DNA from: Candidatus Micrarchaeota archaeon
Lineage (GTDB): Archaea > Micrarchaeota > Micrarchaeia > Norongarragalinales > SBBD01
Reading direction: 5' to 3'
DNA length: 64,000 nt
Assembly: GCA_018819225.1 (NCBI GenBank)
Contig: JAHJQN010000003.1
Coordinates: forward strand, 160,001 to 224,000
Shown: positions 1 through 64,000 of the stretch, one piece after another
Layout: each line of letters opens with the position of its first letter
How positions within the stretch are numbered: the stretch's first letter is position 1
Position numbers and translations under genes: made by a program
Notes under the pieces: model-generated
What the model saw: the letters and a program-made list of their open reading frames with translations, nothing else
Databases searched by the model: none
What the model was told of the DNA's origin: nothing

Positions 1-590
1 AACAAGCCCTTGTGCCGGAGGACGAGTTGATTGCGGGAAAACGCCATGCTTCTCAGCAATCGTTCCGCGTCCACGAGCGAATAAGAGACGCCGGTGAAGT
101 GCGCGTCCCGCAACAAATAGTCGATGCGATCGGTGCCGAACGCGTTTGAAATCACTTCCGCTTTCGGGCCGCGCATCAACTTCAATAGCGAGGTCGGCGA
201 GAAACCGCGTGCTTTGAGGACGTCGGCAATGGAAGAACGCTTGATCTTGTCTTCCCCGAGCTGTTCATGGGTTTTTCCCGCGTGCTTGCGCACCAACGCT
301 TCCGATAAATGGGAAAAAGCGGAATGACCGACATCGTGTAATAATGCGGCGAAGCGCAATAACTGCTGCTCGCTCTTACTGGGAAACAAGCGCTCGGAAA
401 GCAAGGACGTTAAATGAAACGTGCCCAGGCTGTGCTCAAAACGATTGTGCGTAGCCGAAGGATAAACGAGGTAGGCGAGGCCGAGCTGACGCACGTAACG
501 CAGGCGCTGCATGTCCGGGGTATCCAGAACAGCGAGCTCGGCTGCATTCACTTCAATGTTTTGGTGAACCGCGTCCCTAATTATTTTCAT
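1..590 (-). CDS. HD-domain phosphohydrolase (SAMHD1/dNTPase-like), C-terminus truncated by the window edge
   Basis: Manual translation from ATG at 590: MKIIRDAVHQNIE...MQRLRYVRQLGLAYLVYPSATHNRFEHSLG...AALLHDVGHSAFSHLSE...DRIDYLLRD, which are the hallmark motifs of this family. Not in the ORF track because it runs off the window. Confidence 0.9.
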   Translation of the reverse strand, partial: MKIIRDAVHQNIEVNAAELAVLDTPDMQRLRYVRQLGLAYLVYPSATHNRFEHSLGTFHLTSLLSERLFPSKSEQQLLRFAALLHDVGHSAFSHLSEALVRKHAGKTHEQLGEDKIKRSSIADVLKARGFSPTSLLKLMRGPKAEVISNAFGTDRIDYLLRDAHFTGVSYSLVDAERLLRSMAFSRNQLVLRHKGL

Positions 591-672
591 GGCATTTCCC
601 ATCGAATTCGTTAGTCATGCTTTCTTCCTGAGAAAAGTCGCCCCAGAATGATCTTCATGTCGCTCACGATGC

Positions 673-1275
673 CTACAACACGGCTTTGAAGATGCCGCGT
701 TTCTTTTCGATGACGTCGCCATGCTCCTTCATGACTTGCAGCACGGCCAAACAACCGACCTCCTCCATTTTCAGTTGGGAAGCAAGCGTCGGGAGGGGAA
801 CCGCGTCTTCGCCGAGCGCTTGCAGCACGTTACTGGACCATTGATGCAAGTACGTCTCGGAAACCAGGTAAAACTTGCGGTCGAAACCCCGCACTCCGAA
901 AATGCGCTTGCCCTTGATTTGCTGCTCCAGAATTTGGGAGAGACGACGCGCCTCCGTTTCGTTGGGTATGACAAAAAACCCTTGTTTTTTCAGCGTTTCC
1001 TCAGCGGATTCATTCGATTGAACCGGAGGCGTTGGTGAGCGAACCGGAGCAACAATAGAAGCGGAACGGGGAGCCTCTTCAGAAAGACGGGACAACAGTT
1101 CCGTGAACACGTTCTTTTTCACGCGTTCCTCGAGCTGACGCTTTTCAACGAGAGCGAACAGGCCGAGAGACAACTCGAAAAACTCGAATTCATCGTTCTC
1201 TTTCACGGATGCGCTCTGGCGCAGCTTTTCAGGCAGCACGATCGCTAGCGAGTCACCATGTCTGAAAAATCGCAT
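673..1275 (-). CDS. AbrB/MazE-like N-terminal domain protein with C-terminal winged-helix-like region
   Basis: Likely start MRFFRHGDSLAIVLPEKLRQSASVKENDEFEF matches the AbrB/SpoVT pattern; the C-terminus LASQLKMEEVGCLAVLQVMKEHGDVIEKKRG is wHTH-like. Confidence 0.6.
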   Translation of the reverse strand: MRFFRHGDSLAIVLPEKLRQSASVKENDEFEFFELSLGLFALVEKRQLEERVKKNVFTELLSRLSEEAPRSASIVAPVRSPTPPVQSNESAEETLKKQGFFVIPNETEARRLSQILEQQIKGKRIFGVRGFDRKFYLVSETYLHQWSSNVLQALGEDAVPLPTLASQLKMEEVGCLAVLQVMKEHGDVIEKKRGIFKAVL

Positions 1276-1337
1276 AACCCCTCTGCTTTCACTAAGAGGA
1301 GGCGCATTAAAAAAGCGTGCGGCTTGAAAAAATGCGC

Positions 1338-2348
1338 ATGAATCAAACCCTTGCGATATCCGCGGTACTGTTCGCCATCGTGCTGGCAGGCTGCGTTCAA
1401 GAAGACCCGGATGCAGCCGCCATGCAATCCGCTCAAGCAAAGGGCTTGAACTTTTTGGAAACGCTGGATATCCAGCAGGATACGATGACGCCCGGCGAAC
1501 TATACCGGAGCACTGCCGAAGACAAGTATGAAGGGATTTCGGAGCTGGAACTCTATCGTCAAATGGATTTCTACATCAACGTCGCGTATTTGGAAGAGGG
1601 GTTGGAGGACTCGCTACGCTTGCAAGGAAAAATTGAGAAGGCGCACGCGTTATTTGATTCGTTGGTGCCGAAATGGGAGGAAGGAAGCATTGATTACACG
1701 TATTTCGACCCCGGCGGGAAACAGGGGGATTATGCGTTCGACTTGTATTGCATTACCGCGCTGCAACAGAAAAACGAGCGCATGGAAAAAAAAGTCTTGT
1801 CCGAACTATTGGAAGCGGGATGGCATACGCCGGAAGCGCAAGGATTCCGCGTGATCATCGACGAAAGCTGGTGCCTATCCCTGCTGGCAGCGTACCATGA
1901 AGATGAAATGATCCTGAACAAGGAAATGAATGACAAGAAAGAGGCCTTGAGGCGTTTTCGTGAACGCGCCATGGAGGGATTAGACGAGGAACAGGCGTTC
2001 ATTTTCAACTTCCAGAAAACCATGGCCTCCACGCATGTGCTCATGCTGCTGCATCACATGAAAATAAACGGGTACGGAATGGATGAAACTTATGCAAGAG
2101 AATTGCAGCAGCAAATAGCGGAGGAAACGCGCGAAAACATGGAAAAAAAAGATTACCTCGTGAACGCGTTGTACTGGCTATCCGTCACGGATTACGAGGA
2201 CGAAGCGTTTTTGAATCAATTGGCCGCGCGGCTCGTTGAAACGCAGGAAGAGAACGGGGCATGGAAGGCGGCATTTGATTCCGAACACTTTCAAGGGCTC
2301 ATGACCGCCCGCGCACTGCTCGCACTCGAAGAATTCAAGGGAAAATAA
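1338..2348 (+). CDS. secreted/lipoprotein, hypothetical, with a C-terminal QW (prenyltransferase-like) repeat
   Basis: Signal peptide with lipobox-like LAGC; acidic helical body; ETQEENGAW resembles a QW motif. Confidence 0.6.
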   Translation: MNQTLAISAVLFAIVLAGCVQEDPDAAAMQSAQAKGLNFLETLDIQQDTMTPGELYRSTAEDKYEGISELELYRQMDFYINVAYLEEGLEDSLRLQGKIEKAHALFDSLVPKWEEGSIDYTYFDPGGKQGDYAFDLYCITALQQKNERMEKKVLSELLEAGWHTPEAQGFRVIIDESWCLSLLAAYHEDEMILNKEMNDKKEALRRFRERAMEGLDEEQAFIFNFQKTMASTHVLMLLHHMKINGYGMDETYARELQQQIAEETRENMEKKDYLVNALYWLSVTDYEDEAFLNQLAARLVETQEENGAWKAAFDSEHFQGLMTARALLALEEFKGK

Positions 2349-3200
2349 ATGAAAAAAGAACGCTTGCGGTTGTTCGCACTCGCTTTTCTGATCGCGGGAG
2401 GCGCCACGCGCATCATTTCAACCGCATCCAATGCATTCCATTTTCCGTTAACGGTATTGGAAACGCAAGTGTTGCTCACCGCCGGATTCATGGTGTTGTG
2501 GGCGGTGCTGGCTAGGAATCAAGGTGAAAAATGGGGCTTGAAATGGCCGGGAAAAAACGACTGGAAAAAAACATTTGCGGCACTGGGACTGATGTTCATT
2601 ATCGGAATCCTGGGACGCGTCCTGTCACCGGATATGGACGCGTGGTACGCCGGCATTGCCTGGCTGCATGACTGGACGTACGTGCAACAAATGTTGTTGA
2701 CGTGGATTCCGCTCGCCGTGATTTTAGAGGAAGTGGCGGTGCGAGGCATTTTGCAAAGCAAGCTGCAACAACGGTTCTCGCCGAAAATCGCGATCCTGAG
2801 TGCGGCGTTGTTCTTCGCGTTCATGCACGCGTATCTACTAACGTATTCCGCGGCGAACGCGTATGGAATCGCCTCTTTTCTCATGATCATCGCGCAAGCG
2901 TTCTTGATTACGCTGCTGTATTACTGGACGAGGAGTTGGATCGCTACGGGTATTCTGCACCTGGTCGCGAACACGTTCGCTGCTTTTCAAACGTTTTTCC
3001 ACGTCAGCGGACAACTGGAATTGGAATTTTTGATATGGGGAATATGGGCCATCGCGTTAATTGCTTACAAAGACACCGCTGCCCGATTCGTGCAGCAAAG
3101 CATATCCATCATCAAGAAACCGTCGAAGGAAAGCGGGGGGGACTGGATGTTCCTGGCGGTTGTCATCGCACTGCCTCTCGTATTCTTATTCGTATTCTGA
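2349..3200 (+). CDS. CPBP (CAAX type II/Abi) family intramembrane metalloprotease
   Basis: Multi-TM protein with EEVAVRG, FAFMH and HLVAN motifs. Confidence 0.85.
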   Translation: MKKERLRLFALAFLIAGGATRIISTASNAFHFPLTVLETQVLLTAGFMVLWAVLARNQGEKWGLKWPGKNDWKKTFAALGLMFIIGILGRVLSPDMDAWYAGIAWLHDWTYVQQMLLTWIPLAVILEEVAVRGILQSKLQQRFSPKIAILSAALFFAFMHAYLLTYSAANAYGIASFLMIIAQAFLITLLYYWTRSWIATGILHLVANTFAAFQTFFHVSGQLELEFLIWGIWAIALIAYKDTAARFVQQSISIIKKPSKESGGDWMFLAVVIALPLVFLFVF

Positions 3201-3206
3201 AAGCGG

Positions 3207-4679
3207 CTAGAAGCAGCCCCATTGCGTGGGTTCGCAACCTAATGCCTCGGCTTCGTAGACACTTCCCTTCAACAACGGAATCATGAGTGGACTGCCACCC
3301 GGTGGCGGAGGACCGCCCGTGCACGAGGGATCGGTTCCTAGAGGCGTGTTAAGCGTTTGGTCGTCGCTCATGTTACATGCGACAGCACAGCTCCACGCTC
3401 TCCAGTGATACTCCGTGTTCTCCCACATTCCGGATTGATAGACTTCGTGATCCTGAGTGAACGTGGCGTTATAGGACGAATTGAATCCATAGGAAGAATT
3501 GAATCCTATTTCGACCCACGCATCCGAATCCATGTCCGTAACCCAATCAAACGTCACGTTGAAAAGACACGCTTCCACCCATTCCACGTAATTCGCGTCC
3601 ACGTTCGTGATATCTGGAACGTCTTCATCGGGAGGCGGCGGATCCAAACTCGGCGCAAGTTCTCCAGTCCATAATGAATGCGTAATGCTGTGACTGCAGA
3701 GCGCGCCTGCGCAACTCCATACACGGTAATAATAACGCGTGTTCGTGGAAAGCTGGAGAACGGTCTCGAAATGATCCGTTGTCGTCGTGGCATTCAACGT
3801 CGTATTCGTGCCGAATAGTTTCGTCAACCCGTATTCCACCAAACGGTCTGCATCAATATCGGTTTGCCAAGAAACGTTTGCAGCGGAATCGTTTGTTACC
3901 GATCCAACGAGTGAAATGATGGGGAAACTGGCTCCAAGAGTAGGCGTCGGCCCCGGAGTAGGCGTGGGAACGAAACTGTACGTGGGAACCGGACCGGATT
4001 GCGGCCATACCTTGACGTCATCAAATGCGACCAGCACGTTATAGGATTCCAAGGATACGATGCCGCTGACCAACGGCGTATCATCCTCGTAACTCAGGAC
4101 TTCCGTGCCGTCGTGGAAACACGAAATGTCGCTGCCGGACAGTACGATGCCGAGCGCGTGCCAGTTGTCATCCGGTCTGGAAATCAAGAAACCGAACTCG
4201 AGCTCGGTTTGACTGTCTAACGCATCGAATTTCAGCAAGCGAACCGAACCATCCGCTCGAACGTAGCAAACATACCGTTCGTACGAAACGGAGTTGACGC
4301 GGACGCCGACGCCCGCAACCCACGTGCTCTCCGGGCCGCGCTTCTGGTACTGCACTTCATACGCGTAATTGTACCAAGCGGGATCGCCGGTGTGCGCGAG
4401 CTTGAAATCGGCGGTAGTGGATTTTTGTACGAACTCGTTGTTTTCAGGACTCCAGTCGCCGCCGACGCTCTTCCAACGCGTCGCGCCCGTATCAAACGTG
4501 TCGTAAAGCAGGTAAGGGCGAGATCGTTCAAGGAACGCGCTTAAATCGCTGGAGGCTTTCTGAGTGGTTTGAGGAAGCAAATTGCCCCTCAAGAGCAGGA
4601 ATACGAGGGCCACGAACAGGATGATGCTAACGATGATGAATAAATACTCTGCAGACGTCTGACCTCGACGCATAATCAT
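3207..4679 (-). CDS. class III signal-peptide (pilin-like) protein with ConA-like/DUF1080 domain, Pro/Thr linker and two FN3/PAP-N-like domains
   Basis: RRGQTSAEYL plus hydrophobic helix; beta-sandwich ending FDDVKV; PTPTPGPTPT linker; two repeats of W.TD..D..VE.G...H.V....L..NT.Y.(Y/W)R.WSC. Confidence 0.8.
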   Translation of the reverse strand: MIMRRGQTSAEYLFIIVSIILFVALVFLLLRGNLLPQTTQKASSDLSAFLERSRPYLLYDTFDTGATRWKSVGGDWSPENNEFVQKSTTADFKLAHTGDPAWYNYAYEVQYQKRGPESTWVAGVGVRVNSVSYERYVCYVRADGSVRLLKFDALDSQTELEFGFLISRPDDNWHALGIVLSGSDISCFHDGTEVLSYEDDTPLVSGIVSLESYNVLVAFDDVKVWPQSGPVPTYSFVPTPTPGPTPTLGASFPIISLVGSVTNDSAANVSWQTDIDADRLVEYGLTKLFGTNTTLNATTTTDHFETVLQLSTNTRYYYRVWSCAGALCSHSITHSLWTGELAPSLDPPPPDEDVPDITNVDANYVEWVEACLFNVTFDWVTDMDSDAWVEIGFNSSYGFNSSYNATFTQDHEVYQSGMWENTEYHWRAWSCAVACNMSDDQTLNTPLGTDPSCTGGPPPPGGSPLMIPLLKGSVYEAEALGCEPTQWGCF

Positions 4680-4720
4680 TCACAACCTATTTCGAAAGCC
4701 GTTTTTAAAAGCATGTAGGG

Positions 4721-5422
4721 TTAGCACGGCGTGGAACACGCTCGAATGGAATCAAAAAAACCTTCTTTAACGGAGTAAACGCCGAGCAATCCTTCGGAAA
4801 ACGTGTTGTCGGTTGCGGTAAGTTTCTGCACGTCGTTTACATAAACCGTCAACTGGTTGCCGAAAACGTCGACGCGAACCGTTAAACCCGTACCCAACAA
4901 CGCGCCATCAAAACACGTGCTGCACGTGTCAAGCATGGTTACCCCGCTATCCTGCACCAATTGCAGGTTAATGGTTTCGGAAGCAGCCAGCAGCACGACT
5001 TGATAGTAATTCGAGGTATTTTGAGCCCGGAAAATCAATCCAGCGCCTTCAAGGCCCCCCATCGTCCGAATGAGTCCTTGATATGAAAAATCGCTGGGAG
5101 CGCATTGCACAAAAGAAACAAATCCGGAACCCCCATTATCCAGTTGCGCATACTCGCGGTTTTGAACGGACCAGGATCCGCTCACGGGCTCCCAATTCCG
5201 CGCCTGCGTCTTCTCAAAATTATCGTAACACAAATAGGATTTCCCGTACTCGTCCAAGAAGGTGCCGGTCTGGTGGCCAATGTTGTGTTCGGAAGCAGTG
5301 AAAACCCCCGAGCGCAGCATAATGAATACGAGGAGCACGAACAACAACGCGCCCGCAATTAGAAACGTGTACTCCATCGCGGTCTGCGCACGTTTTCCGT
5401 TCAAGCGAAGGGATAAGCTCAT
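4721..5422 (-). CDS. class III signal-peptide protein with ConA-like/DUF1080 domain
   Basis: KRAQTAMEY plus TM; YDNFE...W...SGSW...GLIFRAQ...NYY...FDSIR. ATGA overlap with the upstream gene's stop. Confidence 0.8.
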   Translation of the reverse strand: MSLSLRLNGKRAQTAMEYTFLIAGALLFVLLVFIMLRSGVFTASEHNIGHQTGTFLDEYGKSYLCYDNFEKTQARNWEPVSGSWSVQNREYAQLDNGGSGFVSFVQCAPSDFSYQGLIRTMGGLEGAGLIFRAQNTSNYYQVVLLAASETINLQLVQDSGVTMLDTCSTCFDGALLGTGLTVRVDVFGNQLTVYVNDVQKLTATDNTFSEGLLGVYSVKEGFFDSIRACSTPC

Positions 5423-6111
5423 GTTCCGCACTGCCCCACGCACTGGAATACGCGAATGTTGTCAAAGAACACGGCTTGCGCGTCCACGGGAGACGTGACA
5501 CCGATGTGACCTAACCGCAATGGTTCCGTTAAGTCATTCACCGACAAATACGCGATATTGTTTACGTAGATCGTTACGTTGGTACCATTTGCATCGGCGC
5601 GCAAATAAACGCCTTCTTGCAAGTCACCCGTAAAAGCGGCGGGTCCAGCTAGTAAAGCGGTGTTGCCATCCGTGGTCCGAGTGAGTTGCACGGTGTTGCC
5701 CACGTTCACCATAACCGCGTAGTAATTGGAGGCGTTACGCTTGCGGAAAATCAATCCGCCGTTGGAAGAGGTGCGAATGAACGCATTCATTGAAAAGTTG
5801 TGGAGCGTTACGGCCACCGTGCTATTGCCGGCACCAATGCCCAGGTACTCCGAGTTTTCGATGCCCCACGTGCCTTGATCCGGCGTCCAACGATACGCAT
5901 TGCCGGAGTCAAAGCTCTCGTAAAACAAGTAATAACGGGCATAGTCATTGAAAAAACGGTCCATGTCCGCTGAAATTTTGTGGGAACTGCTGGAGATGAC
6001 GCTGCCGCGCAGCATGAGAATGATCAACAACACGAAAAGAATAGCGCCTCCAATGAGGAACAAGTACTCGGTAGCCGTTTGGCCGCGGTTTTTTTTATGC
6101 ATATCCGACAA
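5419..6111 (-). CDS. class III signal-peptide protein with ConA-like/DUF1080 domain
   Basis: NRGQTATEYL plus TM; GLIFRK...NYY...FFDNIRV. The start may be the ATG at 6102. Confidence 0.8.
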   Translation of the reverse strand: MSDMHKKNRGQTATEYLFLIGGAILFVLLIILMLRGSVISSSSHKISADMDRFFNDYARYYLFYESFDSGNAYRWTPDQGTWGIENSEYLGIGAGNSTVAVTLHNFSMNAFIRTSSNGGLIFRKRNASNYYAVMVNVGNTVQLTRTTDGNTALLAGPAAFTGDLQEGVYLRADANGTNVTIYVNNIAYLSVNDLTEPLRLGHIGVTSPVDAQAVFFDNIRVFQCVGQCGT

Positions 6112-6173
6112 CCTGAAAAGGAAACGGATGAGGAGTTAAAAAACGCGAGGGATCGCTATGCAAAGCCCCACCA

Positions 6174-7262
6174 TCAGCAGGGATCCTTGATAAGGGATTC
6201 ACACTGGGCGTCAGGCGGATTCGTGCAGGAGGTCATGTTGCAGATGAAATGATCTCCTGCCATTAAAGCGCAACTGGGAGGAAGCGTAATGACGTGGCGA
6301 GCGACCGCAGCCGGGTTGAATCCGCTCGTCCAAACCCCCGGGGAAAAAAATCGGCTGTACGACCCGTTGGAATCCGAAGTCAGATTGGAGTCCCACGTAA
6401 ACCTCCACCATTTACCGTTTAGGCATTCCGTCGAGTAATTGCTATACAGAATGAGATTGGGAGTGCACGTTCCAATACAGCAAACATCACTGCCGGTGCA
6501 CGAACCTCCGGCGTCCAGCGAGCAGGAAAGGTAGTTGTTGCAATCGTCCAGACAGACACCTGCACAGGAAGGAGAAGGTGCGACCGGGAAGTAATCGAGT
6601 TGAGGCAATTCCGTGATGCGCACGTCATCAAAACGTACTTCGGAATTTATGGATATCAAGCCGGCTTCCCCGGACGGAAAATCAAAATCAACGACGCTAA
6701 TCTCCGTCCCGCCGGAAGAGCAACGAATATTCTCTCCCTCGACCGTTATCTTGATCAAGAACCATTTGCTTTCCGGATCCGGACTGAGGATAGCGGACGC
6801 TAAATCGTTGTAAGTGTCTCCCGTCACTTTATAGCGGCGGAGTTTCAACACATTGTTTTCCACCACGCAATCATAATATTCTTGGCCCGTAAATCGCGCG
6901 ATCACTCCGGCTGTCCCAGCAGCATTCGTGCGCTTGATAAGCGCCTCAACCGCGTACTGGTTCCACGTGGAATCGCCGACAATGGAGATCCCTCGAGTAT
7001 TATCTTGTTGAACGTACTCCCCGTTATCCACGTCCCATGTGCCTGACTTGACTTTCCATTTGTACGCGTTCCCGACATCGTATGATTCGTATAAACGATA
7101 CGGCTTTCCGAATTCGTCCAGGAAATGCGCGGTTTCCCCGCCCGTCTTGTCTTCAATCGAAGGAATCAGCTCGCCCTTGATGACGAGAAACATGAATAGA
7201 GTAAAGAAGATGACGCCGGCTACGAGAATCAAGTACTCGGTTGCGGTTTGCGCGCGGCGCAT
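6174..7262 (-). CDS. class III signal-peptide protein with ConA-like/DUF1080 domain and Cys-rich C-terminus
   Basis: MRRAQTATEYL plus TM; ...VRFDDVRI; Cys-rich tail. Confidence 0.8.
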   Translation of the reverse strand: MRRAQTATEYLILVAGVIFFTLFMFLVIKGELIPSIEDKTGGETAHFLDEFGKPYRLYESYDVGNAYKWKVKSGTWDVDNGEYVQQDNTRGISIVGDSTWNQYAVEALIKRTNAAGTAGVIARFTGQEYYDCVVENNVLKLRRYKVTGDTYNDLASAILSPDPESKWFLIKITVEGENIRCSSGGTEISVVDFDFPSGEAGLISINSEVRFDDVRITELPQLDYFPVAPSPSCAGVCLDDCNNYLSCSLDAGGSCTGSDVCCIGTCTPNLILYSNYSTECLNGKWWRFTWDSNLTSDSNGSYSRFFSPGVWTSGFNPAAVARHVITLPPSCALMAGDHFICNMTSCTNPPDAQCESLIKDPC

Positions 7263-7269
7263 GAAAGCA

Positions 7270-7863
7270 TTACGCCTTCAGGCTTTTAAAAAGCTCGGCG
7301 AGGCGTTGCAGCTCCCCCGCATTCTTCTCGACGGAAAGCGAGTTGTCGAAGAACTTGACGTTGCACGCGTAACGCATGCCGACGTGCAACGCCGCAATGC
7401 GCTCGCAGAATAATGCCTCCTCAATCTCTTTCCGCGAATTCATTTCGCGCTTCCTTCCGGCTTTCAAATCCTTTTCCCGGCGCTCCGAAATCGCTTTCGG
7501 AGACGCTTCCACGAGAAACACGAAATCGGGTTTCAACACGTCCGAAACGGAATCCGGCGAACCCGGAAGGTACGCGTGATGGGGAATCGTGTAAATGAAG
7601 CCGTGCGTGTTCAAGAAAACGAGTTTTTCCTTGTCGGCGAGCGCGCGAATGCGTTTCGAGGCCTCTTCCCGTATCCGCACTTGGATTTCAGGAGGCAACG
7701 CCGCGATTTGCTCGCGGTCGGAAATGCCTTCCTTTTCCTTCGCGATCTCGAGCATGACATCGCCGTAAGAGATCTCGCGAATGGCGTTCTGTAATGGCTT
7801 GTTGAGCTCGCGGATGACGTGGCTTTTACCTACGGCCTTGATTCCTAGCGTGAAAACCAACAT
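7270..7863 (-). CDS. adkA: archaeal adenylate kinase
   Basis: N-terminal P-loop GIKAVGKS, YGDVM and NTH...YLPG motifs typical of archaeal AdkA. Confidence 0.8.
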   Translation of the reverse strand: MLVFTLGIKAVGKSHVIRELNKPLQNAIREISYGDVMLEIAKEKEGISDREQIAALPPEIQVRIREEASKRIRALADKEKLVFLNTHGFIYTIPHHAYLPGSPDSVSDVLKPDFVFLVEASPKAISERREKDLKAGRKREMNSRKEIEEALFCERIAALHVGMRYACNVKFFDNSLSVEKNAGELQRLAELFKSLKA

Positions 7864-7953
7864 GTAACTCCCTCGAATCCGTTTAGTGACAGCGAATAAG
7901 GCGAAGGGGCGTTATCTTAATATTAATAATGGTTGACCCTCCTTAGAGACAAG

Positions 7954-8090
7954 GGGCTCGTAGCTCAGCTCGGAAACCTTTTCCGTTCCGGAGGAGGTTG
8001 GGCAACAGAGCGTCCGGCTTTTATTTCCAGGCCTAGAACGGTTTGGATGAAGAAACCGGAGGGTCGTGGGTTCGAATCCCACCGAGCCCG
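7954..8090 (+). tRNA. tRNA-Lys(UUU) with two introns (7974-8005 in the D-loop; 8024-8054 at canonical 37/38)
   Basis: Acceptor stem GGGCTCG/CGAGCCC plus G; D-stem GCTC/GAGC; anticodon stem TCCGG/CCGGA with CT-TTT-A; T-arm GTGGG-TTCGAAT-CCCAC. Both inserts form bulge-helix-bulge-type motifs. Confidence 0.93.
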
Positions 8091-8157
8091 TTCAAGTCAT
8101 GAGGGTAAGGCGTGATCGATTCTTTAGTCGAGCTTTCTTCCGAAGAAAGGTCGTTCG

Positions 8158-8174
8158 GAATCCCACCGAGCCCG
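8158..8174 (+). repeat. 17-bp direct repeat of the tRNA-Lys 3' end (8074-8090)
   Basis: GAATCCCACCGAGCCCG is identical at 8074-8090 and 8158-8174. Confidence 0.9.
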
Positions 8175-8199
8175 CTTATGTTATTTTGAAGTGACTGGA

Positions 8200-8574
8200 A
8201 TGAAAGTGATTTTGGATACCAATTTTTTGATGTTGCCCGTGCAGAAAAACGTGGATATTTTTGAGGAAGTGGAGCGGAACGTGGATGAAAAATCGGAATT
8301 CATTGTTTTGCGCTCGTCCTTGAAAGAATTGCGGGCGCTGAAGGGAAAAGATCGGTTGAAAGCGAGGGCCATGATTCAATTCATTGAAAATAATCCCGCG
8401 ATAACGATTCGGGAAGAGGAAGGGCGAACCGACCATCTCATCATCCACTTGGCGAAATCGTGGAAAGAGAAGCTGATCGTGGGCACGAACGACCGCGCGC
8501 TGAAAACCCGTGTGAAAGCAGCAGGAGCCGGCGTGCTGGTGCTGAGAGGAAACGCGAGCCTGCAAAAGCTCTAA
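8200..8574 (+). CDS. PIN-domain protein (Fcf1/Utp24-like)
   Basis: MKVILDTNFLM...EL...D...VGTNDRALK; this gene normally precedes rpoE1 in archaea. Confidence 0.85.
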   Translation: MKVILDTNFLMLPVQKNVDIFEEVERNVDEKSEFIVLRSSLKELRALKGKDRLKARAMIQFIENNPAITIREEEGRTDHLIIHLAKSWKEKLIVGTNDRALKTRVKAAGAGVLVLRGNASLQKL

Positions 8575-8686
8575 TTCAAAGGGGGGTCAGCAAGCCTTTT
8601 ATATACGTTTCGAGACATACTTGTTTCCTCTTGTTCCCAATTTTTTCAGGGGTTAGAAGGAAGCATATAGACCGGTGGGTGAAACC

Positions 8687-10675
8687 ATGGCGTTTGCGGA
8701 ACTGGCAGTTTATGGCATAGCGGGAGGAGTGCTCGCGTTGATAGCTGCAGCGTATTATGCGCGATTCGTTCTCAGCAAGAACAACGGGACGCCTAAAATG
8801 CAGGAAATGGCTTCCGCGATTCAATCGGGAGCTGAAGCGTACCTCAAGCGACAACTCATAACCATTGCGTTGTTTGCAGTGATCGTAGCGGCATTGATTT
8901 GGTTTGGAATCTCGTCGTCCGCAGCCATTGCATTCGTATTCGGAGCCGCTGCATCGTATTTGGCGGGAGTCATCGGCATGAGCATTTCCGTGCGTGCCAA
9001 CGTGCGAACGGCCGAAGCAGCGAAAAAAGGCTTGAAACCCGCGTTGGATATTGCGTTCAAAGGAGGAGCGGTCACGGGTTTAACGGTCGTGGGACTCGGA
9101 CTCATCGGATTGGCGGGAGTCTACATGTATTTCAACGATGTTTCAGCACTCATTGGATTCGGACTCGGGGCCTCATTGATTTCATTGTTCGCGCGAGTCG
9201 GAGGAGGCATTTATACCAAAGCGGCGGATGTCGGAGCCGATTTAGTGGGAAAAATCGAGAAGGGCATTCCGGAAGACGATCCGCGCAACCCGGCGTTCAT
9301 AGCAGACAATGTGGGAGACAATGTCGGCGACTGCGCCGGCATGGGAGCGGATTTGTTTGAAAGCCTCGTCGTGACGCTTATGGCCACCATGTTGTTGGGT
9401 TTAGCGTTCGGAGAAGGATCATTGCTCGTCGTGCTTCCATTGCTGGTGGGAGCCATCGGAGCGGTTTCCGGAATCATTGGAATGCAGTTCGTGCAACTCG
9501 GTCCGAAGAAGAACATTATGAACGCGTTAAACAAGGGAACGTATGCAACGGTTATCGTGTTCGCGGCGTTATTGTTTATGGCGTTTGCATGGTTCGGAGC
9601 CCGCATCGAATTGTGGTATGCTGCGATAACGGGGCTCGCGTTGACGATAGCCATCAGTAAAATCACTGAATATTATACCGTCAAAGAAGGACAGCCGGTA
9701 AAAGAGATTGCGTTTGCCAGCCAGACCGGTGCGGGAACCAACTTGATTCAAGGACTTGCCGTGGGATTGCAGAGCACCGCGTTCCCCGTTCTGGCCATCG
9801 TGGCAGCGATTTTAATCGCGAACCATTTTGGAGGAGTGTACGGAATTGCGTTGGCAGCGGCGGCCATGCTGTCGACTACGGGAATCATTATCGCCATTGA
9901 CTCATACGGCCCGATCACGGATAACGCGGGAGGCATTGCCGTGGCGACCGGCATGCAGAAAAGCGTTCGCCGAATCACGGATGAACTGGATGCCGTAGGA
10001 AACACGACGAAAGCGACCACGAAGGGATTCGCGATCGCCAGCGCCGCGTTAAGCGCCTTGTCGTTGTTCGTGGCGTACTCGGAATCCGTCGGACTATCGG
10101 TCATCAACATCCTGGAAGCCCCCGTGGTCGCGGGATTATTCATTGGGGGATTATTGCCTTTCATTTTCGCGTCCTATCTCATGAAAGCCGTGGGACGAGC
10201 TGCATTCAAGATGGTGGAAGAAGTCAGACACCAGTTCAAAACCATTAAAGGCATCATGCAAGGAACGGCGAAACCCAATTATGCGCGCTGCGTGGATATT
10301 AGTACGTCAGCTGCTTTGAAGGAATTGTTTACGCCGGCGGTTCTGGCGGTTACGACGCCGTTGATCGTGGGATTCGCGTTCGGCGCGGCTGCACTCGGAG
10401 GATTGTTGGCCGGAGCCATCGTCACCGGATTATTGCTCGCGTTGTTCATGGCGAACGGAGGCGCGGCATGGGATAACGCCAAGAAATACATTGAAGACGG
10501 CAAGCTCGGCGGAAAAGGCAGTGACGCGCATAAAGCGGCCGTGGTCGGAGACACGGTCGGCGACCCGTTCAAGGACACCGCAGGACCTGCATTAAACTCG
10601 CTAATCAAAGTCTTGAATACCGTGGCGCTCATCGCGGCCGCATTGATTGCAGCGAACGCACCGTTGTTCATATAA
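8687..10675 (+). CDS. hppA: membrane-bound pyrophosphatase, K+-independent signature
   Basis: GGGIYTKAADVGADLVGK, EDDPRNP.IADNVGDNVGD and GDTVGDPFKDT motifs; GNTTK has Lys at the K+-dependence position. Confidence 0.95.
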   Translation: MAFAELAVYGIAGGVLALIAAAYYARFVLSKNNGTPKMQEMASAIQSGAEAYLKRQLITIALFAVIVAALIWFGISSSAAIAFVFGAAASYLAGVIGMSISVRANVRTAEAAKKGLKPALDIAFKGGAVTGLTVVGLGLIGLAGVYMYFNDVSALIGFGLGASLISLFARVGGGIYTKAADVGADLVGKIEKGIPEDDPRNPAFIADNVGDNVGDCAGMGADLFESLVVTLMATMLLGLAFGEGSLLVVLPLLVGAIGAVSGIIGMQFVQLGPKKNIMNALNKGTYATVIVFAALLFMAFAWFGARIELWYAAITGLALTIAISKITEYYTVKEGQPVKEIAFASQTGAGTNLIQGLAVGLQSTAFPVLAIVAAILIANHFGGVYGIALAAAAMLSTTGIIIAIDSYGPITDNAGGIAVATGMQKSVRRITDELDAVGNTTKATTKGFAIASAALSALSLFVAYSESVGLSVINILEAPVVAGLFIGGLLPFIFASYLMKAVGRAAFKMVEEVRHQFKTIKGIMQGTAKPNYARCVDISTSAALKELFTPAVLAVTTPLIVGFAFGAAALGGLLAGAIVTGLLLALFMANGGAAWDNAKKYIEDGKLGGKGSDAHKAAVVGDTVGDPFKDTAGPALNSLIKVLNTVALIAAALIAANAPLFI

Positions 10676-10701
10676 ATGAGTAAGGAGAGTGAAACCAACC
10701 T

Positions 10702-11310
10702 ATGTACAAACTCGTGACATTCGAAGACACGGTCCGCGTGCCGCCGGCCTTATTCGGCATGAAAATGAACCAAGCCGCCCAGCGCATATTGCGCGAGAAG
10801 TACGAGCGGGCCGTTGACAAGGGCCGGGGCATTATCCTCGGAGTCTTCAATTCAAAAATCAAGGGCGACGGAAAGATTCTGCCTGGAGACGGGTCCGCGT
10901 ACTTCGACGTACAGTACGACGCCCTCGTATTCAACTTGGAAGTGAACGAGGTCGTGGAAGGCGAGGTCAGCGAAATCGTGGAGTTCGGGGCATTCGTGCG
11001 AATGGGGCCCATTGACGGCTTGATGCACGTCTCGCAAGTCGCGAACGAGTTCCTGGCCTACGATAAAAAGCAACAGTGTCTCGTGGGAAGGGAAAGCAAG
11101 AAAACGATCCGGAAAGCCGATGCGTTGCGCGCGAAAGTGGCGACCGTCAGCTTCAAGGACACGATTCCGAACTCGAAAGTCGCGTTGACCATGCGTCCGA
11201 CGGGACTCGGAAAGCTCGCGAAAAAAGATGTGAAACAAGTCCCCAAAAAGAAAGAGAAGGCTGCTGAAAAGAAGGAAGAGAAAAGCGAGAAAGAAAAGGA
11301 ATCCAAGTGA
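10702..11310 (+). CDS. rpoE1: DNA-directed RNA polymerase subunit E' (Rpo7)
   Basis: DTVRVPP...EVVEGEVSEIVEFGAFVRMGPIDGLMHVSQ...LTMRPTGLGKL. Confidence 0.95.
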   Translation: MYKLVTFEDTVRVPPALFGMKMNQAAQRILREKYERAVDKGRGIILGVFNSKIKGDGKILPGDGSAYFDVQYDALVFNLEVNEVVEGEVSEIVEFGAFVRMGPIDGLMHVSQVANEFLAYDKKQQCLVGRESKKTIRKADALRAKVATVSFKDTIPNSKVALTMRPTGLGKLAKKDVKQVPKKKEKAAEKKEEKSEKEKESK

Positions 11311-11322
11311 AGGTGAATCCAT

Positions 11323-11505
11323 ATGATGAAAGCGTGTCGCACCTGCCGGCTTCTATTTGAAGGCGAAAAATGCCCGTCGTGCCCGGAATCCGAAAGCACG
11401 CGAACGTTCGAAGGCGCCGTGTACATCATCGACGTGGAACGATCCGAAATTGGAAAGCGCATCGGTGCGAAAGTGCCCGGTAAGTACGCCTTGAAGCTTA
11501 AGTGA
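11323..11505 (+). CDS. spt4: transcription elongation factor Spt4 (RpoE'')
   Basis: KACRTC...CPSC...IIDVERSEIGKRIG...PGKYAL; lies directly after rpoE1. Confidence 0.95.
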   Translation: MMKACRTCRLLFEGEKCPSCPESESTRTFEGAVYIIDVERSEIGKRIGAKVPGKYALKLK

Positions 11506-11515
11506 GGAGATAACC

Positions 11516-12037
11516 ATGAACATCGAAGTCATCAACGAGAAGGAAAACCCCTTGTTCGAACGCAAAGAAGTCGTCGTTAAAGTACCGGTTGAAAAGCAAA
11601 CGCCTTCCCGAAAAGAAGTCGTCGACGCCCTTTCCAAGAAGTACGGGAATTCCAAGGAACTGATCGTCATTGAAAAAATCGACCAGCGGTTCGGAGGAAA
11701 AGAGGCCACGATTTACGCTCGATTATATGATACGGAGAAGGCGGCACGGCAAGCCCCAGACTACTTGAAGGAACGCGGAGGGGTTGCCGCGCCCAAGAAA
11801 GAAGAAAAGAAGGCGGATAGCCAGCCATCATTCGAAGAACTCGTGAGCGGCAAGAAACCGGAAGCCCAGAAAGAAGCGCCTGCTGAAAAGAAGGAAGAAA
11901 AACCCAAAGAAGCAAAAGCGCCGGAAAAGAATGAGGAGAAAAAGGAACCTCTAAAGAAGGAAGAGCAACCTGCTGAAAAGAAGGCGGAAAAGCCAGCGGA
12001 GAAAAAAGCAGTAGCTCAAAAGGAAGAGAAAACGTAG
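11516..12037 (+). CDS. rps24e: 30S ribosomal protein S24e with long Lys/Glu/Ala-rich tail
   Basis: EKENPLFERKEV...TPSRKEV...FGG..A.IYAR.Y; conserved operon position. Confidence 0.92.
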   Translation: MNIEVINEKENPLFERKEVVVKVPVEKQTPSRKEVVDALSKKYGNSKELIVIEKIDQRFGGKEATIYARLYDTEKAARQAPDYLKERGGVAAPKKEEKKADSQPSFEELVSGKKPEAQKEAPAEKKEEKPKEAKAPEKNEEKKEPLKKEEQPAEKKAEKPAEKKAVAQKEEKT

Positions 12038-12048
12038 GTGAATGATTC

Positions 12049-12189
12049 ATGGCGGAAAAGAAAGGGAAAAAAACACTGAAACCGTATTCCCCGAGGCGGT
12101 TCTGCCCAAAATGCGGGTCCAGCAGTCGTTTGGGAGAACACGCGGACCGCAGGAGCTGCGGAAAATGCAAGTACATGGAAAAGAAATAA
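12049..12189 (+). CDS. rps27ae: 30S ribosomal protein S27ae
   Basis: Manual translation [46 protein letters not shown]; GGTGA SD; follows rps24e. Confidence 0.92.
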
Positions 12190-12281
12190 ACACTTCCATT
12201 TTTGATCGGCCTTTTTGAAAAGGGCGTGCCGGCCAACGCAAGTACATGGAGCAGAAATAAACCATTCCAGTTTTGGTCGAC
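12167..12281 (+). repeat. imperfect 44-bp direct repeat (period 71) of the rps27ae 3' end
   Basis: 12167-12210 vs 12238-12281, 37/44 identical by manual alignment. Confidence 0.85.
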
Positions 12282-12296
12282 GGCGCTTTATTCCGG

Positions 12297-13244
12297 TTAT
12301 AGCAGGGAATGAGCGGCGGGCTTCTTGGCGAACGGCGATACATCACCGATATCCATTACCCCGCAAACATACCGCACCAATCGTTCCACTCCGAAACCGA
12401 GTCCCACGGTGCGGGAGAGCTTGCCTTGACGGACGAGCTCTGAAAAAAAGCCGTAGTCTTCCAGGGACTGGCCGCGCTCCCTAATTTTTTTCTCGATCTT
12501 ATGTTGTTCATGCTCTCGCTCGGCACCGCTGGCCGCTTCACCGTAACCCTCCGGATAAATCAAATCGTAGTTGCGGTGAACGCCTTGCTCCTCCCGATCG
12601 TAAAACTCGCGAACGTGATCCGTGATCCAGAACATGTCTTGCTCGTACAAGGAAAGCGTGTCCTCGGCTTGCCGGCTGTTCCGGCCAAACCGCGGAACGA
12701 TCTCGCTCATGGAAAAACGCTTGAAAGGCCTTTGAGGCACGCGAAGCGTTCTCCCGAGACGGGCGAGTTCGATGGAATGGCTCCGCTTGACGTCCGATAG
12801 AATGCGAACCATGAGTTCTTCACAGAACGGAATGAACCGCTCTTGGTCACCGTGCCGGAATTCAATGTCGACTTGAGTGAACTCGATCAGGTGCCGGTCG
12901 CTATCCTTCAAATCCTCTTTCTCCAGACGCACGTTCGGGGAAACGATGTACAGCGCATCAAGATACGGGGACATCAAGGCCACTTGCTTATGGAAAATCA
13001 TGCTTTTCGTGAGCTGAAGCTTCTGGCCGTAATAATCGATGCTCGCGTCAATAACGGTATGGGCGAGGGGATCCGTTACAGGGGAAACGACGCTAGGCAA
13101 GAGTTGCACGACCTTTTTTTCGGCCATGAAATCGGATACGGATTTCAAGATCGTGGTCTGGATGGAAAGAATGTCACGCATTCGTTGCGAACGAAGCTTA
13201 TCCACGATTTTTTGAATAGGAACCGCAAATGAAATGGACTCCAT
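12297..13244 (-). CDS. asnA: archaeal asparagine synthetase A (AsnRS/AspRS-like catalytic core)
   Basis: SPVTDPL, LTKSMIFHKQ, SPNVRLE...RHLIEFTQVDIE, YDLIYPEGYGEAASGAERE, GFGVERLVRY; no anticodon-binding domain. Confidence 0.9.
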   Translation of the reverse strand: MESISFAVPIQKIVDKLRSQRMRDILSIQTTILKSVSDFMAEKKVVQLLPSVVSPVTDPLAHTVIDASIDYYGQKLQLTKSMIFHKQVALMSPYLDALYIVSPNVRLEKEDLKDSDRHLIEFTQVDIEFRHGDQERFIPFCEELMVRILSDVKRSHSIELARLGRTLRVPQRPFKRFSMSEIVPRFGRNSRQAEDTLSLYEQDMFWITDHVREFYDREEQGVHRNYDLIYPEGYGEAASGAEREHEQHKIEKKIRERGQSLEDYGFFSELVRQGKLSRTVGLGFGVERLVRYVCGVMDIGDVSPFAKKPAAHSLL

Positions 13245-13368
13245 AGGATAACCAAAACGCTTATAATGATGCTCCCTAATAACAATATTGACCAAAAAAT
13301 CGACAATTATAACATTAAACGATAGATTATCCATTGATTATCCGACATTTTGATTAAGGTGAGGTATA

Positions 13369-13806
13369 GTGAACGGAAAGGATGGGCGAATCCTGGAGAT
13401 ATTGAAAAACAACGGGCGAATGAGTACGGTGGAGATTTCTGGAAAAACAGGAATTCCGCGCGTGACCGTGCACGAGAGAATGAAAAAAATGCTCCATGCG
13501 GGCGTCATCCGAAAGTTTTCCGTTGTACCGGACTATTCGAAACTCGGACTCAACACGACGGCGTTCGTACTTGTCGGGTACGTTGACTCCGAGAATTCCC
13601 AGAGAGAGCTCGCCAAGAAAATCGGGGCCATGAAAGAAGTATATGAAGTGCACATTCTGGCAGGGGAATGGGATTTGCTGCTTAAAGTGAGGGGGAGCAG
13701 CATTGAAGACATTGGCGGACTCGTTGTGGACCGAATACGGAAAATGGATGGAGTCGGGCGTACGGAAACCATCCCCTGTTTTACAACCGTCAAGGAAGAA
13801 GGTTGA
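13369..13806 (+). CDS. Lrp/AsnC family transcriptional regulator
   Basis: D.RIL..L..NGR.S...IS...G....TV..R...M...GVI HTH; AGEWDLLLKV RAM domain; divergent from asnA. Confidence 0.9.
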   Translation: MNGKDGRILEILKNNGRMSTVEISGKTGIPRVTVHERMKKMLHAGVIRKFSVVPDYSKLGLNTTAFVLVGYVDSENSQRELAKKIGAMKEVYEVHILAGEWDLLLKVRGSSIEDIGGLVVDRIRKMDGVGRTETIPCFTTVKEEG

Positions 13807-14534
13807 TAACGGACATGTGGGTGGCTCGGTTAAAAGTGTGGCATGCGAACTCGTATACTGCGGAGAAAACCGCGCGGTTGAACGCCTCCTACCTCGTCTA
13901 TAATTTGAATGCATTCGAGCATAACGGGGAAACGTGGATCGCGCGCGTCGCCTTTGTTTCAGGACCGGACGCGGACAAACTCATCGAGATGTTCTACAAT
14001 GATACGCGTCTCGTGGTCGAACAAGTAAAAGGCCGGCAAGTTTTCTTTTCTCATCTCGCCAAATCCGCGTTTCATCACGGATTATTGGACAAACACGTAT
14101 TCTTTCTGAAACCGAATATCGCGATTCGGGGAGAGGAGTATTGGACCGTTGCCTCCTATCGGAAAAAAAACATTCAAGACCTCGTGGAAAAATTGAATGG
14201 AAATAAAAAAGTGTCGCGTTGTGAAATGCTGAGCCTCAAGCCAGAACCCGTGGATGTGTTTGAAGCCGGGCTTTTCGAGCATTTGACCGACAAACAGAAA
14301 TGGGCGTATCAATCCGCATTCCGATACGGGTATTACCGGTATCCGAGAGAACACGATGTCGAGGAAATTGCGAAAAAACTCGGGGTTCCGGAAAGCACGT
14401 TCCGAGAACACTTGAGGAAAGCGGAAAGCAAGCTGCTTTCGGGGCTGCATACCTGGCTGCAACCCGAAAACGAGTACCTCACCATCCATAAAAAACTAAA
14501 CACCCGCGCTATCGCGGCTAAATTCCTATATTAA
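13803..14534 (+). CDS. regulator with C-terminal HTH_10 (Bat-like) domain
   Basis: LTDKQ...AFRYGYYRYPRE...EEIAKKLGVPESTFREHLRKAESKL. Confidence 0.85.
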   Translation: MITDMWVARLKVWHANSYTAEKTARLNASYLVYNLNAFEHNGETWIARVAFVSGPDADKLIEMFYNDTRLVVEQVKGRQVFFSHLAKSAFHHGLLDKHVFFLKPNIAIRGEEYWTVASYRKKNIQDLVEKLNGNKKVSRCEMLSLKPEPVDVFEAGLFEHLTDKQKWAYQSAFRYGYYRYPREHDVEEIAKKLGVPESTFREHLRKAESKLLSGLHTWLQPENEYLTIHKKLNTRAIAAKFLY

Positions 14535-14592
14535 GGTATGATTATTGTTTACTCCAAAGAGCAGGTCGGTGTAGACCGTGGGGGTAAGTGAC

Positions 14593-14709
14593 ATGGCCGT
14601 TGAAGTGATCGTAATCATCGTAGCCGTATTCATCGTATGGCAAACCGTGCGCGATTGGAAGCGCCAAGAAAAACGAACACTTTATAGAACGAAAGAGATT
14701 CGGTACTAG
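14593..14709 (+). CDS. small single-TM protein (38 aa)
   Basis: MAVEVIVIIVAVFIVWQTVRDWKRQEKR...; G-rich SD-like sequence upstream; fills the gap between genes. Confidence 0.45.
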   Translation: MAVEVIVIIVAVFIVWQTVRDWKRQEKRTLYRTKEIRY

Positions 14710-14722
14710 GGGGAAAGGCGTT

Positions 14723-16258
14723 ATGAACGATTGGATATTAAAAAACGAGGAAGAGGGAACCAGCGTATGGACATTGACCACGTTCATCCCCATGTTTCTT
14801 TACGATTTGAAGAAAACCGTAGGCAAACCCTTGCACTGCAGCATGGAATTCGAAGGCACGCGCATGCGATGGTACCCCTCCAAAACAGAAAGCGAGCAGC
14901 TCTCCATCGAACTCGTCGAAAAACTGAAGAACCGCCCCATCATTTCACAAACAAGCCGGAAAAAACTCGTGAACGATTGCGAAAAATTGAATGCGTTTTC
15001 GCAGGCATTATCTCAGAACACGGGCGATTTAACGAATGAAGAGATTGGGGAATATTTTGAGAAACACCACCTCATTCTGCGAGGAGTGCTGGCCGAAGGA
15101 ATGATCACCACGCTGCCGGATTTCGGGGAAGGAAGGTACGTGAGCTTTCTCGAAGCTTTTTTGGAAAAACGCATCCGCGAAAAAAAGCTCGGCAAAAAAG
15201 CGCCGGAATTACTGGCGGAATTGACGTATGAATCCGGGGAAAACATCCAGAAACAAGAGCTCAAGGCCCTATTGGAACTGGCGGTTGAGATCCAAAAGGC
15301 AAATATAGGCGGCACGGATCCGGAAAGGCTCGAAAACGAACTGAACCGACGACCGGAAATCAAGAAACGCCTTTCCGATCACGTGAAAGCGTTCGAGTGG
15401 GCCTATTTCGGATATACCGGCCCGGTGCTCACGGAAAAAAAAGTGTTGGAAGAACTGGCGTTAATGCAGAAAGAAGAAAAACACGCGGAAAAAGAACTGG
15501 AACGAATGAAAAGAGAATCCATTCAAGCAGAACAAAAGAAGAAAGAGGCGCAGAAGGCACTGGATTTGAGTCCACGCGAACGGGAATGGTTTCAAGTGGC
15601 ATCGGATGCCGTGTTCACCAAAACGTATCGACGGGATGCCACCACTTATTCGTTCTATCGGATGACTCCGTTACTTCGGGAAGTGAGTCGGCGGACGAAA
15701 ATGCCGCTTGAGCGCGTGCAATGTATTATGGCGGGGGAAATGAATGAGGTGCTCGAGAATCCGAAGGCTTGGGAACCGGAATTGAAGGCGCGTCAAGAAT
15801 ACTGTATTTGCACGGCAGAAGGAGAGGCACCGCGCATGTACTCCGGAAAGGAAGCGAAAGCGTATGCGAAGCGCTTCATTCCCGTTGAAAAAGTCGAGGA
15901 CGTGAATGAAATCGTTGGGAAATGCGCGTGCCCGGGAATAGCCGTCGGAAGAGTGCGCGTTATCGACACGCCCACTGAAATGCACGGAATGAAAAAAGGC
16001 GATATCCTCGTTTCCACGGCGACTCAACCCGATATTGTACCGGCCATGAAAAAAGCAGCGGCCATCGTGACCAACATCGGAGGCATTACATCTCATGCGG
16101 CCATCGTTTCAAGGGAATTGGGGGTGCCGTGCGTCATCGGAACGCGCATTGCAACCAAAGTACTGAAAAACGGGGATCTCGTGGAAGTGGATGCGACGAA
16201 CGGCATCGTGAAGAAAATCAAGGAATGGCCGAAAAAGGAAAAGACTATATTCCAGTAA
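14723..16258 (+). CDS. PEP-utilizing enzyme mobile (phospho-His swivel) domain protein
   Basis: C-terminal G.A.GRVRV...GDILV...T.PD...M..AAAIVTNIGGITSHAAIVSRELGVPCVIGT; large helical N-terminal part with no ATP-grasp or PEP-binding barrel. Confidence 0.85.
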   Translation: MNDWILKNEEEGTSVWTLTTFIPMFLYDLKKTVGKPLHCSMEFEGTRMRWYPSKTESEQLSIELVEKLKNRPIISQTSRKKLVNDCEKLNAFSQALSQNTGDLTNEEIGEYFEKHHLILRGVLAEGMITTLPDFGEGRYVSFLEAFLEKRIREKKLGKKAPELLAELTYESGENIQKQELKALLELAVEIQKANIGGTDPERLENELNRRPEIKKRLSDHVKAFEWAYFGYTGPVLTEKKVLEELALMQKEEKHAEKELERMKRESIQAEQKKKEAQKALDLSPREREWFQVASDAVFTKTYRRDATTYSFYRMTPLLREVSRRTKMPLERVQCIMAGEMNEVLENPKAWEPELKARQEYCICTAEGEAPRMYSGKEAKAYAKRFIPVEKVEDVNEIVGKCACPGIAVGRVRVIDTPTEMHGMKKGDILVSTATQPDIVPAMKKAAAIVTNIGGITSHAAIVSRELGVPCVIGTRIATKVLKNGDLVEVDATNGIVKKIKEWPKKEKTIFQ

Positions 16259-16386
16259 TTTCAGTAAAGAACAGCGATGCGCATGGAACCGGGAATCTTC
16301 GAACTGGCCGCCCTCGTATTCATCGTCGCTGCGGTCTTCAGCGATAAAATCAGGGAAAAAGCCTTATTCGGCAAATATCAAGGCAA

Positions 16387-17295
16387 CTAGATGTGCAGCT
16401 TCTCGCGGTAGTGATTAAAGCGCGCTTCCACGTCTTCTGAAGCAATGGATACCAGCCCGTTCACGCTGAAATCCTGAACGCAGAACGAACCCATAATCGT
16501 GCCGTACGCGAGCGCCTCCTTCAACGTCTTCTCCTCCACTTTATTCGATCGGGCCAGGTGACCGAAGAAGCCGCCGCCAAAAGAATCTCCGGCGCCCGTC
16601 GGATCCACCACGGAAGACAACGGAAATGCCGGTAAGGGGAACACGAAATCCTTATAGAACAAGATGCTGCCGTTCTCCCCTTTCTTGATCACCACGAGCT
16701 CCGGCCCCCATTCCTGAATCGTGGAAGCGCATTCAAACAAGTTCGGGGACTTGCAAAGCATGCGCGCCTCAATATCATTCAAGACCATGCCGTCCACTTT
16801 AGCCATCACTTTCCTGAGCGCGGGCTTTTGCGTCTCAATATAGAACTCAATCGTATCCATGAGCGCGAAACGCGGCCGGCAGTTCTCCAGCATCTTCAAT
16901 TGTTTTGCGGGTTCGAGCGTTCCCAAGTAAAGAAAAGGGGTTTTGCGCAACGAATCGGGAACCACGGGATCGAAATGCGCGTACACGTTTAATTCCGTGG
17001 CGTGCGTCTTGCGCGCGTAGTAATCGTAAGAGAACTCGGAATCGAAAAACATGGTTTTTCCTTTCACGCGTTGAACGCCTTGGAGATCGATGTGGCGGCT
17101 CTCCAGCAACTTCCAATGCGCTTGCGGAAAGTCTTTACCCACGACGCCAATGAGTGCAACGGGACAAAAGTGTGAAGCGGAAAGGGAAAAATAGGTCGCC
17201 GCTCCACCCAAAACGCGTTTCATGGTCTTGAACGGGGTGCGCGTCGTATCCAATGCAATGCTTCCAGTTCCCAGAATCACGTACACCCACCTCAT
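16387..17295 (-). CDS. PfkB family carbohydrate kinase
   Basis: GSIALD...LGGAATY and DPTGAGDSFGGG signature. Confidence 0.9.
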   Translation of the reverse strand: MRWVYVILGTGSIALDTTRTPFKTMKRVLGGAATYFSLSASHFCPVALIGVVGKDFPQAHWKLLESRHIDLQGVQRVKGKTMFFDSEFSYDYYARKTHATELNVYAHFDPVVPDSLRKTPFLYLGTLEPAKQLKMLENCRPRFALMDTIEFYIETQKPALRKVMAKVDGMVLNDIEARMLCKSPNLFECASTIQEWGPELVVIKKGENGSILFYKDFVFPLPAFPLSSVVDPTGAGDSFGGGFFGHLARSNKVEEKTLKEALAYGTIMGSFCVQDFSVNGLVSIASEDVEARFNHYREKLHI

Positions 17296-18608
17296 AATGA
17301 AAACGATTCTCCCCGCGAAGGCACGTGCACCTTGAACGGACGTTCTTGTTTCTTCGCGAGCAGATCCAACGCGTCTTTTAACTCCAAACAGGTTCGTTCC
17401 TCTCCGTGGACAACAAAAACGTTTTTCAACGAAGGCATGTTGCGCACCAAATGAATGAGTTCATCGCGATCCGCGTGCGCCGACAAGCGCGCTTCCTCCA
17501 CTTCCAACTTCAAATGCACGCGCTCGCCATCGATTTCCACGTCGCGCACGCCGTCCGACAATTGTCTTCCCAACGTGCCTTCCGCTTGATAACCCGTAAG
17601 CAAGACCTTGTTCTTGCGATCGTTCGCCAGCGCTTTCAAATACAGCAGGGAAGGTCCTCCGGACAACATGCCGGAAGGCGCGACAATAATCGCCTTCTCT
17701 TTTTCGAATACCTCGTGACGGTCTTTGCTCGTGGGAGTCACGTAATGCTTGCTCTTGAACGGGTCGTCCTCGGAAGTCAGAATGCGGCGTTTGATCTCGT
17801 CCTTCAAGTACAAGGCATTGTGACGGTGAATGCGCAACGCCTTGCGCACCATCCCGTCCATAAAAATGGGTACGCTTTCCAGATGGCCGGAACGCATGAA
17901 GTTTTCCAGGATGAAAAGGACTTCTTGGCCGCGACCGATGGCGAACGTAGGAATCAAGACCTTGCCGCCCTTATCCAACGTCTTTTGAACGCTGCTCACG
18001 AGTCGTTGCGCCAATTCTTTTGAAGACGCCCGTTGGTCGTTCACTCCCCCGTATGTACCCTCCATAATCAATACGTCCGCGTCCACGCCATTGAGGTCAG
18101 CCGAAGGCAGCAGGCGAGTCGACCGGCAGGAAAAATCGCCCGTATAAAGCAGGCGTTGCGTATCATAAACTTCGACCATCGCGCTACCCAGAATATGGCC
18201 GGCATCGCGGAATTGAATCATGTTCAAGGAATCGCGTTCCCCGTATTCCAACAACTCCGTGTTCGTGAGGAACTGGTTGACATCCGTTTCCTTGAAAGGC
18301 GCCAGCTCGGGATTCAAGCGAAGGTAATCCGCAAGAAGAATCTGCGTGAAATCGCGCGTCGGTTTCGTGCACGCCACCTTCCCCTTGTAACCGGAAGCAT
18401 ATAACGCCGGAATATACCCGGAATGATCCAGATGCGCGTGCGACAAAATCACTTTCTCGATGCGGCGAATCTGTTTTCTATCCAAAAGCGGATATTCTTC
18501 GTTGCGGGAAAACTTGACGCCGGCATCCAAAAGAAGGGTGTGCTTGCCTTCCAGCAGGAAACAACTGCGTCCGACTTCCCGGCATGCCCCTAAAAAGGAA
18601 AGCTGCAT
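17292..18608 (-). CDS. beta-CASP metallo-beta-lactamase ribonuclease (aCPSF2-like)
   Basis: GACREVGRSC, SHAHLDHSG, AGHILGSA, YTGD, LIPTFAIGRGQE, SGMLSGG, GYQAEGTLGR, SAHAD, VVHGE; no KH domains. Confidence 0.92.
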   Translation of the reverse strand: MQLSFLGACREVGRSCFLLEGKHTLLLDAGVKFSRNEEYPLLDRKQIRRIEKVILSHAHLDHSGYIPALYASGYKGKVACTKPTRDFTQILLADYLRLNPELAPFKETDVNQFLTNTELLEYGERDSLNMIQFRDAGHILGSAMVEVYDTQRLLYTGDFSCRSTRLLPSADLNGVDADVLIMEGTYGGVNDQRASSKELAQRLVSSVQKTLDKGGKVLIPTFAIGRGQEVLFILENFMRSGHLESVPIFMDGMVRKALRIHRHNALYLKDEIKRRILTSEDDPFKSKHYVTPTSKDRHEVFEKEKAIIVAPSGMLSGGPSLLYLKALANDRKNKVLLTGYQAEGTLGRQLSDGVRDVEIDGERVHLKLEVEEARLSAHADRDELIHLVRNMPSLKNVFVVHGEERTCLELKDALDLLAKKQERPFKVHVPSRGESFSL

Positions 18609-18611
18609 GGA

Positions 18612-19028
18612 CTAACCCGCCGCCGCCTTGTTCAAGGGAGGCTTCGGTTTGGAAACGCCGAACTTTTGTCCCGTAATCGGAGCCGGAATTCCGACGCTGA
18701 ACGAAAGCAGCGTGCCAACAACCATTCCCGTATGCGCGACGGAATTCAAAATCTCCTCGGAGAACGCGGGCTCCAAGCGCTTCGTTTTTTCCCACGACTC
18801 CTTGATTTCTTTCAAGCGTTTCTCCTCTCCTTGATAGAAGATCTGGCCGGAAATCGTGATGCGCGCTAGTTTTTGGCGGTATTCCAGGAAATAATCGTAA
18901 TCCACAAACAGCATCTTGTCCTTGATCTCCATCTTCGAAACGTGGATGTTTACGTCCAAGCCCTGGACTTTCGTCGCATCCGAAAATTTCTCAACCGCCG
19001 CCTTGAAAATCTTGCCTCCAGCAATCAT
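18612..19028 (-). CDS. conserved hypothetical protein
   Basis: Clean ORF, GAGGTG SD, first gene of an apparent operon with the beta-CASP gene. Confidence 0.7.
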   Translation of the reverse strand: MIAGGKIFKAAVEKFSDATKVQGLDVNIHVSKMEIKDKMLFVDYDYFLEYRQKLARITISGQIFYQGEEKRLKEIKESWEKTKRLEPAFSEEILNSVAHTGMVVGTLLSFSVGIPAPITGQKFGVSKPKPPLNKAAAG

Positions 19029-19192
19029 GCCAATGCACCTCTAGAATAACGAGTAAATACTGTTTTGCATTTGAGCGGCCGCTTTTTTATGCCTTTTGCA
19101 ACCGACCCCGCTCCACGAAATCCATCGATTGATGCCACCCGCCTAGTTTGAAAAAGGTCGCTTTTTATGCCTTTGCGGTCCAAGGGGTAAGC

Positions 19193-20881
19193 ATGAAGCC
19201 GTTCAGCAAGTACACGAAGCGAATCGTGTTCATTGCACTCATCATCGTCGCATTGTTCGTGGCATCGCGAGCCGTCGCGTTTCCGGTTCCCTCCGAACTT
19301 GCGGCGCTACCCATCCTCGCCTTCTTCTCACTATACCGGATGACCGCCGCATACATTCTCGCGTTGCTGTTCTCGGTCGTGTACGGGTATTACGCGGCCA
19401 CGCACATGAAAGCCGGAAAAATCATGATTCCGCTGCTCGACGTCATGCAAAGCGTGCCCATCCTCGGATTCTTTCCGGCGGCCGTATTCTTTCTCATTAC
19501 GGCGTTTCAAGGCAGCGCCATCGGAATCGAATTGGCCGCCATATTCCTGATCTTTACCTCGCAAGTCTGGAACATGACGTTCGGGGTCTACGAGAGCTTG
19601 ACGACGCTTCCGAAAGAATTGAAACAAGTGGCAGAGAATTTTGGCTTGCGTAGACTCTTGTTTTTCGAAAAACTCGTGTTTCCAGCCACGATCCCCAAAC
19701 TCGTATACAATAGCACGATCAGCTGGGCGAACGGATGGTACTTTCTCATTGCATCCGAAATCATTTCCTTGGGAAGCATCCAACACAAGCTTCCGGGACT
19801 CGGAAGCTATCTCGTTGAAACCACTGCGGCAGGGGATTTGGGAGGAACGTTCGCAGGCTTGTCCGTATTAATCGCCATCATTCTCGCGCTGGACTTGCTG
19901 ATATGGAGACCCTTGACGGTATGGAGCGAGAAATTCCGAATCGAAACGTCGGCAGGCGCCAAACCGACTTCAGGCGTGTACCGGTTTTTCAAGTGGTCGC
20001 CAACGTTCCGGACGGCGAAACAACGCCTGACTCGGGCCATGGAAACGTTGTTCGATGAAATCGAAAAATTCTTGGACGGATATGACGCGTGGATGAAGAA
20101 AGCGTGGTTCAACAAGCTCGTAAAAGGAATCGCTTACGCGGCACTCATCTTGATCGGCGCGCTCTTGTTCAACGTCGTGTTCGGACTCGCGCTATTGGTT
20201 TGGAGCATTATCACGGAGCCATTGCCCCCATTGGCGTACGAGATTCCCATGGCGCTGATGTACAGTTTCGGTCGGCTCGTCATCGCGTACTTGATCTCGT
20301 TACTATGGACGATACCCACGGCGATATATATTGCGAGCAGTCGCTCCGCGCAAAAATACTTGATTCCGTTCTTCGAGGTGGCGGCCGCGATCCCGGCCAC
20401 GGCACTATTCCCCATCATCGTATTACTCGTGATCCAGTTTACGGGAGATTTGAATTTCGCGGCGATCTTGTTAGTGCTGACGGGGATGCAATGGTACCTT
20501 TTGTTTAACGCGCTCGTCGGCGCCAAAAACCTTCCCAGCGAATTGGAGGACGTGGCGAGAGCGTTTAATGTACGCGATTGGAGGTATTACAAGAAGTTCA
20601 TGATTCCCGCGATGCTGCCCTCGCTGGTCACGGGAAGCGTGATCGCGTTTGGAGGCGGGTGGAACGCACTCTTTGTATCCGAGTATATCGCGTACGGGGG
20701 CAAAGTGTATTCCACGCCGGGAATTGGAAGTATGCTTAGCGTAGCAACCTATCAACTAGGAAGCATGAAGCTCATTTTCCTAACGCTAGCCATTATGATA
20801 TTATTTATATTCCTGTTAAACCATTTCTTCTGGAGACGGTTATACAATTTCGTAAGCAGAAGATACAAATTGGATTATTAA
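19193..20881 (+). CDS. ABC transporter permease, duplicated NitT/TauT-type
   Basis: Two permease repeats (PLLDVMQSVPILGFFP; PFFEVAAAIPATALFP), EAA-like loops, GGGWNAL.VSE. Confidence 0.88.
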   Translation: MKPFSKYTKRIVFIALIIVALFVASRAVAFPVPSELAALPILAFFSLYRMTAAYILALLFSVVYGYYAATHMKAGKIMIPLLDVMQSVPILGFFPAAVFFLITAFQGSAIGIELAAIFLIFTSQVWNMTFGVYESLTTLPKELKQVAENFGLRRLLFFEKLVFPATIPKLVYNSTISWANGWYFLIASEIISLGSIQHKLPGLGSYLVETTAAGDLGGTFAGLSVLIAIILALDLLIWRPLTVWSEKFRIETSAGAKPTSGVYRFFKWSPTFRTAKQRLTRAMETLFDEIEKFLDGYDAWMKKAWFNKLVKGIAYAALILIGALLFNVVFGLALLVWSIITEPLPPLAYEIPMALMYSFGRLVIAYLISLLWTIPTAIYIASSRSAQKYLIPFFEVAAAIPATALFPIIVLLVIQFTGDLNFAAILLVLTGMQWYLLFNALVGAKNLPSELEDVARAFNVRDWRYYKKFMIPAMLPSLVTGSVIAFGGGWNALFVSEYIAYGGKVYSTPGIGSMLSVATYQLGSMKLIFLTLAIMILFIFLLNHFFWRRLYNFVSRRYKLDY

Positions 20882-20897
20882 TATCGGGTGATCCGAC

Positions 20898-21191
20898 ATG
20901 GTAACGAAACTGAGAAAAACGATGACTGCCGGATTGCGAGAGCACGGTCTGTTGAAAGAAACGAAACCAAGAATCGATGTGGCGTTTAGGAATCATGCTG
21001 GGGATAATCATCCGGCTTTAATCCGAAGTCTCGCGGAAATCGGAGAACGAACAGGAAACAGGGATGTTCGCAGAGTCACGAGTGCTGCGCTAGCGGATTT
21101 CGTTGCAAGAAATGAAAAGTTTATGGGAAAGAAGGGACCGAATTTGAAACCTGCTCTAAATATCGCTTTCAAAAAACTGAGGGATAGGTAA
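20898..21191 (+). CDS. hypothetical basic protein
   Basis: ORF with GGTGA SD. Confidence 0.55.
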   Translation: MVTKLRKTMTAGLREHGLLKETKPRIDVAFRNHAGDNHPALIRSLAEIGERTGNRDVRRVTSAALADFVARNEKFMGKKGPNLKPALNIAFKKLRDR

Positions 21192-21192
21192 T

Positions 21193-21558
21193 ATGCCGGA
21201 CCGATTCAAAGAAGACGTGTTGAGGGCCATTAGAAGTGATACGAAAATGATGGAACAATTCCGAAGCGCGCAAGCCAACTTGCGCGGAAAGCGAGGATTG
21301 AACAGGTCAGGTATACTTATCGACCAAGTAGCGGATATGGCGCGCCGCTTCGGGGATGGAAACGTCCGCGAAGACATCGCGACGGCCATCCAACGATACC
21401 GTGACCGAGTGAGATCGGAAAGGCTTGGACGAAGTTTAAGACCTCACCGACCGTTCGAAGCACAAGTTGAGCAATCATTAGATCACTTGGAGTTCATGGT
21501 GGAAGAGCGAAACGCGTTAAAAGAAAAGCAAAGGGAGCGCAAGCGCCCCCGTAAATGA
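21193..21558 (+). CDS. hypothetical basic protein
   Basis: Starts 2 nt after the previous stop; Arg-rich. Confidence 0.55.
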   Translation: MPDRFKEDVLRAIRSDTKMMEQFRSAQANLRGKRGLNRSGILIDQVADMARRFGDGNVREDIATAIQRYRDRVRSERLGRSLRPHRPFEAQVEQSLDHLEFMVEERNALKEKQRERKRPRK

Positions 21559-21559
21559 C

Positions 21560-23227
21560 TTACCCGCGTTGCACGTCAATGCGCATGCCGACCTTGTGTT
21601 CCAGTTGCTGAATGTTCGAGCCGCGCTTGCCCAGCACTTTCTTCATCTGGTGCTCGGGAACGTAAAGAATCAAGCGATCGCCCTTGATCTCGAAATCGAA
21701 GTTGTGAAGCTCCGCGTTCAAAACACGCATGATCTTGTACTCGTCCACGAATCCACCCGATGCTTCGCGCGATGGGACGGGAGCGCTTCGAGGAGAACGA
21801 TCGAAAGGGTGCGGTCTTCCCCCGCGAGGCGAACCGCGATCAAAGCGTTCCCGATGGGGAGGACGGGCATGCCGGGCTTCCTGAACCAATGGGAACACGA
21901 CGGTTTCCTCGCCCCACTTGTAGATCTGGAACTCCGGCTGCTGCGTCTGGAAATCACAGACCTCAATAATGGGCCGCGCCAAATCCTTTTCCCGCATGCC
22001 GAATGGAACCTTGACCGTAAAGCGCAAATCATATACTTTAACGATTTTACCGGCTTCCAGGAAAATGATCGTGTCAATGACTTGCGGAATCACTCCAAAA
22101 TCGATTTTTCCGAGAAAACGTTGAATCGCGTCAATGGCCTTGCTGGCGTGCACGACGCCGATCATGCCAATACCCGACAAACGCATGTCCCCGAACGTGC
22201 GGAAGTCTTCGATCTTGCGCACTTCATCAAAGACCGTGTAATCCGGGCGCACGAGCAGCAGAATGTCCGCGGCTTGCGCGAAACTGCCTTCCAACGGCGC
22301 GTACTGCGTAATCGATTTGCCGACCTGCAGGTCGCGCGGTTGCTCCAACGTCTTAATGATTTTTTTCTGGCCCGAGTAATACTCCGCTAGCGCGGTCACG
22401 AACGTGCTTTTACCGCTTCCCGGAGGACCGGCAATCACAATCCCTTCCGCCTTCTGTTTGAGGCGCTCGAACAACAGAGGCGATAAAGCGTAGTCTTCAA
22501 TGGAAAGTTTCGCAATCGGCCGTATGACGGTGAGCTCGCGCGCTTCCGAGAACGGGGGACGCGTGAACGTGATGCGGTAGTCTCCTACTTGAATCACCGT
22601 AGCCCCCTTCTTATCGATTTCAATGAAACTGTTTTCCTCCCGATTCGAGATCTCCACGGCTTCCTGAACCATTTTCTCAATGGTATCCCGAGAAATATTC
22701 TTGGAATCGATTTCCATCAGTTGAAAATTGCCCGGCAAGCCGATCTTCGCTTGCGGAATACAGTTTTCCTTCAAGTGGACGCTCATCGTATTCTTTTCCT
22801 TGAAGTATTTCTCGAACGAGAGCTTCACATCCGAAACCACGGGCTTCAAGTACTCGACCTCAAGGCCTTCGGCCTCCGCCACCTCCGCTTGCACGCGGTC
22901 CGTGGTCATGAGCGTCGCCTTCAAATCCTTGGCGAGCTTGCGAATGTTCGCGTCAATGGCGCCGAGTTGCGCGTGCTCGATCTCGTAAGGCGTCGGCCGG
23001 TCGCCCTCGAAATGCAACGTGAGCTTGTGCGTCTTCCGAAGCTCGTGCAGCTTCTTGATTTCTTTCAGACCCGCGAATCCGACTTCCTTTCCAAGATTCG
23101 CCTGGTGCTCGAGTTCGGCAAGAGAGCTATTGGCGATGATGATCTCTGTTGCTTCCGACGTGCGCTTGACCATCTCCGTAATGCGTCCGTCAATCAGTAC
23201 CCCCGTATCGGGGACAATGCTTTTCAT
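21560..23227 (-). CDS. PINA-type ATPase (PIN + P-loop ATPase + KH)
   Basis: IVPDTGVLIDG PIN domain; GPPGSGKST; LLVRPDYTVFDEVRK; GVVHA...AIQRF; C-terminal KH motif LGKRGSNI. Confidence 0.92.
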   Translation of the reverse strand: MKSIVPDTGVLIDGRITEMVKRTSEATEIIIANSSLAELEHQANLGKEVGFAGLKEIKKLHELRKTHKLTLHFEGDRPTPYEIEHAQLGAIDANIRKLAKDLKATLMTTDRVQAEVAEAEGLEVEYLKPVVSDVKLSFEKYFKEKNTMSVHLKENCIPQAKIGLPGNFQLMEIDSKNISRDTIEKMVQEAVEISNREENSFIEIDKKGATVIQVGDYRITFTRPPFSEARELTVIRPIAKLSIEDYALSPLLFERLKQKAEGIVIAGPPGSGKSTFVTALAEYYSGQKKIIKTLEQPRDLQVGKSITQYAPLEGSFAQAADILLLVRPDYTVFDEVRKIEDFRTFGDMRLSGIGMIGVVHASKAIDAIQRFLGKIDFGVIPQVIDTIIFLEAGKIVKVYDLRFTVKVPFGMREKDLARPIIEVCDFQTQQPEFQIYKWGEETVVFPLVQEARHARPPHRERFDRGSPRGGRPHPFDRSPRSAPVPSREASGGFVDEYKIMRVLNAELHNFDFEIKGDRLILYVPEHQMKKVLGKRGSNIQQLEHKVGMRIDVQRG

Positions 23228-23562
23228 TCCTTTTTCACCTTTGAATCGTCGGGCCGTTCTTTTGCGTTCCACCAATAGAAAACCGCTTTTCCGCGTTTCT
23301 TGCGGATCACCCGGTTTTCATTGACGGCTCGGTCGAGACACCACTTGATTTTTCCGTATAAGGAGGGAATGCCTTTTCTCCACTGAGAAAACGGTTTTCC
23401 CAAAATCTCGTGTTCCTTGACCTCGAATCGCACGACCAGCAAGCCCATGAGCGTGTACGCGTTATGCGGATCGCTGCGCAACGTTTCCATCACCTTGTCG
23501 CAGACGCTCGTGCGCTCCAGTTCCTTCACCGGAAGCTTGATCGTGAGACTCAATACAAACAC
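23224..23562 (-). CDS. small winged-helix-like protein
   Basis: Helical pattern ending VIRKKRGKAVFYWW (wing); overlaps the PINA start. Confidence 0.6.
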   Translation of the reverse strand: MFVLSLTIKLPVKELERTSVCDKVMETLRSDPHNAYTLMGLLVVRFEVKEHEILGKPFSQWRKGIPSLYGKIKWCLDRAVNENRVIRKKRGKAVFYWWNAKERPDDSKVKKE

Positions 23563-23583
23563 CCTTCAATTACAATGTAATTA

Positions 23584-23629
23584 TTGTTAACCTTGTTAAT
23601 GTTAACAACATTTATAAGGTTATTGTTAA
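23584..23629. promoter_or_regulatory. TTGTTAA repeat cluster around a minus-strand TATA box
   Basis: TTGTTAA at 23584, 23593 and 23623; palindrome TGTTAACA at 23600; ATTTATAAG at 23610. Confidence 0.55.
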
Positions 23630-23632
23630 AGG

Positions 23633-24061
23633 TTAGTCGTCCTGAAGCTCGTCGTCAAAATACGTGGTAACGATGGCAGCCACTAAGAACAACAAGCCCA
23701 GTGCGAGCGGGGTATAATACTCGGGATTCAAGCCCTCGCCTTGCAGAAACAAATACGTGGCGCCTGCAAAGAAAAGGAAGGAGAGAACGTACAGAATGGG
23801 CTGGAGCGTCGCCCCAAACATGTCCACGTCATCCGGTATCTCGCCTTCGACCCACGAGGGCCAGATGATTTCCTGAATCAAATAGAAGGCTTCATAGTAA
23901 ACGTAATAGAGAACCGCAAACCCCGCTACCAATAAGATAACGAAACCCCAGTTCGCCGCAACAGGCAATAGTTTTTTCAGGATCGAGCGGACCGCTACGG
24001 CGAACGCTACGTATAACACGATGAAACCAAGGGGTTTGACGAAGTGCTCCCAATCCACCAT
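23633..24061 (-). CDS. hypothetical membrane protein (4 TM)
   Basis: Four hydrophobic segments. Confidence 0.7.
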   Translation of the reverse strand: MVDWEHFVKPLGFIVLYVAFAVAVRSILKKLLPVAANWGFVILLVAGFAVLYYVYYEAFYLIQEIIWPSWVEGEIPDDVDMFGATLQPILYVLSFLFFAGATYLFLQGEGLNPEYYTPLALGLLFLVAAIVTTYFDDELQDD

Positions 24062-24276
24062 AGTCTTATCCTGAAACTAAGCACGAAAAGACGCTATTAT
24101 AAGCTACCGACGCGCTGGAGAGCATGGAATTATGCAAATAGGATACAGCGATGAAAAGTTCCGTTTCAAAATAGAAATGGATGGGGTATGATGAAAGCCG
24201 CACGAATCCGACTGTTGATGCCGGCATTAGCCGGAGCACAGACTTACGCCGGAAGAAAAACCAGCGAATACTAGGC

Positions 24277-24822
24277 CTAACCTTGTTCCTTGAATCGCTT
24301 TAGGCAATCTGGAAGCTCCTTGTAGAGCCAAGCGCTGAATTCCGTGAACGCTTCCGTTTCGTTTTTGATGTATGCTTCGATAGACACATAGTCTTTTTTG
24401 GAGTACCAGAGTGGGACTTGACTGCCGTCTCCTGCTTTTTTGGTCAACTTATTAAGTCCAGAGCCTTTGAACTCGCCGTTATTCATAATTACTCCGCAAA
24501 CTCTCAAGTCAAGGAATGGTTTGTTTAGAATATCTACAGGATGCAGGCTATGGAGTGCGCATCGTTCTCTAAGGAAATTGTGCTCGAAACCCAGGTTATA
24601 GCCAACTGGAACAAACGTGAACGGGTAATCGTCAGTTATTCGAGAATCCTTCAGAAAGGTCTCTAAAATGGATTTCTCGGAAGACTTCCATTCCTTGAGT
24701 ATCTTCAGTTCGCCAATAGGCTTGCCCGTATTCCTATGAAGTTCTTGGTACTGGATAGTGATGATTTTGTCCTTCTTAGGATTCAAGCCAGTAGTCTCAA
24801 TATCTAGGTAAAAAGTCGGCAT
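24277..24822 (-). CDS. RNase H-like / DEDD-type exonuclease domain protein
   Basis: YLDIETTGL, VGYNLGFE, FLDL, YIKNE motifs. Confidence 0.8.
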   Translation of the reverse strand: MPTFYLDIETTGLNPKKDKIITIQYQELHRNTGKPIGELKILKEWKSSEKSILETFLKDSRITDDYPFTFVPVGYNLGFEHNFLRERCALHSLHPVDILNKPFLDLRVCGVIMNNGEFKGSGLNKLTKKAGDGSQVPLWYSKKDYVSIEAYIKNETEAFTEFSAWLYKELPDCLKRFKEQG

Positions 24823-24900
24823 ACCGTTCCCCTTAGCGAATTAGCATCCAAGCGTTAAAAATACGGTTGGAAGGAAGGCGTACAGCTCGTTTGAAAGACT

Positions 24901-24953
24901 TTTTTAGCAAGAATGCGAGTTTTTTAGCAGAAACCTAGTTCTTTAGCAAAGCC
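24901..24953. repeat. orphan IS903-type right end with three 20-nt-periodic TTTAGCA repeats
   Basis: TTTAGCA at 24903, 24923 and 24942; the last runs into GCAAAGCC (GGCTTTGC on the minus strand). Confidence 0.6.
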
Positions 24954-25027
24954 CAGCAAGAGCATATCAATATAAAACCCAAACTAGTTAGGTGTGTTGG
25001 TTGTACCCTTAGGTAGGATTGCTTCAA

Positions 25028-25234
25028 ATGGAGTCGCTTAGAACGCGGTTCTTGAAAACGTACGTATCAGTTCCCCTCAGTTATAGGGACGAAATTATCG
25101 CTATTGTTCAAATCAATGGGAAAGACCGCCCAGTATCGTGGGCTGCGGCGTACATAGAAGTACTCAATTCTACGCAACAGGGTAAGGAAATCCTTAAAAG
25201 AATGAACGAACTGAATTTACTAGGAGGTGATTAA
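25028..25234 (+). CDS. small hypothetical protein A (operon with protease-like gene)
   Basis: Clean ORF after a TATA-like ATATAAAA at ~24970. Confidence 0.7.
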   Translation: MESLRTRFLKTYVSVPLSYRDEIIAIVQINGKDRPVSWAAAYIEVLNSTQQGKEILKRMNELNLLGGD

Positions 25235-25235
25235 T

Positions 25236-25448
25236 ATGGCTGATGAGTACGCGAAAAAGTTAATCATCGAGCGCCTCAGAAATATGCCTCCAAATGTTTC
25301 AGTTTCTATAGGCGATAATGGGACATATAGCCGAAACGAGCTAATTGAACAAGTTCGAACGGGATCGGAAATTGGATTGGAAACAATCCATGTTGAGCTT
25401 GAGTTCATAAGACAATTACCACGCTTAGCAAAACGAGTGCAGGGTTAA
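25236..25448 (+). CDS. small hypothetical protein B, probable paralogue of A
   Basis: Strong SD GGAGGTGA; TAATG coupling to the next gene. Confidence 0.75.
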   Translation: MADEYAKKLIIERLRNMPPNVSVSIGDNGTYSRNELIEQVRTGSEIGLETIHVELEFIRQLPRLAKRVQG

Positions 25449-26086
25449 TGAAAACGTTTCTTATAACTCGGCCTAGGCATGACCCAGGCCTCCACATTCT
25501 TCATGCTTGGTCTGAAAACGTTATAACTGAAGCGATAGCGCATGGTTGGAACGTTCGCAAGGCAGATGATAAACATGCGAATAAAAAAGAAGTGCAGTCT
25601 CGATTAGCTAAAAAACCAGACTTCGTAATGTTCAACGGTCACGGCAGCGATGAATTAATTCAAGGACATAACAACGAGACGCTTGTCAACACCTCTTCGA
25701 GCAATCTTCTAAGGGGCACGATCGTATACGCACGAGCATGCAAATGCTTAAACCGCCTCGGAAGTGCGGCAATAAAAAATGACGGAAGAGCATTTATCGG
25801 CTACAAGGGAAAACTAATTGTTTGGAGCATAAATGAAGGTGCGGCTAAGCCCCTTCAGGATCCAGCAGTCGAGCCAGTGCTTACAGCTTCGAACCAAGTC
25901 CCTATAAGTATCCTTAAGGGAAATTCAGTTGAAGAAGCACTGAAAAAGTCAAAAAAGGTTGCTGAAAAAAAGATGCTTGAACTGCTTCAATCAAACGAAC
26001 CGTACAGCGCCCCTGCACTAAAGGGTTTGTTCAGTCACTATTTCTTGATTGACTTTGAAGGCGACTCTACCGCACGAGTATATTAA
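25448..26086 (+). CDS. putative clan CD (caspase/CHAT/gingipain-fold) cysteine protease
   Basis: FVMFNGHG (His65) followed by IVYARAC (Cys98) and AFIGY, the strand/dyad pattern of CHAT and C25 peptidases. Confidence 0.65.
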   Translation: MKTFLITRPRHDPGLHILHAWSENVITEAIAHGWNVRKADDKHANKKEVQSRLAKKPDFVMFNGHGSDELIQGHNNETLVNTSSSNLLRGTIVYARACKCLNRLGSAAIKNDGRAFIGYKGKLIVWSINEGAAKPLQDPAVEPVLTASNQVPISILKGNSVEEALKKSKKVAEKKMLELLQSNEPYSAPALKGLFSHYFLIDFEGDSTARVY

Positions 26087-26215
26087 ACGCGGCTCTATTT
26101 CGGGAATAGGTAGTAAGCCCACCGAATATAGAGTCAACCCCGCCAAGCCGCCCACCGTTACCAACCGTGCCCACCGAAGGAAACCTACCGCGGTTGGCCG
26201 TCTTGTTCGTCGAAA

Positions 26216-26274
26216 ACCGAATTTATGGTCAACCAATCGAATATGCGGGCAGAAGGTATTTTGTAGGCAAAGCC
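26216..26274. repeat. orphan IS903-type right end
   Basis: Ends in GCAAAGCC (26267-26274); degenerate direct repeat of 31843-31901. Confidence 0.6.
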
Positions 26275-26302
26275 CCCCTGTCCAGCCTTGCACCTTAAAT
26301 AG

Positions 26303-27520
26303 TCATTTTATGTGTAGGAGTGGCAATTTATGTGCAACGTCATTTAGGTCAATGGGAATCTTGTTCTCCTTAGCTTCGTGCACCAGAACGACCAAGTTGT
26401 GGCATAGAACTTTGGCTAAGGCCTCGTTGACCTGCGCCTGCTCGTTCCTGGAGAAGAGCCTGTTGTCGAACTTGCGTTTGAGCATGCTGAAGGTAGATTC
26501 GACGTTGCTTCGGCAGTGGTAGGCCTGCATGAATGCCTCGTTGTTGTATCTGAAGTAGTGGTACATCTTCCGCCAAGCCTGGCTAGAGAGCTTCTTGCCG
26601 GTGCTGTTGGATTTGAATGGGATGAATGGCACGACGCCCATATCCCATGCAGACTGGAGGTTCTTTCGAGAGCTATATCCTTTGTCGGCGACAACAGATT
26701 CTACGCGGAAGCCTTCAGTAGTCTCCTGGAGTAAATGCGGGAACTCCGGAGAATCACTCGAAGTTCCATCCGTGACGTTGATTGAGGTTACGATGTTTGT
26801 CTTTACCCCGCAGGCGATGTGAACCTTGATCCAATCCTTGACTCTCCGGTCTTGGTTAAAGCGGTAGTCAAACCAGCGGGAATAGAAAGCTGAAGAAAGG
26901 CCAGAGGCGTCGATGGCTATCGTATCTTCCAAACCAGCCAATGGCAAGGCTGAAATCCTAATCAAGGCTTTGAGAATCGGGGTTAGCTCGGGCTTGTTGA
27001 AGTACTTGAGAACGGTATTGAAATGGGGGGTCTTGCTCAAGTATCCTCTGCGTCTGGCGATTTCCAAGTCTGAATGAGCCCGTCTGGAAGAAAGACATTC
27101 GTATACCTTAGTAGTACAGGCAAAAAGCATTTCCCGAAGGTTTGAGGATGGTCTTCCCCGTTTGCAATCCCGCTTGTCAGGAACAAGCGAGGTAATATCC
27201 TCTAAAAATTCAAGGAAAAGGAGCTTTTCTTCAGTTTGAGCTGCATTGTAAGCAGGCCAGTCTTGAGGAAAAGTCGTGCGTTCGGGCGATGGCTCCTTTG
27301 ACTCAAAAAGCGTGTCCAACAACTCCTCTGGCGGGCTTTGAACGCCGACAAACGCGCCCAAGGTTTGTTTCGCAGCGATTCTCTCTTCAGGGGATATTGA
27401 GAATCTCCGTTTACATGACCCGCAATGATATGACTTGACTTTTCTTCCCCCATCAGACCAAACTCCGATTTGAATTGTCTTAATTGAACCGCAATACTTG
27501 CAGAATGGTGTTTCTTCCAC
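26303..27520 (-). CDS. DDE transposase, IS5 family (IS903-like) with N-terminal Zn ribbon
   Basis: CKYC...CGSC; DWPAYNAAQ; TPHFNT; IAIDASG; KVHIA; VVADKGY; YHCRSNVESTFSMLK (Y-R-E-K). Confidence 0.9.
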   Translation of the reverse strand: MEETPFCKYCGSIKTIQIGVWSDGGRKVKSYHCGSCKRRFSISPEERIAAKQTLGAFVGVQSPPEELLDTLFESKEPSPERTTFPQDWPAYNAAQTEEKLLFLEFLEDITSLVPDKRDCKRGRPSSNLREMLFACTTKVYECLSSRRAHSDLEIARRRGYLSKTPHFNTVLKYFNKPELTPILKALIRISALPLAGLEDTIAIDASGLSSAFYSRWFDYRFNQDRRVKDWIKVHIACGVKTNIVTSINVTDGTSSDSPEFPHLLQETTEGFRVESVVADKGYSSRKNLQSAWDMGVVPFIPFKSNSTGKKLSSQAWRKMYHYFRYNNEAFMQAYHCRSNVESTFSMLKRKFDNRLFSRNEQAQVNEALAKVLCHNLVVLVHEAKENKIPIDLNDVAHKLPLLHIK

Positions 27521-27599
27521 AATATCTACCCCACATAACTACATACCTATATTTGTAGGATAGATATATTTTTAAATAGATATCATCTCATGTAGATAC

Positions 27600-27758
27600 A
27601 TGGGCATAATGAACCAGAGAATTGATGACGAGCTGGACCAGCGCTTCAGGGAAGAGGTCGCCAAGAGGTATGGATGGAAGAAAGGGAACTTGAAGAAAGC
27701 GCTTGAAGAAGCTATTAATGCGTGGGTAGGCCAGAAAGAGAAAGCCATGAGAAAATAG
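27600..27758 (+). CDS. ribbon-helix-helix protein (52 aa)
   Basis: Manual translation MGIMNQRIDDELDQRFREEVAKRYGWKKGNLKKALEEAINAWV...; divergent from the transposase. Confidence 0.75.
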   Translation: MGIMNQRIDDELDQRFREEVAKRYGWKKGNLKKALEEAINAWVGQKEKAMRK

Positions 27759-29309
27759 TTACGACTTCTTGCGAAGAATCATTGTTAGATTATCCAATAA
27801 GTCAACGTCCCGCGTAATCTCGTCATACTTGGTTTTGAACTCTTCGACCGTAGATGCGGATTCTATCGCAATTAATACGGCTGTGGCCTTGAAAATATGA
27901 TAAACAAGGCCTGGAAGCCTCGCTTGGCTATGGGCAAACGCATATGAAGGATTAAGGGAATTAATGAGTAATACTTTTTTCCGTGAATCAAAAACAACCT
28001 CTGGCTCAAGCACGCTCAGTGGTTTTACTTCAATCTCAATTTTACCGCTTCTTATAAGCGTGGCTAGATTTGATTTTTGTTCATCCCTGCGAATAACGCT
28101 CTGCGAAGAAATCGTTATATCACGACGAGATGGTGTTCTTTGGGATTTTGCTGGACGAATTGGGTCGAGATGTGATGATGTTTGAAAAGCCTGGGTTACT
28201 CCAACGGGAATTGTCTTTGATATGAGTTCTTCCTTAACGCCTTCCCAGACAATATACTCTTTTTTCAACAAGGATACGATTCTTCGTTTTAACCACTCGA
28301 CAAATGCCATATAGGCCGGGTGGGTTAGGATGAACCCTGCCCGGTTCGTTTGGAGTGCATCGTTCAGGCCATCGGCATTTAAGGAGACGTGTATCTTGTT
28401 GTACAACATCCGAGGATGAGTGAAAGTCGCAAAATTTATTACTCCGGTAACGCTATCGACATTAACCAACCTGCCGTAAATTCTTATGTTGACGCCATAG
28501 CTCTTTGGCTCTTCTTTATTGAAAAAAACTATTTTTCCCGTTACTGGACCGACTTCGGGAACATCCTCGTCAATTGGATAGGTATTTCTTATCCTTCCGA
28601 CGATATCTTCCGGTTTTACTTCAATTTCCCCTTGAACACCAGTTCCGCTTAGTACTATCCTAAACCCATCAATCAATGGCATTGTCTTTACGAGGCGCCG
28701 TTTAACTGCGAGAACATCAATCCCCTTCAACGCGTCCTTGTTTAAGTCGAGAAGGGTTATTGTGGTTCCGCTACCGCTTTTATCGGTCTTTTCAGAAATA
28801 ACATGTAACTTGAACTTGTCGACGAACTCGGATTTATCAAACTCTTCAAAGTTGAAAGACGCAGATGAGACGATCCCATTCTTCCAGGTGGAAATGTTAA
28901 ATTTCTTGCAAACCTGATAGAGCGATATTTTTCCTATCCCAAATTTCCCAATGATATAGCGCTTAACACCTTTGAATGAACGAATTTTCCGGTTGTCTTT
29001 TTCAGTATGGGAAATGTAGAAGAAATGGACTAATCCATCCGGCGTCATTCCCTCGCCATCGTCTTCAATAGAAATCGTATCATCTTCAAGGCGAATCCGC
29101 ACTACGCTAGCCAGTGCATCACTTGCATTAGAAACTAACTCGTCAAAGATAATCAGAGGGTTCGGGTAAAACGTCGTACTTAGTTGTTTAATGATACGAG
29201 TCCCGACTCGGATATCGTGGTCTCCTTCTCCGATCCCGATGTTATTTTCGAAGTCGACGTTCACCCTTTTTCCAGGAACTGGCATAAGCTTTTTAACCCG
29301 AATTTCCAT
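27759..29309 (-). CDS. GHKL (MORC/HATPase_c_3-type) ATPase
   Basis: ELVSNASDA, IEDDGEGMT, IGKFGIGKIS and GTTITL Bergerat-fold motifs, followed by an S5-like region. Confidence 0.88.
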   Translation of the reverse strand: MEIRVKKLMPVPGKRVNVDFENNIGIGEGDHDIRVGTRIIKQLSTTFYPNPLIIFDELVSNASDALASVVRIRLEDDTISIEDDGEGMTPDGLVHFFYISHTEKDNRKIRSFKGVKRYIIGKFGIGKISLYQVCKKFNISTWKNGIVSSASFNFEEFDKSEFVDKFKLHVISEKTDKSGSGTTITLLDLNKDALKGIDVLAVKRRLVKTMPLIDGFRIVLSGTGVQGEIEVKPEDIVGRIRNTYPIDEDVPEVGPVTGKIVFFNKEEPKSYGVNIRIYGRLVNVDSVTGVINFATFTHPRMLYNKIHVSLNADGLNDALQTNRAGFILTHPAYMAFVEWLKRRIVSLLKKEYIVWEGVKEELISKTIPVGVTQAFQTSSHLDPIRPAKSQRTPSRRDITISSQSVIRRDEQKSNLATLIRSGKIEIEVKPLSVLEPEVVFDSRKKVLLINSLNPSYAFAHSQARLPGLVYHIFKATAVLIAIESASTVEEFKTKYDEITRDVDLLDNLTMILRKKS

Positions 29310-29320
29310 AGAATAGTAAA

Positions 29321-29514
29321 GGACGGTTGGGCCCTCTCAGCTCATTATCTGTTCATCGGGCCACGGAGCTGTTGCCGCTTCCTTTGGGGTTGCGGCGAAC
29401 CTACCGTGTTTCCCAATCCTCCCGCCCTTCGGTTCCCCGGTCGTTTGACAGCCCCGGGAAACATATCAACTCCACGAGTCTTCGTGAACCGCCCCAAAAA
29501 CCAGGAAAGCCTGG
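29321..29514 (-). other. GC-rich multi-hairpin element (candidate structured leader or ncRNA) upstream of the GHKL gene
   Basis: Several complementary stems closed by 29321-29328 / 29487-29494; TATA-like TATATAAG at ~29539. Confidence 0.45.
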
Positions 29515-29582
29515 CAATGCAGGAGTGCGCTTTTCAAGTATATAAGCTTATGGGTCGAATCCTGGCAAGCGACGAAGCAGTC

Positions 29583-30644
29583 TTAGCCGATTGCCGTAAA
29601 AATGGCCTTTCCGACAGCATTCATTAGGCGAGGAGGGACTGCGTTTCCGACTTGGGTGTATTGTGGGCAGCTTTCCTTGCGGTGTGGGCCACCAGTCGTC
29701 CGCGGTCCAAGGAATCGGAAGGAATCTGGGAATGACTGGAGTCTCGCCATCTCCCGTACCGAAAGGATTCTCGGTTGCGAGTAATGGATGAAATCATCTG
29801 GCAGCGTAGTCATCGTGGGGGCAGGCTGTGATCCATTCAGCCTTATCGTGTACAGTTTCTTTGTTCCTGCCCATGCATCAACCCCCCGCAGGGTTGCTCC
29901 TTCTTCCACCATCGAGAAACGCCTCTTTACCAAGGAGGAATGGTGGGAAGTCAGGTGGTTATGAAGTATCCGCTGGCCCTTACGCATAATTCGCTGGTAC
30001 TGGGTCCTCGCGGGGAATAGGTACTCGGTGGCTGACGAGCCTTGCTGCAAGAAGCTCAAATCGCTTATTGCTTCGCTCACGGTTACAGTATCGGATTCTG
30101 GAACCTTAAATTCAGCTAAGTCGATTTCAGCATCAAGAGCGCCCAGTAGAAAAAGTCTTTTTCGTCGCTGTGGTACGCCATGATTTGCCGCATCGAAGAC
30201 CCGCTCGGATACGGCGTATCCAGCCTTCTTCAGCCCCCGTCTGATTGATTCAACGAAAAAGCCATGGTCCATTGTCAGGAGGCCGGTAACGTTTTCAATA
30301 AGGATTAGCGGTGGCTTCAGTTCTCGCGCCAACCTGAGGACTTCCTTGAAGAGGTAGTTCCGAGTATCGTTGGAAGCTCGGCGACCGGCAGTCGAGAATC
30401 CCTGGCAAGGTAGACCAGCGAAGATGAGGTCAGGAACTTCCCCGGCGATAGATTTGATTTCCGAACCCGATAGTTTGCGGATATCTTTTTGGATCAGGGG
30501 GGTACTTGAGTGGTTTGAGGAGTAGGTCCACGCGGCTTGAGGATTCAACTCATTCGCAGCGATAACCCGGAAACCAGCTAGTCTTAAGCCTTCTGAGGCA
30601 CCACCTGCCCCCGCAAAAAGGTCAACTGCGGTAAGGTTACCCAT
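29583..30644 (-). CDS. dcm: C5-cytosine DNA methyltransferase
   Basis: DLFAGAGG, GLPCQGFS, IENVTG, PQRRKR, REMARLQSFPD, QVGNAVPP. Confidence 0.95.
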   Translation of the reverse strand: MGNLTAVDLFAGAGGASEGLRLAGFRVIAANELNPQAAWTYSSNHSSTPLIQKDIRKLSGSEIKSIAGEVPDLIFAGLPCQGFSTAGRRASNDTRNYLFKEVLRLARELKPPLILIENVTGLLTMDHGFFVESIRRGLKKAGYAVSERVFDAANHGVPQRRKRLFLLGALDAEIDLAEFKVPESDTVTVSEAISDLSFLQQGSSATEYLFPARTQYQRIMRKGQRILHNHLTSHHSSLVKRRFSMVEEGATLRGVDAWAGTKKLYTIRLNGSQPAPTMTTLPDDFIHYSQPRILSVREMARLQSFPDSFRFLGPRTTGGPHRKESCPQYTQVGNAVPPRLMNAVGKAIFTAIG

Positions 30645-30833
30645 GCGAACGAGGCCTCTTGTATTTTTTCCACTTAGAAAACGCAAGGATAAGATCCTTA
30701 ATAGCCTTCTCCTTACTAGGTGCGCCCGCATCTGCCTTGAACCGCGAAACGATCCAATTCTCCTCCTCCGAGAGGGAGACATTAATCCCGGGCATAAATC
30801 CCACTACTAATTATAACAAAATGATATATATAG

Positions 30834-31250
30834 TCATAATTTATAATACCTCGTATTCAAAGCCCGGCTTATCTTCTTCAATGATTTCAGGGGAGTTGCA
30901 GTTATCTCGTGCTCCCAGATGCGAATTACTCGCCAACCCATTTTCCTTAAGGCCAACCGTTGCTTCTTATCCCTGCGTATATTCACCTCTAGCTTGTTTC
31001 TCCAGAAGGACGAAAGCGCCTTACGTCGTTGCAGGTAGTGCCAGCCGTGCCAGAAATCACCGTCAATGAACACCGCTAGCCTCTTGGCTTTGATAACAAT
31101 GTCGGGATGTCCAGGGAGCTCGGAGTAGATTGAGAACTTAATCCCGGACGAACGCAACAGTTTCCGCATTACCTTCTCTGGTTTTGTATGCTTGCCCTTG
31201 ATACTAGACATTATCCTACTGCGCGTCCGTCGGTCGAAAATATCGACCAT
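30834..31250 (-). CDS. vsr: very short patch repair endonuclease
   Basis: RSRIMSSIKGKHTKPE, LPGHPDI, FIDGDFWHG, GWRVIRIWEHE. Confidence 0.95.
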   Translation of the reverse strand: MVDIFDRRTRSRIMSSIKGKHTKPEKVMRKLLRSSGIKFSIYSELPGHPDIVIKAKRLAVFIDGDFWHGWHYLQRRKALSSFWRNKLEVNIRRDKKQRLALRKMGWRVIRIWEHEITATPLKSLKKISRALNTRYYKL

Positions 31251-31324
31251 GAACGCTAGAAGTGGTTTGGCTTAATTAAACCGGTTGAAAATCCTTTTAA
31301 GTAGGTCGCGTGCGTACACCTAGT

Positions 31325-31804
31325 ATGCGAGTAAAAACCTATTTGCGCAAGGGAGCGGGTAATAAGAAATTCGTTACAATCGTTAAGACGATAACCGATG
31401 CACTTGGTAATATTGACGGTTCAACCCGAATCAAGGAGGCGCTTCTTGAGGAACTTACAAAAAACAGGTCCAACCTTGGTGCTGCATGGCAAGACGGGGA
31501 CCAGTTATTGAACATCCTTGGCAAGAATTCAGACCACCGCTTCGATATCTATAATTGGGAGACTAAGACCGCTATCGAGGTTGAGGAAAGTGAAGTCAAG
31601 TACGTTTGTAAGGACTTTGTCAAATTGGCGATTGGTGCAAGGCGCGGGCGGGTTGCCAACGCAATGCTAGTTTGCCCAATTGCATATGGGGGCAAGACAC
31701 TCAAGCGACCGGTGGCGATATATACAAATGCCGTATCAATTTCGCACTTCATGTCCGACTTCTTATGGATGAAGAATCTAGCCATAATCGGCTATGAGAA
31801 GTAG
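31325..31804 (+). CDS. putative type II restriction endonuclease (BamHI/BglII/BstYI-like)
   Basis: RFDIY...AIEVE...KDFVK resembles the D...ExE active site; adjacent to vsr and dcm. Confidence 0.55.
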   Translation: MRVKTYLRKGAGNKKFVTIVKTITDALGNIDGSTRIKEALLEELTKNRSNLGAAWQDGDQLLNILGKNSDHRFDIYNWETKTAIEVEESEVKYVCKDFVKLAIGARRGRVANAMLVCPIAYGGKTLKRPVAIYTNAVSISHFMSDFLWMKNLAIIGYEK

Positions 31805-32106
31805 ACTCATAACCACTCCAAGCGCCCCGGCTACCCTCACTACCCGATTTTGTGTGCAGCCCATCGATTAAATGTGCAACAGCCAGTATATGTGCAAAGC
31901 CCCCCCTCCCCAAAGATTTAAATACTTGTAACTGTACAGTAGTAACACGTTCCGGTGTAATAGTGTGTGGATGGCTAGCAAATTCCGCCAGCAGGAGGAC
32001 GCTCGCCATTGAAAGTGGAAAGAAAATAGGTTGAACGGTCGGCCATGGTTTGCGCAAGGGCTGAAACATGCAGATGCCGGAATGAAACCAGTGAAGCGCG
32101 CATAAC

Positions 32107-35100
32107 ATGAAGCGCGGAAAAAAAGGCGATGAAATGAATTACGAGTCGCTCAAAAAGCGTTTGACCCGAAACAGAAAAAAAATACTCGCTTCCGCAACCT
32201 TGAGGCTATTCGTTACCCTCGCGATACTGGCCGTTATTGCCGGTAACGTAAACGCGTATTGCGGCGACATGTATTGCGATCCTTACTACGAAAACCAGTT
32301 TACGTGCGCGTACGATTGCGCCGGCATCTTTTTCGATCCGACTCCCCTTCCTCCTTACGGCGGGCAATATAATGGGGGAGGCGCGCTTTGCGAAGTGTAC
32401 GCATACGATGGTTATCAAGGCGAAAGCGTTCCAGTCGATGTATACTATTACGGATGGGATTACCCTGGAAGCATTCTCGTGGATTGTGGTAACGGGCGAA
32501 CCGCCACCGCGTACTTCATGTGGGGAAGCTACGTGGCGCATACCTCGTGCTATTACGATTTAGGTGGGGCGTATTACGTAGACGCGTACTCGGGAGGGTT
32601 ATACTGCCCGGGAAACACGGTTTACATTCACGATGATTACCAAGATTACGGGTATTGTGGGGACGGGGTTTGCGACACGTACGAATGGAATGGCGGAACG
32701 TGCGCGTACGATTGCGGAAACGGAGGGGATAACGATTACTCGTATTGTGGAGACGGGGTTTGCGACTGGGGAGAAAACGAGTTAAACTGCGCGGAGGATT
32801 GCGAGCCCGAAGTACCCGTCGAGCCGTCATGCGGATTGACCGCGAGCCCGGGGCGCATAACCGAAGGCTACTGGAGCGTGATGACCGCGCGTTATTATGA
32901 CATGGAGCAGGCGCCGAACGTAATTAGCGTTGATTGCGGTAACGGAGAAAGCGCTACGGCAACGGGATGTAGCCGCACCACGGGAAGTTGCACGGCATCA
33001 TGTTATTATCCCAATGCACGCGGCGAAGCGTACCACCCGCAAGCGAATATCGGCGGAACAAGTTGTTCACCGGCAAGCGTTTATGTTGATGAACCGTACG
33101 TACCGATTTACTGCAGCTCGAACGCGGATTGCCCCGATGACGGATACGTGGGACTCGCGTATTGTTTGAACGGAAACGCGGTTAAGGACTATATTGATTA
33201 TACGTGCGTGAAGCCCGGAGAAGCCGGGAACGCGTGCGAACATGCGAGAGCACCGCAAGTGATCGAAGAGTGCGCAAACGGATGCTCGTACGGATCGTGC
33301 AACGAAGCACCCGCGGAAGCCAGTTGCCATATTGCGACGCATCCGAGCACCATTGACGAAGGACAAGGAAGCGTGGTCACGGTTTACTACCAGGACTTGG
33401 CGCAGGCACCGAATTACGTTTCATTGAATTGCGGCAACGGGGAAGTGAAAAACGTTCCCGGATGCAGCGGAACCCGAGGCAGTTGTACGAGCACGTGTTA
33501 TTACTCGAGTGCAGGAAGGTATGAAGTGCAGGCGAGTGCGAGCGGCGTCTCGTGCGCGCAAGGAAACATTATTGTCAATGAGCAACAGCACCTGCCTTCC
33601 AGCTATTACGGGGACGGAACGTATTGGTTGATGGTAGGGGACCAGGCGTACGGTAACAATAACTACGGAGTTGAATTAACGAACGTGCAAGCGAATCCGC
33701 ATGCGCAGTTCAACGTACTGAATCCGTACGGGCAAGTCATCGGAAGCATTTCGTTACCCGCGTTTTCCGGGCAAGAGATCCCGTACGCAGGAAACTTGCG
33801 GGTAAGCGTCGAAGCAGTTGATGCGCACCAGAACAGCGCAGTCGTTACATTGCAGAGTCCGGGAGTACCGACTCCTTCGGCGACGCCGCAACCGGATCCA
33901 GAATGCGCTTTAAGCGCCGTGCCTTCGCACGTGCAGGAAGGAAGCTCGAGCTCGATAATAATCAATTACTACAACTTGAATCATGCGCCGTACGTCGTGC
34001 CCGTTGACTGCGGGAATGGCCGGCAGGCCAATGCATTGAATTGCTTGGGAACAACGGGAAGCTGTGCGGCATCGTGTTTCTATCCCGGGGAAGGAAGCTT
34101 TACCGCAGTAGCCATTGCGGATGGAACGGCGTGCAGCACAACGAGCGTGGAAGTCAGCAACGTGCCCGTGCCTACGTGCAACGACGGCACGCGTTACGGA
34201 GAGTGTTCAACGAACCAGCCCTTTTATTGCGATGACGGGTTCTTGGTGAAGGATGCGCAGGTCTGCGGTTGTCCAGTCGGACAGGAACCGGAAGGAAACC
34301 GGTGCGTGGACTCGATGGGGTATTGTTCCACGAGCGTGAACCCGTACCCGGTTCGAGCCAACGAGCCCATGCAAGTACTGATCCGTTACAATGAATTCCC
34401 GGAAATGCCGAACAACGTGCGCGTGGTTTGCGGGAACGGAAGAGTCGTGCAGGGAAGCTGCGCGGGAACGGAAACCAGTGGAACGTGTACGGCGCAATGC
34501 ACGTACGAAGAACAAGCGGGCTACCCGCAAACGTATACCGTTGATTCGATTTTGGATGGCGTGCGTTGTGAAAGCGCCCAAGCAAAAGTAACCGCACCCT
34601 CGGATACCACGGGAACGCTTCTCGTGAAAGCCACGGATTGCGGTACGGGAGCGGCGCTGCAGAGCGCGACGGTTAGCATCAGCGGACACGGCGACGAGTT
34701 TACGGATGGTTACGGGCAAGTGCAAGTGGAACTCGATCCTGGACAGTACCAGATCATTGTTGATAAGGAGGATTACGCGGGAACCCAAGTCAGTAAACGG
34801 ATCGAATTAGGGAAAGTGAGCACCGCGTTCGTATGTCTTGAGAAAGAAGATGCGTGCGAAATCAAGGCGACGCTGGTGAGCTCTCCGAATATCGGGGACA
34901 GCCGAACGCCGTTACAGTACGAGATTCGCGTGGACAACGAAGACGAAACCGACAGCGCGACCATTATTACTCGGGCGTCCTCGAGCTTTACACTGAATGT
35001 TCAACCCTCGAGCTTCACGATCCCGGCTGGTGCAGCGCAACTGGTGAGCGTGCAAGCGTACCCGCCAGTAGACTTCACGGGCAATTCCGTTGGCATCGTC

Positions 35101-37734
35101 ACGTTTACGAGTGCGCAGTGCTCGCAAAGCATTGAACTGCCGATGCACGTGGAAGGAAGCCTGGGAATTGAAGTGAACCAGCCGGTCAAGGAAGCGTTAC
35201 CGAACCGGCAAACGTGTTTCGATTTCTCGGTCAGAAACCGGGGGGGAAACGAAGGCGTGGTCGTGCTCTCGTATACGGGAGACTATGACGCGTACTTCAA
35301 TACGCCGCAATTCCGCATTACGCCGCACGAAATCAGGGACCGCTTGGAATTCTGCGTCAACGTTCCGGATGGCGTCAGCGGACCGCACAGCTTCAATTTG
35401 CGGGCCAGCAGCCCTATCGCCGACGCGTACGGAGTCGTGCAAGTGGATGTGTTGGATTCGGGACAAATCGGAGTGGATGCGGGCGGTTGTTTCTATGCAA
35501 ACGCGGACGTACCCCGACCCATATCGATCACGAATGATGCGCAAGACGGGGATTACAGCGTGGAGTTGCAGTACAACGACATTGGCGCGCAGGTGACTCC
35601 TCCGTTCTTATACAATTTCAAGAAAGGAACCGAGCGAACGGTTTACTTGACCGTCAACCCGGATCAAATCGGGGTGTACGAGAAGCGCTTGCTGTTGGTT
35701 TTGAAAAAAGAAGGGAGAGTGATCGTGCAGGAAGATTTGTGCGTACTCGGAGATTATAGCTACGGGGGAGGGAACGGACGCGACGTGTACGACGGAGAAG
35801 CCACGCTGTTACAAAATAGTTTGCAACTTGAAAGAGGAAGAAGCGGCAGTACGACCATGACCGTGGAAAACACGGGCAGAATCGCGGACACGTTCCAGGT
35901 TGAAGTGGACGGATTGCAGGGCAGTGCTTCGCCGGATCGCATTCGATTGCGCCCAGGGGAAAGCGCGCAGACCTCGATTACGGTTCGTGCGAACGTGGCC
36001 CCGGGATCGTATACGGTACCGGTCAAGCTTTACTCGAGCCGCGGAGGAATATATTTTGAAGGATACTATCCGACGTACGACCCGTACTACGACGGCAATT
36101 ACGGTTATGGAAACGGTGCGGAAATTTATTGCGGTAACGGTCGGACCGTGACGGAAAACTGTCCGGGAAGTACCGGAAGCTGCACCGTGGAATGCGATTA
36201 CTCTGAAACGGGAACGAATACGGTTACCGGAAGGATTCGCGACGTGACGTGCGAGGAAACCAAAATTAAGGTGGTTCATGAAGACACGCGAACGTGTCAA
36301 ATCGGAATCGAGAGCTTTGCGCGTCCGGACGACCGCGTGTCCGTCGCCATCGAATACCGTAACTTGAACCAGGCCCCGACCGACAACGAAATCGAAGTCG
36401 ATTGCGGAAACGGGGATAGAGTGACGGCAACGGGATGCAGCGGCACCACGGGAAGTTGTGGAACCTCGTGCACGTACGAGGATGAAGGCGCGTACTTTGC
36501 GACTGCGGACACGGAAGTGGGTTGCGGGACGGCACGAATTCGCGTGGACGAAAAGGGAGAGTATTGCAGTTTGGATGCGGAACCGCTCGTGGTACGAGGA
36601 AGAAGCGCGGACATTGAATTGAATTACCGGGGAGTCGAGTACGGATACGGTGACGAGTATTATCCGCCCTACAACCCCTACTCGGACAACCGACGGCTGT
36701 TGGATACGGAAAACTTGCTCGTAACCGTAACCGGAGCAGGGTACAGCGGAACGCCGCTGCCCAACGGACCCATCGTGGAAATTTCAAGAATCGTGGTGCA
36801 AGAATTGCCGGAGAACGGAGCCGCGATCGTGAGTGCCACGCTCAAGAACTTAGTGGGACAGCCCGTACAAAACATCGCATTATTCGTGGATGAGCTGCCC
36901 GCGGGAGTCGTAGCAGAACAAGTCGCGCCCGTATCCCTTGCAGGATACCAAGAGCGCATCGTGCGATTCCGCTTGCAGAGCACGCAAGCCATTCCGGGAG
37001 GCTACCGACCGAGACTCCGCGTGCAGTACGGACAGACCTCGCACAGCGCCCCATTCAATTTGGAAGTGATTCCGGAAAGTGAGGTGTTGAACGCGACCCT
37101 GGAAGAAATCGAAGGCATTGAATGCCAAGCCGATGGCGTGCCGAATAACGTGCGCGTGCGGTTCAAGGCGACGAACGAGGAATCATTCGATATTGGAATC
37201 AGCGGGATCCTGAAAGATTTGCCGGAAGGCTGGACGTACCGCATCGGACCCGTTTACCAAATCATTCACCCTCAAGACGCGTTCACGTTCAATGCAACGA
37301 TCAACACCACGGGATACGAAGCCAAGGATTTGCCGATGGTATTGGAAGTGCGGCATCGCGACGGACGCAGAACCTCGCTGCCGTTCGACTTGAAACTGTC
37401 GCAATGCGGCGGAATGCCGTTCGCGGGCTTGATTACGTTGAACACGGACTTCAGCTTGTTCCAGTTGCTCGTGGTGCTGGCCGTGATTGCCATGGCCTTG
37501 CTGATTTACTACTCGGCACGACCCTCCGACGAAGAAAAAGAGGAGGAAAAACCGGCTGAAGAAGAAGGAAGGCAAGAGCACGAGAAAGGCGTGCGCCAGT
37601 TAACGCTGGAAAGCATCAAAGAGGAAGTTCGCGGGAGGCCTGAAGATGAATTCGGAGACCAAACGGTTGTTTCCGAGAGCGACGATGCACCGCTCGAGAT
37701 CAACGACGAACCGGAAAAATCCGCGGATTCCTGA
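32107..37734 (+). CDS. giant Cys-rich cell-surface protein (1,875 aa) with repeated PKD-like and Ig-like modules and C-terminal TM
   Basis: Signal peptide; 3x CGD..C...E...CA.DC; 7x CGNG module; Ig-like domains; TM LFQLLVVLAVIAMALLIYY; acidic tail. The start may be 32134. Confidence 0.85.
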   Translation: MKRGKKGDEMNYESLKKRLTRNRKKILASATLRLFVTLAILAVIAGNVNAYCGDMYCDPYYENQFTCAYDCAGIFFDPTPLPPYGGQYNGGGALCEVYAYDGYQGESVPVDVYYYGWDYPGSILVDCGNGRTATAYFMWGSYVAHTSCYYDLGGAYYVDAYSGGLYCPGNTVYIHDDYQDYGYCGDGVCDTYEWNGGTCAYDCGNGGDNDYSYCGDGVCDWGENELNCAEDCEPEVPVEPSCGLTASPGRITEGYWSVMTARYYDMEQAPNVISVDCGNGESATATGCSRTTGSCTASCYYPNARGEAYHPQANIGGTSCSPASVYVDEPYVPIYCSSNADCPDDGYVGLAYCLNGNAVKDYIDYTCVKPGEAGNACEHARAPQVIEECANGCSYGSCNEAPAEASCHIATHPSTIDEGQGSVVTVYYQDLAQAPNYVSLNCGNGEVKNVPGCSGTRGSCTSTCYYSSAGRYEVQASASGVSCAQGNIIVNEQQHLPSSYYGDGTYWLMVGDQAYGNNNYGVELTNVQANPHAQFNVLNPYGQVIGSISLPAFSGQEIPYAGNLRVSVEAVDAHQNSAVVTLQSPGVPTPSATPQPDPECALSAVPSHVQEGSSSSIIINYYNLNHAPYVVPVDCGNGRQANALNCLGTTGSCAASCFYPGEGSFTAVAIADGTACSTTSVEVSNVPVPTCNDGTRYGECSTNQPFYCDDGFLVKDAQVCGCPVGQEPEGNRCVDSMGYCSTSVNPYPVRANEPMQVLIRYNEFPEMPNNVRVVCGNGRVVQGSCAGTETSGTCTAQCTYEEQAGYPQTYTVDSILDGVRCESAQAKVTAPSDTTGTLLVKATDCGTGAALQSATVSISGHGDEFTDGYGQVQVELDPGQYQIIVDKEDYAGTQVSKRIELGKVSTAFVCLEKEDACEIKATLVSSPNIGDSRTPLQYEIRVDNEDETDSATIITRASSSFTLNVQPSSFTIPAGAAQLVSVQAYPPVDFTGNSVGIVTFTSAQCSQSIELPMHVEGSLGIEVNQPVKEALPNRQTCFDFSVRNRGGNEGVVVLSYTGDYDAYFNTPQFRITPHEIRDRLEFCVNVPDGVSGPHSFNLRASSPIADAYGVVQVDVLDSGQIGVDAGGCFYANADVPRPISITNDAQDGDYSVELQYNDIGAQVTPPFLYNFKKGTERTVYLTVNPDQIGVYEKRLLLVLKKEGRVIVQEDLCVLGDYSYGGGNGRDVYDGEATLLQNSLQLERGRSGSTTMTVENTGRIADTFQVEVDGLQGSASPDRIRLRPGESAQTSITVRANVAPGSYTVPVKLYSSRGGIYFEGYYPTYDPYYDGNYGYGNGAEIYCGNGRTVTENCPGSTGSCTVECDYSETGTNTVTGRIRDVTCEETKIKVVHEDTRTCQIGIESFARPDDRVSVAIEYRNLNQAPTDNEIEVDCGNGDRVTATGCSGTTGSCGTSCTYEDEGAYFATADTEVGCGTARIRVDEKGEYCSLDAEPLVVRGRSADIELNYRGVEYGYGDEYYPPYNPYSDNRRLLDTENLLVTVTGAGYSGTPLPNGPIVEISRIVVQELPENGAAIVSATLKNLVGQPVQNIALFVDELPAGVVAEQVAPVSLAGYQERIVRFRLQSTQAIPGGYRPRLRVQYGQTSHSAPFNLEVIPESEVLNATLEEIEGIECQADGVPNNVRVRFKATNEESFDIGISGILKDLPEGWTYRIGPVYQIIHPQDAFTFNATINTTGYEAKDLPMVLEVRHRDGRRTSLPFDLKLSQCGGMPFAGLITLNTDFSLFQLLVVLAVIAMALLIYYSARPSDEEKEEEKPAEEEGRQEHEKGVRQLTLESIKEEVRGRPEDEFGDQTVVSESDDAPLEINDEPEKSADS

Positions 37735-37748
37735 AGAGGAAAAACAGT

Positions 37749-39497
37749 ATGAGAATCGGTATCCTTCTTGCACTAGTCATTGCATCCGGAATGGTTGATG
37801 CGGTAACCGTTCTAATCGAGCCGGCGGAATGGAACGGGTGCGTGGGAGAGCAAGCCGTATTTCAAGGCCGGGTTCACAACCAACGATCCGTTCCCGAAGT
37901 CTACGAGTTGGAGATCGAATACCTTGAAAACTATTTTTCGGACTATATTACGACGCCCGTGTACGTACCCGCGGGACAAGAACGGGCATTTCAAGCCGCG
38001 ATAACGCCCGCATGCGGAACACCGATTGGCGCGTACAGCGTCAAAGCGGTTGCGGAAAGCACGGAACACGACCGGGGAAGCACGCAAGCGATCCTGCGAG
38101 TCAACGCGTGTCTGGAAATCCATGCGGATGCGAGCCCGAATGCCCGAACCGCATGCACAACGGAAAGCGCGTCTTATCCCATTACGATATCCAATCCTCA
38201 ATCCGAAACCGTCACCATTTACTTAAATGAGATGCATGGATTCGCGACCGCTTTCTCGGAAAACGAATTCGAGTTGCAGGCAGGCGAACAAAAAACGGTG
38301 AACGCGCGCGTGACCGTACCCGAGCTGGCCGGAAATTACGACGTGGAAATAAAGGCCGTGGGAACCGCCGCGTGCATGCAAGCGGAAAAAACCGTTCCAT
38401 TGACGTTAATGGCCCAGAATTGCTTCCCGGAACCGACGTTCGCCCCCGCGCCGTATCCTACGCATCGTCCAACGTACGAGCCGCGGCCCACGCACGAGCC
38501 AACGAGTACGCCGACTCCGATACCGAGAGCGACCCCCACGGGACGACCGGCTTGCGTATACGACTGGGATTGCCCGTCGTATAATTGCAATGAAGCGTTG
38601 GGAGTCTGCGAAACGGAACCGAGCGTTTCTCCGCGTGCCTCCGGCACGCCAAGTCCCCAGCCGACCCCCGCACCGACCGTGACCGCGACGCCAACGCCTA
38701 CAACAGAACCCACGAATACGCCAACACCCGAACCGTCCATGGGGCCTACGCCGACTCCCTGGATTCGTCCGGCATGCGAATTCGATTGGGATTGCGTTTC
38801 AAATAATTGCAATGAAGCACTCGGGGTATGCGAATCCATTGGATCAGCAAGCGATTCGCCCGTACCAGAGTATCAGATCGAAAGCGCGGCCCCCGAACGC
38901 GTTCAAGTCTGCGAGTTTGGTGCCGCGTTCGTGAGATGGAAACTGTTCAACCGAGGATTTGAAGATGTTTTGAAGCTCGCCATCGTATCCGAGGATATGG
39001 AAACGGAAATGGATAAAGAGCTCGTGGAACTCAAAGAATCTGAAGAAGCAACCATCGGAATCCAGATCCGCGCGCCCGCTCAAGGAGAGTACGAAATGAA
39101 ATTATTTGCGGAAAGCCAAAGTACGGGAGTGGCTTCGCGCAACGTCGTACATACGGAAGTCCTATCGAAAGAGGATGAGCGTTGCCGGGCGCACGGAACC
39201 GAAGCACCTGAAGAAGAACGCGAGGAAGAACACAAGGAGGAGCATGCGGAAGAAGAGAGTGAGGAAGTTCGCGGAGGAACCGCATTGTTCGTGGCTTCGT
39301 TTTCAAAAACCGCGCCCCTCGTTATCATTATCTTGATTATTGCGGTGGCGTTATACGTCGCGTTAAAGGAATACCGACGTCGAAACCGCTCACCACACCC
39401 CATTAAAGACCCGGAAGAGGGAACGCCGACTGCCGTGGATGAACTCGAGGAAGGAAAAGGGGATGGGAAAAAAACAGAGGACGGCAAAACCATTTAA
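37749..39497 (+). CDS. cell-surface protein with Ig-like domains, Pro/Thr-rich linkers, two Cys minidomains and C-terminal TM
   Basis: Signal peptide; PTPTP tracts; duplicated RPAC.(Y/F)DWDC.S.NCNEALGVCE. Confidence 0.85.
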   Translation: MRIGILLALVIASGMVDAVTVLIEPAEWNGCVGEQAVFQGRVHNQRSVPEVYELEIEYLENYFSDYITTPVYVPAGQERAFQAAITPACGTPIGAYSVKAVAESTEHDRGSTQAILRVNACLEIHADASPNARTACTTESASYPITISNPQSETVTIYLNEMHGFATAFSENEFELQAGEQKTVNARVTVPELAGNYDVEIKAVGTAACMQAEKTVPLTLMAQNCFPEPTFAPAPYPTHRPTYEPRPTHEPTSTPTPIPRATPTGRPACVYDWDCPSYNCNEALGVCETEPSVSPRASGTPSPQPTPAPTVTATPTPTTEPTNTPTPEPSMGPTPTPWIRPACEFDWDCVSNNCNEALGVCESIGSASDSPVPEYQIESAAPERVQVCEFGAAFVRWKLFNRGFEDVLKLAIVSEDMETEMDKELVELKESEEATIGIQIRAPAQGEYEMKLFAESQSTGVASRNVVHTEVLSKEDERCRAHGTEAPEEEREEEHKEEHAEEESEEVRGGTALFVASFSKTAPLVIIILIIAVALYVALKEYRRRNRSPHPIKDPEEGTPTAVDELEEGKGDGKKTEDGKTI

Positions 39498-39522
39498 AGA
39501 ACAATCGCGTAGTCCACTGCGT

Positions 39523-40101
39523 ATGAAAGGCAATCTGGCGCTCATGCTGATCGTCTACATGACCGGCATCGTCGTGCTCATCGGAGCCGGATATTATTAC
39601 ATGAAAGGCGCGTCGCCCGAGATACCGGATTTCCAGAATATGACGGGACAGCCGACGTTCAGCGCCGTCTCTCCAACCGACGTGTTCGGGATTTCAACGG
39701 GCACTCCAACCCCGGATGCCGGAACACCGACTCCCAACGTATTTTGTGAAGACGGGACCGCTCTCGGAGAATGCAACGAGGATTTGCGGCAATGCCGAGA
39801 AACCGGGAACGGCGTCGCGTTGGAAGTGGATTGTGAAGCATGCGGTTGCTGGGAAGGCGAGCGCTGCCACCCCATTACCCGGGGATGTTACAAGGGATGC
39901 GCGGACGGAACGCTACTCGAAGACTGCTCGTTGTCAACGGACAAGTACTATTGCAATCCCGACGGAGAGCTCGTGCTGAACGGATCCGAATGCGGTTGCC
40001 CGAGAGGGTATCAATACGATCCGTACGGAAGCGGACCGGATACCGTCAACGATTGCACGCGAACGTGCCGCTTCGGAATCGATTGCGAGGAAGGAAGATG
40101 A
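39523..40101 (+). CDS. N-terminally anchored Cys-rich protein
   Basis: TM helix followed by two C.DGT....C...C...CGC modules. Confidence 0.75.
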   Translation: MKGNLALMLIVYMTGIVVLIGAGYYYMKGASPEIPDFQNMTGQPTFSAVSPTDVFGISTGTPTPDAGTPTPNVFCEDGTALGECNEDLRQCRETGNGVALEVDCEACGCWEGERCHPITRGCYKGCADGTLLEDCSLSTDKYYCNPDGELVLNGSECGCPRGYQYDPYGSGPDTVNDCTRTCRFGIDCEEGR

Positions 40102-40604
40102 GCATGCTATCCCGAACCGAAATCCTGCAAGCCATCCGGAAAAAAGAAATACGCGTGACGCCGTTTCGAAAAGAAAACGTGGGACCGTGCAGCATCGACT
40201 TGACGCTCGGGAACGAGTTTAAAGTCTTCGAGCCAAAAAGCCTGCGCGTCGAGGAAAAGGCGGAATATAAGGGAAAACGGGTGGTCTTGAAGAAAGGCGA
40301 ATGCATGGAATTACCACCGCACGAATTTGTTTTGGGGATTACGAAGGAGACCTTGAAGCTATCCCATTCGCTCGCCGGACGCATTACGGGAAGAAGCCGG
40401 TTCGCACGCATGGGGCTCATGGTGCACGTATCATCGAGCTTGATTCAACCCGGCGTGGACAACGTGCAAGTCCTTGAAATCGTCAACGTTTCCCCTGGAA
40501 CGTTGTACGTGATTCCCGGGGTACGCGTGTGTCAAGTCACGTTCCATCGACTGGGAATCCCTGCAGAATATCGGGGAAGGTACCGCTTCCAGCGCGCGCC
40601 GTAA
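40098..40604 (+). CDS. dcd: dCTP deaminase
   Basis: PCSIDLTLG, GRSRFARMGL, IQPG...LEI.N, CQVTF, Y.GRY..Q. Confidence 0.9.
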   Translation: MSMLSRTEILQAIRKKEIRVTPFRKENVGPCSIDLTLGNEFKVFEPKSLRVEEKAEYKGKRVVLKKGECMELPPHEFVLGITKETLKLSHSLAGRITGRSRFARMGLMVHVSSSLIQPGVDNVQVLEIVNVSPGTLYVIPGVRVCQVTFHRLGIPAEYRGRYRFQRAP

Positions 40605-40611
40605 TTTTCCG

Positions 40612-41697
40612 TCAACGATTACGGGATTGCACGAACAGGAGGGCCGCCGCCTCCACGAAAGTTTTCGCGGAATTCGCGTTCGAGAAATCCGAGGTCTGCA
40701 GGACGAAGGAGATGGCGGAGACGCTTTCGCCGACTCGCTCCACGGAAAATGACACGGACGATCCGGCCAGCCATTCCGGCTTTCGGCGGGCGAGTTGGCG
40801 CTCAAGAAATTGCGAGAACTGTTCGGGCCGGAAACGTCTAGGCAATTCGACGGTCACGGAAACGGCGGCCGGTCTCCCTTTGACGCCGACGACGGTAATG
40901 CGCTGCTTGGCAAACTCCGAATTAGACATGACCACTTGCCTACCGTCCGAGTCCACGAATTCGCTGGAACGAAATCCGATGCGCTTGAGCTGGACCACAT
41001 CTCCGTTGACGAACCGGAGGTAATCCCCATACCGGACATGACGGTCAAGCTGGAGGGCTAGGCCCGCGAAAAAGTTGGCCAGTGTCTCCTGGGAGGCCAG
41101 ACCCAGTACGAGGACAATGACCCCCGTCATCGTCAGAAGGCCGGAGATGTCGAGTCCCAGCGTGCCCATGGCAATGAGGACGCCGAAAAAAAGAATGGTG
41201 ACCTTCAATATCTTTCGCAGCAAAGGAAGAAAAGAGGTGTCGATCCCGCGCGGGTATTTCCGGGCTCCCTCCTCGTAATACCAGCGAAGGAACGCACCCA
41301 TGATGTTGGAAAGAAGGAAGGAGACCAAGAGAATGCCGACGGCCAAACTATATCGGGCGATCCAGTCGGAGACCTCGAAAAGATGGGTCAGATACGATGA
41401 AGAAAGATACGTGAGGAAGACGATGACACTGAGCTCGAGGGGTCCTTCGCACGATGCGATAATGCGGTCGTCCAGAGTGGTTTTCGTGCGTTCCGTAAAC
41501 GACTTGGCAATACGTAAGAAGATGATGAAGAGAATCTTTCCCAATACCCAAGAAACGGCGATCGAGAAAGCGAGCTCAAGAACGACGAGTACGGACGCTG
41601 GAACACCGGAGATCATAGGCAGCCACCAAAGGCAGTACGTACTTAAGGAGTATATGAATAAAAGAGGTGCGGAAAAAGCCGTTGGCGGTTCACGCAT
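40612..41697 (-). CDS. small-conductance mechanosensitive channel
   Basis: LGLASQETLANFFAG...YGD...IGFRS. Confidence 0.85.
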   Translation of the reverse strand: MREPPTAFSAPLLFIYSLSTYCLWWLPMISGVPASVLVVLELAFSIAVSWVLGKILFIIFLRIAKSFTERTKTTLDDRIIASCEGPLELSVIVFLTYLSSSYLTHLFEVSDWIARYSLAVGILLVSFLLSNIMGAFLRWYYEEGARKYPRGIDTSFLPLLRKILKVTILFFGVLIAMGTLGLDISGLLTMTGVIVLVLGLASQETLANFFAGLALQLDRHVRYGDYLRFVNGDVVQLKRIGFRSSEFVDSDGRQVVMSNSEFAKQRITVVGVKGRPAAVSVTVELPRRFRPEQFSQFLERQLARRKPEWLAGSSVSFSVERVGESVSAISFVLQTSDFSNANSAKTFVEAAALLFVQSRNR

Positions 41698-43186
41698 GAA
41701 CCGGATCAGAACGCAGTTGGCTAGCTATGATTTGTTGGCATGCAAGCAGGAACGCGGACTCGTTTTCAGCCGAGGAGGAAAAGGACGCGCCCGCCGCAAT
41801 CGAATGCCCGCCGCCATAGCCGTTCACTTTCAAAGAAGCGTTTTGCATGACGCGACCGAGGTGAATTCCTTTCTCGATCAAGGGTTTGGACGCGCGCGAA
41901 GAGACTTTGACGAGGCCGTTATCATCCATACTGAACGCAATCACGGGCTTGACCTGTTTGACGGCACCCGAATTAAAGAAGGCGCCGGCCACCGTGCCGA
42001 TCACGGAATCCGGGATATGCGAACGCGCGTCCAAAAAATAGAATGCGCCCATGTCCTCTGCATGGCGTCTGGCAAAGGAAATCCCCTTCCGGATGGCGAG
42101 CCGGTGCTGTCGAAGCATGCGCTTGGCTTCCTCGAACACGGAACGATTTCCGGACGCCAAAGCCACGCCTAAATCCGGTCGGTCGTGACGGCCGCACGCA
42201 TTTAACAGCGTCGAAAACTCATAGGCGTCGAACAACTCGCTCGCGGAATCCTCGTCCGGAAACAAATAAACCGGACCCAACAACGATTTGAGTTCTTTCT
42301 CGGGAACGCCGCGCCCCGCACCGTACGCGATCAACGCGCCTCGGAGAGTAAAACGCTGTTCATGCGAGAGATCGTTGTACCGAAGCCACCTGCGCTCGCC
42401 ATTCCGGGATTCCACGAACGGAATGCCGTGTCGGAAGAGAAACAATGCGGACTGTTTGTCGGAACCGGAAAGGCCGGGAAGAAGGGGTTCCGAACAAAAA
42501 CTGATAAACGACACGAGGCCGCGCGAAACGCGACCGAAAATACGCAAGTCATTCTCGACGCGAACCACACCGAGCTTCTGCGCTTGTTGAAGCAACAAAC
42601 GGTTCGCGCCCACCAAGCCTTCGCGATCCTGCACGTCTCCCACGGCGCCGACGAGAGCGGATTGAGCCATGTGCTTGGCGGCTGCCACGGGAACATGAGC
42701 ACTAAACGCAAAAAAAGCAGTGGAAGCCGAGCAGGCGTCATGAGCGCCATCCATGCCGAACCGATGCGGGTTTACGAGATGCAATGAATCCGGGAGCGCG
42801 TCTTCCTCCGGAGGATGATGGTCCAGAATGGCAACCATCTTAGGGGCGAGCGCAATACGCGCCAAATCCTTGAGAAAGCCCGCGGATAAATCACAGATTA
42901 ACAGGCAAGGCTCCGGCGCCTCCGAAAGAGTGCGGATCGCGTTCGGATCCATCTTCTTCAGCGCCACGGTTCGAAACAAAACCTTTTTTTCCGTTAATGC
43001 CCGGTGACAGATCCCGGCAGCCGAAAGGCCGTCGGCATCAAAATGGTGGACCAAGACAACAGAGGACTGGCGCAACACGCGCTCCCCCACTTCCGAAGCG
43101 TATTTCCGGAATGCCCGAAGCTGTTGCTGACTCACCGTCTCTTTTTGAACGAGACTGCTGGCCGGCGCAAAATCCGAGAATTCCAT
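41690..43186 (-). CDS. RecJ-like DHH phosphoesterase
   Basis: HFDADGL, LDHH, GAVGD, STLLNACGR, GGGHSIAAG. Confidence 0.92.
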   Translation of the reverse strand: MEFSDFAPASSLVQKETVSQQQLRAFRKYASEVGERVLRQSSVVLVHHFDADGLSAAGICHRALTEKKVLFRTVALKKMDPNAIRTLSEAPEPCLLICDLSAGFLKDLARIALAPKMVAILDHHPPEEDALPDSLHLVNPHRFGMDGAHDACSASTAFFAFSAHVPVAAAKHMAQSALVGAVGDVQDREGLVGANRLLLQQAQKLGVVRVENDLRIFGRVSRGLVSFISFCSEPLLPGLSGSDKQSALFLFRHGIPFVESRNGERRWLRYNDLSHEQRFTLRGALIAYGAGRGVPEKELKSLLGPVYLFPDEDSASELFDAYEFSTLLNACGRHDRPDLGVALASGNRSVFEEAKRMLRQHRLAIRKGISFARRHAEDMGAFYFLDARSHIPDSVIGTVAGAFFNSGAVKQVKPVIAFSMDDNGLVKVSSRASKPLIEKGIHLGRVMQNASLKVNGYGGGHSIAAGASFSSSAENESAFLLACQQIIASQLRSDPVHA

Positions 43187-43297
43187 CAACGAAAGAATAC
43201 GCGGACAAGAATTATTAACGGAACCGGAACCGTACGGCCAACGCATGGAGGCAACGTTAATAAAAGCGCGCCGCGTGCAAGGAGCGGGGTGCGAAAC

Positions 43298-44377
43298 ATG
43301 CGAATAGAGACGGCCGTTTGTGTCGAAGAAAACGAATCCCTCAGTAAAGCCATCGGATACCTGAAGGAAACCGATTTCCTGATCATGACGCGGAAAGGAA
43401 AATACGCCGGAGAAATCACGGCGAACCAGCTCGTATGGTACACGGGAGATGCCCGCGCCACGAAAGCGGCCACCGTTGCCCGAAAAGGGACGGTGATGTA
43501 CGAACCATTAAACGACGACCATATTCTGCAGAAATTTGCCGAAGGACGAATCGAAGGAGCCGCCGTATTGGACGAGAGGATGCGCGTCAGGGGCATATTG
43601 AATAAAAAGAACATTCTGGAACTTGCGGAATCCTACGCCGAACTTAAAACGAGTAAGGTACGGGACGTGATGACGCCCGCGTACACGATTGACAAAGACA
43701 GCACGATCGATCAGGCGAATCGGCTCATGACGAGGAACCGGCTCCAACAACTCGTGGTCACCGAAGGAAAAAAAGCGGTTGGAAAATTCTCCGAACTCGA
43801 CATGGTGCGAAACGTCAAGCCGTACCTGCATCAATCCGATCGCTCGCGTACCGTCCGAGCCAAGATGGACGTGGAAAAGGAGCGCGTTCAGAACGTGATG
43901 AGCGCGCTCGAAGACACGGATTACATCGCGGCCACGGATTCGCTCGCCGAAGCCGCCGAAAAACTGAGAATGCGAAACGAGTGCATCCCATTAATCGTTA
44001 TCGACCAGGGGAAACTCAAGGGCCTGATCGGTTTCCACGAAGTCATTCAGATGCTGGCGCCGCGACCCGAATCGAAAGTGACCATCGTGGGCCTTAAAGA
44101 AGAAGGCAAATTTTCGAAGCGATCCATCGAGGAAGAAGCCCGGAAATTATTGAAGCGCGTCGGCGGGGAAGGCCACGTGCAGCTCCACGTGAAAAGCAAA
44201 CGCAAAGGGAAACATCGCAAAGAGTATGAGGTCGCGGGTCGCTTGCGCGTCGACGGGGAAGAGGTATATGCGAATCCCTCGCGCTTGAAACACCGGAACT
44301 ACGGCGATTTGCACCAGGGAATCAAAGACGCGTTAGACGCGCTGCAGAGAATCTGGGAACGGCGCATCCGGAAATGA
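43298..44377 (+). CDS. CBS-domain protein with C-terminal HPF-like domain (candidate ribosome hibernation factor)
   Basis: Four CBS repeats (VRDVMTP, VQNVMS); basic C-terminal beta-alpha-beta-beta-beta-alpha pattern ending DLHQGIKDALDALQR. Confidence 0.7.
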   Translation: MRIETAVCVEENESLSKAIGYLKETDFLIMTRKGKYAGEITANQLVWYTGDARATKAATVARKGTVMYEPLNDDHILQKFAEGRIEGAAVLDERMRVRGILNKKNILELAESYAELKTSKVRDVMTPAYTIDKDSTIDQANRLMTRNRLQQLVVTEGKKAVGKFSELDMVRNVKPYLHQSDRSRTVRAKMDVEKERVQNVMSALEDTDYIAATDSLAEAAEKLRMRNECIPLIVIDQGKLKGLIGFHEVIQMLAPRPESKVTIVGLKEEGKFSKRSIEEEARKLLKRVGGEGHVQLHVKSKRKGKHRKEYEVAGRLRVDGEEVYANPSRLKHRNYGDLHQGIKDALDALQRIWERRIRK

Positions 44378-44704
44378 TTAGTTCTTCCGAAGGGCGAGCA
44401 CCAGCGCCCACGAACGCTCGAAACCGAACACGTCGGTCAACGAGACCAACGCATCGAAGACTCGGGTTCGGCCGCGCTGCTTCTCGCGTTTCAGAAGCGA
44501 ATCGACGGCCGCATTCAGTTCCTCTGCAAAATCGTCGGCATCCGGTTGAGTCGGGCCCACGAAGGCCAGCACGTGATCGTGCAGCTTGACGGAACGGCCA
44601 TCCATATTGAACAGTTCCCACTCGCGGTCATCCAGCGCCTCGACCGGACCGGAATAGACTTGCCGAAAGCCAAGGCGCTTGAGCTCTTCTTTCAAGGTGT
44701 GCAT
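44378..44704 (-). CDS. hypothetical protein
   Basis: ORF from MHTLKEEL; divergent promoter region with galT. Confidence 0.55.
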   Translation of the reverse strand: MHTLKEELKRLGFRQVYSGPVEALDDREWELFNMDGRSVKLHDHVLAFVGPTQPDADDFAEELNAAVDSLLKREKQRGRTRVFDALVSLTDVFGFERSWALVLALRKN

Positions 44705-44768
44705 GAGACAACGAAAGCGATTAATGAAAATATCTTTATAAACGCTTGTCGGATAAAGGAATGAGTCC

Positions 44769-45662
44769 ATGGTCCAGGAGTTCCGAAAAGAACAGACGAA
44801 AAATATGGTCGTGTTGGTGGCCAGTGGACGCTCCAAACGACCGAGAGTATTTGGAAAAAAAGCGGCGTGTCCGTTCTGTCGCGGCGCCGAGCATACGACT
44901 CCGCCAACCACGTTCGCCCTACCGAATCCCGCGCAATGGAATGTCCGGGCGTTTCGGAATGCGTTCGGGCTCGTGAGCCCTCAAACATATCGTCCCTTTC
45001 GAAACGGACGCGCGCCCGCTTACGGAGAACATGAAGTCATCGTGGAGAACGACGAGCACGGCCGTTACTTTCCCTCGTTTTCATCGCAGGAATTGGCTCG
45101 GGTCTACGAGGCGTACGCCCACCGATACCACGCGCTGAAAAAAAGGAAACACGTCAAACACGTGCTGTTGTTCAAAAACCACGGGCGGAAAGCCGGGGCG
45201 AGCATCGAACACGAACACGCGCAAATCATTTCGCTGCCGTTCGTACCGCAACTCGTCGAAAACGAAACGCGGCATGCCGGTCACTTGATCCGGAAAATCA
45301 AAGAGGAAAAACAAAACGTTGTTTTCGAAAACGATTGGGCGTACGTATGGTGCCCGAGCTTTTCGCGCTTTTCATACGAAATGTGGATCGTGCCAAAAAA
45401 AAACGTGCCCTCCTTAATGGATTACGCCGAACGGGAATCGCGCGTTTTGATGAAGACGCTGCAACAATGCATTCGAAAACTGGAGACGATATCGGATTCG
45501 TACAACGTTCTTTTTTTCGAAAGCCCGAAGCGCACGCCATTGCAGGCACACGTCGAGCTGTTTCCGAGGCGAAGCGATTGGGCCGGGCTCGAACTCGGAG
45601 GAGGCATTATCGTGAACTCGAAAGAACCGCGCGAGGCCGCTAGAGAATTGCGCCGGCTCTGA
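44769..45662 (+). CDS. galT: galactose-1-phosphate uridylyltransferase-like (HIT superfamily)
   Basis: RSKRP, CPFC.G.E, GEHEVIVE, FKNHG..AGASIEHEHAQI, AGLELG. Confidence 0.85.
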   Translation: MVQEFRKEQTKNMVVLVASGRSKRPRVFGKKAACPFCRGAEHTTPPTTFALPNPAQWNVRAFRNAFGLVSPQTYRPFRNGRAPAYGEHEVIVENDEHGRYFPSFSSQELARVYEAYAHRYHALKKRKHVKHVLLFKNHGRKAGASIEHEHAQIISLPFVPQLVENETRHAGHLIRKIKEEKQNVVFENDWAYVWCPSFSRFSYEMWIVPKKNVPSLMDYAERESRVLMKTLQQCIRKLETISDSYNVLFFESPKRTPLQAHVELFPRRSDWAGLELGGGIIVNSKEPREAARELRRL

Positions 45663-45663
45663 T

Positions 45664-46809
45664 TCATGCGGGCAGCCCCGAGAGCCCGAAATATAACGCG
45701 GAATCCGAAACCATCCAGTCCTCGACTTGCGGAGGCGTCGAAATATCCCCCATCGTGCGCAAACTACCGGGGTACGACAGGTTGAGGGTCATGACCTCGA
45801 AAGGCGTCAACGAATTCGCGCCCATCACCACGATCCAATACGTTCCTTTCGGAAGCGTTGAATCCGTCGGGAAACCAAACCGCGCGTCCCCAAAATCGCT
45901 GGGAAGTATCACCATACCGCGACGCGCCTCAAACAATACGCTGCCGGACGGCTTGCCTAAGGCGTCATGCCGTATCTGAACCGTGAATTCGCCTGCCGGA
46001 TTCTCGGAAAGACGGCGCACTCGAAGCACAATGCTCTTGATGCGAACCGTACTCGCCACGTCGAACTTCTGTGCGAGCCGATTGGAGCGGTCGACGCGCA
46101 TGGAAAGCCATTCGTGCGACTCTTGAATCACGCCCAAGGGAAGCACCGAAAGCTCTAATTCGACCTCGTCATTGGAACGGAGTTGGCCTTGAGGCGTGGA
46201 AAGCCTCGCAGTCAATTCATGAACGCCATCCACGTCAGGAGTCCATTTCAACGTCGCCGTGTCCCCGGAATCCAACTGGGAAATCATCATTTCATCGATA
46301 AACCGGTTACCCTCGAATAAGGAAACATTCACCGAATCAATGAATTCGGAGTCTGGACACGTGCCTTCAGCATACCGCACGGGAATTCGGAACGTATGCG
46401 TTTCGGAAAGGCGCAATTCCGAAGGAAGAGGGATGTCGCCGAAAAAGACGTCGGAAGGAATACAGTCCGTCGTAGGGGTTGAGGGCGCGGGCATGCGTTT
46501 CGTCCAAACGTAGTAAGCGCCGAGTTCACCGTACGAGGCGTCATAGAGAGTGAACAAGCGGTTCTTTGAAGGATCTCGGGAGTCTCCGAACACGGGTTCT
46601 CCGGATAACGCACCGGAAAGCAACTCCATTTCCACAAAGCCTTGCACGATGTCAAAGGTATTCGAATACGGAATGCCTTGGTAGAATCCGTCGGAAGGAG
46701 GAGGGGTGGAAGAGACAATGGGAGTCGGAGAAGGCAAGGCGTCGCCCTCGTTCACTAAGCAACCGGAAAGCAAAACAAAAAGCGCGAGGAACAGGATAAC
46801 GAATCGCAT
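45664..46809 (-). CDS. lipoprotein with CARDB/Ig-like domains
   Basis: LLSGC lipobox; beta-rich domains. Confidence 0.65.
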   Translation of the reverse strand: MRFVILFLALFVLLSGCLVNEGDALPSPTPIVSSTPPPSDGFYQGIPYSNTFDIVQGFVEMELLSGALSGEPVFGDSRDPSKNRLFTLYDASYGELGAYYVWTKRMPAPSTPTTDCIPSDVFFGDIPLPSELRLSETHTFRIPVRYAEGTCPDSEFIDSVNVSLFEGNRFIDEMMISQLDSGDTATLKWTPDVDGVHELTARLSTPQGQLRSNDEVELELSVLPLGVIQESHEWLSMRVDRSNRLAQKFDVASTVRIKSIVLRVRRLSENPAGEFTVQIRHDALGKPSGSVLFEARRGMVILPSDFGDARFGFPTDSTLPKGTYWIVVMGANSLTPFEVMTLNLSYPGSLRTMGDISTPPQVEDWMVSDSALYFGLSGLPA

Positions 46810-46865
46810 GAAGGAAAGAGAACGCTGGAGAGAATAAAAGCGTTTATGTAGAAGGAAAAGACTCG

Positions 46866-46922
46866 GGGAAAATAAAAAAAGAAGAAAAAGAAAAAATAAA
46901 GAAAAGGGGCGTTGAGCCCCTT
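46866..46922 (-). terminator. hairpin plus long U-tract terminator of the S-layer gene
   Basis: AAGGGGC-GTTGA-GCCCCTT stem next to a ~35-nt A-rich run (U-rich on the minus strand). Confidence 0.75.
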
Positions 46923-46933
46923 CTTAGGGTTGC

Positions 46934-49519
46934 TTAACCTCTGACGCTGTCACGGTTCGACGCTAACCATCGAACGAGTTCCGTTCCTGCAGCTTGCGTG
47001 TCTGCAGCCGTGTAACCAAGCACGTAAACCTTCGAGCCCATCACTTTCACGATGGGTTCGCTGCCTGGTGCAACGGTGATACCCGCTCTCTGTGCATGCG
47101 AGTTGACAACCGGACCTCCGATTACAACGAGAGATGCCGTGTCGCCAGCCTCCGTGTCAAAGACAACGAGAGGACTGCCTGCCGAGAGTTTCGTAACAAC
47201 TGCCGCGTTCGACACGCTGGGTTTGAGGTTCGAGACGCCCGAGACGGTTCCCGTATTTTCCATTTCCTCGTCTTCGTCTGCCACAGTTTCGTCGACTGCC
47301 GCATCTGCGGTGATCTCCTTCACGAGGATGGAGTATCCGCCACCGATGTCTTGCGAGTCGCCTTCGGACAACGTGTAGTCGGCCTCGTTCGCGGACGCGC
47401 TAATACCAGATTGCGTCAACGTGAACTTGGCGTGCGCCACGGTCGTCGGGTAACTGAACGTAGCCGACGTCGAAGAGATGGCATTGAAGATGCCTCCACG
47501 GTTACTCGTGTAGCCAGGCTCTTTAGCAGCCACAGCCGGAGCCGTCGTGGGAAGGGCATCGACACCCAAACCATTTAGGGAGTCATAGCCTATCTTGTCG
47601 ATCGTCGTCGTTCCGATGGTGTTCACGAACTGGCGGAGCGTGCCGTCATATTGCAGCGTCCAGTGGAAGTTCGAACTCGCAGCGGTTCCCGACACTTGCG
47701 CGGTCGTTCCGTTCGCATCCTCCGTAATTTCGGGGATGAGAATCAGCGTTCCGTTGTGCGTCGCGGTTGCGCTGTCGTTAAAGCTCGTTCCGTTCCACGT
47801 GTTGTTCGTTACCTGAATTCCAGCGCTTTCCGTGCTGCTGTAGTGGTACAGCAAAGCGGTTGCGTTGTTGGCGTTCAGGGCACCACCTGTGGCTGACGTG
47901 TTGGTGATATACCAACCCGTTCCAGAGTCGTAATAGTATACGGTACCCTGGATGCCGCTGGTCGTGTTGAATTCCGACAGTTTAACGTAGACGGAGTCCA
48001 CGTTTTTCTGTAGCTGGAACGCATTGCTCTTTCCAGATTGGATGAGAACGAAGTCCTCAATAACCGCGGTCATATTACCCGTTGCAACTTCCGTGGCAAT
48101 GGGTAGTGTCTGCGATTTCTGGATAGAGAAGGTCAGCGAGTCGTAGTCCACATCCTCCAAGCCGAGGTAGTTGAACTTGAATCCAGCCAATCCCTTGATG
48201 ATGTCAATGGATTCGCCGGGGTTCAACGACGTGGCGATCGGAGTCTTGTAGATTTGGTCGACATCGTTGAAGATCTGGATGCGGGCAATTCCTTCCGAAG
48301 AGCCTACTGAAGCTCCCCAGATCATTGCCTTCCAGTTCTTGTGGCTGTCACCACCCGACACTTCCTGGTTGTGCGTGATGTCCAGTTTGTTGGAGTACAG
48401 CGAGACATCCGCATACGCTTCCTTCGCGAACGCTCCTGGGAACGCACTGTTCACTTTAATGACCAAGTTGTTCGCTTCAGAGACGGTCGTGGAGGTCGCG
48501 TTTTCATCAACGGTGATCTGCTTGATCAAGTTGTCGTTGGAGTCGGTAATGGTGAACGAAACTCGCGGTAACGCGTTAGCTCCATAACCAAATCCTGACA
48601 AGTCGACCAGCGTCACGGTAAATCCGTCCGGCGTGGTTGCCGAATCACCGACGCGCATGATATCCTTATGCTGGATCTCCTTTCCGAGAATGACTTGCGA
48701 CGCACCGGCTCCAGAGGCAGTGACTTCCATAATGGTCCACTTTTCACCCAAGAAGGTGATGCGCACATTGTTCTTCGTGACCTTGTCGTTGTCCGCACAG
48801 TTCGCATAGCTCTTTGAGGTATCCAAGCAGAGGGGGATGGGGTCCGTAAAGATGGCCTCATAACCCGTCTTAGCTTCCTTCGCCTGCAGGCTCTTCGACG
48901 TTTCGTCGTATTGAACCTTCGCGAGAGCATAGACGCGCTGCTCTTCCTTCGTGTTCGTAGAGCCCTTGGAGTAAGCGATTTTTCCATCGCTGGCAAGGTC
49001 TCCATGCGGAGAAAGCACCGGTGTCTTGTCCTTCGTGATGACCTTCGGCCCAACCGGGCTGTTGAACGACGTATTCGTCGTCGAGAAGGACGTGGTCGTA
49101 TTTCTCGTGGTGTCCGGGTTAAAGTCGACGTTGTCGTTCACGTACGCCTGCATGCTGAAAGCAGATGCAGGGTTTACGCCCGGCGTCGTCACGGTCAGCG
49201 TGACCTTCTTGTTAGAGAGATCGCACGAACCGGATCCGCCCGCGCCGCCGTTGCACGATAGCTGGTCGATACCCAAGACCGTTACTGCCTGGTCCTTGTA
49301 CGCAAGGTTTCCGATCATGGCTGCAATGTTAGCTGCAACCACTCCATCGGACGCCGCTGCGTTCGTACCCACCGCGATTTTCACGTTGGGCTCGCCGTTC
49401 GTAAAGAACGGGAAGGAACTCAGACCTGAGTCTACACTAACTGCTCCTGCAAACGCGGCTCCTAGCAAACCCATGCCGCTCGCAATCGCAGCTACTTTTT
49501 TTACGTTCAGGCTTCTCAC
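46934..49519 (-). CDS. S-layer protein (Methanococcales/DPANN type)
   Basis: LNVKKVAAIASG signal; IAVG..AAASDGVVAANIAA N-domain; LVVIGGPVVN...GYTAADT..A C-domain; many N-x-S/T sequons; GAGGTGA SD. Confidence 0.9.
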   Translation of the reverse strand: MRSLNVKKVAAIASGMGLLGAAFAGAVSVDSGLSSFPFFTNGEPNVKIAVGTNAAASDGVVAANIAAMIGNLAYKDQAVTVLGIDQLSCNGGAGGSGSCDLSNKKVTLTVTTPGVNPASAFSMQAYVNDNVDFNPDTTRNTTTSFSTTNTSFNSPVGPKVITKDKTPVLSPHGDLASDGKIAYSKGSTNTKEEQRVYALAKVQYDETSKSLQAKEAKTGYEAIFTDPIPLCLDTSKSYANCADNDKVTKNNVRITFLGEKWTIMEVTASGAGASQVILGKEIQHKDIMRVGDSATTPDGFTVTLVDLSGFGYGANALPRVSFTITDSNDNLIKQITVDENATSTTVSEANNLVIKVNSAFPGAFAKEAYADVSLYSNKLDITHNQEVSGGDSHKNWKAMIWGASVGSSEGIARIQIFNDVDQIYKTPIATSLNPGESIDIIKGLAGFKFNYLGLEDVDYDSLTFSIQKSQTLPIATEVATGNMTAVIEDFVLIQSGKSNAFQLQKNVDSVYVKLSEFNTTSGIQGTVYYYDSGTGWYITNTSATGGALNANNATALLYHYSSTESAGIQVTNNTWNGTSFNDSATATHNGTLILIPEITEDANGTTAQVSGTAASSNFHWTLQYDGTLRQFVNTIGTTTIDKIGYDSLNGLGVDALPTTAPAVAAKEPGYTSNRGGIFNAISSTSATFSYPTTVAHAKFTLTQSGISASANEADYTLSEGDSQDIGGGYSILVKEITADAAVDETVADEDEEMENTGTVSGVSNLKPSVSNAAVVTKLSAGSPLVVFDTEAGDTASLVVIGGPVVNSHAQRAGITVAPGSEPIVKVMGSKVYVLGYTAADTQAAGTELVRWLASNRDSVRG

Positions 49520-50101
49520 AAAATCTCACCTCGAGATTCATGTTGCTGAAGACCCTATTTTTCAAAGATCTTCTCCGTCACTTTCCGCTTCACCGATGCG
49601 GGAGGCACCCGTGCTGTGAGCGTAACAAAACTTTCCACTCAAAAAGCGTTGCGTCATCAAAACCAACACATGCCTATTATTCGCATAACGCTTTTCTGCA
49701 GCACATAAAAAAATGAATTTCCTGCAGAGAGTGGGTGCATCTTGCTCCGCGCGTAGCAGATGGTTTTTCTCCCCTATTTAAACATTTCCTTTGCTCCCTG
49801 TCAATTGACGAAAAGGGATATCCGTAGAGACGTAAACCTGTCTCTTTTTCAGGAATTCTCCCTCTAAAAACCTAATTTTTATTAATTTCGGCTTTCGTCG
49901 ATTACGGGGTTTAAGCAAAAGCAAAAATAGCGAGAAAACAAACCCGAATAGCATACGTAACTAAAGGTTAATAAGCACGAGGAAAATGCCATAATGCAGC
50001 ACGTGCTGCATTTTGAAATAAGTAAAGCAAAAACGAGAAAAAAAGGGGTTCAAATATTAGAGGGGCGAACGGCTCCGGCACTAGTGCATCAGGTGATGCA
50101 T

Positions 50102-50275
50102 TTAGAAGTATCCGAATGCAATAGCCACTAACACCGATACCGCCAACAACTCCAGCACCAAGAACACTTTAAGCCGGTGGCTCATGAATGCCCGGCCTCC
50201 GCTTGGAGCAGCGTAGGAATCGGCGCGTTGATGTTGAATGCGGGCTTTCCGGACGGATTTTTTGCGTTTTTTCAT
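50102..50275 (-). CDS. small tail-anchored membrane protein
   Basis: Basic N-terminus and C-terminal TM; GGTGA SD. Confidence 0.5.
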   Translation of the reverse strand: MKKRKKSVRKARIQHQRADSYAAPSGGRAFMSHRLKVFLVLELLAVSVLVAIAFGYF

Positions 50276-50291
50276 GGGGGTTTTCACCTTT

Positions 50292-50534
50292 TCATCCTTT
50301 TTCAATGAATGCGAACGTATCCCGCGCAATCTTCACATCGCGCAACAACGAGGTCGCGCGGGCGCGGAGGGCGGCAAAAGAATGGGATTCGATACGGCAA
50401 TATATAGCTTTCGGGTTTTTAGGCGCTGCTTTCACGCTTAAAACCACTTTACTGCTCTGGTCGCTCTTAATGACTTGGAGCGCGTGCTTCGCGTGCTTCG
50501 CACTCGAAAACTCTATCTCAAACGAGGCATTCAT
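50292..50534 (-). CDS. pcc1: KEOPS complex subunit Pcc1
   Basis: 80 aa; C-terminal IES.SF.ALRA..TSLLR.VKIA pattern. Confidence 0.75.
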   Translation of the reverse strand: MNASFEIEFSSAKHAKHALQVIKSDQSSKVVLSVKAAPKNPKAIYCRIESHSFAALRARATSLLRDVKIARDTFAFIEKG

Positions 50535-51727
50535 TACGGATTACCTCTTCGGCAGAACATCGGGTCGTTGTTGTTGCCCATAACGGTATTGTTGGTGCAT
50601 CCTTGAATGTCGGAAGGACAATCGTTTTCGTTGCAACCGCCGGTCACATCCCCGCACAAGTAAAACGCACAATTTCCATACCCAGTCAAATCATTGTCCT
50701 GGAACCAATTATCGTTCGTTAGACCCACCGCATCCAAATAAACGCCGAATTGCGTGTTGTCGGTCAAGGCGTTCGCTTGAACCCAAGCGCTGTCCGCCTT
50801 CCAGAACTTAATCCCAAAGGCATTCGTTGAAATGTCGTTGGCTAGAAGTCGTAGGCCGGTGCACGTATCGCACTGAACCCCTATATCACTCGCCGTAATG
50901 GTATTCACAAGAAGCTCTGCGTTGGTCGCCCCTGATTTGATAAGAAAACCGATACCGGCTCCCGCGTTAGTGCAACCGGAGAACTGGTTTCCCGTTGCGG
51001 TGAGATCAGGGGTATTATCAATAGAAGAGCACGTTGGAACATTTTGAACCGTGTTAGAAATCAAATCCATTTGGTTATTTCCGTCGACGAAGATTCCTTC
51101 GTTTCCCGACCCGCCTCCATCAATCGCATTACCTTCCACTCGCGCGTTCGTGCCGCCCGTCACGTCGATTCCGGCAAGAGAAAATGAATTCAACGTATTA
51201 CTGATTACGTAACTATTGTCCACGTTGACAACGGATACGTCGACATTAAAACCTTCAATCGTGCAACCCCGTATAGTCATCGAATCCCCGATCTGGGCAC
51301 GAACTCCATAGGATCCGGCGGCGCCATTCGAAATCGTGTGACCGGTACAATCAAGTTCCACATTCGTTCCTTGCAGCGTAATGCACGAAGACGAGGTTCC
51401 TGATCCGTCAAAAGCGATGTTCCGTGTTAACACATAGCGTACATCGTCCGCCCAATAATCGCCATCTGCCATCTCGCAATCTAATAGTTCCACGGGAGTC
51501 GGCGGCTGGGCTGGAGGGGATACCTCGAAAAAATCAGACGGAACCGCGGAACCGTTCGGTGCCTGTGGAATGTAATCCAGAAACTCTTCCACTTCCTGAG
51601 ACGTCAAATCGATCTCGTTCTCCGCGCTACCCAACAAGTTCGTGCGCGTCACCATGAACACGAGAACGATAAACAGCATCGCTCCTCCGATCAAGAACAC
51701 GTACTCTAAAGCGGTTTGGGCCTTCAT
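50534..51727 (-). CDS. class III signal-peptide protein with right-handed parallel beta-helix
   Basis: MKAQTALEY plus TM; CITL...NVELDC.GH.I and repeated GI...N.I turns (NosD/CASH-like). Confidence 0.8.
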   Translation of the reverse strand: MKAQTALEYVFLIGGAMLFIVLVFMVTRTNLLGSAENEIDLTSQEVEEFLDYIPQAPNGSAVPSDFFEVSPPAQPPTPVELLDCEMADGDYWADDVRYVLTRNIAFDGSGTSSSCITLQGTNVELDCTGHTISNGAAGSYGVRAQIGDSMTIRGCTIEGFNVDVSVVNVDNSYVISNTLNSFSLAGIDVTGGTNARVEGNAIDGGGSGNEGIFVDGNNQMDLISNTVQNVPTCSSIDNTPDLTATGNQFSGCTNAGAGIGFLIKSGATNAELLVNTITASDIGVQCDTCTGLRLLANDISTNAFGIKFWKADSAWVQANALTDNTQFGVYLDAVGLTNDNWFQDNDLTGYGNCAFYLCGDVTGGCNENDCPSDIQGCTNNTVMGNNNDPMFCRRGNP

Positions 51728-53757
51728 GCGGACACGTTCACCTTTTTCTTGACCTCAATGTCTTCCTTGCAATTCGGACACGCGTACACGAAGTGATCGG
51801 GGTGCGGCTTGATTTTTGGACTACAGTTCGCGCACAAGCCTTTACCGCAATACGGGCAGAAAATGATGCGCGAGTTTTGCGCGTGACACGTCGGACACCC
51901 CATGGATTTGTTGGCCTCCATTTTCACGAACGCGATATCCGATTCTTTCTTATCGGCCATCCCGCGCAATTGTTGAAATACTTCCGACTGCTTTTCCCTT
52001 GCTTTTTCCTCCTTCTTTTCAGGCAACAGATCTTCAAACGAGAGCTTGGCCGCGGGCTCTGTGGCTGCGGCCTTCTCCTTCGACGGCGCGTTCACCGACA
52101 GTTTATTCCTCAAGCCTCCTTTGCGCTCCGAGTCCTTGAGCTGCGAGTAAACATCCGAGACGATACTATCGAAGTTTTCACTGCGGGCCGTTTCCCGATT
52201 CGCGATCACGCTGACGTCATCCGAGTCCGTACCTTGAGAGGACATGTATCGACGGCGCACCATTTTCGGAGCCGTTTTTTCGGGCGCTCCGGACACGAGG
52301 GCGTCCGCCATTTCGTCTTCCTCGGTCGGCGGCGCCGGTTCATGGCGCTCGGAATACATGCGGCGCGGTCCGTGAACCGTCATGATGATATCGTCCGAGG
52401 AATGCGGCTCCGGATTTTCTTGGGCATTCGGAGACTCTTGAGAATCGTCCGCCGTGATTTCGCGTAATTGTCCGGTGCGCGTGCGTTCGGTCTTGCTGGA
52501 CTTTCCTCCTTCTGGTTTCAACGGGATGACGCTCGGTTCCATGATTTCCTTGTACGAGGTTTGGATGGGCTCGACGCGCGTCTTCTGTTTCTTGGCGCGT
52601 TCTTCTTCCACGACACGCGTGATCGTCGCCAGATGGCCCCCGGATTCTTGCGGGTGCGGCGTCTTCGGTGCAGCAGAAAGTTCTTTGCGCGGCAAGGGCC
52701 CCATTCCGTGCAACCGCAACGGTTCTTTGGAAGGCGCTTTCAGGATCGTCAACGGTTTTTCCACTAATTTCTTCGGTTTTGATTTCGTTTGAAGCATGGA
52801 AAACAAACCGGTCAGCATCCCGCCTTTTTTCGGTTCAATATAGGATTCTTCTTGCTTGAGTTTCAAAATGATTTGTCTTCGTTTGGCTTCTTTATCTAAC
52901 GGTTTTTGTTCCCGGGGAGGAAGCACGTCCTGCGTTCGAGCAGGTGGGAGGAGAGCGTGATTCGGAACGATTTTTTCAGGAACGGGTTTCGCGCGTTCGG
53001 CGGGATGGGAAGGCGCGGGAGATGCGGGTGGGACTTGCTCGGGCGGCTTGGATTCGGAAACGCTTTCCTTTTGAACGCGTTTCAGGCGCTCCGCCGGAGA
53101 CATCCGTTGAAGTTCCTTTTCTTTTTCAGATGGTTTTTGGGGTTGGACGGGTTTGAAGGAGTCGGTGCGCATGACGCGCGTCAGATCCAAATCCAATGGC
53201 GTTTCGGGAGAGGGTTCGGGTTCTTTGCGTTGAACGGGTTTCGCGATAGCCGGCGCAGCCGGATGAAGCGGCGCGACGGGAGATGATGCATGCACGGGTT
53301 TCGTCTCGCGTTCTTTGCGATAACGCAGTTCGGGTTTATGCGATTCGTGCGAATCCGATGCCGGTTTGGATTCGTGATGCGCCGGTTCGGATTCGCGGTG
53401 CTGGGGAACGAATGCAATCGATGACGAGGCCATGGGAATGCCCACCGTCAAAAAATTGCTTTGAAAAATCAAAAAATAGAGTTTGAGTACGCCGAACGCG
53501 CCAATGATGAGGAGAAAGAACACCAGGGGAAAGAGCCCTTGGCGCGTCACCACGTCCGCACTGTTGTATACGTAGTCGACGATGAATGCGGCAATGGCGA
53601 TCAGGAAACCGGATATGGCGGAAACCCCCATCTTCAGGTTCAAGTCGAACAAGCGCACTTCGGGGTAGGTGAGTCGTAATAAGAGGTAGCCTAAGGCCAC
53701 GGAACCCAACGCAAAGTACGCGTAGTACGCTATAGACCACCCCGACAGATCGGCCAT
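51724..53757 (-). CDS. membrane protein with long Pro/charged disordered region and C-terminal 8-Cys Zn-binding domain
   Basis: Three N-terminal TMs; CPTC...CPYC...CANC...CPNC. Confidence 0.75.
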   Translation of the reverse strand: MADLSGWSIAYYAYFALGSVALGYLLLRLTYPEVRLFDLNLKMGVSAISGFLIAIAAFIVDYVYNSADVVTRQGLFPLVFFLLIIGAFGVLKLYFLIFQSNFLTVGIPMASSSIAFVPQHRESEPAHHESKPASDSHESHKPELRYRKERETKPVHASSPVAPLHPAAPAIAKPVQRKEPEPSPETPLDLDLTRVMRTDSFKPVQPQKPSEKEKELQRMSPAERLKRVQKESVSESKPPEQVPPASPAPSHPAERAKPVPEKIVPNHALLPPARTQDVLPPREQKPLDKEAKRRQIILKLKQEESYIEPKKGGMLTGLFSMLQTKSKPKKLVEKPLTILKAPSKEPLRLHGMGPLPRKELSAAPKTPHPQESGGHLATITRVVEEERAKKQKTRVEPIQTSYKEIMEPSVIPLKPEGGKSSKTERTRTGQLREITADDSQESPNAQENPEPHSSDDIIMTVHGPRRMYSERHEPAPPTEEDEMADALVSGAPEKTAPKMVRRRYMSSQGTDSDDVSVIANRETARSENFDSIVSDVYSQLKDSERKGGLRNKLSVNAPSKEKAAATEPAAKLSFEDLLPEKKEEKAREKQSEVFQQLRGMADKKESDIAFVKMEANKSMGCPTCHAQNSRIIFCPYCGKGLCANCSPKIKPHPDHFVYACPNCKEDIEVKKKVNVSA

Positions 53758-53820
53758 ACGAATGCAAGAGCCGGAAGTATATTTAAGGTTGGCGATGCTA
53801 GAACGTGCGAGGGGTATTGC

Positions 53821-55116
53821 ATGGAATTCCAGCCGATTGCGTCTTTACTTCACGAGAGTCAACATGAAAAAAAGGTGCGCGTGCGCGGTTGGGTGCACCG
53901 CAAGCGCTCCTCCGGCGGTGTTGCGTTTATTGTCATCCGCGATGCCAGCGGCATCATTCAAGTAGCCGTCAAGAAAGACCGCGTATCCGATGAATCCATG
54001 CGAGCAGCTGAAGAAGCGCTCATGGAAGCGCATGTTGAAACCGAAGGCATTGTTCAAAAAGACCGCCGGGCACCCGGAGGCTTTGAAATGCGTGCGTTGG
54101 ATTTCCGTATACGGCATTCCGCCAAACCGTTTCCGATTAGTCGAGACAAAAGCACGGAATTCTTGTTGGATATACGGCATTTATGGATCCGCAGCCAGCA
54201 ACAGACGCACGTCATGAAAGTGAAGGCGCAGATGCTGGAAAGCATTCGCCTCCTCTTCAAAAAGAAAGGGTACTTCGAGACCACGCCGCCCATCATCGTC
54301 AGCGGCGCGTGCGAAGGGGGAAGCACCTTGTTTACGTTCGATTATTTCGGGAAAAAAGCCTTTCTTTCGCAGAGCGCGCAGTTGTATTTGGAAGCGCTCA
54401 TTTACTCGTTGGAGAAAGTCTATGCCATCACCCCTTCGTTTCGCGCGGAAAAAAGTCGTACGGTGCGCCATCTCGCCGAGTATTGGCACGTGGAAGGCGA
54501 GGAGGCGTACATGGACTTGGACGGCTTGTTGAAATTCGAGGAAGAACTCGTTACGTTTGTATGCCACGATCTGGCGAAGAAGAGCAGCGAAGAATTGCGT
54601 GCATTGGGCCGCGATCCCGCGGAATTACTGAAAGTAAAAACTCCGTTCAAGCGCTTGCGTTATAATGACGCGGTCGAATTACTGCGTGAGAAAGGCAGTC
54701 ACATCAAGGAGGGGCATGATTTGGGTGCCGAAGAAGAACGATTATTGACGGAAAAGGAAGCCCAGCCCATTTTTGTCACGCATTTTCCGAAGAAAATCAA
54801 GGCGTTTTACATGAGTGAAGACCCGGAGGACTCGAAAACCGTGTTATGCAATGACTGCCTTGCCCCTGAAGGATATGGGGAAATCATTGGGGGATCGCAG
54901 CGCGAAGACGACGTGAAAAAACTGGAGGCGCGCCTTCGAACGGAAGGCCAAAACCCGAATAACTACGAGTGGTATCTTGATCTGCGACGGTACGGGTCCG
55001 TCCCCCATTCCGGATTCGGTTTGGGCGCCGAACGATTGCTGCGTTGGATTGCGAAATTGGAGCACATTCGAGATACCGTACCGTTCCCGCGCGTCATTAA
55101 CCGCAGCTATCCTTGA
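53821..55116 (+). CDS. asnS: asparagine--tRNA ligase
   Basis: RGWVHRKR, RHLWIRS, ACEGGSTLF, FRAEKSRTVRHLAEYW, YGSVPHSGFGLG.ER. Confidence 0.95.
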   Translation: MEFQPIASLLHESQHEKKVRVRGWVHRKRSSGGVAFIVIRDASGIIQVAVKKDRVSDESMRAAEEALMEAHVETEGIVQKDRRAPGGFEMRALDFRIRHSAKPFPISRDKSTEFLLDIRHLWIRSQQQTHVMKVKAQMLESIRLLFKKKGYFETTPPIIVSGACEGGSTLFTFDYFGKKAFLSQSAQLYLEALIYSLEKVYAITPSFRAEKSRTVRHLAEYWHVEGEEAYMDLDGLLKFEEELVTFVCHDLAKKSSEELRALGRDPAELLKVKTPFKRLRYNDAVELLREKGSHIKEGHDLGAEEERLLTEKEAQPIFVTHFPKKIKAFYMSEDPEDSKTVLCNDCLAPEGYGEIIGGSQREDDVKKLEARLRTEGQNPNNYEWYLDLRRYGSVPHSGFGLGAERLLRWIAKLEHIRDTVPFPRVINRSYP

Positions 55117-55122
55117 AGGGAC

Positions 55123-55977
55123 ATGAAACCCAAACTCCGCATCATCAGTCTCACGGTTGCCGCCAACCTGCTCCTCATTCTCGCCAAGCTCTTCGTGGCG
55201 CTCATTACCGGAAGCCTGGCGGTATTCGCCACGCTCATCGACTCCATTTTCGACTTGCTGGCCAGCTTCATCGCCTTTTTTGGGCTCAAGGAATCCGAGA
55301 AACCCGCTGACGCCGAACATCCCTACGGACACGAAAAATTCGAGCACGTGAGCAGCCTCGCAGTCGTCTCGTTCATTTTCTTGACCGCACTATACATTGC
55401 GTACGAAGCCGTTCAACGTCTTCTATCCCCCACCGCCCTATCCATTACGGGACTCGAGCTCGCGGTACTACTGGGAACCATTGCCCTCGACATTCTTCTC
55501 GTCCGGTACTTGAACAAACACGTCCCGCGCCATAAGAGTTTGCTGCTGGAAGCCACGCGAGCGCATTATTCTGCTGACGTACTACAAAACGGCGTCGCGG
55601 TAGTCGGCGTACTGTTCTCGAGTATGGGTTACCCGCTGGCGGATCCCATTGCCGCCCTCACCATCACTTATTTCATCGTCAAACCCGCGTTCCGCGTCGG
55701 ACAGAAGAGTTTCAGTGAACTCGTGGACACGAGTCCCTCGCCCGAAACACTTGAAAAACTGAGGGAAATCATTCGCTCCACGTCTGGCGTCAGGGGATAC
55801 ACGAAACTGCGTGCACGGCAAGTCGCCGGAAAAATTTATTTGGATTTCGAAATGCAGGTGGACGGAGCCAAGAGTGTTTCCAAAGCGCATGCCCTGGCGC
55901 ATCACTTGCAAGAACGTCTAAAGAAACGCGTTCCCGCGGTGAAAGATGTGGTCATTCACATTGAACCCAAGCGCTAA
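55123..55977 (+). CDS. cation diffusion facilitator (FieF-like)
   Basis: DSIFD, PADAEHPYGHEKFE, HYSAD, DVVIHIEP. Confidence 0.92.
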   Translation: MKPKLRIISLTVAANLLLILAKLFVALITGSLAVFATLIDSIFDLLASFIAFFGLKESEKPADAEHPYGHEKFEHVSSLAVVSFIFLTALYIAYEAVQRLLSPTALSITGLELAVLLGTIALDILLVRYLNKHVPRHKSLLLEATRAHYSADVLQNGVAVVGVLFSSMGYPLADPIAALTITYFIVKPAFRVGQKSFSELVDTSPSPETLEKLREIIRSTSGVRGYTKLRARQVAGKIYLDFEMQVDGAKSVSKAHALAHHLQERLKKRVPAVKDVVIHIEPKR

Positions 55978-57158
55978 ATCCGTTTCTCGGCCTCGTCCAA
56001 ATCGCCTTCCGCCAGCAAATCGAACACGGCTTCCGCGTCCTCCATCTCCACGCCGTTCTCCTTCAAACGCAGACGCAACCACTCCATTCCCAATTCCCTG
56101 GCCCCCTTTTTTTCCTCCCGCAGTTTCCGCAGCAAACCAATTTTCTCCTTCAATTCCTTGGATTCGAAGCGTTTCTCTATATACAATTGCAACTGCGAAC
56201 CGTACTTCGCTTCCAAAGGCTCGACGTCAACGGCCGAGGAAACGAATCCTTTATCTAAAGACCCTTTCAGGATGCACCGAACGGACGGTTTTCTCCCGGA
56301 ATGCGTTTCGGCCAGGGGCTTCAAACGCGTATCCAATGCGTCAATCACCGCATGAGGCGACGCGTTCTCGAACGAAATCTCTATAAAATGGAACGGCCGG
56401 CTATTGATTTCATGAAACCGCGCTTCCCGCGTCCGCGTATCAAACACGTAAAACCCTTTCGGTTGTTCCTCGCGCTTGCGCATCTGCGTAATGACCGTGC
56501 TACCCGGAACGATTAACCGTCTCCCGTTTTTCTCTTGATCGACATTCCAATGAATATGGCCATTCAGATACAAGTCAAAACCTCCGGGAAGCTCTTGAAG
56601 AGAAATAAAATCCTCTTTCTCGAACGGAAGCAGCTCCCGCAAACTCTGATGGAAGACCAGCAGATTAAACGCGTTTTTTTCCGGGGTGAATGAAGCGGCT
56701 TGCAAGGTCTTGCGCACGTACTCCTCGGGAACGCCTTGCATGCCCTGCACGCATACTCGCTCCCCGTCCTTCTCCAAAAGAATCTGACGCGCGTGCACGT
56801 TGATCAATAAGCCTGCTTCCGCAAGAATTTGAATGATGTTCGTCATGCCCTTGCTTCTGCGTTCGTGCGTCCCGGGAATCGCAAGCAACGGCACTCCTTT
56901 CCAAACCACTTTTTTTTCCGCGTCCGCCACTTTTTCCGTGATCGAAACCGTTGAAGAGCCCGTTTGCTGAATTTCGCGAAACACGCGCACGCCCTCGTGA
57001 ATGACTTCCTGCTTCGGCACGCGGGAATCAAACAAATCACCGGGAAGAATGATGGCATCCACGTCGCGATCCAACGCCGCCCGTAGCGCTTCGCGGGCTT
57101 GGGGAGCGCTATCTTCGCTAAAACCGAAATGCGTATCGGAAACAAAAGCCAGCTTCAT
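55974..57158 (-). CDS. mre11: Mre11-family DNA repair nuclease
   Basis: SDTHFG, PGDLFD, PGTHE, FHQ, GHIH, PGS metallophosphoesterase motifs. Confidence 0.8.
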   Translation of the reverse strand: MKLAFVSDTHFGFSEDSAPQAREALRAALDRDVDAIILPGDLFDSRVPKQEVIHEGVRVFREIQQTGSSTVSITEKVADAEKKVVWKGVPLLAIPGTHERRSKGMTNIIQILAEAGLLINVHARQILLEKDGERVCVQGMQGVPEEYVRKTLQAASFTPEKNAFNLLVFHQSLRELLPFEKEDFISLQELPGGFDLYLNGHIHWNVDQEKNGRRLIVPGSTVITQMRKREEQPKGFYVFDTRTREARFHEINSRPFHFIEISFENASPHAVIDALDTRLKPLAETHSGRKPSVRCILKGSLDKGFVSSAVDVEPLEAKYGSQLQLYIEKRFESKELKEKIGLLRKLREEKKGARELGMEWLRLRLKENGVEMEDAEAVFDLLAEGDLDEAEKRI

Positions 57159-57162
57159 ACCA

Positions 57163-57282
57163 TCAACGAATCGGTACGGGAATCACTCCCGTCACCATAA
57201 GCAGAACCACGAGCACGGTCAACGCGTAATAATTTTCTTCCTGCAACATCAGCCCGCCAAGCCCCACAATGACTAAAAACAT
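57163..57282 (-). CDS. small membrane protein
   Basis: Two short hydrophobic segments; ends 5 nt before mre11; start uncertain. Confidence 0.4.
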   Translation of the reverse strand: MFLVIVGLGGLMLQEENYYALTVLVVLLMVTGVIPVPIR

Positions 57283-57420
57283 GAACGCGTCCACTTTCTT
57301 TCCCCCACTAGTTTCTCGAGAAGGCAAACGTAATAAACATTCTGTCGCCCGCGTTCCCGCCACACCCATTAAAACGAAACCGCATGCACGGCCCACACGC
57401 TTTTAAATAGGCTTCGAGTT

Positions 57421-57864
57421 ATGGATGCGAGTCGTATGGTCGAATGGTACGTGTATGCTCTCGTCACTATGCTCTTCTTTTCCTTTGGCAACATTGCGCT
57501 GAAGGAGCTCTTGAAGAATGACGTGGGTCAAATCATTGAAAAGAACCAACCTATTTTTCTTACAGCGGTCGGGGTGCTGGTGGCCATTCTCGTCATCCTG
57601 TATTTCACGCACCTGCGCTTCTTGGTCATGCCATCGGACTTCGGCAAATTGACTCTCTTGTTTTTGCTGCTCGCGGGAATCGGTTTTATTTCGCTGATCA
57701 TGGCCGTGCAAAGCGGCAAGATCGCGTTGGTTACCGCGATCGTCAGCAGCTCGAGCGTCATGGTCGCCATCCTGTCGGTTCTCTTGCTCAATGACACGCT
57801 CTCCATAAAGGAATGGGGCGGCATCGTACTCGTCACGTCGGGCGTTATGCTCATTATTCGTTAA
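57421..57864 (+). CDS. EamA/DMT family transporter
   Basis: Five TMs; GKIALV..I...S....ILSVLLLNDTLS...WGGIVL. Confidence 0.85.
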   Translation: MDASRMVEWYVYALVTMLFFSFGNIALKELLKNDVGQIIEKNQPIFLTAVGVLVAILVILYFTHLRFLVMPSDFGKLTLLFLLLAGIGFISLIMAVQSGKIALVTAIVSSSSVMVAILSVLLLNDTLSIKEWGGIVLVTSGVMLIIR

Positions 57865-57886
57865 TGATTGAAGAGGGGACTCGGGA

Positions 57887-58951
57887 ATGATATCGGATTC
57901 GCTGGCACCGTATTTGGATTGGACCGCGTTTGGAAACACGGGCGTCCAGTACATGGACTCGCTGATTTACTTCGTCACCGTAGTCATCGTACTCTGGATC
58001 TTCAAGAAAATCGTTTTATCCGCGTTGCATACCTTATCGCGTAAAACCCGGCACACGTACGACGATTACATTATTGATTTCATCCATGAGATCAAGGCCC
58101 CCGTGTACTTACTCACTGCACTATATGTTAGTACCCAGCCGCTGACGCTGGAACCCATTCTCTCGAAAGGCATCGAATATGCTCTCGCCATCGGAATCAT
58201 GTATTACGTGGTCAAGGGCGTGAACCGCGTCATCTCGGCCTTGGTGGACGCGTACACGGAAAAACGGCGCAAGAAAGGGGAACACGACGAAGCCATGATG
58301 AACGTGTTGAAAACCTTCGCGCACGCCATCATATGGGTCGTAGCCGCTTTACTCATCCTCGATAATCTGGGTCTGGATATCGGCGCACTACTTGCCGGAG
58401 TCGGAATCGGGGGCCTGGCAATCGCTCTGGCCGCTCAAGCCGTGCTCTCCGACATCCTCGCATCGTTCAGCATCTACTTCGACAAGCCCTTCAAAGTCGG
58501 CGATTTCATCATCATCGGAAGTGACATGGGCGTCGTGAAATACATTGGCATCAAAACCACGCGCATCCAAACCCTTCAAGGACAAGAGCTTGTCGTCTCC
58601 AACCAAGAACTCACGAGCACGCGCGTCAACAATTACAAGCGGATGCAAAAGCGTCGCATCCAATTCTCGTTCGGCATCGTGTACGGAACCCCGATAGCGA
58701 AAATGAAGAAGATCCCCGGCATGGTCAAGAAAATCGTCGACGCGAACCCCCTCTGCAAAACGGATCGCGTCCACTTCAAGAAATTCGGCGATTTCTCGCT
58801 GGATTACGAGGTCGTCTATTATTTGGACAGCGCGGACTACAACGTGTATATGGACGCTCAACAAACCATCAACTTGAACATCGCGGACGCATTCGAGAAA
58901 AACAAAATCGATTTCGCGTTCCCGACACAAACCGTCCATATCCAAAAGTAA
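57887..58951 (+). CDS. small-conductance mechanosensitive channel
   Basis: GIGGLAIALAAQ...DKPFKVGDFI...IGIKTTRI...FAFPTQT. Confidence 0.93.
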   Translation: MISDSLAPYLDWTAFGNTGVQYMDSLIYFVTVVIVLWIFKKIVLSALHTLSRKTRHTYDDYIIDFIHEIKAPVYLLTALYVSTQPLTLEPILSKGIEYALAIGIMYYVVKGVNRVISALVDAYTEKRRKKGEHDEAMMNVLKTFAHAIIWVVAALLILDNLGLDIGALLAGVGIGGLAIALAAQAVLSDILASFSIYFDKPFKVGDFIIIGSDMGVVKYIGIKTTRIQTLQGQELVVSNQELTSTRVNNYKRMQKRRIQFSFGIVYGTPIAKMKKIPGMVKKIVDANPLCKTDRVHFKKFGDFSLDYEVVYYLDSADYNVYMDAQQTINLNIADAFEKNKIDFAFPTQTVHIQK

Positions 58952-58966
58952 CGCGTGAATTGAATC

Positions 58967-59608
58967 ATGGTCTGGAAGGAATTCAATCAGTGGGCCTTTC
59001 CCCACGCGCGCATGCTCACGTACGCGGAAGCGTTGGTACTCCTGATTCTTGCGTTCGTGTCAGCCGACCAACGAGGATTCGACGCCGTCGAACTCGCGTC
59101 CAACTTAGGCTTTCTAGCGTTCGCCTACATCAGTTTTGCCCTCCTCGTTACGCCGCTTCGAAAAGTTCGCCCGACGTTTTCCTTGAACCCGACATTCGCT
59201 AAAGCCCGCCGAGCCGCCGGAGTCAGCGCATTCGTAATCGCGGCCCTCCACTACCTCATCTTATTCGGATTCTTCTTCAACGGAAACCTCGACGCGATTT
59301 TTGGGTTTAACGCGAACAACGGGAACGCGTTGGTTCCCGCTTACGGAGCCCTCCTCATCCTGTTCCTGCTCGCGCTGACCTCAACGGATTACGCGGTGCG
59401 CAAGCTCGGAAAGAAATGGTTCCGTTTGCACAAGCTCGCTTACCTCGCTTATCCCTTCATCGCGTTTCACGCTTGGCGGGTCGGCAATCACTTCAAAGAG
59501 CTTACGCTCTTTAGCGGGCTCTTCTTCTTCGTATTCGCGCTCACGCTACTATTTGAATTGCTGCGCCTTTGGAAAGAGCGTTTTCAACCCGCGAACTCTC
59601 CGATGTAG
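58967..59608 (+). CDS. ferric reductase-like transmembrane heme protein (MsrQ-like)
   Basis: LLVTPL, RRAAG...LH, LALTS......LGKKWFRLHKLAY......H. Confidence 0.85.
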   Translation: MVWKEFNQWAFPHARMLTYAEALVLLILAFVSADQRGFDAVELASNLGFLAFAYISFALLVTPLRKVRPTFSLNPTFAKARRAAGVSAFVIAALHYLILFGFFFNGNLDAIFGFNANNGNALVPAYGALLILFLLALTSTDYAVRKLGKKWFRLHKLAYLAYPFIAFHAWRVGNHFKELTLFSGLFFFVFALTLLFELLRLWKERFQPANSPM

Positions 59609-60069
59609 AAATTCGGAAGGAACGAGCGGGCTTTCTCGGAATGCGAGGTCCCTGAACCCATGGGACGCGTATTGAACAACTCCGTTGAATCAATGCCGCA
59701 TCCTTGCAGGATGGCATCACCACCTCCGTGATTTCCACCGGCAATGAAGGGGTTGACATCATACACTTTTCCATCAATCAATAACCAGCAATCTTCCGCG
59801 GAACCGTGCTGCGCGATTTCACCCATCGTAAACGTTAATACGTCCTCCGATGGCACCGGCACTTCCGTTGGTCCGGGAACGTCCGTAGGCTCGATGACAC
59901 CCGTCGGCATTGGCGGTTCTTCCAAGGTCGGAGACGGCGATTCTTCAATATTTCCAGTAGGCACAGGTGATGCCGTCGGCGCAGGGGCCGGCGCTTGCGT
60001 GCAGCCCGCTAATACGAGCGAGGCCAGCGCCACGAAAGAAAACAATCCGTTCTTCAGAATAAAAGACAT
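59584..60069 (-). CDS. cytochrome b5-like heme-binding lipoprotein
   Basis: LAGC lipobox, Pro-rich linker, H....DCWLLIDGKVYDV...HGGG...CG.D.T..F...HS..A. Confidence 0.88.
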   Translation of the reverse strand: MSFILKNGLFSFVALASLVLAGCTQAPAPAPTASPVPTGNIEESPSPTLEEPPMPTGVIEPTDVPGPTEVPVPSEDVLTFTMGEIAQHGSAEDCWLLIDGKVYDVNPFIAGGNHGGGDAILQGCGIDSTELFNTRPMGSGTSHSEKARSFLPNFYIGEFAG

Positions 60070-60147
60070 GCCAAATCACCTAATAGTAAATAGAGCGAGA
60101 TTTCGATCGGTTTGAGGATTATTAACGGTTTGGTTTAATCGCTCGAA

Positions 60148-60663
60148 TCATTTCGAAAATTTCCGGTCCAGTTTTTCGAGTTTGGGCGCGATGACCAAGC
60201 GACAATACGGTGCATCGGGATTCCGATCGTAATACCGCTCATGCTTTTGCTCCGCAGGATAAAAACGATCCAAACGCCTGATTTCCGTCACAACGGCGTG
60301 CGCATGCTCAACCGCTTTTTTCCGCACGAAGAATTGCACGCGATCCATCTGGGCATCCGATGTGCACAAAATAATGGAACGGTATTGCGTGCCCACATCG
60401 TTTCCCTGGCGGTTTAACGTCGTGGGATCGTGAACGGAAAAAAAGATCGTCAACAGTTGTTCCAACGAAACCGTCGAAGAATCGAATTCGAGTTGAACGA
60501 CTTCCGCGTGACCCGTTTCCCCCGAGCACACCGTTTCATAGGTCGGGTGAATCGCATGACCGCCCGCATAACCCGGTAGGACGCTCTTGACGCCGTTCAC
60601 GCGCGCGAACACCGCCTCCGTGCACCAGAAACAGCCTCCACCCAACACAAGGGTATCCATCAT
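60148..60663 (-). CDS. msrA: peptide methionine sulfoxide reductase A
   Basis: GGGCFWCTE, GHAEVV, HDPTTLNRQGNDVGTQYRS. Confidence 0.96.
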   Translation of the reverse strand: MMDTLVLGGGCFWCTEAVFARVNGVKSVLPGYAGGHAIHPTYETVCSGETGHAEVVQLEFDSSTVSLEQLLTIFFSVHDPTTLNRQGNDVGTQYRSIILCTSDAQMDRVQFFVRKKAVEHAHAVVTEIRRLDRFYPAEQKHERYYDRNPDAPYCRLVIAPKLEKLDRKFSK

Positions 60664-60817
60664 ACCAGAACGGGATTACCGCCATTAAACGCTTTGGTTG
60701 AATATCCGACCAAAGAAACACGAATATTATCAGCCCGTCCGTCACTCCTCACAGCCGAAGCTCGGTAACAAAGGACTCATCATCTAATGAATAGATGCAC
60801 GCCCAACATTAAAAGAG

Positions 60818-61159
60818 TTACCCGAACCCGGCTTTCAACCAAACGAGCAACGCGTACGCATCCAATTCCGCGGAAGCCAGTACCGCAATAAACAGGAAGG
60901 CGAGAAGAGCGGCCAACACGGTTTTCTGAAAAACACCCACCTTCAAATCCCGCACGTAGGCCCGGTCACCCACCCGCTGTCGATGAACGAAGTATAACCC
61001 GAGAACCACGGTGGAACATACGACGTACCATTCCAGCCCAGTACGCGCACTCCCCTCGAATAACGACGGGACCCCGAAAAACAAGGTCACCGCAAACAGG
61101 GACAGCGCGTAATACGGGCGCCGAACAAAATCCTGAAACGGTTCGCTGAAACTGGCCAT
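60818..61159 (-). CDS. hypothetical membrane protein
   Basis: Three TMs from MASFSEP; divergent from the PRODH-like gene. Confidence 0.55.
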   Translation of the reverse strand: MASFSEPFQDFVRRPYYALSLFAVTLFFGVPSLFEGSARTGLEWYVVCSTVVLGLYFVHRQRVGDRAYVRDLKVGVFQKTVLAALLAFLFIAVLASAELDAYALLVWLKAGFG

Positions 61160-61243
61160 TGAACCCCAGAAGGACGTAAATGAATAAAAGCGTTCGGAAT
61201 CAACATACGGGCATAGGGCTGTTTCATGATCGTCAAAAGGAAA

Positions 61244-62311
61244 ATGGCGGAAGTCGGTTACCGCGTGTGGTCCGCTGCAGGCATAGAAAACGGTTTGAAG
61301 CACGCCGATAAGCTGCAACGACGAGGCGGAGGAGCGATCCTCAATATCCTCGGCGAACACCATCACTCTGAAAAGGCGGTCGAGCGGGATATTCAATCCT
61401 ATTACGATTTAATCGATCGCATTGCGGAACATCGTGTCAAAACGGGCAGACAATGGGCTCGGTCCAATGCGCGCATTTCCATCAAACCCACGCAATTCGG
61501 ATTTCACTCAATAGCTCCAGAAGGAGGTCGCAGTAAGTTCACCATGGAAAACCTGTGGGCCATCATTAATTACGCCACCAAAAACGGAATCAAAGTCGAA
61601 ATGGATATTGAAGATTCCTCTTCCCATAATTTCACGATTCGGGCCTATCGAGAATTTGCACGACGGTTAAATGTGGGAGGAAGAAATGGGATGTTGGCAC
61701 TCGCCTTACAAGCCAACTATCCAAGAAACCACGCCTTAGGCTTGATGCGCCGTGTTCTCTCATTAGCTGAAAATCAGAAAATTCCGGTGGGCCTCCGGTT
61801 ATGTAAAGGGATATATCAACCCCCGAACGACCCGAACGCTCTCTCGGAGCAAACGCATTTGGCATCCATCCTGCAAAATTACCGCAGCATGGTGGTCTTA
61901 TCTCACAACTTTCAAGTTCAACATCCGGGATTGCTGAAAATCGCCATGGCTTCGCATCGGGACGATATGCATGACCTAGCGGATACGCTCGTCAAAGATC
62001 ACGAAACCCAGATGCTGAAAGGGATTCGTGGGCCCTTCAAACGCATGCTCGCCCGAGAAGGAAAAGGCATTTGGGAGTATACGCCCATTGCCATTTCCTC
62101 CACGGAAAAAACGAAAAAACCCCGAAACATATTCAAGCGCGTGGGACGGTCGTGGCGCATTGAACGCGAACGACAACAATCCGCAGGCGCTTATGCCGAA
62201 CGCCGCTTCGGAAAAGCCATGAAATTGCTCTGGCGAACAGGAACGGACTATGTGACGCCCAAGTATTTTCCGCCTATCCGGATAGGAAAAAAGCGTTCGC
62301 GCGAAGAGTAA
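61244..62311 (+). CDS. proline dehydrogenase-like flavoprotein (divergent)
   Basis: LNILGE, ISIKPTQFG, MDIEDS, LQA, LRLCKGIY, ASH, QML.GI, Y..RR motifs of monofunctional PRODH. Confidence 0.75.
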   Translation: MAEVGYRVWSAAGIENGLKHADKLQRRGGGAILNILGEHHHSEKAVERDIQSYYDLIDRIAEHRVKTGRQWARSNARISIKPTQFGFHSIAPEGGRSKFTMENLWAIINYATKNGIKVEMDIEDSSSHNFTIRAYREFARRLNVGGRNGMLALALQANYPRNHALGLMRRVLSLAENQKIPVGLRLCKGIYQPPNDPNALSEQTHLASILQNYRSMVVLSHNFQVQHPGLLKIAMASHRDDMHDLADTLVKDHETQMLKGIRGPFKRMLAREGKGIWEYTPIAISSTEKTKKPRNIFKRVGRSWRIERERQQSAGAYAERRFGKAMKLLWRTGTDYVTPKYFPPIRIGKKRSREE

Positions 62312-62345
62312 AAAGGAGGAGACTACCTTAAACGAGACGATACGA

Positions 62346-62993
62346 ATGAATGCGAAACAAAAAGCGCGAGCCATTATCCAACGCCTGCGCTCACGATATC
62401 CCGAAGCCATGACGGGACTCGATTACGGAACTCCGATTCAACTACTGATTTCAACGATCTTGAGCGCGCAATGCACGGATGCACGCGTGAATCACGTCAC
62501 GCCAAAATTGTTCAAAAAATTCAAGAACGCTTCCGACTTTGCTCGAGCGAATCGCATCGAACTGGAACAGCGGATTCGAAGCACGGGCTATTACCACGCG
62601 AAAGCCCGACACATTCAACGGGCGAGCCGGATGATCATTGAACGGTTTAACGGAAAGGTTCCGAAAACCATGGAAGAGCTGGTGCAGCTTCCCGGCGTCG
62701 GAAGAAAAACCGCGAACATCGTACTCGGAAATGCGTTCGGGATCTTAGACGGTATCCCCGTGGATACGCATGTCCAACGCGTGTCGAAACGACTGGGATT
62801 AACGCATCACAAGGATCCAGCAAAGATTGAGCGCGATTTGATGAAACTCGTTCGAAAAAGCGAACGCCTGCTTATTTCCGACCTCTTGATTTTTCACGGA
62901 CGCGCCATCTGCAACGCCAGAAAACCGCACTGCAGTCAGTGTACGATAAGAACCTGGTGCTCTTCAGCCGGAACCGTTCCGGGAAATTGGTGA
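62346..62993 (+). CDS. nth: endonuclease III
   Basis: ILSAQCTD, LPGVGRKTAN, VDTHV, C..RKP.C..C.....C Fe-S motif. Confidence 0.96.
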   Translation: MNAKQKARAIIQRLRSRYPEAMTGLDYGTPIQLLISTILSAQCTDARVNHVTPKLFKKFKNASDFARANRIELEQRIRSTGYYHAKARHIQRASRMIIERFNGKVPKTMEELVQLPGVGRKTANIVLGNAFGILDGIPVDTHVQRVSKRLGLTHHKDPAKIERDLMKLVRKSERLLISDLLIFHGRAICNARKPHCSQCTIRTWCSSAGTVPGNW

Positions 62994-63056
62994 GCGAGCA
63001 AGCATTTTATTAAAAAGAGAGCCATGCCATAATTAGATCAGAGAGGTTGAAACCGA

Positions 63057-64000
63057 TTGGTCCAGCGAATCCTTAAACACGTAGCGGACGTGATATTATT
63101 CGTAGGCGTCGCGTTGCTGGTTCCCGCTCTTTTCGCGTATTCCCAAGGAGAATCCATGTTCCTCCCTCTGCTCCTTCTCGCGTTCCTCATGATTCTTCCG
63201 GGCCTTCCGAGGCTCATGAGCAACTTCGGGCAATTCGCGCGAGAAACGGCCACGGGATGGTGGCACCGCCTTCAAGGAAAACCCGTGGAAGGCCGTCCTT
63301 GGAACTTCGCCGTATCGCTTCTCACGCTTCAATTCATTAAAGCCAAACAAGCCGAACGCTTGAGCCGCTCGGAAGCGCTCGTGATTGCCTCACTCGCCTG
63401 GCTCATTATACCCCTCGTCGGCACGATCCCCTACATGGCGGCAGGATTTCAAATGGAGAACGCATTATTCGAAAGCGTTTCCGGATGGACCTCGACGGGT
63501 TTAACGACGATCGCATCCCCCGAAACCCTTCCATTGAGCTTGATTTTCTTCCGCAGCTTCACGCAATGGGTCGGCGGAGTCGGAATCATCATTTTCGCGC
63601 TCATCGTTATCAAGGCGCCGGCCGCCAGCGAGTTACTGAAAGCCGAGGGACGGGAAGGAATCGATGTCGGCATTCGGAACACGGTGAACAAAATCTGGCT
63701 CATTTACTTCACGCTCACGATCTTGGGCGCGTTATTCCTATGGTTTTCAGGCCTCACCGTTTTTCAAGCGATCAATATGGCCATGGCCGCCATCGCCACC
63801 GGTGGTTTCCTTCCATCGCACAGTCTGGCGTTTACGGTATTTCAGAAAATCATCATGATCCTCATCATGATGGCCGGGGCCACGAGCTTCGCACTGCATT
63901 CCGAGTTCTTTCAAGGACGGTTCCAAAAAATGGTTCACAACACGGAATTCAAAGTCTTGCTGATGGCGATTCCGTTGTTCGCCGTTATCATGTACTTGCT
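63057..64000 (+). CDS. trkH: TrkH potassium uptake membrane protein, truncated by the window edge
   Basis: Manual translation from TTG at 63057: FESVSGWTSTGLT, FRSFTQWVGGVGII, AIATGGF pore motifs. Confidence 0.88.
   Translation, partial: MVQRILKHVADVILFVGVALLVPALFAYSQGESMFLPLLLLAFLMILPGLPRLMSNFGQFARETATGWWHRLQGKPVEGRPWNFAVSLLTLQFIKAKQAERLSRSEALVIASLAWLIIPLVGTIPYMAAGFQMENALFESVSGWTSTGLTTIASPETLPLSLIFFRSFTQWVGGVGIIIFALIVIKAPAASELLKAEGREGIDVGIRNTVNKIWLIYFTLTILGALFLWFSGLTVFQAINMAMAAIATGGFLPSHSLAFTVFQKIIMILIMMAGATSFALHSEFFQGRFQKMVHNTEFKVLLMAIPLFAVIMYL

What the first reader, a model, noticed from the sequence alone, without database searches (positions are those of the whole stretch)
24120..31925. 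Tandem array of co-oriented IS903-type ends: a transposon-built defence cassette array
Seen: GCAAAGCC occurs at 24946, 26267 and 31894, all in one orientation. Each is the last of three subterminal repeats spaced about 18-20 nt, and each end has its own repeat variant (TTTAGCA; GGTCA/GGGCA/AGGCA; TGTGCA). They split the AT-richer island into three units: RNase H-like nuclease | small-small-protease operon | transposase + RHH + GHKL + Dcm + Vsr + REase. The complete unit's left end (AGCCTTGCAC, 26284) starts exactly 9 nt after the previous right end. Known: IS903 ends begin GGCTTTG and it makes 9-bp target duplications. Inference: related cargo-carrying IS5-family elements have inserted repeatedly at one site in one orientation and older ones lost their transposase, giving an integron-like accretion of defence cargo driven by a DDE enzyme. 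Left ends of the two older units could not be identified.
Basis: partly seen in the sequence, partly recalled or inferred. Interest (0 to 1): 0.85.

Follow-up and report, generated by a model that had tools for sequence, protein, structure and literature searches.

The report
Stacked cargo transposons at an archaeal promoter
In a Micrarchaeota genome, a complete 5.6-kb IS903-type transposon carrying a restriction-modification system sits directly against the leftover end of an older relative, apparently because this transposon group lands at one fixed spot just upstream of a gene's promoter, so repeated hits pile up head to tail.

Summary
Observation confirmed. GCAAAGCC at 24946, 26267 and 31894 each closes three boxes spaced 18-20 nt (TGCTA, TGCCC-like, TGCAC).

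All three match the transposase-distal ends of an archaeal, cargo-carrying branch of the IS903 group (IS5 family). Seven relatives, one in this genome, have GGCTTTGC inverted ends and 9-bp target duplications (six perfect). They are 3.8-7.8 kb long and carry mostly restriction-modification or defence genes.

26284-31901 is a complete element: transposase, ribbon-helix-helix (RHH) protein, GHKL ATPase, Dcm, Vsr and a BglII-like endonuclease. A related genus (G018) has the site-2 end joined directly to the giant surface-protein gene's promoter, which is an empty site for this element. G141 has neither end; G131 has a different solo end.

16 of 20 distal ends lie exactly 9 bp + 6 nt from a TATA box (background 1%). 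Re-insertion at the same promoter re-uses the same 9 bp, which explains the 9-nt spacing and shared orientation.

- Site 1 sits at a different promoter, that of the 25019 operon.
- Loss of transposases from the older units is inferred, not shown.
- This element's own duplication matches at only 6 of 9 positions.

Earlier reports in this scan, on other genomes, already described the promoter-proximal landing of this group. The stacking explanation and the occupancy series are new here.

The parts
24277..24822 (-). 181-aa RNase H-fold / DEDDh-like exonuclease gene, the only gene of 'unit 1'. A recurrent accessory gene of these transposons.
   Evidence: Pfam RNase_H_2 at 7e-8. PADLOC DEDDh at 2e-7. 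55% identical to a gene in the same position and orientation next to the distal end of the complete element in L044. 39% identical to a gene 4 kb from a transposase in L012.
24894..24953 (+). Site 1: solo transposase-distal end, TGCTA-box type (TTTAGCA x3, ending GCAAAGCC).
   Evidence: The same box type occurs at ends of the 40%-identity transposase subfamily (L061/G193, L058). No transposase remnant lies to its left.
24954..24976 (+). 9 nt (CAGCAAGAG) + 6 nt (CATATC) + TATA-like box AATATAAA, the promoter of the 25019 operon. Same register as the targets of complete elements.
   Evidence: row Wsite1.
25019..26086 (+). Three-gene operon (71, 73 and 212 aa; the 212-aa protein has a His/Cys dyad). 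It recurs as a module in other Micrarchaeota. Not shown to be transposon cargo.
   Evidence: No Pfam, PADLOC or NCBIfam hits. Homologous 3-gene modules lie near AbiEii and MazE genes in L211-L214 without IS903-type ends.
26150..26274 (+). Site 2: solo distal end of the TGCCC-box subfamily (end proper about 26215-26274) plus about 65 nt of conserved interior.
   Evidence: Aligns with the distal end of this genome's own complete C5 element. 80.6% identical over 124 nt to G018 at the orthologous place.
26275..26283 (.). 9-nt spacer CCCCTGTCC, the left copy of unit 3's target duplication.
   Evidence: Compare 31902-31910 (6 of 9 identical). Same 9-nt arrangement in L007 and G402.
26284..31901 (-). 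Complete 5,618-bp cargo transposon (unit 3).
   Evidence: Its end types match relatives that have perfect duplications: proximal AGCCTTGCACCTTAA as in L006, L007 and L044; distal GGCTTTGCACATATAC. It is absent from the orthologous site in G018 and G141.
26284..26340 (+). Transposase-proximal end: terminal AGCCTTGCACC plus two inner TGCACA/TACACA boxes that overlap the 3' end of the transposase gene.
26303..27520 (-). 405-aa DDE transposase with an extra N-terminal Cys-rich (Zn-ribbon-like) region of about 85 aa.
   Evidence: Pfam DDE_Tnp_1 at 1.7e-21. NCBIfam IS5-family model NF033579 at 122.5 bits, below the 140-bit cut-off. About 25% identical to bacterial IS5-family transposases. More than 4,000 homologues, many from Micrarchaeota.
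27600..27758 (+). 52-aa ribbon-helix-helix (RHH) protein, divergent from the transposase gene. A conserved core partner and the presumed regulator.
   Evidence: Pfam RHH_6 at 1e-3, below cut-off. Homologues lie next to the transposase in L044, L046, L110, L123 and L026/L194.
27759..29309 (-). 516-aa GHKL ATPase. Its N-terminus resembles the BbrUII/HgiDII restriction-enzyme family.
   Evidence: Pfam HATPase_c_3 at 8e-17. NCBIfam NF050001 at 9e-23, below cut-off. PADLOC REase_II at 6e-10.
29583..30644 (-). C5-cytosine DNA methyltransferase (Dcm type).
   Evidence: Pfam DNA_methylase at 2e-67. PADLOC MTase_II at 8e-98.
30834..31250 (-). Vsr very-short-patch repair endonuclease.
   Evidence: Pfam Vsr at 2e-23. 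PADLOC Vsr at 3e-21.
31310..31804 (+). 164-aa protein with a BglII/BamHI-like restriction-endonuclease fold (a lead only).
   Evidence: No HMM hits. ESM Atlas structure match, TM 0.74, to BglII-domain clusters.
31845..31901 (+). Site 3: distal end of unit 3 (TGTGCA x3, ending GCAAAGCC).
31902..31924 (+). Right copy of the 9-bp target (CCCCCTCCC) + BRE-like CAAAGA + TATA box TTTAAATA of the giant surface-protein gene (start 32107).
   Evidence: The promoter and leader are conserved in G018, G131, G141 and L006.

Best explanation
The island is a pile-up of transposons from an archaeal, cargo-carrying branch of the IS903 group (IS5 family).

Anatomy. Each element has a core made of a DDE transposase with an added N-terminal Cys-rich domain and a divergent RHH gene. 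It also has 2.5-6.5 kb of variable cargo and asymmetric ends. Both termini read GGCTTTGC or AGCCTTGC inward. The transposase-distal end carries three co-oriented 10-nt boxes (TGCxxATAAA) at a 19-20-nt period. The box sequence differs between subfamilies (TGCAC, TGCCC, TGCTA) and presumably matches each transposase's DNA-binding domain.

Targeting. Transposition makes a 9-bp duplication. The 9-bp target lies immediately upstream of an archaeal core promoter, in the order 9 bp, then about 6 nt of BRE-like sequence (the TFB-recognition element), then the TATA box. The distal end usually faces the promoter, and the promoter stays intact and points away from the element.

Stacking. The target is defined by the promoter, so a second element hitting the same promoter re-uses the same 9 bp. 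It lands between the resident element's distal end and the promoter. The result is old end, 9 nt, new element, 9 nt, BRE/TATA, all co-oriented, with the newest element nearest the promoter.

In this window. A TGCCC-type element first occupied the giant surface-protein gene's promoter; only its distal end, about 125 nt, is recognisable now. The TGCAC-type element 26284-31901, carrying a Type II restriction-modification module, then inserted. A TGCTA-type element, of which only the distal end and an exonuclease gene remain, landed at the promoter of the 25019 operon.

Shown: the ends, the duplications in relatives, the empty site, the TATA register and the cargo content. Inferred: what recognises the promoter (DNA sequence or shape, or bound TBP/TFB), box-to-transposase matching, and that the solo ends arose by deletion of transposase-proximal parts.
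For: (1) Ends and duplications. This genome's own C5 paralogue (61% identical transposase) is bounded by perfect 13-bp inverted repeats GGCTTTGCCTCTA and a perfect 9-bp duplication TTCTCTTGA, 3,786 bp in all. Six more relatives span 4.5-7.8 kb; five have perfect 9-bp duplications and one has a single mismatch.

(2) All three window sites align with validated distal ends in one architecture. A strict pattern for it hits only this island in the genome and nothing in shuffles.

(3) Empty site. In G018, the site-2 homologue (80.6% over 124 nt) is followed after 15 nt by the same TTTAAATACTTGTAACTGT promoter and leader that follows site 3 in the window. The spacer is also 15 nt in the window once the element and one 9-bp copy are removed.

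(4) Occupancy series at this one promoter: G141 empty, G131 a solo TGCAC-type end, G018 a solo TGCCC-type end, the window solo plus full, L006 solo plus full.

(5) Target. 16 of 20 distal ends have a TATA-like hexamer in the register -25..-15, against a 1.06% background (binomial P about 1e-28). Only 1 of 8 proximal flanks scores the same way. Eight of the 20 ends came from an unbiased pattern scan of metagenomes. In L044 the TATA box is followed 38 nt later by the ATG of a 346-aa ORF pointing away from the element.

(6) In L006 the new element is 78 nt from the old end but still 15 nt from the TATA box. The promoter, not the old end, sets the position.

(7) Junctions of the form end-N9-end with subterminal boxes occur in about 8 other Micrarchaeota genomes. 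There were 13 hits in 12 of 401 genomes, and 0 for the reversed-pattern control.

(8) Cargo: Eco47II and AccI endonucleases, Dcm, Vsr, N6 and N4 methyltransferases, MORC-type GHKL, Schlafen/AlbA_2, SocA and DprA.
Against: - Unit 3's own flanks match at only 6 of 9 positions (CCCCTGTCC against CCCCCTCCC), whereas relatives are perfect. The insertion may be old, the C-run may be unstable, or the element may have arrived or been exchanged by recombination.
- No left ends or transposase remnants exist for units 1 and 2, so their history is inferred.
- The 3-gene operon has no transposon ends around its homologues elsewhere.
- Four of the 20 distal ends lie at one orthologous promoter and are not independent.
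- Survivorship could add to the bias, because insertions that break genes or promoters are lost.
- Without the subterminal-box filter, a 9-nt gap between outward-facing end motifs is only modestly over-represented among gaps of 7-30 nt.
- The more distant transposase subfamily (38-45% identity) has a different layout, and its ends could not be defined.
- Nothing here shows transposition activity or what recognises the promoter.
Confidence: 0.78

Rival explanations
1. Resident-end targeting. The incoming element is attracted by the older element's end, for example by transposase bound there, and inserts into the 9 bp next to it. The promoter is incidental.
For: In the window, L007 and G402, the new proximal end lies exactly 9 nt from an old distal end. 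End-N9-end junctions recur in other genomes.
Against: Single elements with no old end nearby sit in the same TATA register (L044, L045, L046, L051 and the metagenome ends). In L006 the new element is 78 nt from the old end yet exactly 15 nt from the TATA box. Old and new elements can belong to different box subfamilies (TGCCC against TGCAC in the window), so recognition of one by the other's transposase is not expected.
Confidence: 0.1
2. One-step acquisition. The 24.1-31.9 kb island arrived as a single composite or site-specific integrative element bounded by direct repeats (GCAAAGCCCCCC at 26267 and 31894), not by successive transpositions.
For: Sites 2 and 3 share 12 nt as direct repeats followed by C-rich sequence. 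Unit 3's flanking 9-mers are imperfect. The whole island is AT-richer than its flanks.
Against: G018 has site 2 in place without unit 3. No integrase or recombinase lies in the island. Unit 3 has the inverted termini and end types of relatives with perfect 9-bp duplications. The three ends belong to three different box subfamilies.
Confidence: 0.05
3. The triple-box + GCAAAGCC motifs are operator arrays of host promoters, that is, transcription-factor sites about 15 nt upstream of TATA boxes, and only resemble transposon ends.
For: Each motif lies 15-16 nt upstream of a TATA-like box. The site-2 region is 80.6% conserved between genera whose flanking proteins are only 52-63% identical, which hints at constraint or exaptation.
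Against: The same architecture forms the termini of elements with inverted partners and perfect duplications. The giant-gene promoter exists without any such motif in G141. The motif type at that promoter differs between genera. The strict architecture is found nowhere else in the 1.37-Mb genome.
Confidence: 0.04

Closest known systems
IS903 / IS903 group of the IS5 family (bacterial insertion sequences)
   Same: DDE_Tnp_1 transposase. Termini begin GGCTTTG. Duplications are 9 bp. IS903 also has a target preference that includes flanks of the duplication, published as WTTYA-N9-TRAAW (PMC2577343, Table 1, citing Hu and Derbyshire 1998 and 2001). The T-rich 6 nt next to the duplication here (YYTTTY) resembles one half of that motif.
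   Different: - Length is 3.8-7.8 kb with cargo, not about 1 kb with a single ORF.
- The transposase has an added N-terminal Cys-rich domain of about 85 aa and is only about 25% identical to bacterial IS5-family enzymes. It scores below the NCBIfam cut-off.
- There is a conserved RHH partner gene.
- The ends are asymmetric, with three subterminal boxes.
- The target is one-sided, with a TATA box 6 nt beyond the duplication.
Transporter IS (tIS): IS-type elements carrying passenger genes (ISfinder concept; own knowledge, and the term appears in papers found)
   Same: A single IS-family transposase, inverted repeats and a target duplication enclose passenger genes that are not involved in transposition.
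   Different: Here cargo carriage is the rule in every close relative examined (8 of 8). The cargo is mostly restriction-modification or defence genes, and insertion is promoter-anchored.
IS1202-family elements that target dif/pdif sites (PMC10132070)
   Same: Insertion at a fixed distance, and in one orientation, from the binding site of a host DNA-binding protein.
   Different: A different transposase family and a different landmark (the XerC site against BRE/TATA). Those are simple insertion sequences without cargo.
Ty3 retrotransposon integration at RNA polymerase III promoters through TFIIIB, which contains TBP (own knowledge)
   Same: Insertion at a fixed register beside a core promoter, leaving the gene functional. 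It is a possible precedent for guidance by transcription-factor complexes.
   Different: A eukaryotic LTR retroelement with an integrase. Here no interaction with TBP or TFB has been shown.
Integron cassette arrays
   Same: Ordered, co-oriented accretion of accessory genes beside one fixed point, with the newest unit nearest the anchor.
   Different: There is no tyrosine recombinase, attI or attC. Each unit brings its own transposase and promoters. The anchoring promoter reads away from the array and does not express the cargo.

Membership tests
IS5 family, IS903 group | DDE transposase of the DDE_Tnp_1 / IS5-family type | tested here: met
   Pfam PF01609 at 1.7e-21, spanning 4-200 of 200 profile positions. 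The best NCBIfam model is the IS5-family NF033579, matched end to end at 122.5 bits but below its 140-bit cut-off. One homologue is named 'IS5 family IS903 group' by its source.
IS5 family, IS903 group | Terminal inverted repeats beginning GGCTTTG | tested here: met
   This genome's C5 copy has a perfect 13-bp repeat, GGCTTTGCCTCTA. The window element has GGCTTTGCAC against AGCCTTGCAC, 8 of 10, the same pair of end types as L006, L007 and L044.
IS5 family, IS903 group | 9-bp target-site duplication | tested here: met
   Perfect in 6 relatives and one mismatch in a seventh. The window element itself matches at only 6 of 9.
IS5 family, IS903 group | Simple IS: about 1 kb, a single transposase ORF, no passenger genes | tested here: not met
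   Elements are 3.8-7.8 kb with 3-8 further genes. The window element is 5,618 bp.
IS5 family, IS903 group | Palindromic target preference WTTYA-N9-TRAAW (PMC2577343, Table 1) | tested here: inconclusive
   The 6 nt next to the duplication on the distal side are T-rich (cctttt, tctttg, gctttt and similar), resembling one half-site. The other flank shows no TRAAW pattern, and an additional TATA box lies 6 nt out.
Transporter IS (tIS) | Passenger genes enclosed between the inverted repeats of an IS-type element, bounded by one duplication | tested here: met
   for relatives. for the window element.
Integron | IntI tyrosine recombinase with attI and attC recombination sites | tested here: not met
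   No recombinase domain in any ORF from 24277 to 31804. The unit boundaries are transposon ends.
Tn7-like transposons | Multiple subterminal transposase-binding repeats in asymmetric ends, plus the TnsA/B/C/D machinery | tested here: not met
   Asymmetric ends with three boxes are present, but only one DDE_Tnp_1 transposase and no AAA+ regulator or TnsA/TnsD homologue. The resemblance is in end architecture and site choice only.
Type II restriction-modification module with Vsr (the cargo) | C5 methyltransferase, cognate endonuclease and Vsr nicking endonuclease | tested here: inconclusive
   The methyltransferase and Vsr are firm. There are two endonuclease candidates: the GHKL protein, with a BbrUII/HgiDII-like N-terminus at 9e-23 below cut-off, and the 164-aa protein with a BglII-like fold at TM 0.74. 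Specificity and activity were not tested.

The most novel reading that the evidence does not exclude
The transposase reads the assembled archaeal pre-initiation landmark, that is TBP/TFB bound to BRE/TATA or the DNA bend it makes, rather than a DNA sequence. It integrates at a fixed register on the upstream edge of the promoter. This would be an archaeal DDE-transposon counterpart of Ty3/TFIIIB targeting. It would make strong promoters 'safe harbours' where defence cargo accumulates in ordered, co-oriented stacks, and where leftover ends may be co-opted into the promoter's upstream region.
Probability: 0.3. Interest if true: 0.85.

Novelty: new variant of a known kind. Interest (0 to 1): 0.68.

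Why it matters
DPANN archaea such as Micrarchaeota have tiny genomes, and little is known about how they gain and shuffle defence genes. This work shows a family of IS903-derived transposons that routinely carries restriction-modification and other defence genes. The elements land at a precise register beside core promoters without breaking them, and they pile up there.

That gives three things:
- A simple, testable rule for where defence islands form in these genomes.
- A natural series of empty, solo-end, full and stacked states at one promoter across a family.
- A candidate system for asking whether an archaeal transposase is guided by TBP/TFB.

A transposase that inserts several kilobases at a predictable spot next to promoters could also be of practical interest as an insertion tool. 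I found no description of this behaviour in the open literature I could search. Two earlier reports of this same scan describe it on other genomes.

Tried and rejected
- Inverted-repeat search within the window gave nothing clear. The ends were only recognised by comparison with the C5 paralogue.
- Single-protein locus search in genome contigs returned only 9 loci. A whole-genome search of the phylum was needed.
- The end-finder (inverted repeat plus 9-bp duplication) failed for the 38-45%-identity subfamily, where methyltransferase genes follow the transposase directly, and for this genome's own C8 and C2 copies. No statement is made about those.
- L047 and L048: no distal end within the DNA held.
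- Variable-gap junction search. Gaps of 0-6 nt (hairpins) and a repeated 24-nt-gap unit dominate. The 9-nt gap class (5 hits) stands out only modestly, so the N9 argument rests on junctions that also show subterminal boxes.
- No transposase or cargo remnants from relatives in units 1 and 2 or the left border.
- No IS903-type ends near homologues of the 3-gene operon.
- Rfam found nothing in 23500-32600. No tRNA genes lie next to relatives' ends.
- The alignment of the G131 and G141 intergenic regions was too diverged to size G131's solo remnant.
- The mechanical 'first ORF' check beside ends was uninformative except where read by eye.
- Rejected: site-specific integrase element, integron and Tn7-like readings (see the membership tests).

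Full report
**Observation.** GCAAAGCC occurs on the + strand at 24946, 26267 and 31894, plus an unrelated copy at 6160. The 8-mer alone is not enriched: 4 found against 2.9 expected. Each of the three island copies is the last of three short boxes spaced 18-20 nt: TTTAGCA at 24903/24923/24942, GGTCA/GGGCA/AGGCA at 26227/26247/26265, and TGTGCA at 31853/31873/31891. AGCCTTGCAC begins at 26284, exactly 9 nt after the second motif. The block from about 24.1 to 31.9 kb is AT-richer than its flanks.

- RNase H-fold exonuclease.
- A 71/73/212-aa operon.
- DDE_Tnp_1 transposase and a ribbon-helix-helix (RHH) protein.
- GHKL ATPase, Dcm and Vsr.
- A 164-aa protein whose Atlas model has a BglII/BamHI-like endonuclease fold (TM 0.74).

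**What the motifs are.** The genome is a 1.37-Mb Micrarchaeota assembly with four paralogues of the transposase. The closest, on contig C5 (61% identity), gave the key. Its gene lies inside a 3,786-bp segment bounded by perfect inverted repeats GGCTTTGCCTCTA and a perfect 9-bp direct duplication TTCTCTTGA. I fetched long flanks for the closest relatives in other Micrarchaeota genomes. I then searched for an inverted repeat plus a 9-bp duplication. That defined six more elements of 4.5-7.8 kb, five with perfect duplications.

In all of them the transposase sits at one end (the 'proximal' end). The other ('distal') end carries three co-oriented boxes at a 19-20-nt period.

An alignment was made of the three window sites with this genome's C5 distal end, the L044 distal end and two solo ends from related genera. 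It shows one architecture: GGCTTTGC-xx-ATAAA repeated three times. The box is subfamily-specific: TGCAC, TGCCC or TGCTA. A strict pattern for this architecture hits only sites 1 and 3 in the whole genome and nothing in shuffles.

The window element 26284-31901 (5,618 bp) has the same proximal and distal end types as L006, L007 and L044. It is therefore a complete member of the group. Its own flanking 9-mers, CCCCTGTCC and CCCCCTCCC, agree at only 6 of 9 positions.

**Cargo.** Every close relative carries passenger genes:
- Eco47II or AccI endonucleases; Dcm, N6 and N4 methyltransferases; Vsr.
- A MORC-type GHKL ATPase, a Schlafen/AlbA_2 protein, a SocA antitoxin domain and DprA.
- A radical-SAM protein and a T5orf172 protein.

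The RHH gene recurs beside the transposase and belongs to the core. The unit-1 exonuclease is 55% identical to a gene in the same place and orientation next to the distal end of the complete L044 element. This supports reading unit 1 as a remnant of such an element. The 3-gene operon recurs as a module in other Micrarchaeota contigs near AbiEii and MazE genes, but without these ends. Its status as cargo is open.

**Empty site and hot spot.** Within the same family, the genes flanking the island are only 1-3 kb apart.
- In G018, a different genus, a homologue of the site-2 region (80.6% over 124 nt, boxes included) is followed after 15 nt by TTTAAATACTTGTAACTGT..AGTAGTAACAC. In the window that sequence follows site 3. 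G018 is thus an empty site for unit 3, and the site-2 end was already there.
- Removing unit 3 and one 9-mer from the window also leaves 15 nt between GCAAAGCC and the TATA box.
- At the same promoter, G141 has no end at all and G131 has a solo TGCAC-type end at the same 15-nt distance.
- The L006 genome has that older solo end plus a complete element with a transposase.

The promoter of the giant surface-protein gene has therefore been hit several times independently.

**Target rule.** Outside the distal end of almost every element I found, in order, the 9-bp duplication, six T-rich bases and a TATA box. To avoid circularity I scanned metagenome contigs for the end sequence alone. I kept the 8 hits that also had the inner boxes.

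These were pooled with the genome elements and solo ends. Of the 20 distal ends, 16 have a TATA-like hexamer in the register -25..-15, against a 1.06% background. Only 1 of 8 proximal flanks does. The two distal ends without a TATA box whose proximal flank could be read, L005 and L050, have an AT-rich or TATA box on that side instead. On the other strand the pattern reads purine-rich hexamer plus TTTAAATA or TATATAAA. That is an archaeal BRE/TATA promoter pointing away from the element. In L044 it is followed 38 nt later by the start of a 346-aa ORF.

The published IS903 target motif is WTTYA-N9-TRAAW (PMC2577343, Table 1). The T-rich hexamer may be a relic of one half-site. The one-sided TATA box at a fixed distance is different.

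**How the array forms.** If the target is fixed by the promoter, a second insertion re-uses the same 9 bp. It lands between the resident distal end and the promoter. This gives old end, 9 nt, new proximal end, new element, new distal end, 9 nt, BRE/TATA.

This accounts for the exact 9-nt spacing, the shared orientation and the order, with the newest element nearest the promoter. The same junction occurs in L007 and G402 and in about eight further genomes.

L006 argues against the rival idea that the old end is the attractant. There the new element is 78 nt from the old end but still 15 nt from the TATA box.

Site 1 follows the same rule at another promoter: CAGCAAGAG + CATATC + AATATAAA in front of the 25019 operon. 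The island is therefore two promoter-anchored events, not three hits at one point.

How units 1 and 2 lost their transposase-proximal parts is unknown, and no remnants remain.

**Comparison with known systems.** Against the IS903 group, the transposase fold, the GGCTTTG termini and the 9-bp duplication are met. The simple-IS definition is not: these elements carry cargo, asymmetric three-box ends, an extra N-terminal Cys-rich domain and an RHH partner. The transposase scores below the NCBIfam IS5 cut-off and is about 25% identical to bacterial enzymes.

It is best filed as a cargo-carrying (tIS-like) archaeal branch of the IS903 group with promoter-proximal targeting. Integron, Tn7-like and integrase-element readings fail their defining features. 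Fixed-distance, oriented targeting beside a protein-binding site is known for IS1202-family elements at dif (PMC10132070). From my own knowledge, it is also known for Ty3 at Pol III promoters.

**Novelty and limits.** I found no paper describing this group or its targeting. Two earlier follow-up reports of this scan, on other genomes, reached the same view of promoter-edge landing, and a first-reader note on this window suggested it too.

New here are the stacking mechanism, the empty/solo/full/stacked series at one promoter, and the subfamily-specific box architecture shared by all three sites.

Nothing here shows activity, the recognising factor, or population polymorphism.

Noticed in passing
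window 26150-26274 and L067 5125-5248 (G018): The solo distal end and about 65 nt inside it are 80.6% identical between two genera whose neighbouring proteins are only 52-63% identical. The stretch includes repeated GCCCACCG boxes. It may have been co-opted into the upstream region of the giant gene's promoter, or it may reflect recent independent insertions.
   Followed up: partly
G000:C1:265183 (same contig, outside the window): Another distal-type end, GGCTTTGCTAACAAAGTC.., preceded by TATTTAAA + 6 nt + 9 nt. It lies about 3 kb from the contig end, and the element body was not examined.
   Followed up: no
G000:C2:334245, C2:334836 and C7:35535 (outside the window): A 38-nt motif, AAGCCTCCGG.G.G.CTCG.CCAAAAGGTGCAAAGCCC, occurs three times. 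Read inward it begins GGGCTTTGCACC like a transposon end, but no TATA register or partner end was seen.
   Followed up: partly
G147 (C1:164968, C2:26079, C13:28452, C17:143478) and G315 (C13:5491, C46:13069): A 40-nt palindromic unit, GCAAAGCTTGCCAAATAGTCGTGAAACATGCAAGCTTTGC, with the same outward-facing termini, recurs 4 times in one genome and in variant form in another. It may be a miniature element or abutted ends with a 24-nt spacer.
   Followed up: no
window 25019-26086; L211 1813-2886; L212 1194-2250: The 71/73/212-aa operon (two small paralogous proteins plus a His/Cys-dyad protein) is a conserved 3-gene module in several Micrarchaeota contigs. It lies next to AbiEii and MazE genes there, which is a defence-island context. 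Function unknown.
   Followed up: partly
window 31925-32106; L067 5264-5295; L068 3322-3352: The giant surface-protein gene has a leader of about 180 nt whose first 30 nt (CTTGTAACTGT.TAGTAGTAACA) are conserved across genera. No Rfam family matches.
   Followed up: no
window 29310-29582: A 270-nt GC-rich non-coding gap lies between the GHKL and Dcm genes inside the cargo. Other first-reader notes call it a structured leader. Rfam gave nothing here.
   Followed up: no
L047, L048 and L050 (G056, G077, G103), just beyond the proximal ends: Three elements from different families sit beside the same kind of neighbour: TTTATATA followed by repeated TCATGAC/GTCATGA boxes. This suggests a second recurrent target promoter or an adjacent mobile module.
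   Followed up: no

Follow-up and report, generated by a model that had tools for sequence, protein, structure and literature searches.

From bacteria to humans, the executioners in pathways of immunity and cell death are proteases of the caspase fold (clan CD). To our knowledge, those described from prokaryotes are large, multi-domain proteins tied to a sensor. The protease of Craspase acts on small proteins encoded beside it, with Csx29 cleaving Csx30, and CalpL likewise cleaves CalpT. The gingipains are bacterial enzymes that are secreted, and their genes do not belong to a three-gene cassette. Separase is a giant eukaryotic protein, and its small partner securin is a pseudosubstrate inhibitor. 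Two small genes placed before a larger effector, with stop and start codons that overlap or abut, are found in tripartite type II toxin–antitoxin (TA) systems such as omega-epsilon-zeta and paaR-paaA-parE. No protease toxin of the clan CD fold is established in classical TA systems in the literature we searched, and these searches returned no description of the three-gene cassette reported here.

The cassette consists of two small genes (S1 and S2) followed by a protease-like gene (P) and lies in an archaeal genome of 1.37 Mb in 8 contigs. We analysed a stretch of 64,000 nucleotides of this genome (G000:C1:160001-224000), which is called the window, and the features around the cassette are listed in Table 1. 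The coordinates of the three ORFs and their close coupling were as the original prediction had described them. The S1 stop codon TAA (25232-25234) is separated by 1 nt from the ATG of S2 (TAATATG), and the stop codon of S2 overlaps the start codon of P (TAATG). Such overlapping or abutting codons occur in type II TA operons and argue for a TA-like reading of the trio. All three ORFs are real conserved genes, since in 29 to 30 of the 30 loci compared in other genomes their homologues keep the same order. In the public annotation, P covers only 152 residues and begins at Met61. Since homologues of about 212 residues align with P from residue 1, the 212-residue protein is the real form. Judged by its sequence and position, the ATATAAAA box is a putative promoter, and A/T-rich TATA-like elements are also found 5′ of S1 in many other loci.

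Table 1. The S1-S2-P cassette and neighbouring features (positions in the window)
Feature	Position	Strand	Remarks
DEDDh/RNase_H_2-type exonuclease	24277-24822	-	In low-GC stretch
TATA-like box ATATAAAA	24970-24977	+	Putative archaeal cassette promoter, ~50 nt 5′ of S1 start; sequence reading
S1	25028-25234	+	68 aa from ATG; table-11 ORF listing (open frame from 25019)
Shine-Dalgarno-like GGAGGTGA	25223-25230	+	5 nt 5′ of S2 start; sequence reading
S2	25236-25448	+	70 aa; table-11 ORF listing (open frame from 25227)
P	25448-26086	+	212 aa; table-11 ORF listing
IS with DDE_Tnp_1 transposase	26303-27520	-	In low-GC stretch
Small RHH protein			In low-GC stretch
HATPase_c_3/REase_II-like gene	27759-29309		RM-type module
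C5 methylase (Dcm-type)	29583-30782		RM-type module
Vsr	30834-31250		RM-type module

The structure of P was predicted with AlphaFold2 (pLDDT 97.3, pTM 0.93), and the model was compared with the PDB by Foldseek and by VIA, which is independent of Foldseek. Foldseek returned 93 matches at E ≤ 0.001. The top one was SAVED-CHAT 8tl0 (E 5.6e-7), and caspases, gingipain R, legumain, Craspase, and separase were among the other leading matches. With VIA, 8tl0 was again the best match (Z 15.9, rmsd 2.8 Å over 174 residues). It was followed by the catalytic sub-domains of the gingipains (family C25; 4rbm, 4ief, and 1cvr), with Z 15.0 for RgpB and 14.6 for Kgp over 176-181 residues, and by separase (Z 13.6-13.7). 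Metacaspases, legumain, caspases, MALT1, GPI transamidase, and clostripain came lower, and the best 30 VIA matches were all clan CD/caspase-fold proteins, with Z from 15.9 to 9.3. Since the AlphaFold2 model matches these structures and the His and Cys are invariant (see below), P belongs to clan CD and has the caspase fold, its dyad being intact and conserved, and the Foldseek check thus bears out the caspase/CHAT-like fold that had been proposed for it from sequence.

Sequence comparison gave a different picture from the structures, and the resemblance of the P model to gingipains is structural, not one of sequence. None of S1, S2, and P matched a family in Pfam, PADLOC, NCBIfam, or PHROG, in agreement with the original prediction that the trio is not a named system. 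For P, nothing was found with Pfam CHAT (PF12770) at E ≤ 0.1 and there was no match to Peptidase_C25 (PF01364, the gingipains), so that neither gathering threshold was reached. Weak, sub-threshold matches were seen in some relatives of P, to CHAT in 3 of 69 (best E 0.0098) and to Peptidase_C25 in 7 of 69 (best E 0.016). Because P lies below the sequence thresholds of both Pfam families, it represents a new family within clan CD. This family is large and unannotated. At E ≤ 1e-3, an exhaustive HMMER search collected 709 clusters (50% identity), of which 345 had E ≤ 1e-10. The closest named relatives are from Candidatus Micrarchaeota and Nanoarchaeia MAGs, and the range outside the phylum of the window was judged from these source names. 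The best 150 of the 709 clusters are all stand-alone proteins of at most 224 residues, mostly about 200-220. Fused or longer forms of P or S2 were not found, which is weak evidence.

In an alignment of 69 diverse homologues of P, five residues do not vary (G64, H65, C98, G118, and D138), position 12 is occupied by Asp or Glu throughout, and conservation is 90% or more at N63, G66, G73, Y119, and P135. In the AlphaFold2 model, a strand at residues 59-63 is followed by G64-H65-G66 and a strand at residues 92-96 is followed by C98. A His65/Cys98 dyad behind strands, together with the AFIGY sequence (residues 115-119), had been read from the sequence, and all of these are at the positions given. 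Conservation of the His and Cys had been set beforehand as a test of the prediction, and both residues are present in 69 of 69 homologues. The order of His and then Cys behind consecutive parallel strands resembles the CHAT proteins (8tl0 and Csx29/Craspase 8d9f, 8eey, and 7y9x). The details are also similar to those of gingipain K. Both have a GHG motif, and the distance from H65 to C98 is 33 residues and that from C98 to the invariant D138 is 40, as against spacings of 33 and 39 for His444, Cys477, and Asp516 of Kgp (PMC13708565). VIA aligned residues 1-212 of the P model with residues 378-596 of Kgp, which is consistent with a Kgp-like register. From these alignment ranges, D138 and D12 of P are the probable equivalents of Asp516 and Asp388 of Kgp. 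Since the arrangement of His65, Cys98, Asp138, and the acidic residue 12 appears to mirror that of gingipain K, P is predicted to have a gingipain-like active site and to cleave after a basic P1 residue. The conserved fold and active site with the Kgp-like spacing, in a family of stand-alone proteins, are further reasons for the TA-like reading.

As the original prediction had noted, P carries neither a sensor domain nor a signal peptide, and pro-domains and targeting domains were also absent. P is therefore unlike the CHAT systems, which it resembles in fold, in being only 212 residues long without SAVED, TPR, or another sensor domain, and the trio has no CRISPR or CBASS context. It differs from the gingipains in being archaeal and cytoplasmic, in lacking their Ig-like domain and C-terminal secretion domain as well as the signal peptide and pro-domain, and in its sequence similarity, which is below any family threshold. 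Since P is devoid of these parts, its control would have to come from S1 and S2.

The reading that we favour, tentatively and with slightly more doubt than conviction, is that the trio is a tripartite TA-like module of the addiction or abortive type, in which P would be the dangerous part and S1 and S2 its keepers. P would be a clan CD cysteine endopeptidase, active in the cytoplasm and consisting of no more than the core of the caspase fold. S1 and S2 would be made together with P through translational coupling and would silence it. The two small proteins, probably distant paralogues, might act jointly, and they would most likely bind P as inhibitors or pseudosubstrates, as securin binds separase or an antitoxin binds its toxin. 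If S1 and S2 were lost or displaced by stress, by loss of the element, or by viral infection, P would be freed, and the freed protease would cut cellular proteins and bring the cell to arrest. The proteolytic activity, specificity, and toxicity of P and the inhibitory role of S1 and S2 are thus predicted from the comparisons described here.

The predicted pocket of P also bears on another role for the small proteins. S1, S2, or both might be dedicated substrates of P, whose cleavage would free an active fragment or switch a downstream process. The invariant R13 of S2 and the conserved R20 of S1 are basic and might serve as P1 sites for a pocket lined by Asp138. Moreover, both partners are strictly adjacent to P and co-inherited with it, and Craspase-type proteases of the same clan cleave adjacently encoded proteins. 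Like the Craspase and Calp cassettes, the trio has adjacent small partner genes. However, it has no CRISPR or nucleotide sensor, and S1 and S2 are unrelated to Csx30 and Csx31. S1 and S2 are compact, well-folded proteins of about 70 residues in which no effector part is obvious, a P without a sensor would have nothing to time the cleavage, and cassettes that keep S1 and S2 after the loss of P would be harder to explain if the two were substrates and nothing else. We therefore consider a substrate role unlikely.

The AlphaFold2 model of S2 (pLDDT 90.8) has an α1-β hairpin-α2-α3 layout, with helices at residues 4-15, 33-42, and 45-69 and a β-hairpin at 22-24/30-32. R13, G26, and G47 are invariant in S2, and F8, P16, W38, and I55 in S1. 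The alignment of S1 homologues is compatible with this order of helix, hairpin, and two helices, and an α-ββ-α-α layout is predicted for S1. In the ESM Atlas, the good structural neighbours of the S1 model (pLDDT 0.75) are unnamed clusters only. Median pI values are 8.5 for P (basic), 5.4 for S1 (acidic), and 6.6 for S2 (near neutral), and the pairing of a basic P with an acidic S1 argues for the TA-like reading.

The original prediction had called S1 and S2 paralogues. BLASTP found no similarity between them, and in a profile-profile comparison 24 columns aligned with E 0.014 and a probability of 3%. The aligned columns contain a common motif, S/T-x6-E-V/I-x3-T-x2-G, which is followed by a helix, and the score of 16.4 was above the highest of 150 column-shuffled controls (maximum 15.8, mean 9.9). 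Since the profile score is above the shuffles, the lengths are nearly equal, and both follow the same helix-hairpin-helix-helix pattern, it is plausible that S1 and S2 are distant paralogues. The claim of two paralogues is thus confirmed only in part, with weak support. A segment resembling S2 in one genome (G394) belongs to the C-terminal end of an RNase PH subunit of the exosome, and the resemblance was put down to chance.

No convincing solved relative of S2 was found in the PDB (best VIA Z 4.7), and at this level none of the usual antitoxin or DNA-binding folds (RHH, HTH, AbrB, Phd/YefM) was among its matches, which counts against the TA-like reading. It also bears on the possibility that S1 and S2 are small DNA-binding regulators, either repressors of a mobile element or autoregulators, with P as a cleaving anti-repressor in the manner of ImmR/ImmA. 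The S2 profile has a weak similarity to the recognition-helix region of OmpR-type winged-helix proteins (E 0.68), a gene for a tyrosine integrase lies immediately 5′ of the cassette in two loci, and three direct repeats lie upstream of the putative promoter in the window. However, the profile matches to the PDB were not significant, the S2 model matched no HTH or winged-helix structure, and S1 and S2 are acidic to neutral. On the profile matches and the fold search with S2, the idea of an HTH or winged-helix fold for S1 and S2 was set aside. No operator-like repeats 5′ of S1 were common to the loci compared. This speaks against DNA-binding regulators, which we regard as very unlikely, and the same result is also a point against the TA-like reading.

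To see how the cassette is distributed, we ran a P profile against 401 genomes from the phylum to which the window belongs. P was found in 33 of them (15 of the 188 high-quality genomes), and several genomes have two copies. An S2 homologue is directly upstream of P in 30 of the 30 loci fetched, and an S1 homologue is upstream of S2 in 29; in the 30th, just the C-terminal portion of S1 is left. When the S2 profile was used independently, S2 was found in 35 of the 401 genomes, including all 33 with P, in which S2 always adjoins P. The three genes thus co-occur elsewhere, as had been predicted. Pairwise identity matrices of S1, S2, and P are correlated with r 0.74-0.81, a level that 0 of 999 Mantel permutations reached. 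S1, S2, and P therefore evolve as one unit with similar rates, and conservation within 1.5 kb is confined to the trio. Fixed partners that co-evolve with P argue for the TA-like reading, and so do the patchy distribution, the extra copies, the variable neighbours (among them the integrase in two loci), and the low GC.

In the P tree, sequences cluster by taxonomic family, with 11 label changes compared to 19.6 in shuffles. Such clear clustering implies much vertical inheritance, which is a point against the TA-like reading. However, four families (f11, f2, f18, and f1) are split by well-supported branches, and P of the window forms a deep branch by itself, which does not group as sister to the remaining copies from its family. 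These supported splits count in favour of the TA-like reading. Since the tree clusters by family and yet splits four families with support, inheritance of the cassette has been mixed, both vertical and horizontal.

The partly taxonomic tree is also relevant to a housekeeping role, in which the trio would be a proteolytic or chaperone-like complex, for example a processing protease with prefoldin-like helpers, and would have no role in conflict. The best Foldseek matches of S2 are archaeal prefoldin beta subunits, although they are non-significant (E 0.2, TM 0.40-0.46), and many cassettes lie among housekeeping genes. A housekeeping complex would nevertheless be most improbable for genes that are present in so few of the genomes searched, have an atypical GC, occur in duplicate and decayed copies, and do not keep their genomic position.

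The decayed copies are of interest for the TA-like reading, because decay mostly hits P while S1 and S2 persist. S1 and S2 are intact in three loci with a damaged P: in G092, P ends at about residue 95, just before Cys98; in G195, it is split near His65 into two frames; and in G311:C62, only residues 1-65 are left. In G319, P is absent and there is only an orphan S2. A 198-aa gene adjoins this orphan S2 and was considered as a diverged P, but it is not one. The opposite case, a damaged S1 with intact S2 and P, was seen only in G311:C19, and the same genome has an intact S1 in G311:C62. A decay bias toward P is expected if P is harmful and S1 and S2 are protective, but the asymmetry comes from five loci and is not statistically strong.

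In the window, the GC content of the trio is 43.3%, compared to 51.8% for the whole window, and the trio is within a lower-GC stretch of about 8 kb. The RM-type module that had been reported beside the trio is present 1.7 kb downstream, in the same lower-GC stretch. The trio had also been placed between the ends of transposons, but long direct or inverted repeats were not seen on its flanks, and the genome has a single copy of the IS transposase next to it; a composite transposon or flanking IS ends are not supported by these two results, and that part of the original prediction was not confirmed. Only a short motif, GCAAAGCCC, recurs, in one orientation.

A census of the 132 proteins encoded within 3.6 kb of the cassette in 20 other loci gave no recurrent partner. 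Neighbours were mostly unrelated housekeeping genes, including those for ATP synthase, IMPDH, epimerases, tRNA synthetase, and a Cdc48-like ATPase, with a few mobile or conflict genes: AAA_14/DUF4143 (4), ParA (3), reverse transcriptase (2-3), C5 methylase (2), and Fic (2). No relatives of P were found by tblastn in phage or plasmid records, and single-protein searches gave nothing in the viral contigs scanned and likewise nothing in genome contigs. Because of the lack of a recurrent partner and of relatives in these phage, plasmid, and viral sequences, the cassette is considered an accessory, self-contained, scattered unit. It is thus not a clear resident of defence islands, and the 20 loci do not support a defence-island context.

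These neighbourhoods are important for another reading, that the trio acts in anti-virus abortive infection. S1 and S2 would then detect a trigger from the virus, and P, once released or activated by them, would cut host or viral proteins, so that the trio would be a sensor-less analogue of the CHAT, caspase, and gasdermin-type immune proteases. The nearest structural relative of P is indeed the CHAT domain of an immune protease (8tl0), and the cassette of the window lies in a low-GC island near an IS and a Dcm/Vsr/HATPase module. Furthermore, reverse transcriptase, Fic, AAA_14/DUF4143, or methylase genes are neighbours in some loci, and the spread is patchy with two copies in some genomes. 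However, no PADLOC-DB 2.0 model matched S1, S2, or P at E ≤ 0.1, no defence partner recurred among the loci, the neighbours are mainly housekeeping genes, and the phage, plasmid, and viral sequences scanned had no relatives. Both the abortive-infection role and the analogy to immune proteases are therefore rather unlikely in our view. The defence and substrate readings overlap with the TA-like one. The function given in the original prediction, a defence or TA module, is an inference for which the argument from context is weak.

Among known systems, the cassette appears most like a protease controlled by small partners, as in separase-securin, that is packaged as a tripartite TA operon. P is predicted to have the same fold as separase, and inhibition by a small partner is the mechanism proposed here for S1 and S2 by analogy; in contrast, securin is disordered and unrelated to S1 and S2. 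With the tripartite type II TA systems the cassette shares coupled co-directional small genes, patchy distribution with extra copies, variable context, and decayed effectors with the small genes retained. It differs from them in that there is no relation in sequence or fold, a clan CD protease is not an established toxin class, and S2 does not have the folds usual for antitoxins. It is possible, although we incline to doubt it, that the trio represents a new class of protease-based addiction or immunity module, with a sensor-less caspase-fold protease and a distantly paralogous pair of mini-proteins of a fold without solved relatives, that is mobile among ultra-small episymbiotic archaea.

P is one of the smallest cysteine proteases of the caspase/gingipain fold. 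With 212 residues and two partners of about 70 residues, it offers a tractable system for the inactivation and release of caspase-type proteases. If the trio is such a new class of addiction or immunity module, no simpler regulated switch of the caspase type would be known, and the trio would serve as a minimal model for protease silencing. The cassette is also a candidate addiction or defence module in organisms whose conflict systems are poorly known, and once the P family has a name, three genes now called “hypothetical” could be annotated in many genomes of DPANN archaea. In the ESM Atlas, look-alike clusters carry Saccharimonadota and Omnitrophota labels, and these leads hint that the range of the cassette may reach CPR bacteria.

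The short motif GCAAAGCCC was found four times in the window, always on the forward strand, against about 0.24 copies expected, and no inverted copy was present within the window. Three of the 29 cassettes carried AGCAAAGCC at 50-130 nt 5' of S1, the first of the two small partner genes (about 0.07 expected). Besides the window, the loci with the motif 5' of S1 were L005 and L010, and in L010 a tRNA-like 3' end (GGTTCAAATCC) precedes it. The motif may be a junction, an att site or a one-sided IS-type end that bounds units.

Features around the cassette, and a recombinase gene at another cassette locus
Feature	Position	Strand	Remarks
GCAAAGCCC copies	6160-6168, 24945-24953, 26267-26275, 31894-31902	+	window sequence
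Exonuclease, RNase_H_2/DEDDh-type, 181 aa	24277-24822	-	divergent, upstream of trio
TTT(T)AGCA direct repeats	24900-24953		3 copies, ~20 nt spacing, just 5' of the cassette's TATA-like box
IS with DDE_Tnp_1 transposase	26303-27520		
RM-like module	27600-31250	-	HATPase_c_3 protein, C5 methylase and Vsr
RHH-like ORF, 52 aa	27600-27758	+	
HATPase_c_3 protein	27759-29309	-	weak type II REase matches
C5 cytosine methylase	29583-30782	-	
Vsr mismatch endonuclease	30834-31250	-	
Very large ORF, 1875 aa	32107-37734		Ig-like/Fn3-like matches, weak only
Tyrosine recombinase (Phage_integrase)	L029:2602-3558	same as cassette	upstream of S1

In two loci from other genomes, L029 and L003, a tyrosine recombinase gene is immediately 5' of the cassette and co-directional with it, and in L003 its reading frame continues into S1 with no stop between them. 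Damaged cassettes were also observed. One genome, G311, has two of them, and they are complementary: on contig C19 (L020) S1 is truncated while S2 and P are intact, and on contig C62 (L055) P is cut after residue ~65 while S1 and S2 are intact.

The public gene call for P (25448-26086), the predicted caspase-fold protease, starts at Met61 and gives a protein of 152 aa, which lacks the two N-terminal strands as well as residue 12, a conserved acidic position. On sequence comparison, the homologues support the 212-aa form over this call.

Next to the cassette, the exonuclease gene has the same low GC content as the trio (43%), and it is not conserved beside the cassette in other loci. Counterparts of the TTT(T)AGCA repeats 5' of the cassette were likewise absent in other loci. 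The IS on the right of the trio has no clear terminal inverted repeats; it is present in one copy in the genome, and its sole relative, with 66% identity, is on contig C5. Beyond it lies the RM-like module. The 1875-aa ORF is probably a surface protein, and its start coincides with the return to higher GC at the right-hand border of the low-GC stretch around the trio.
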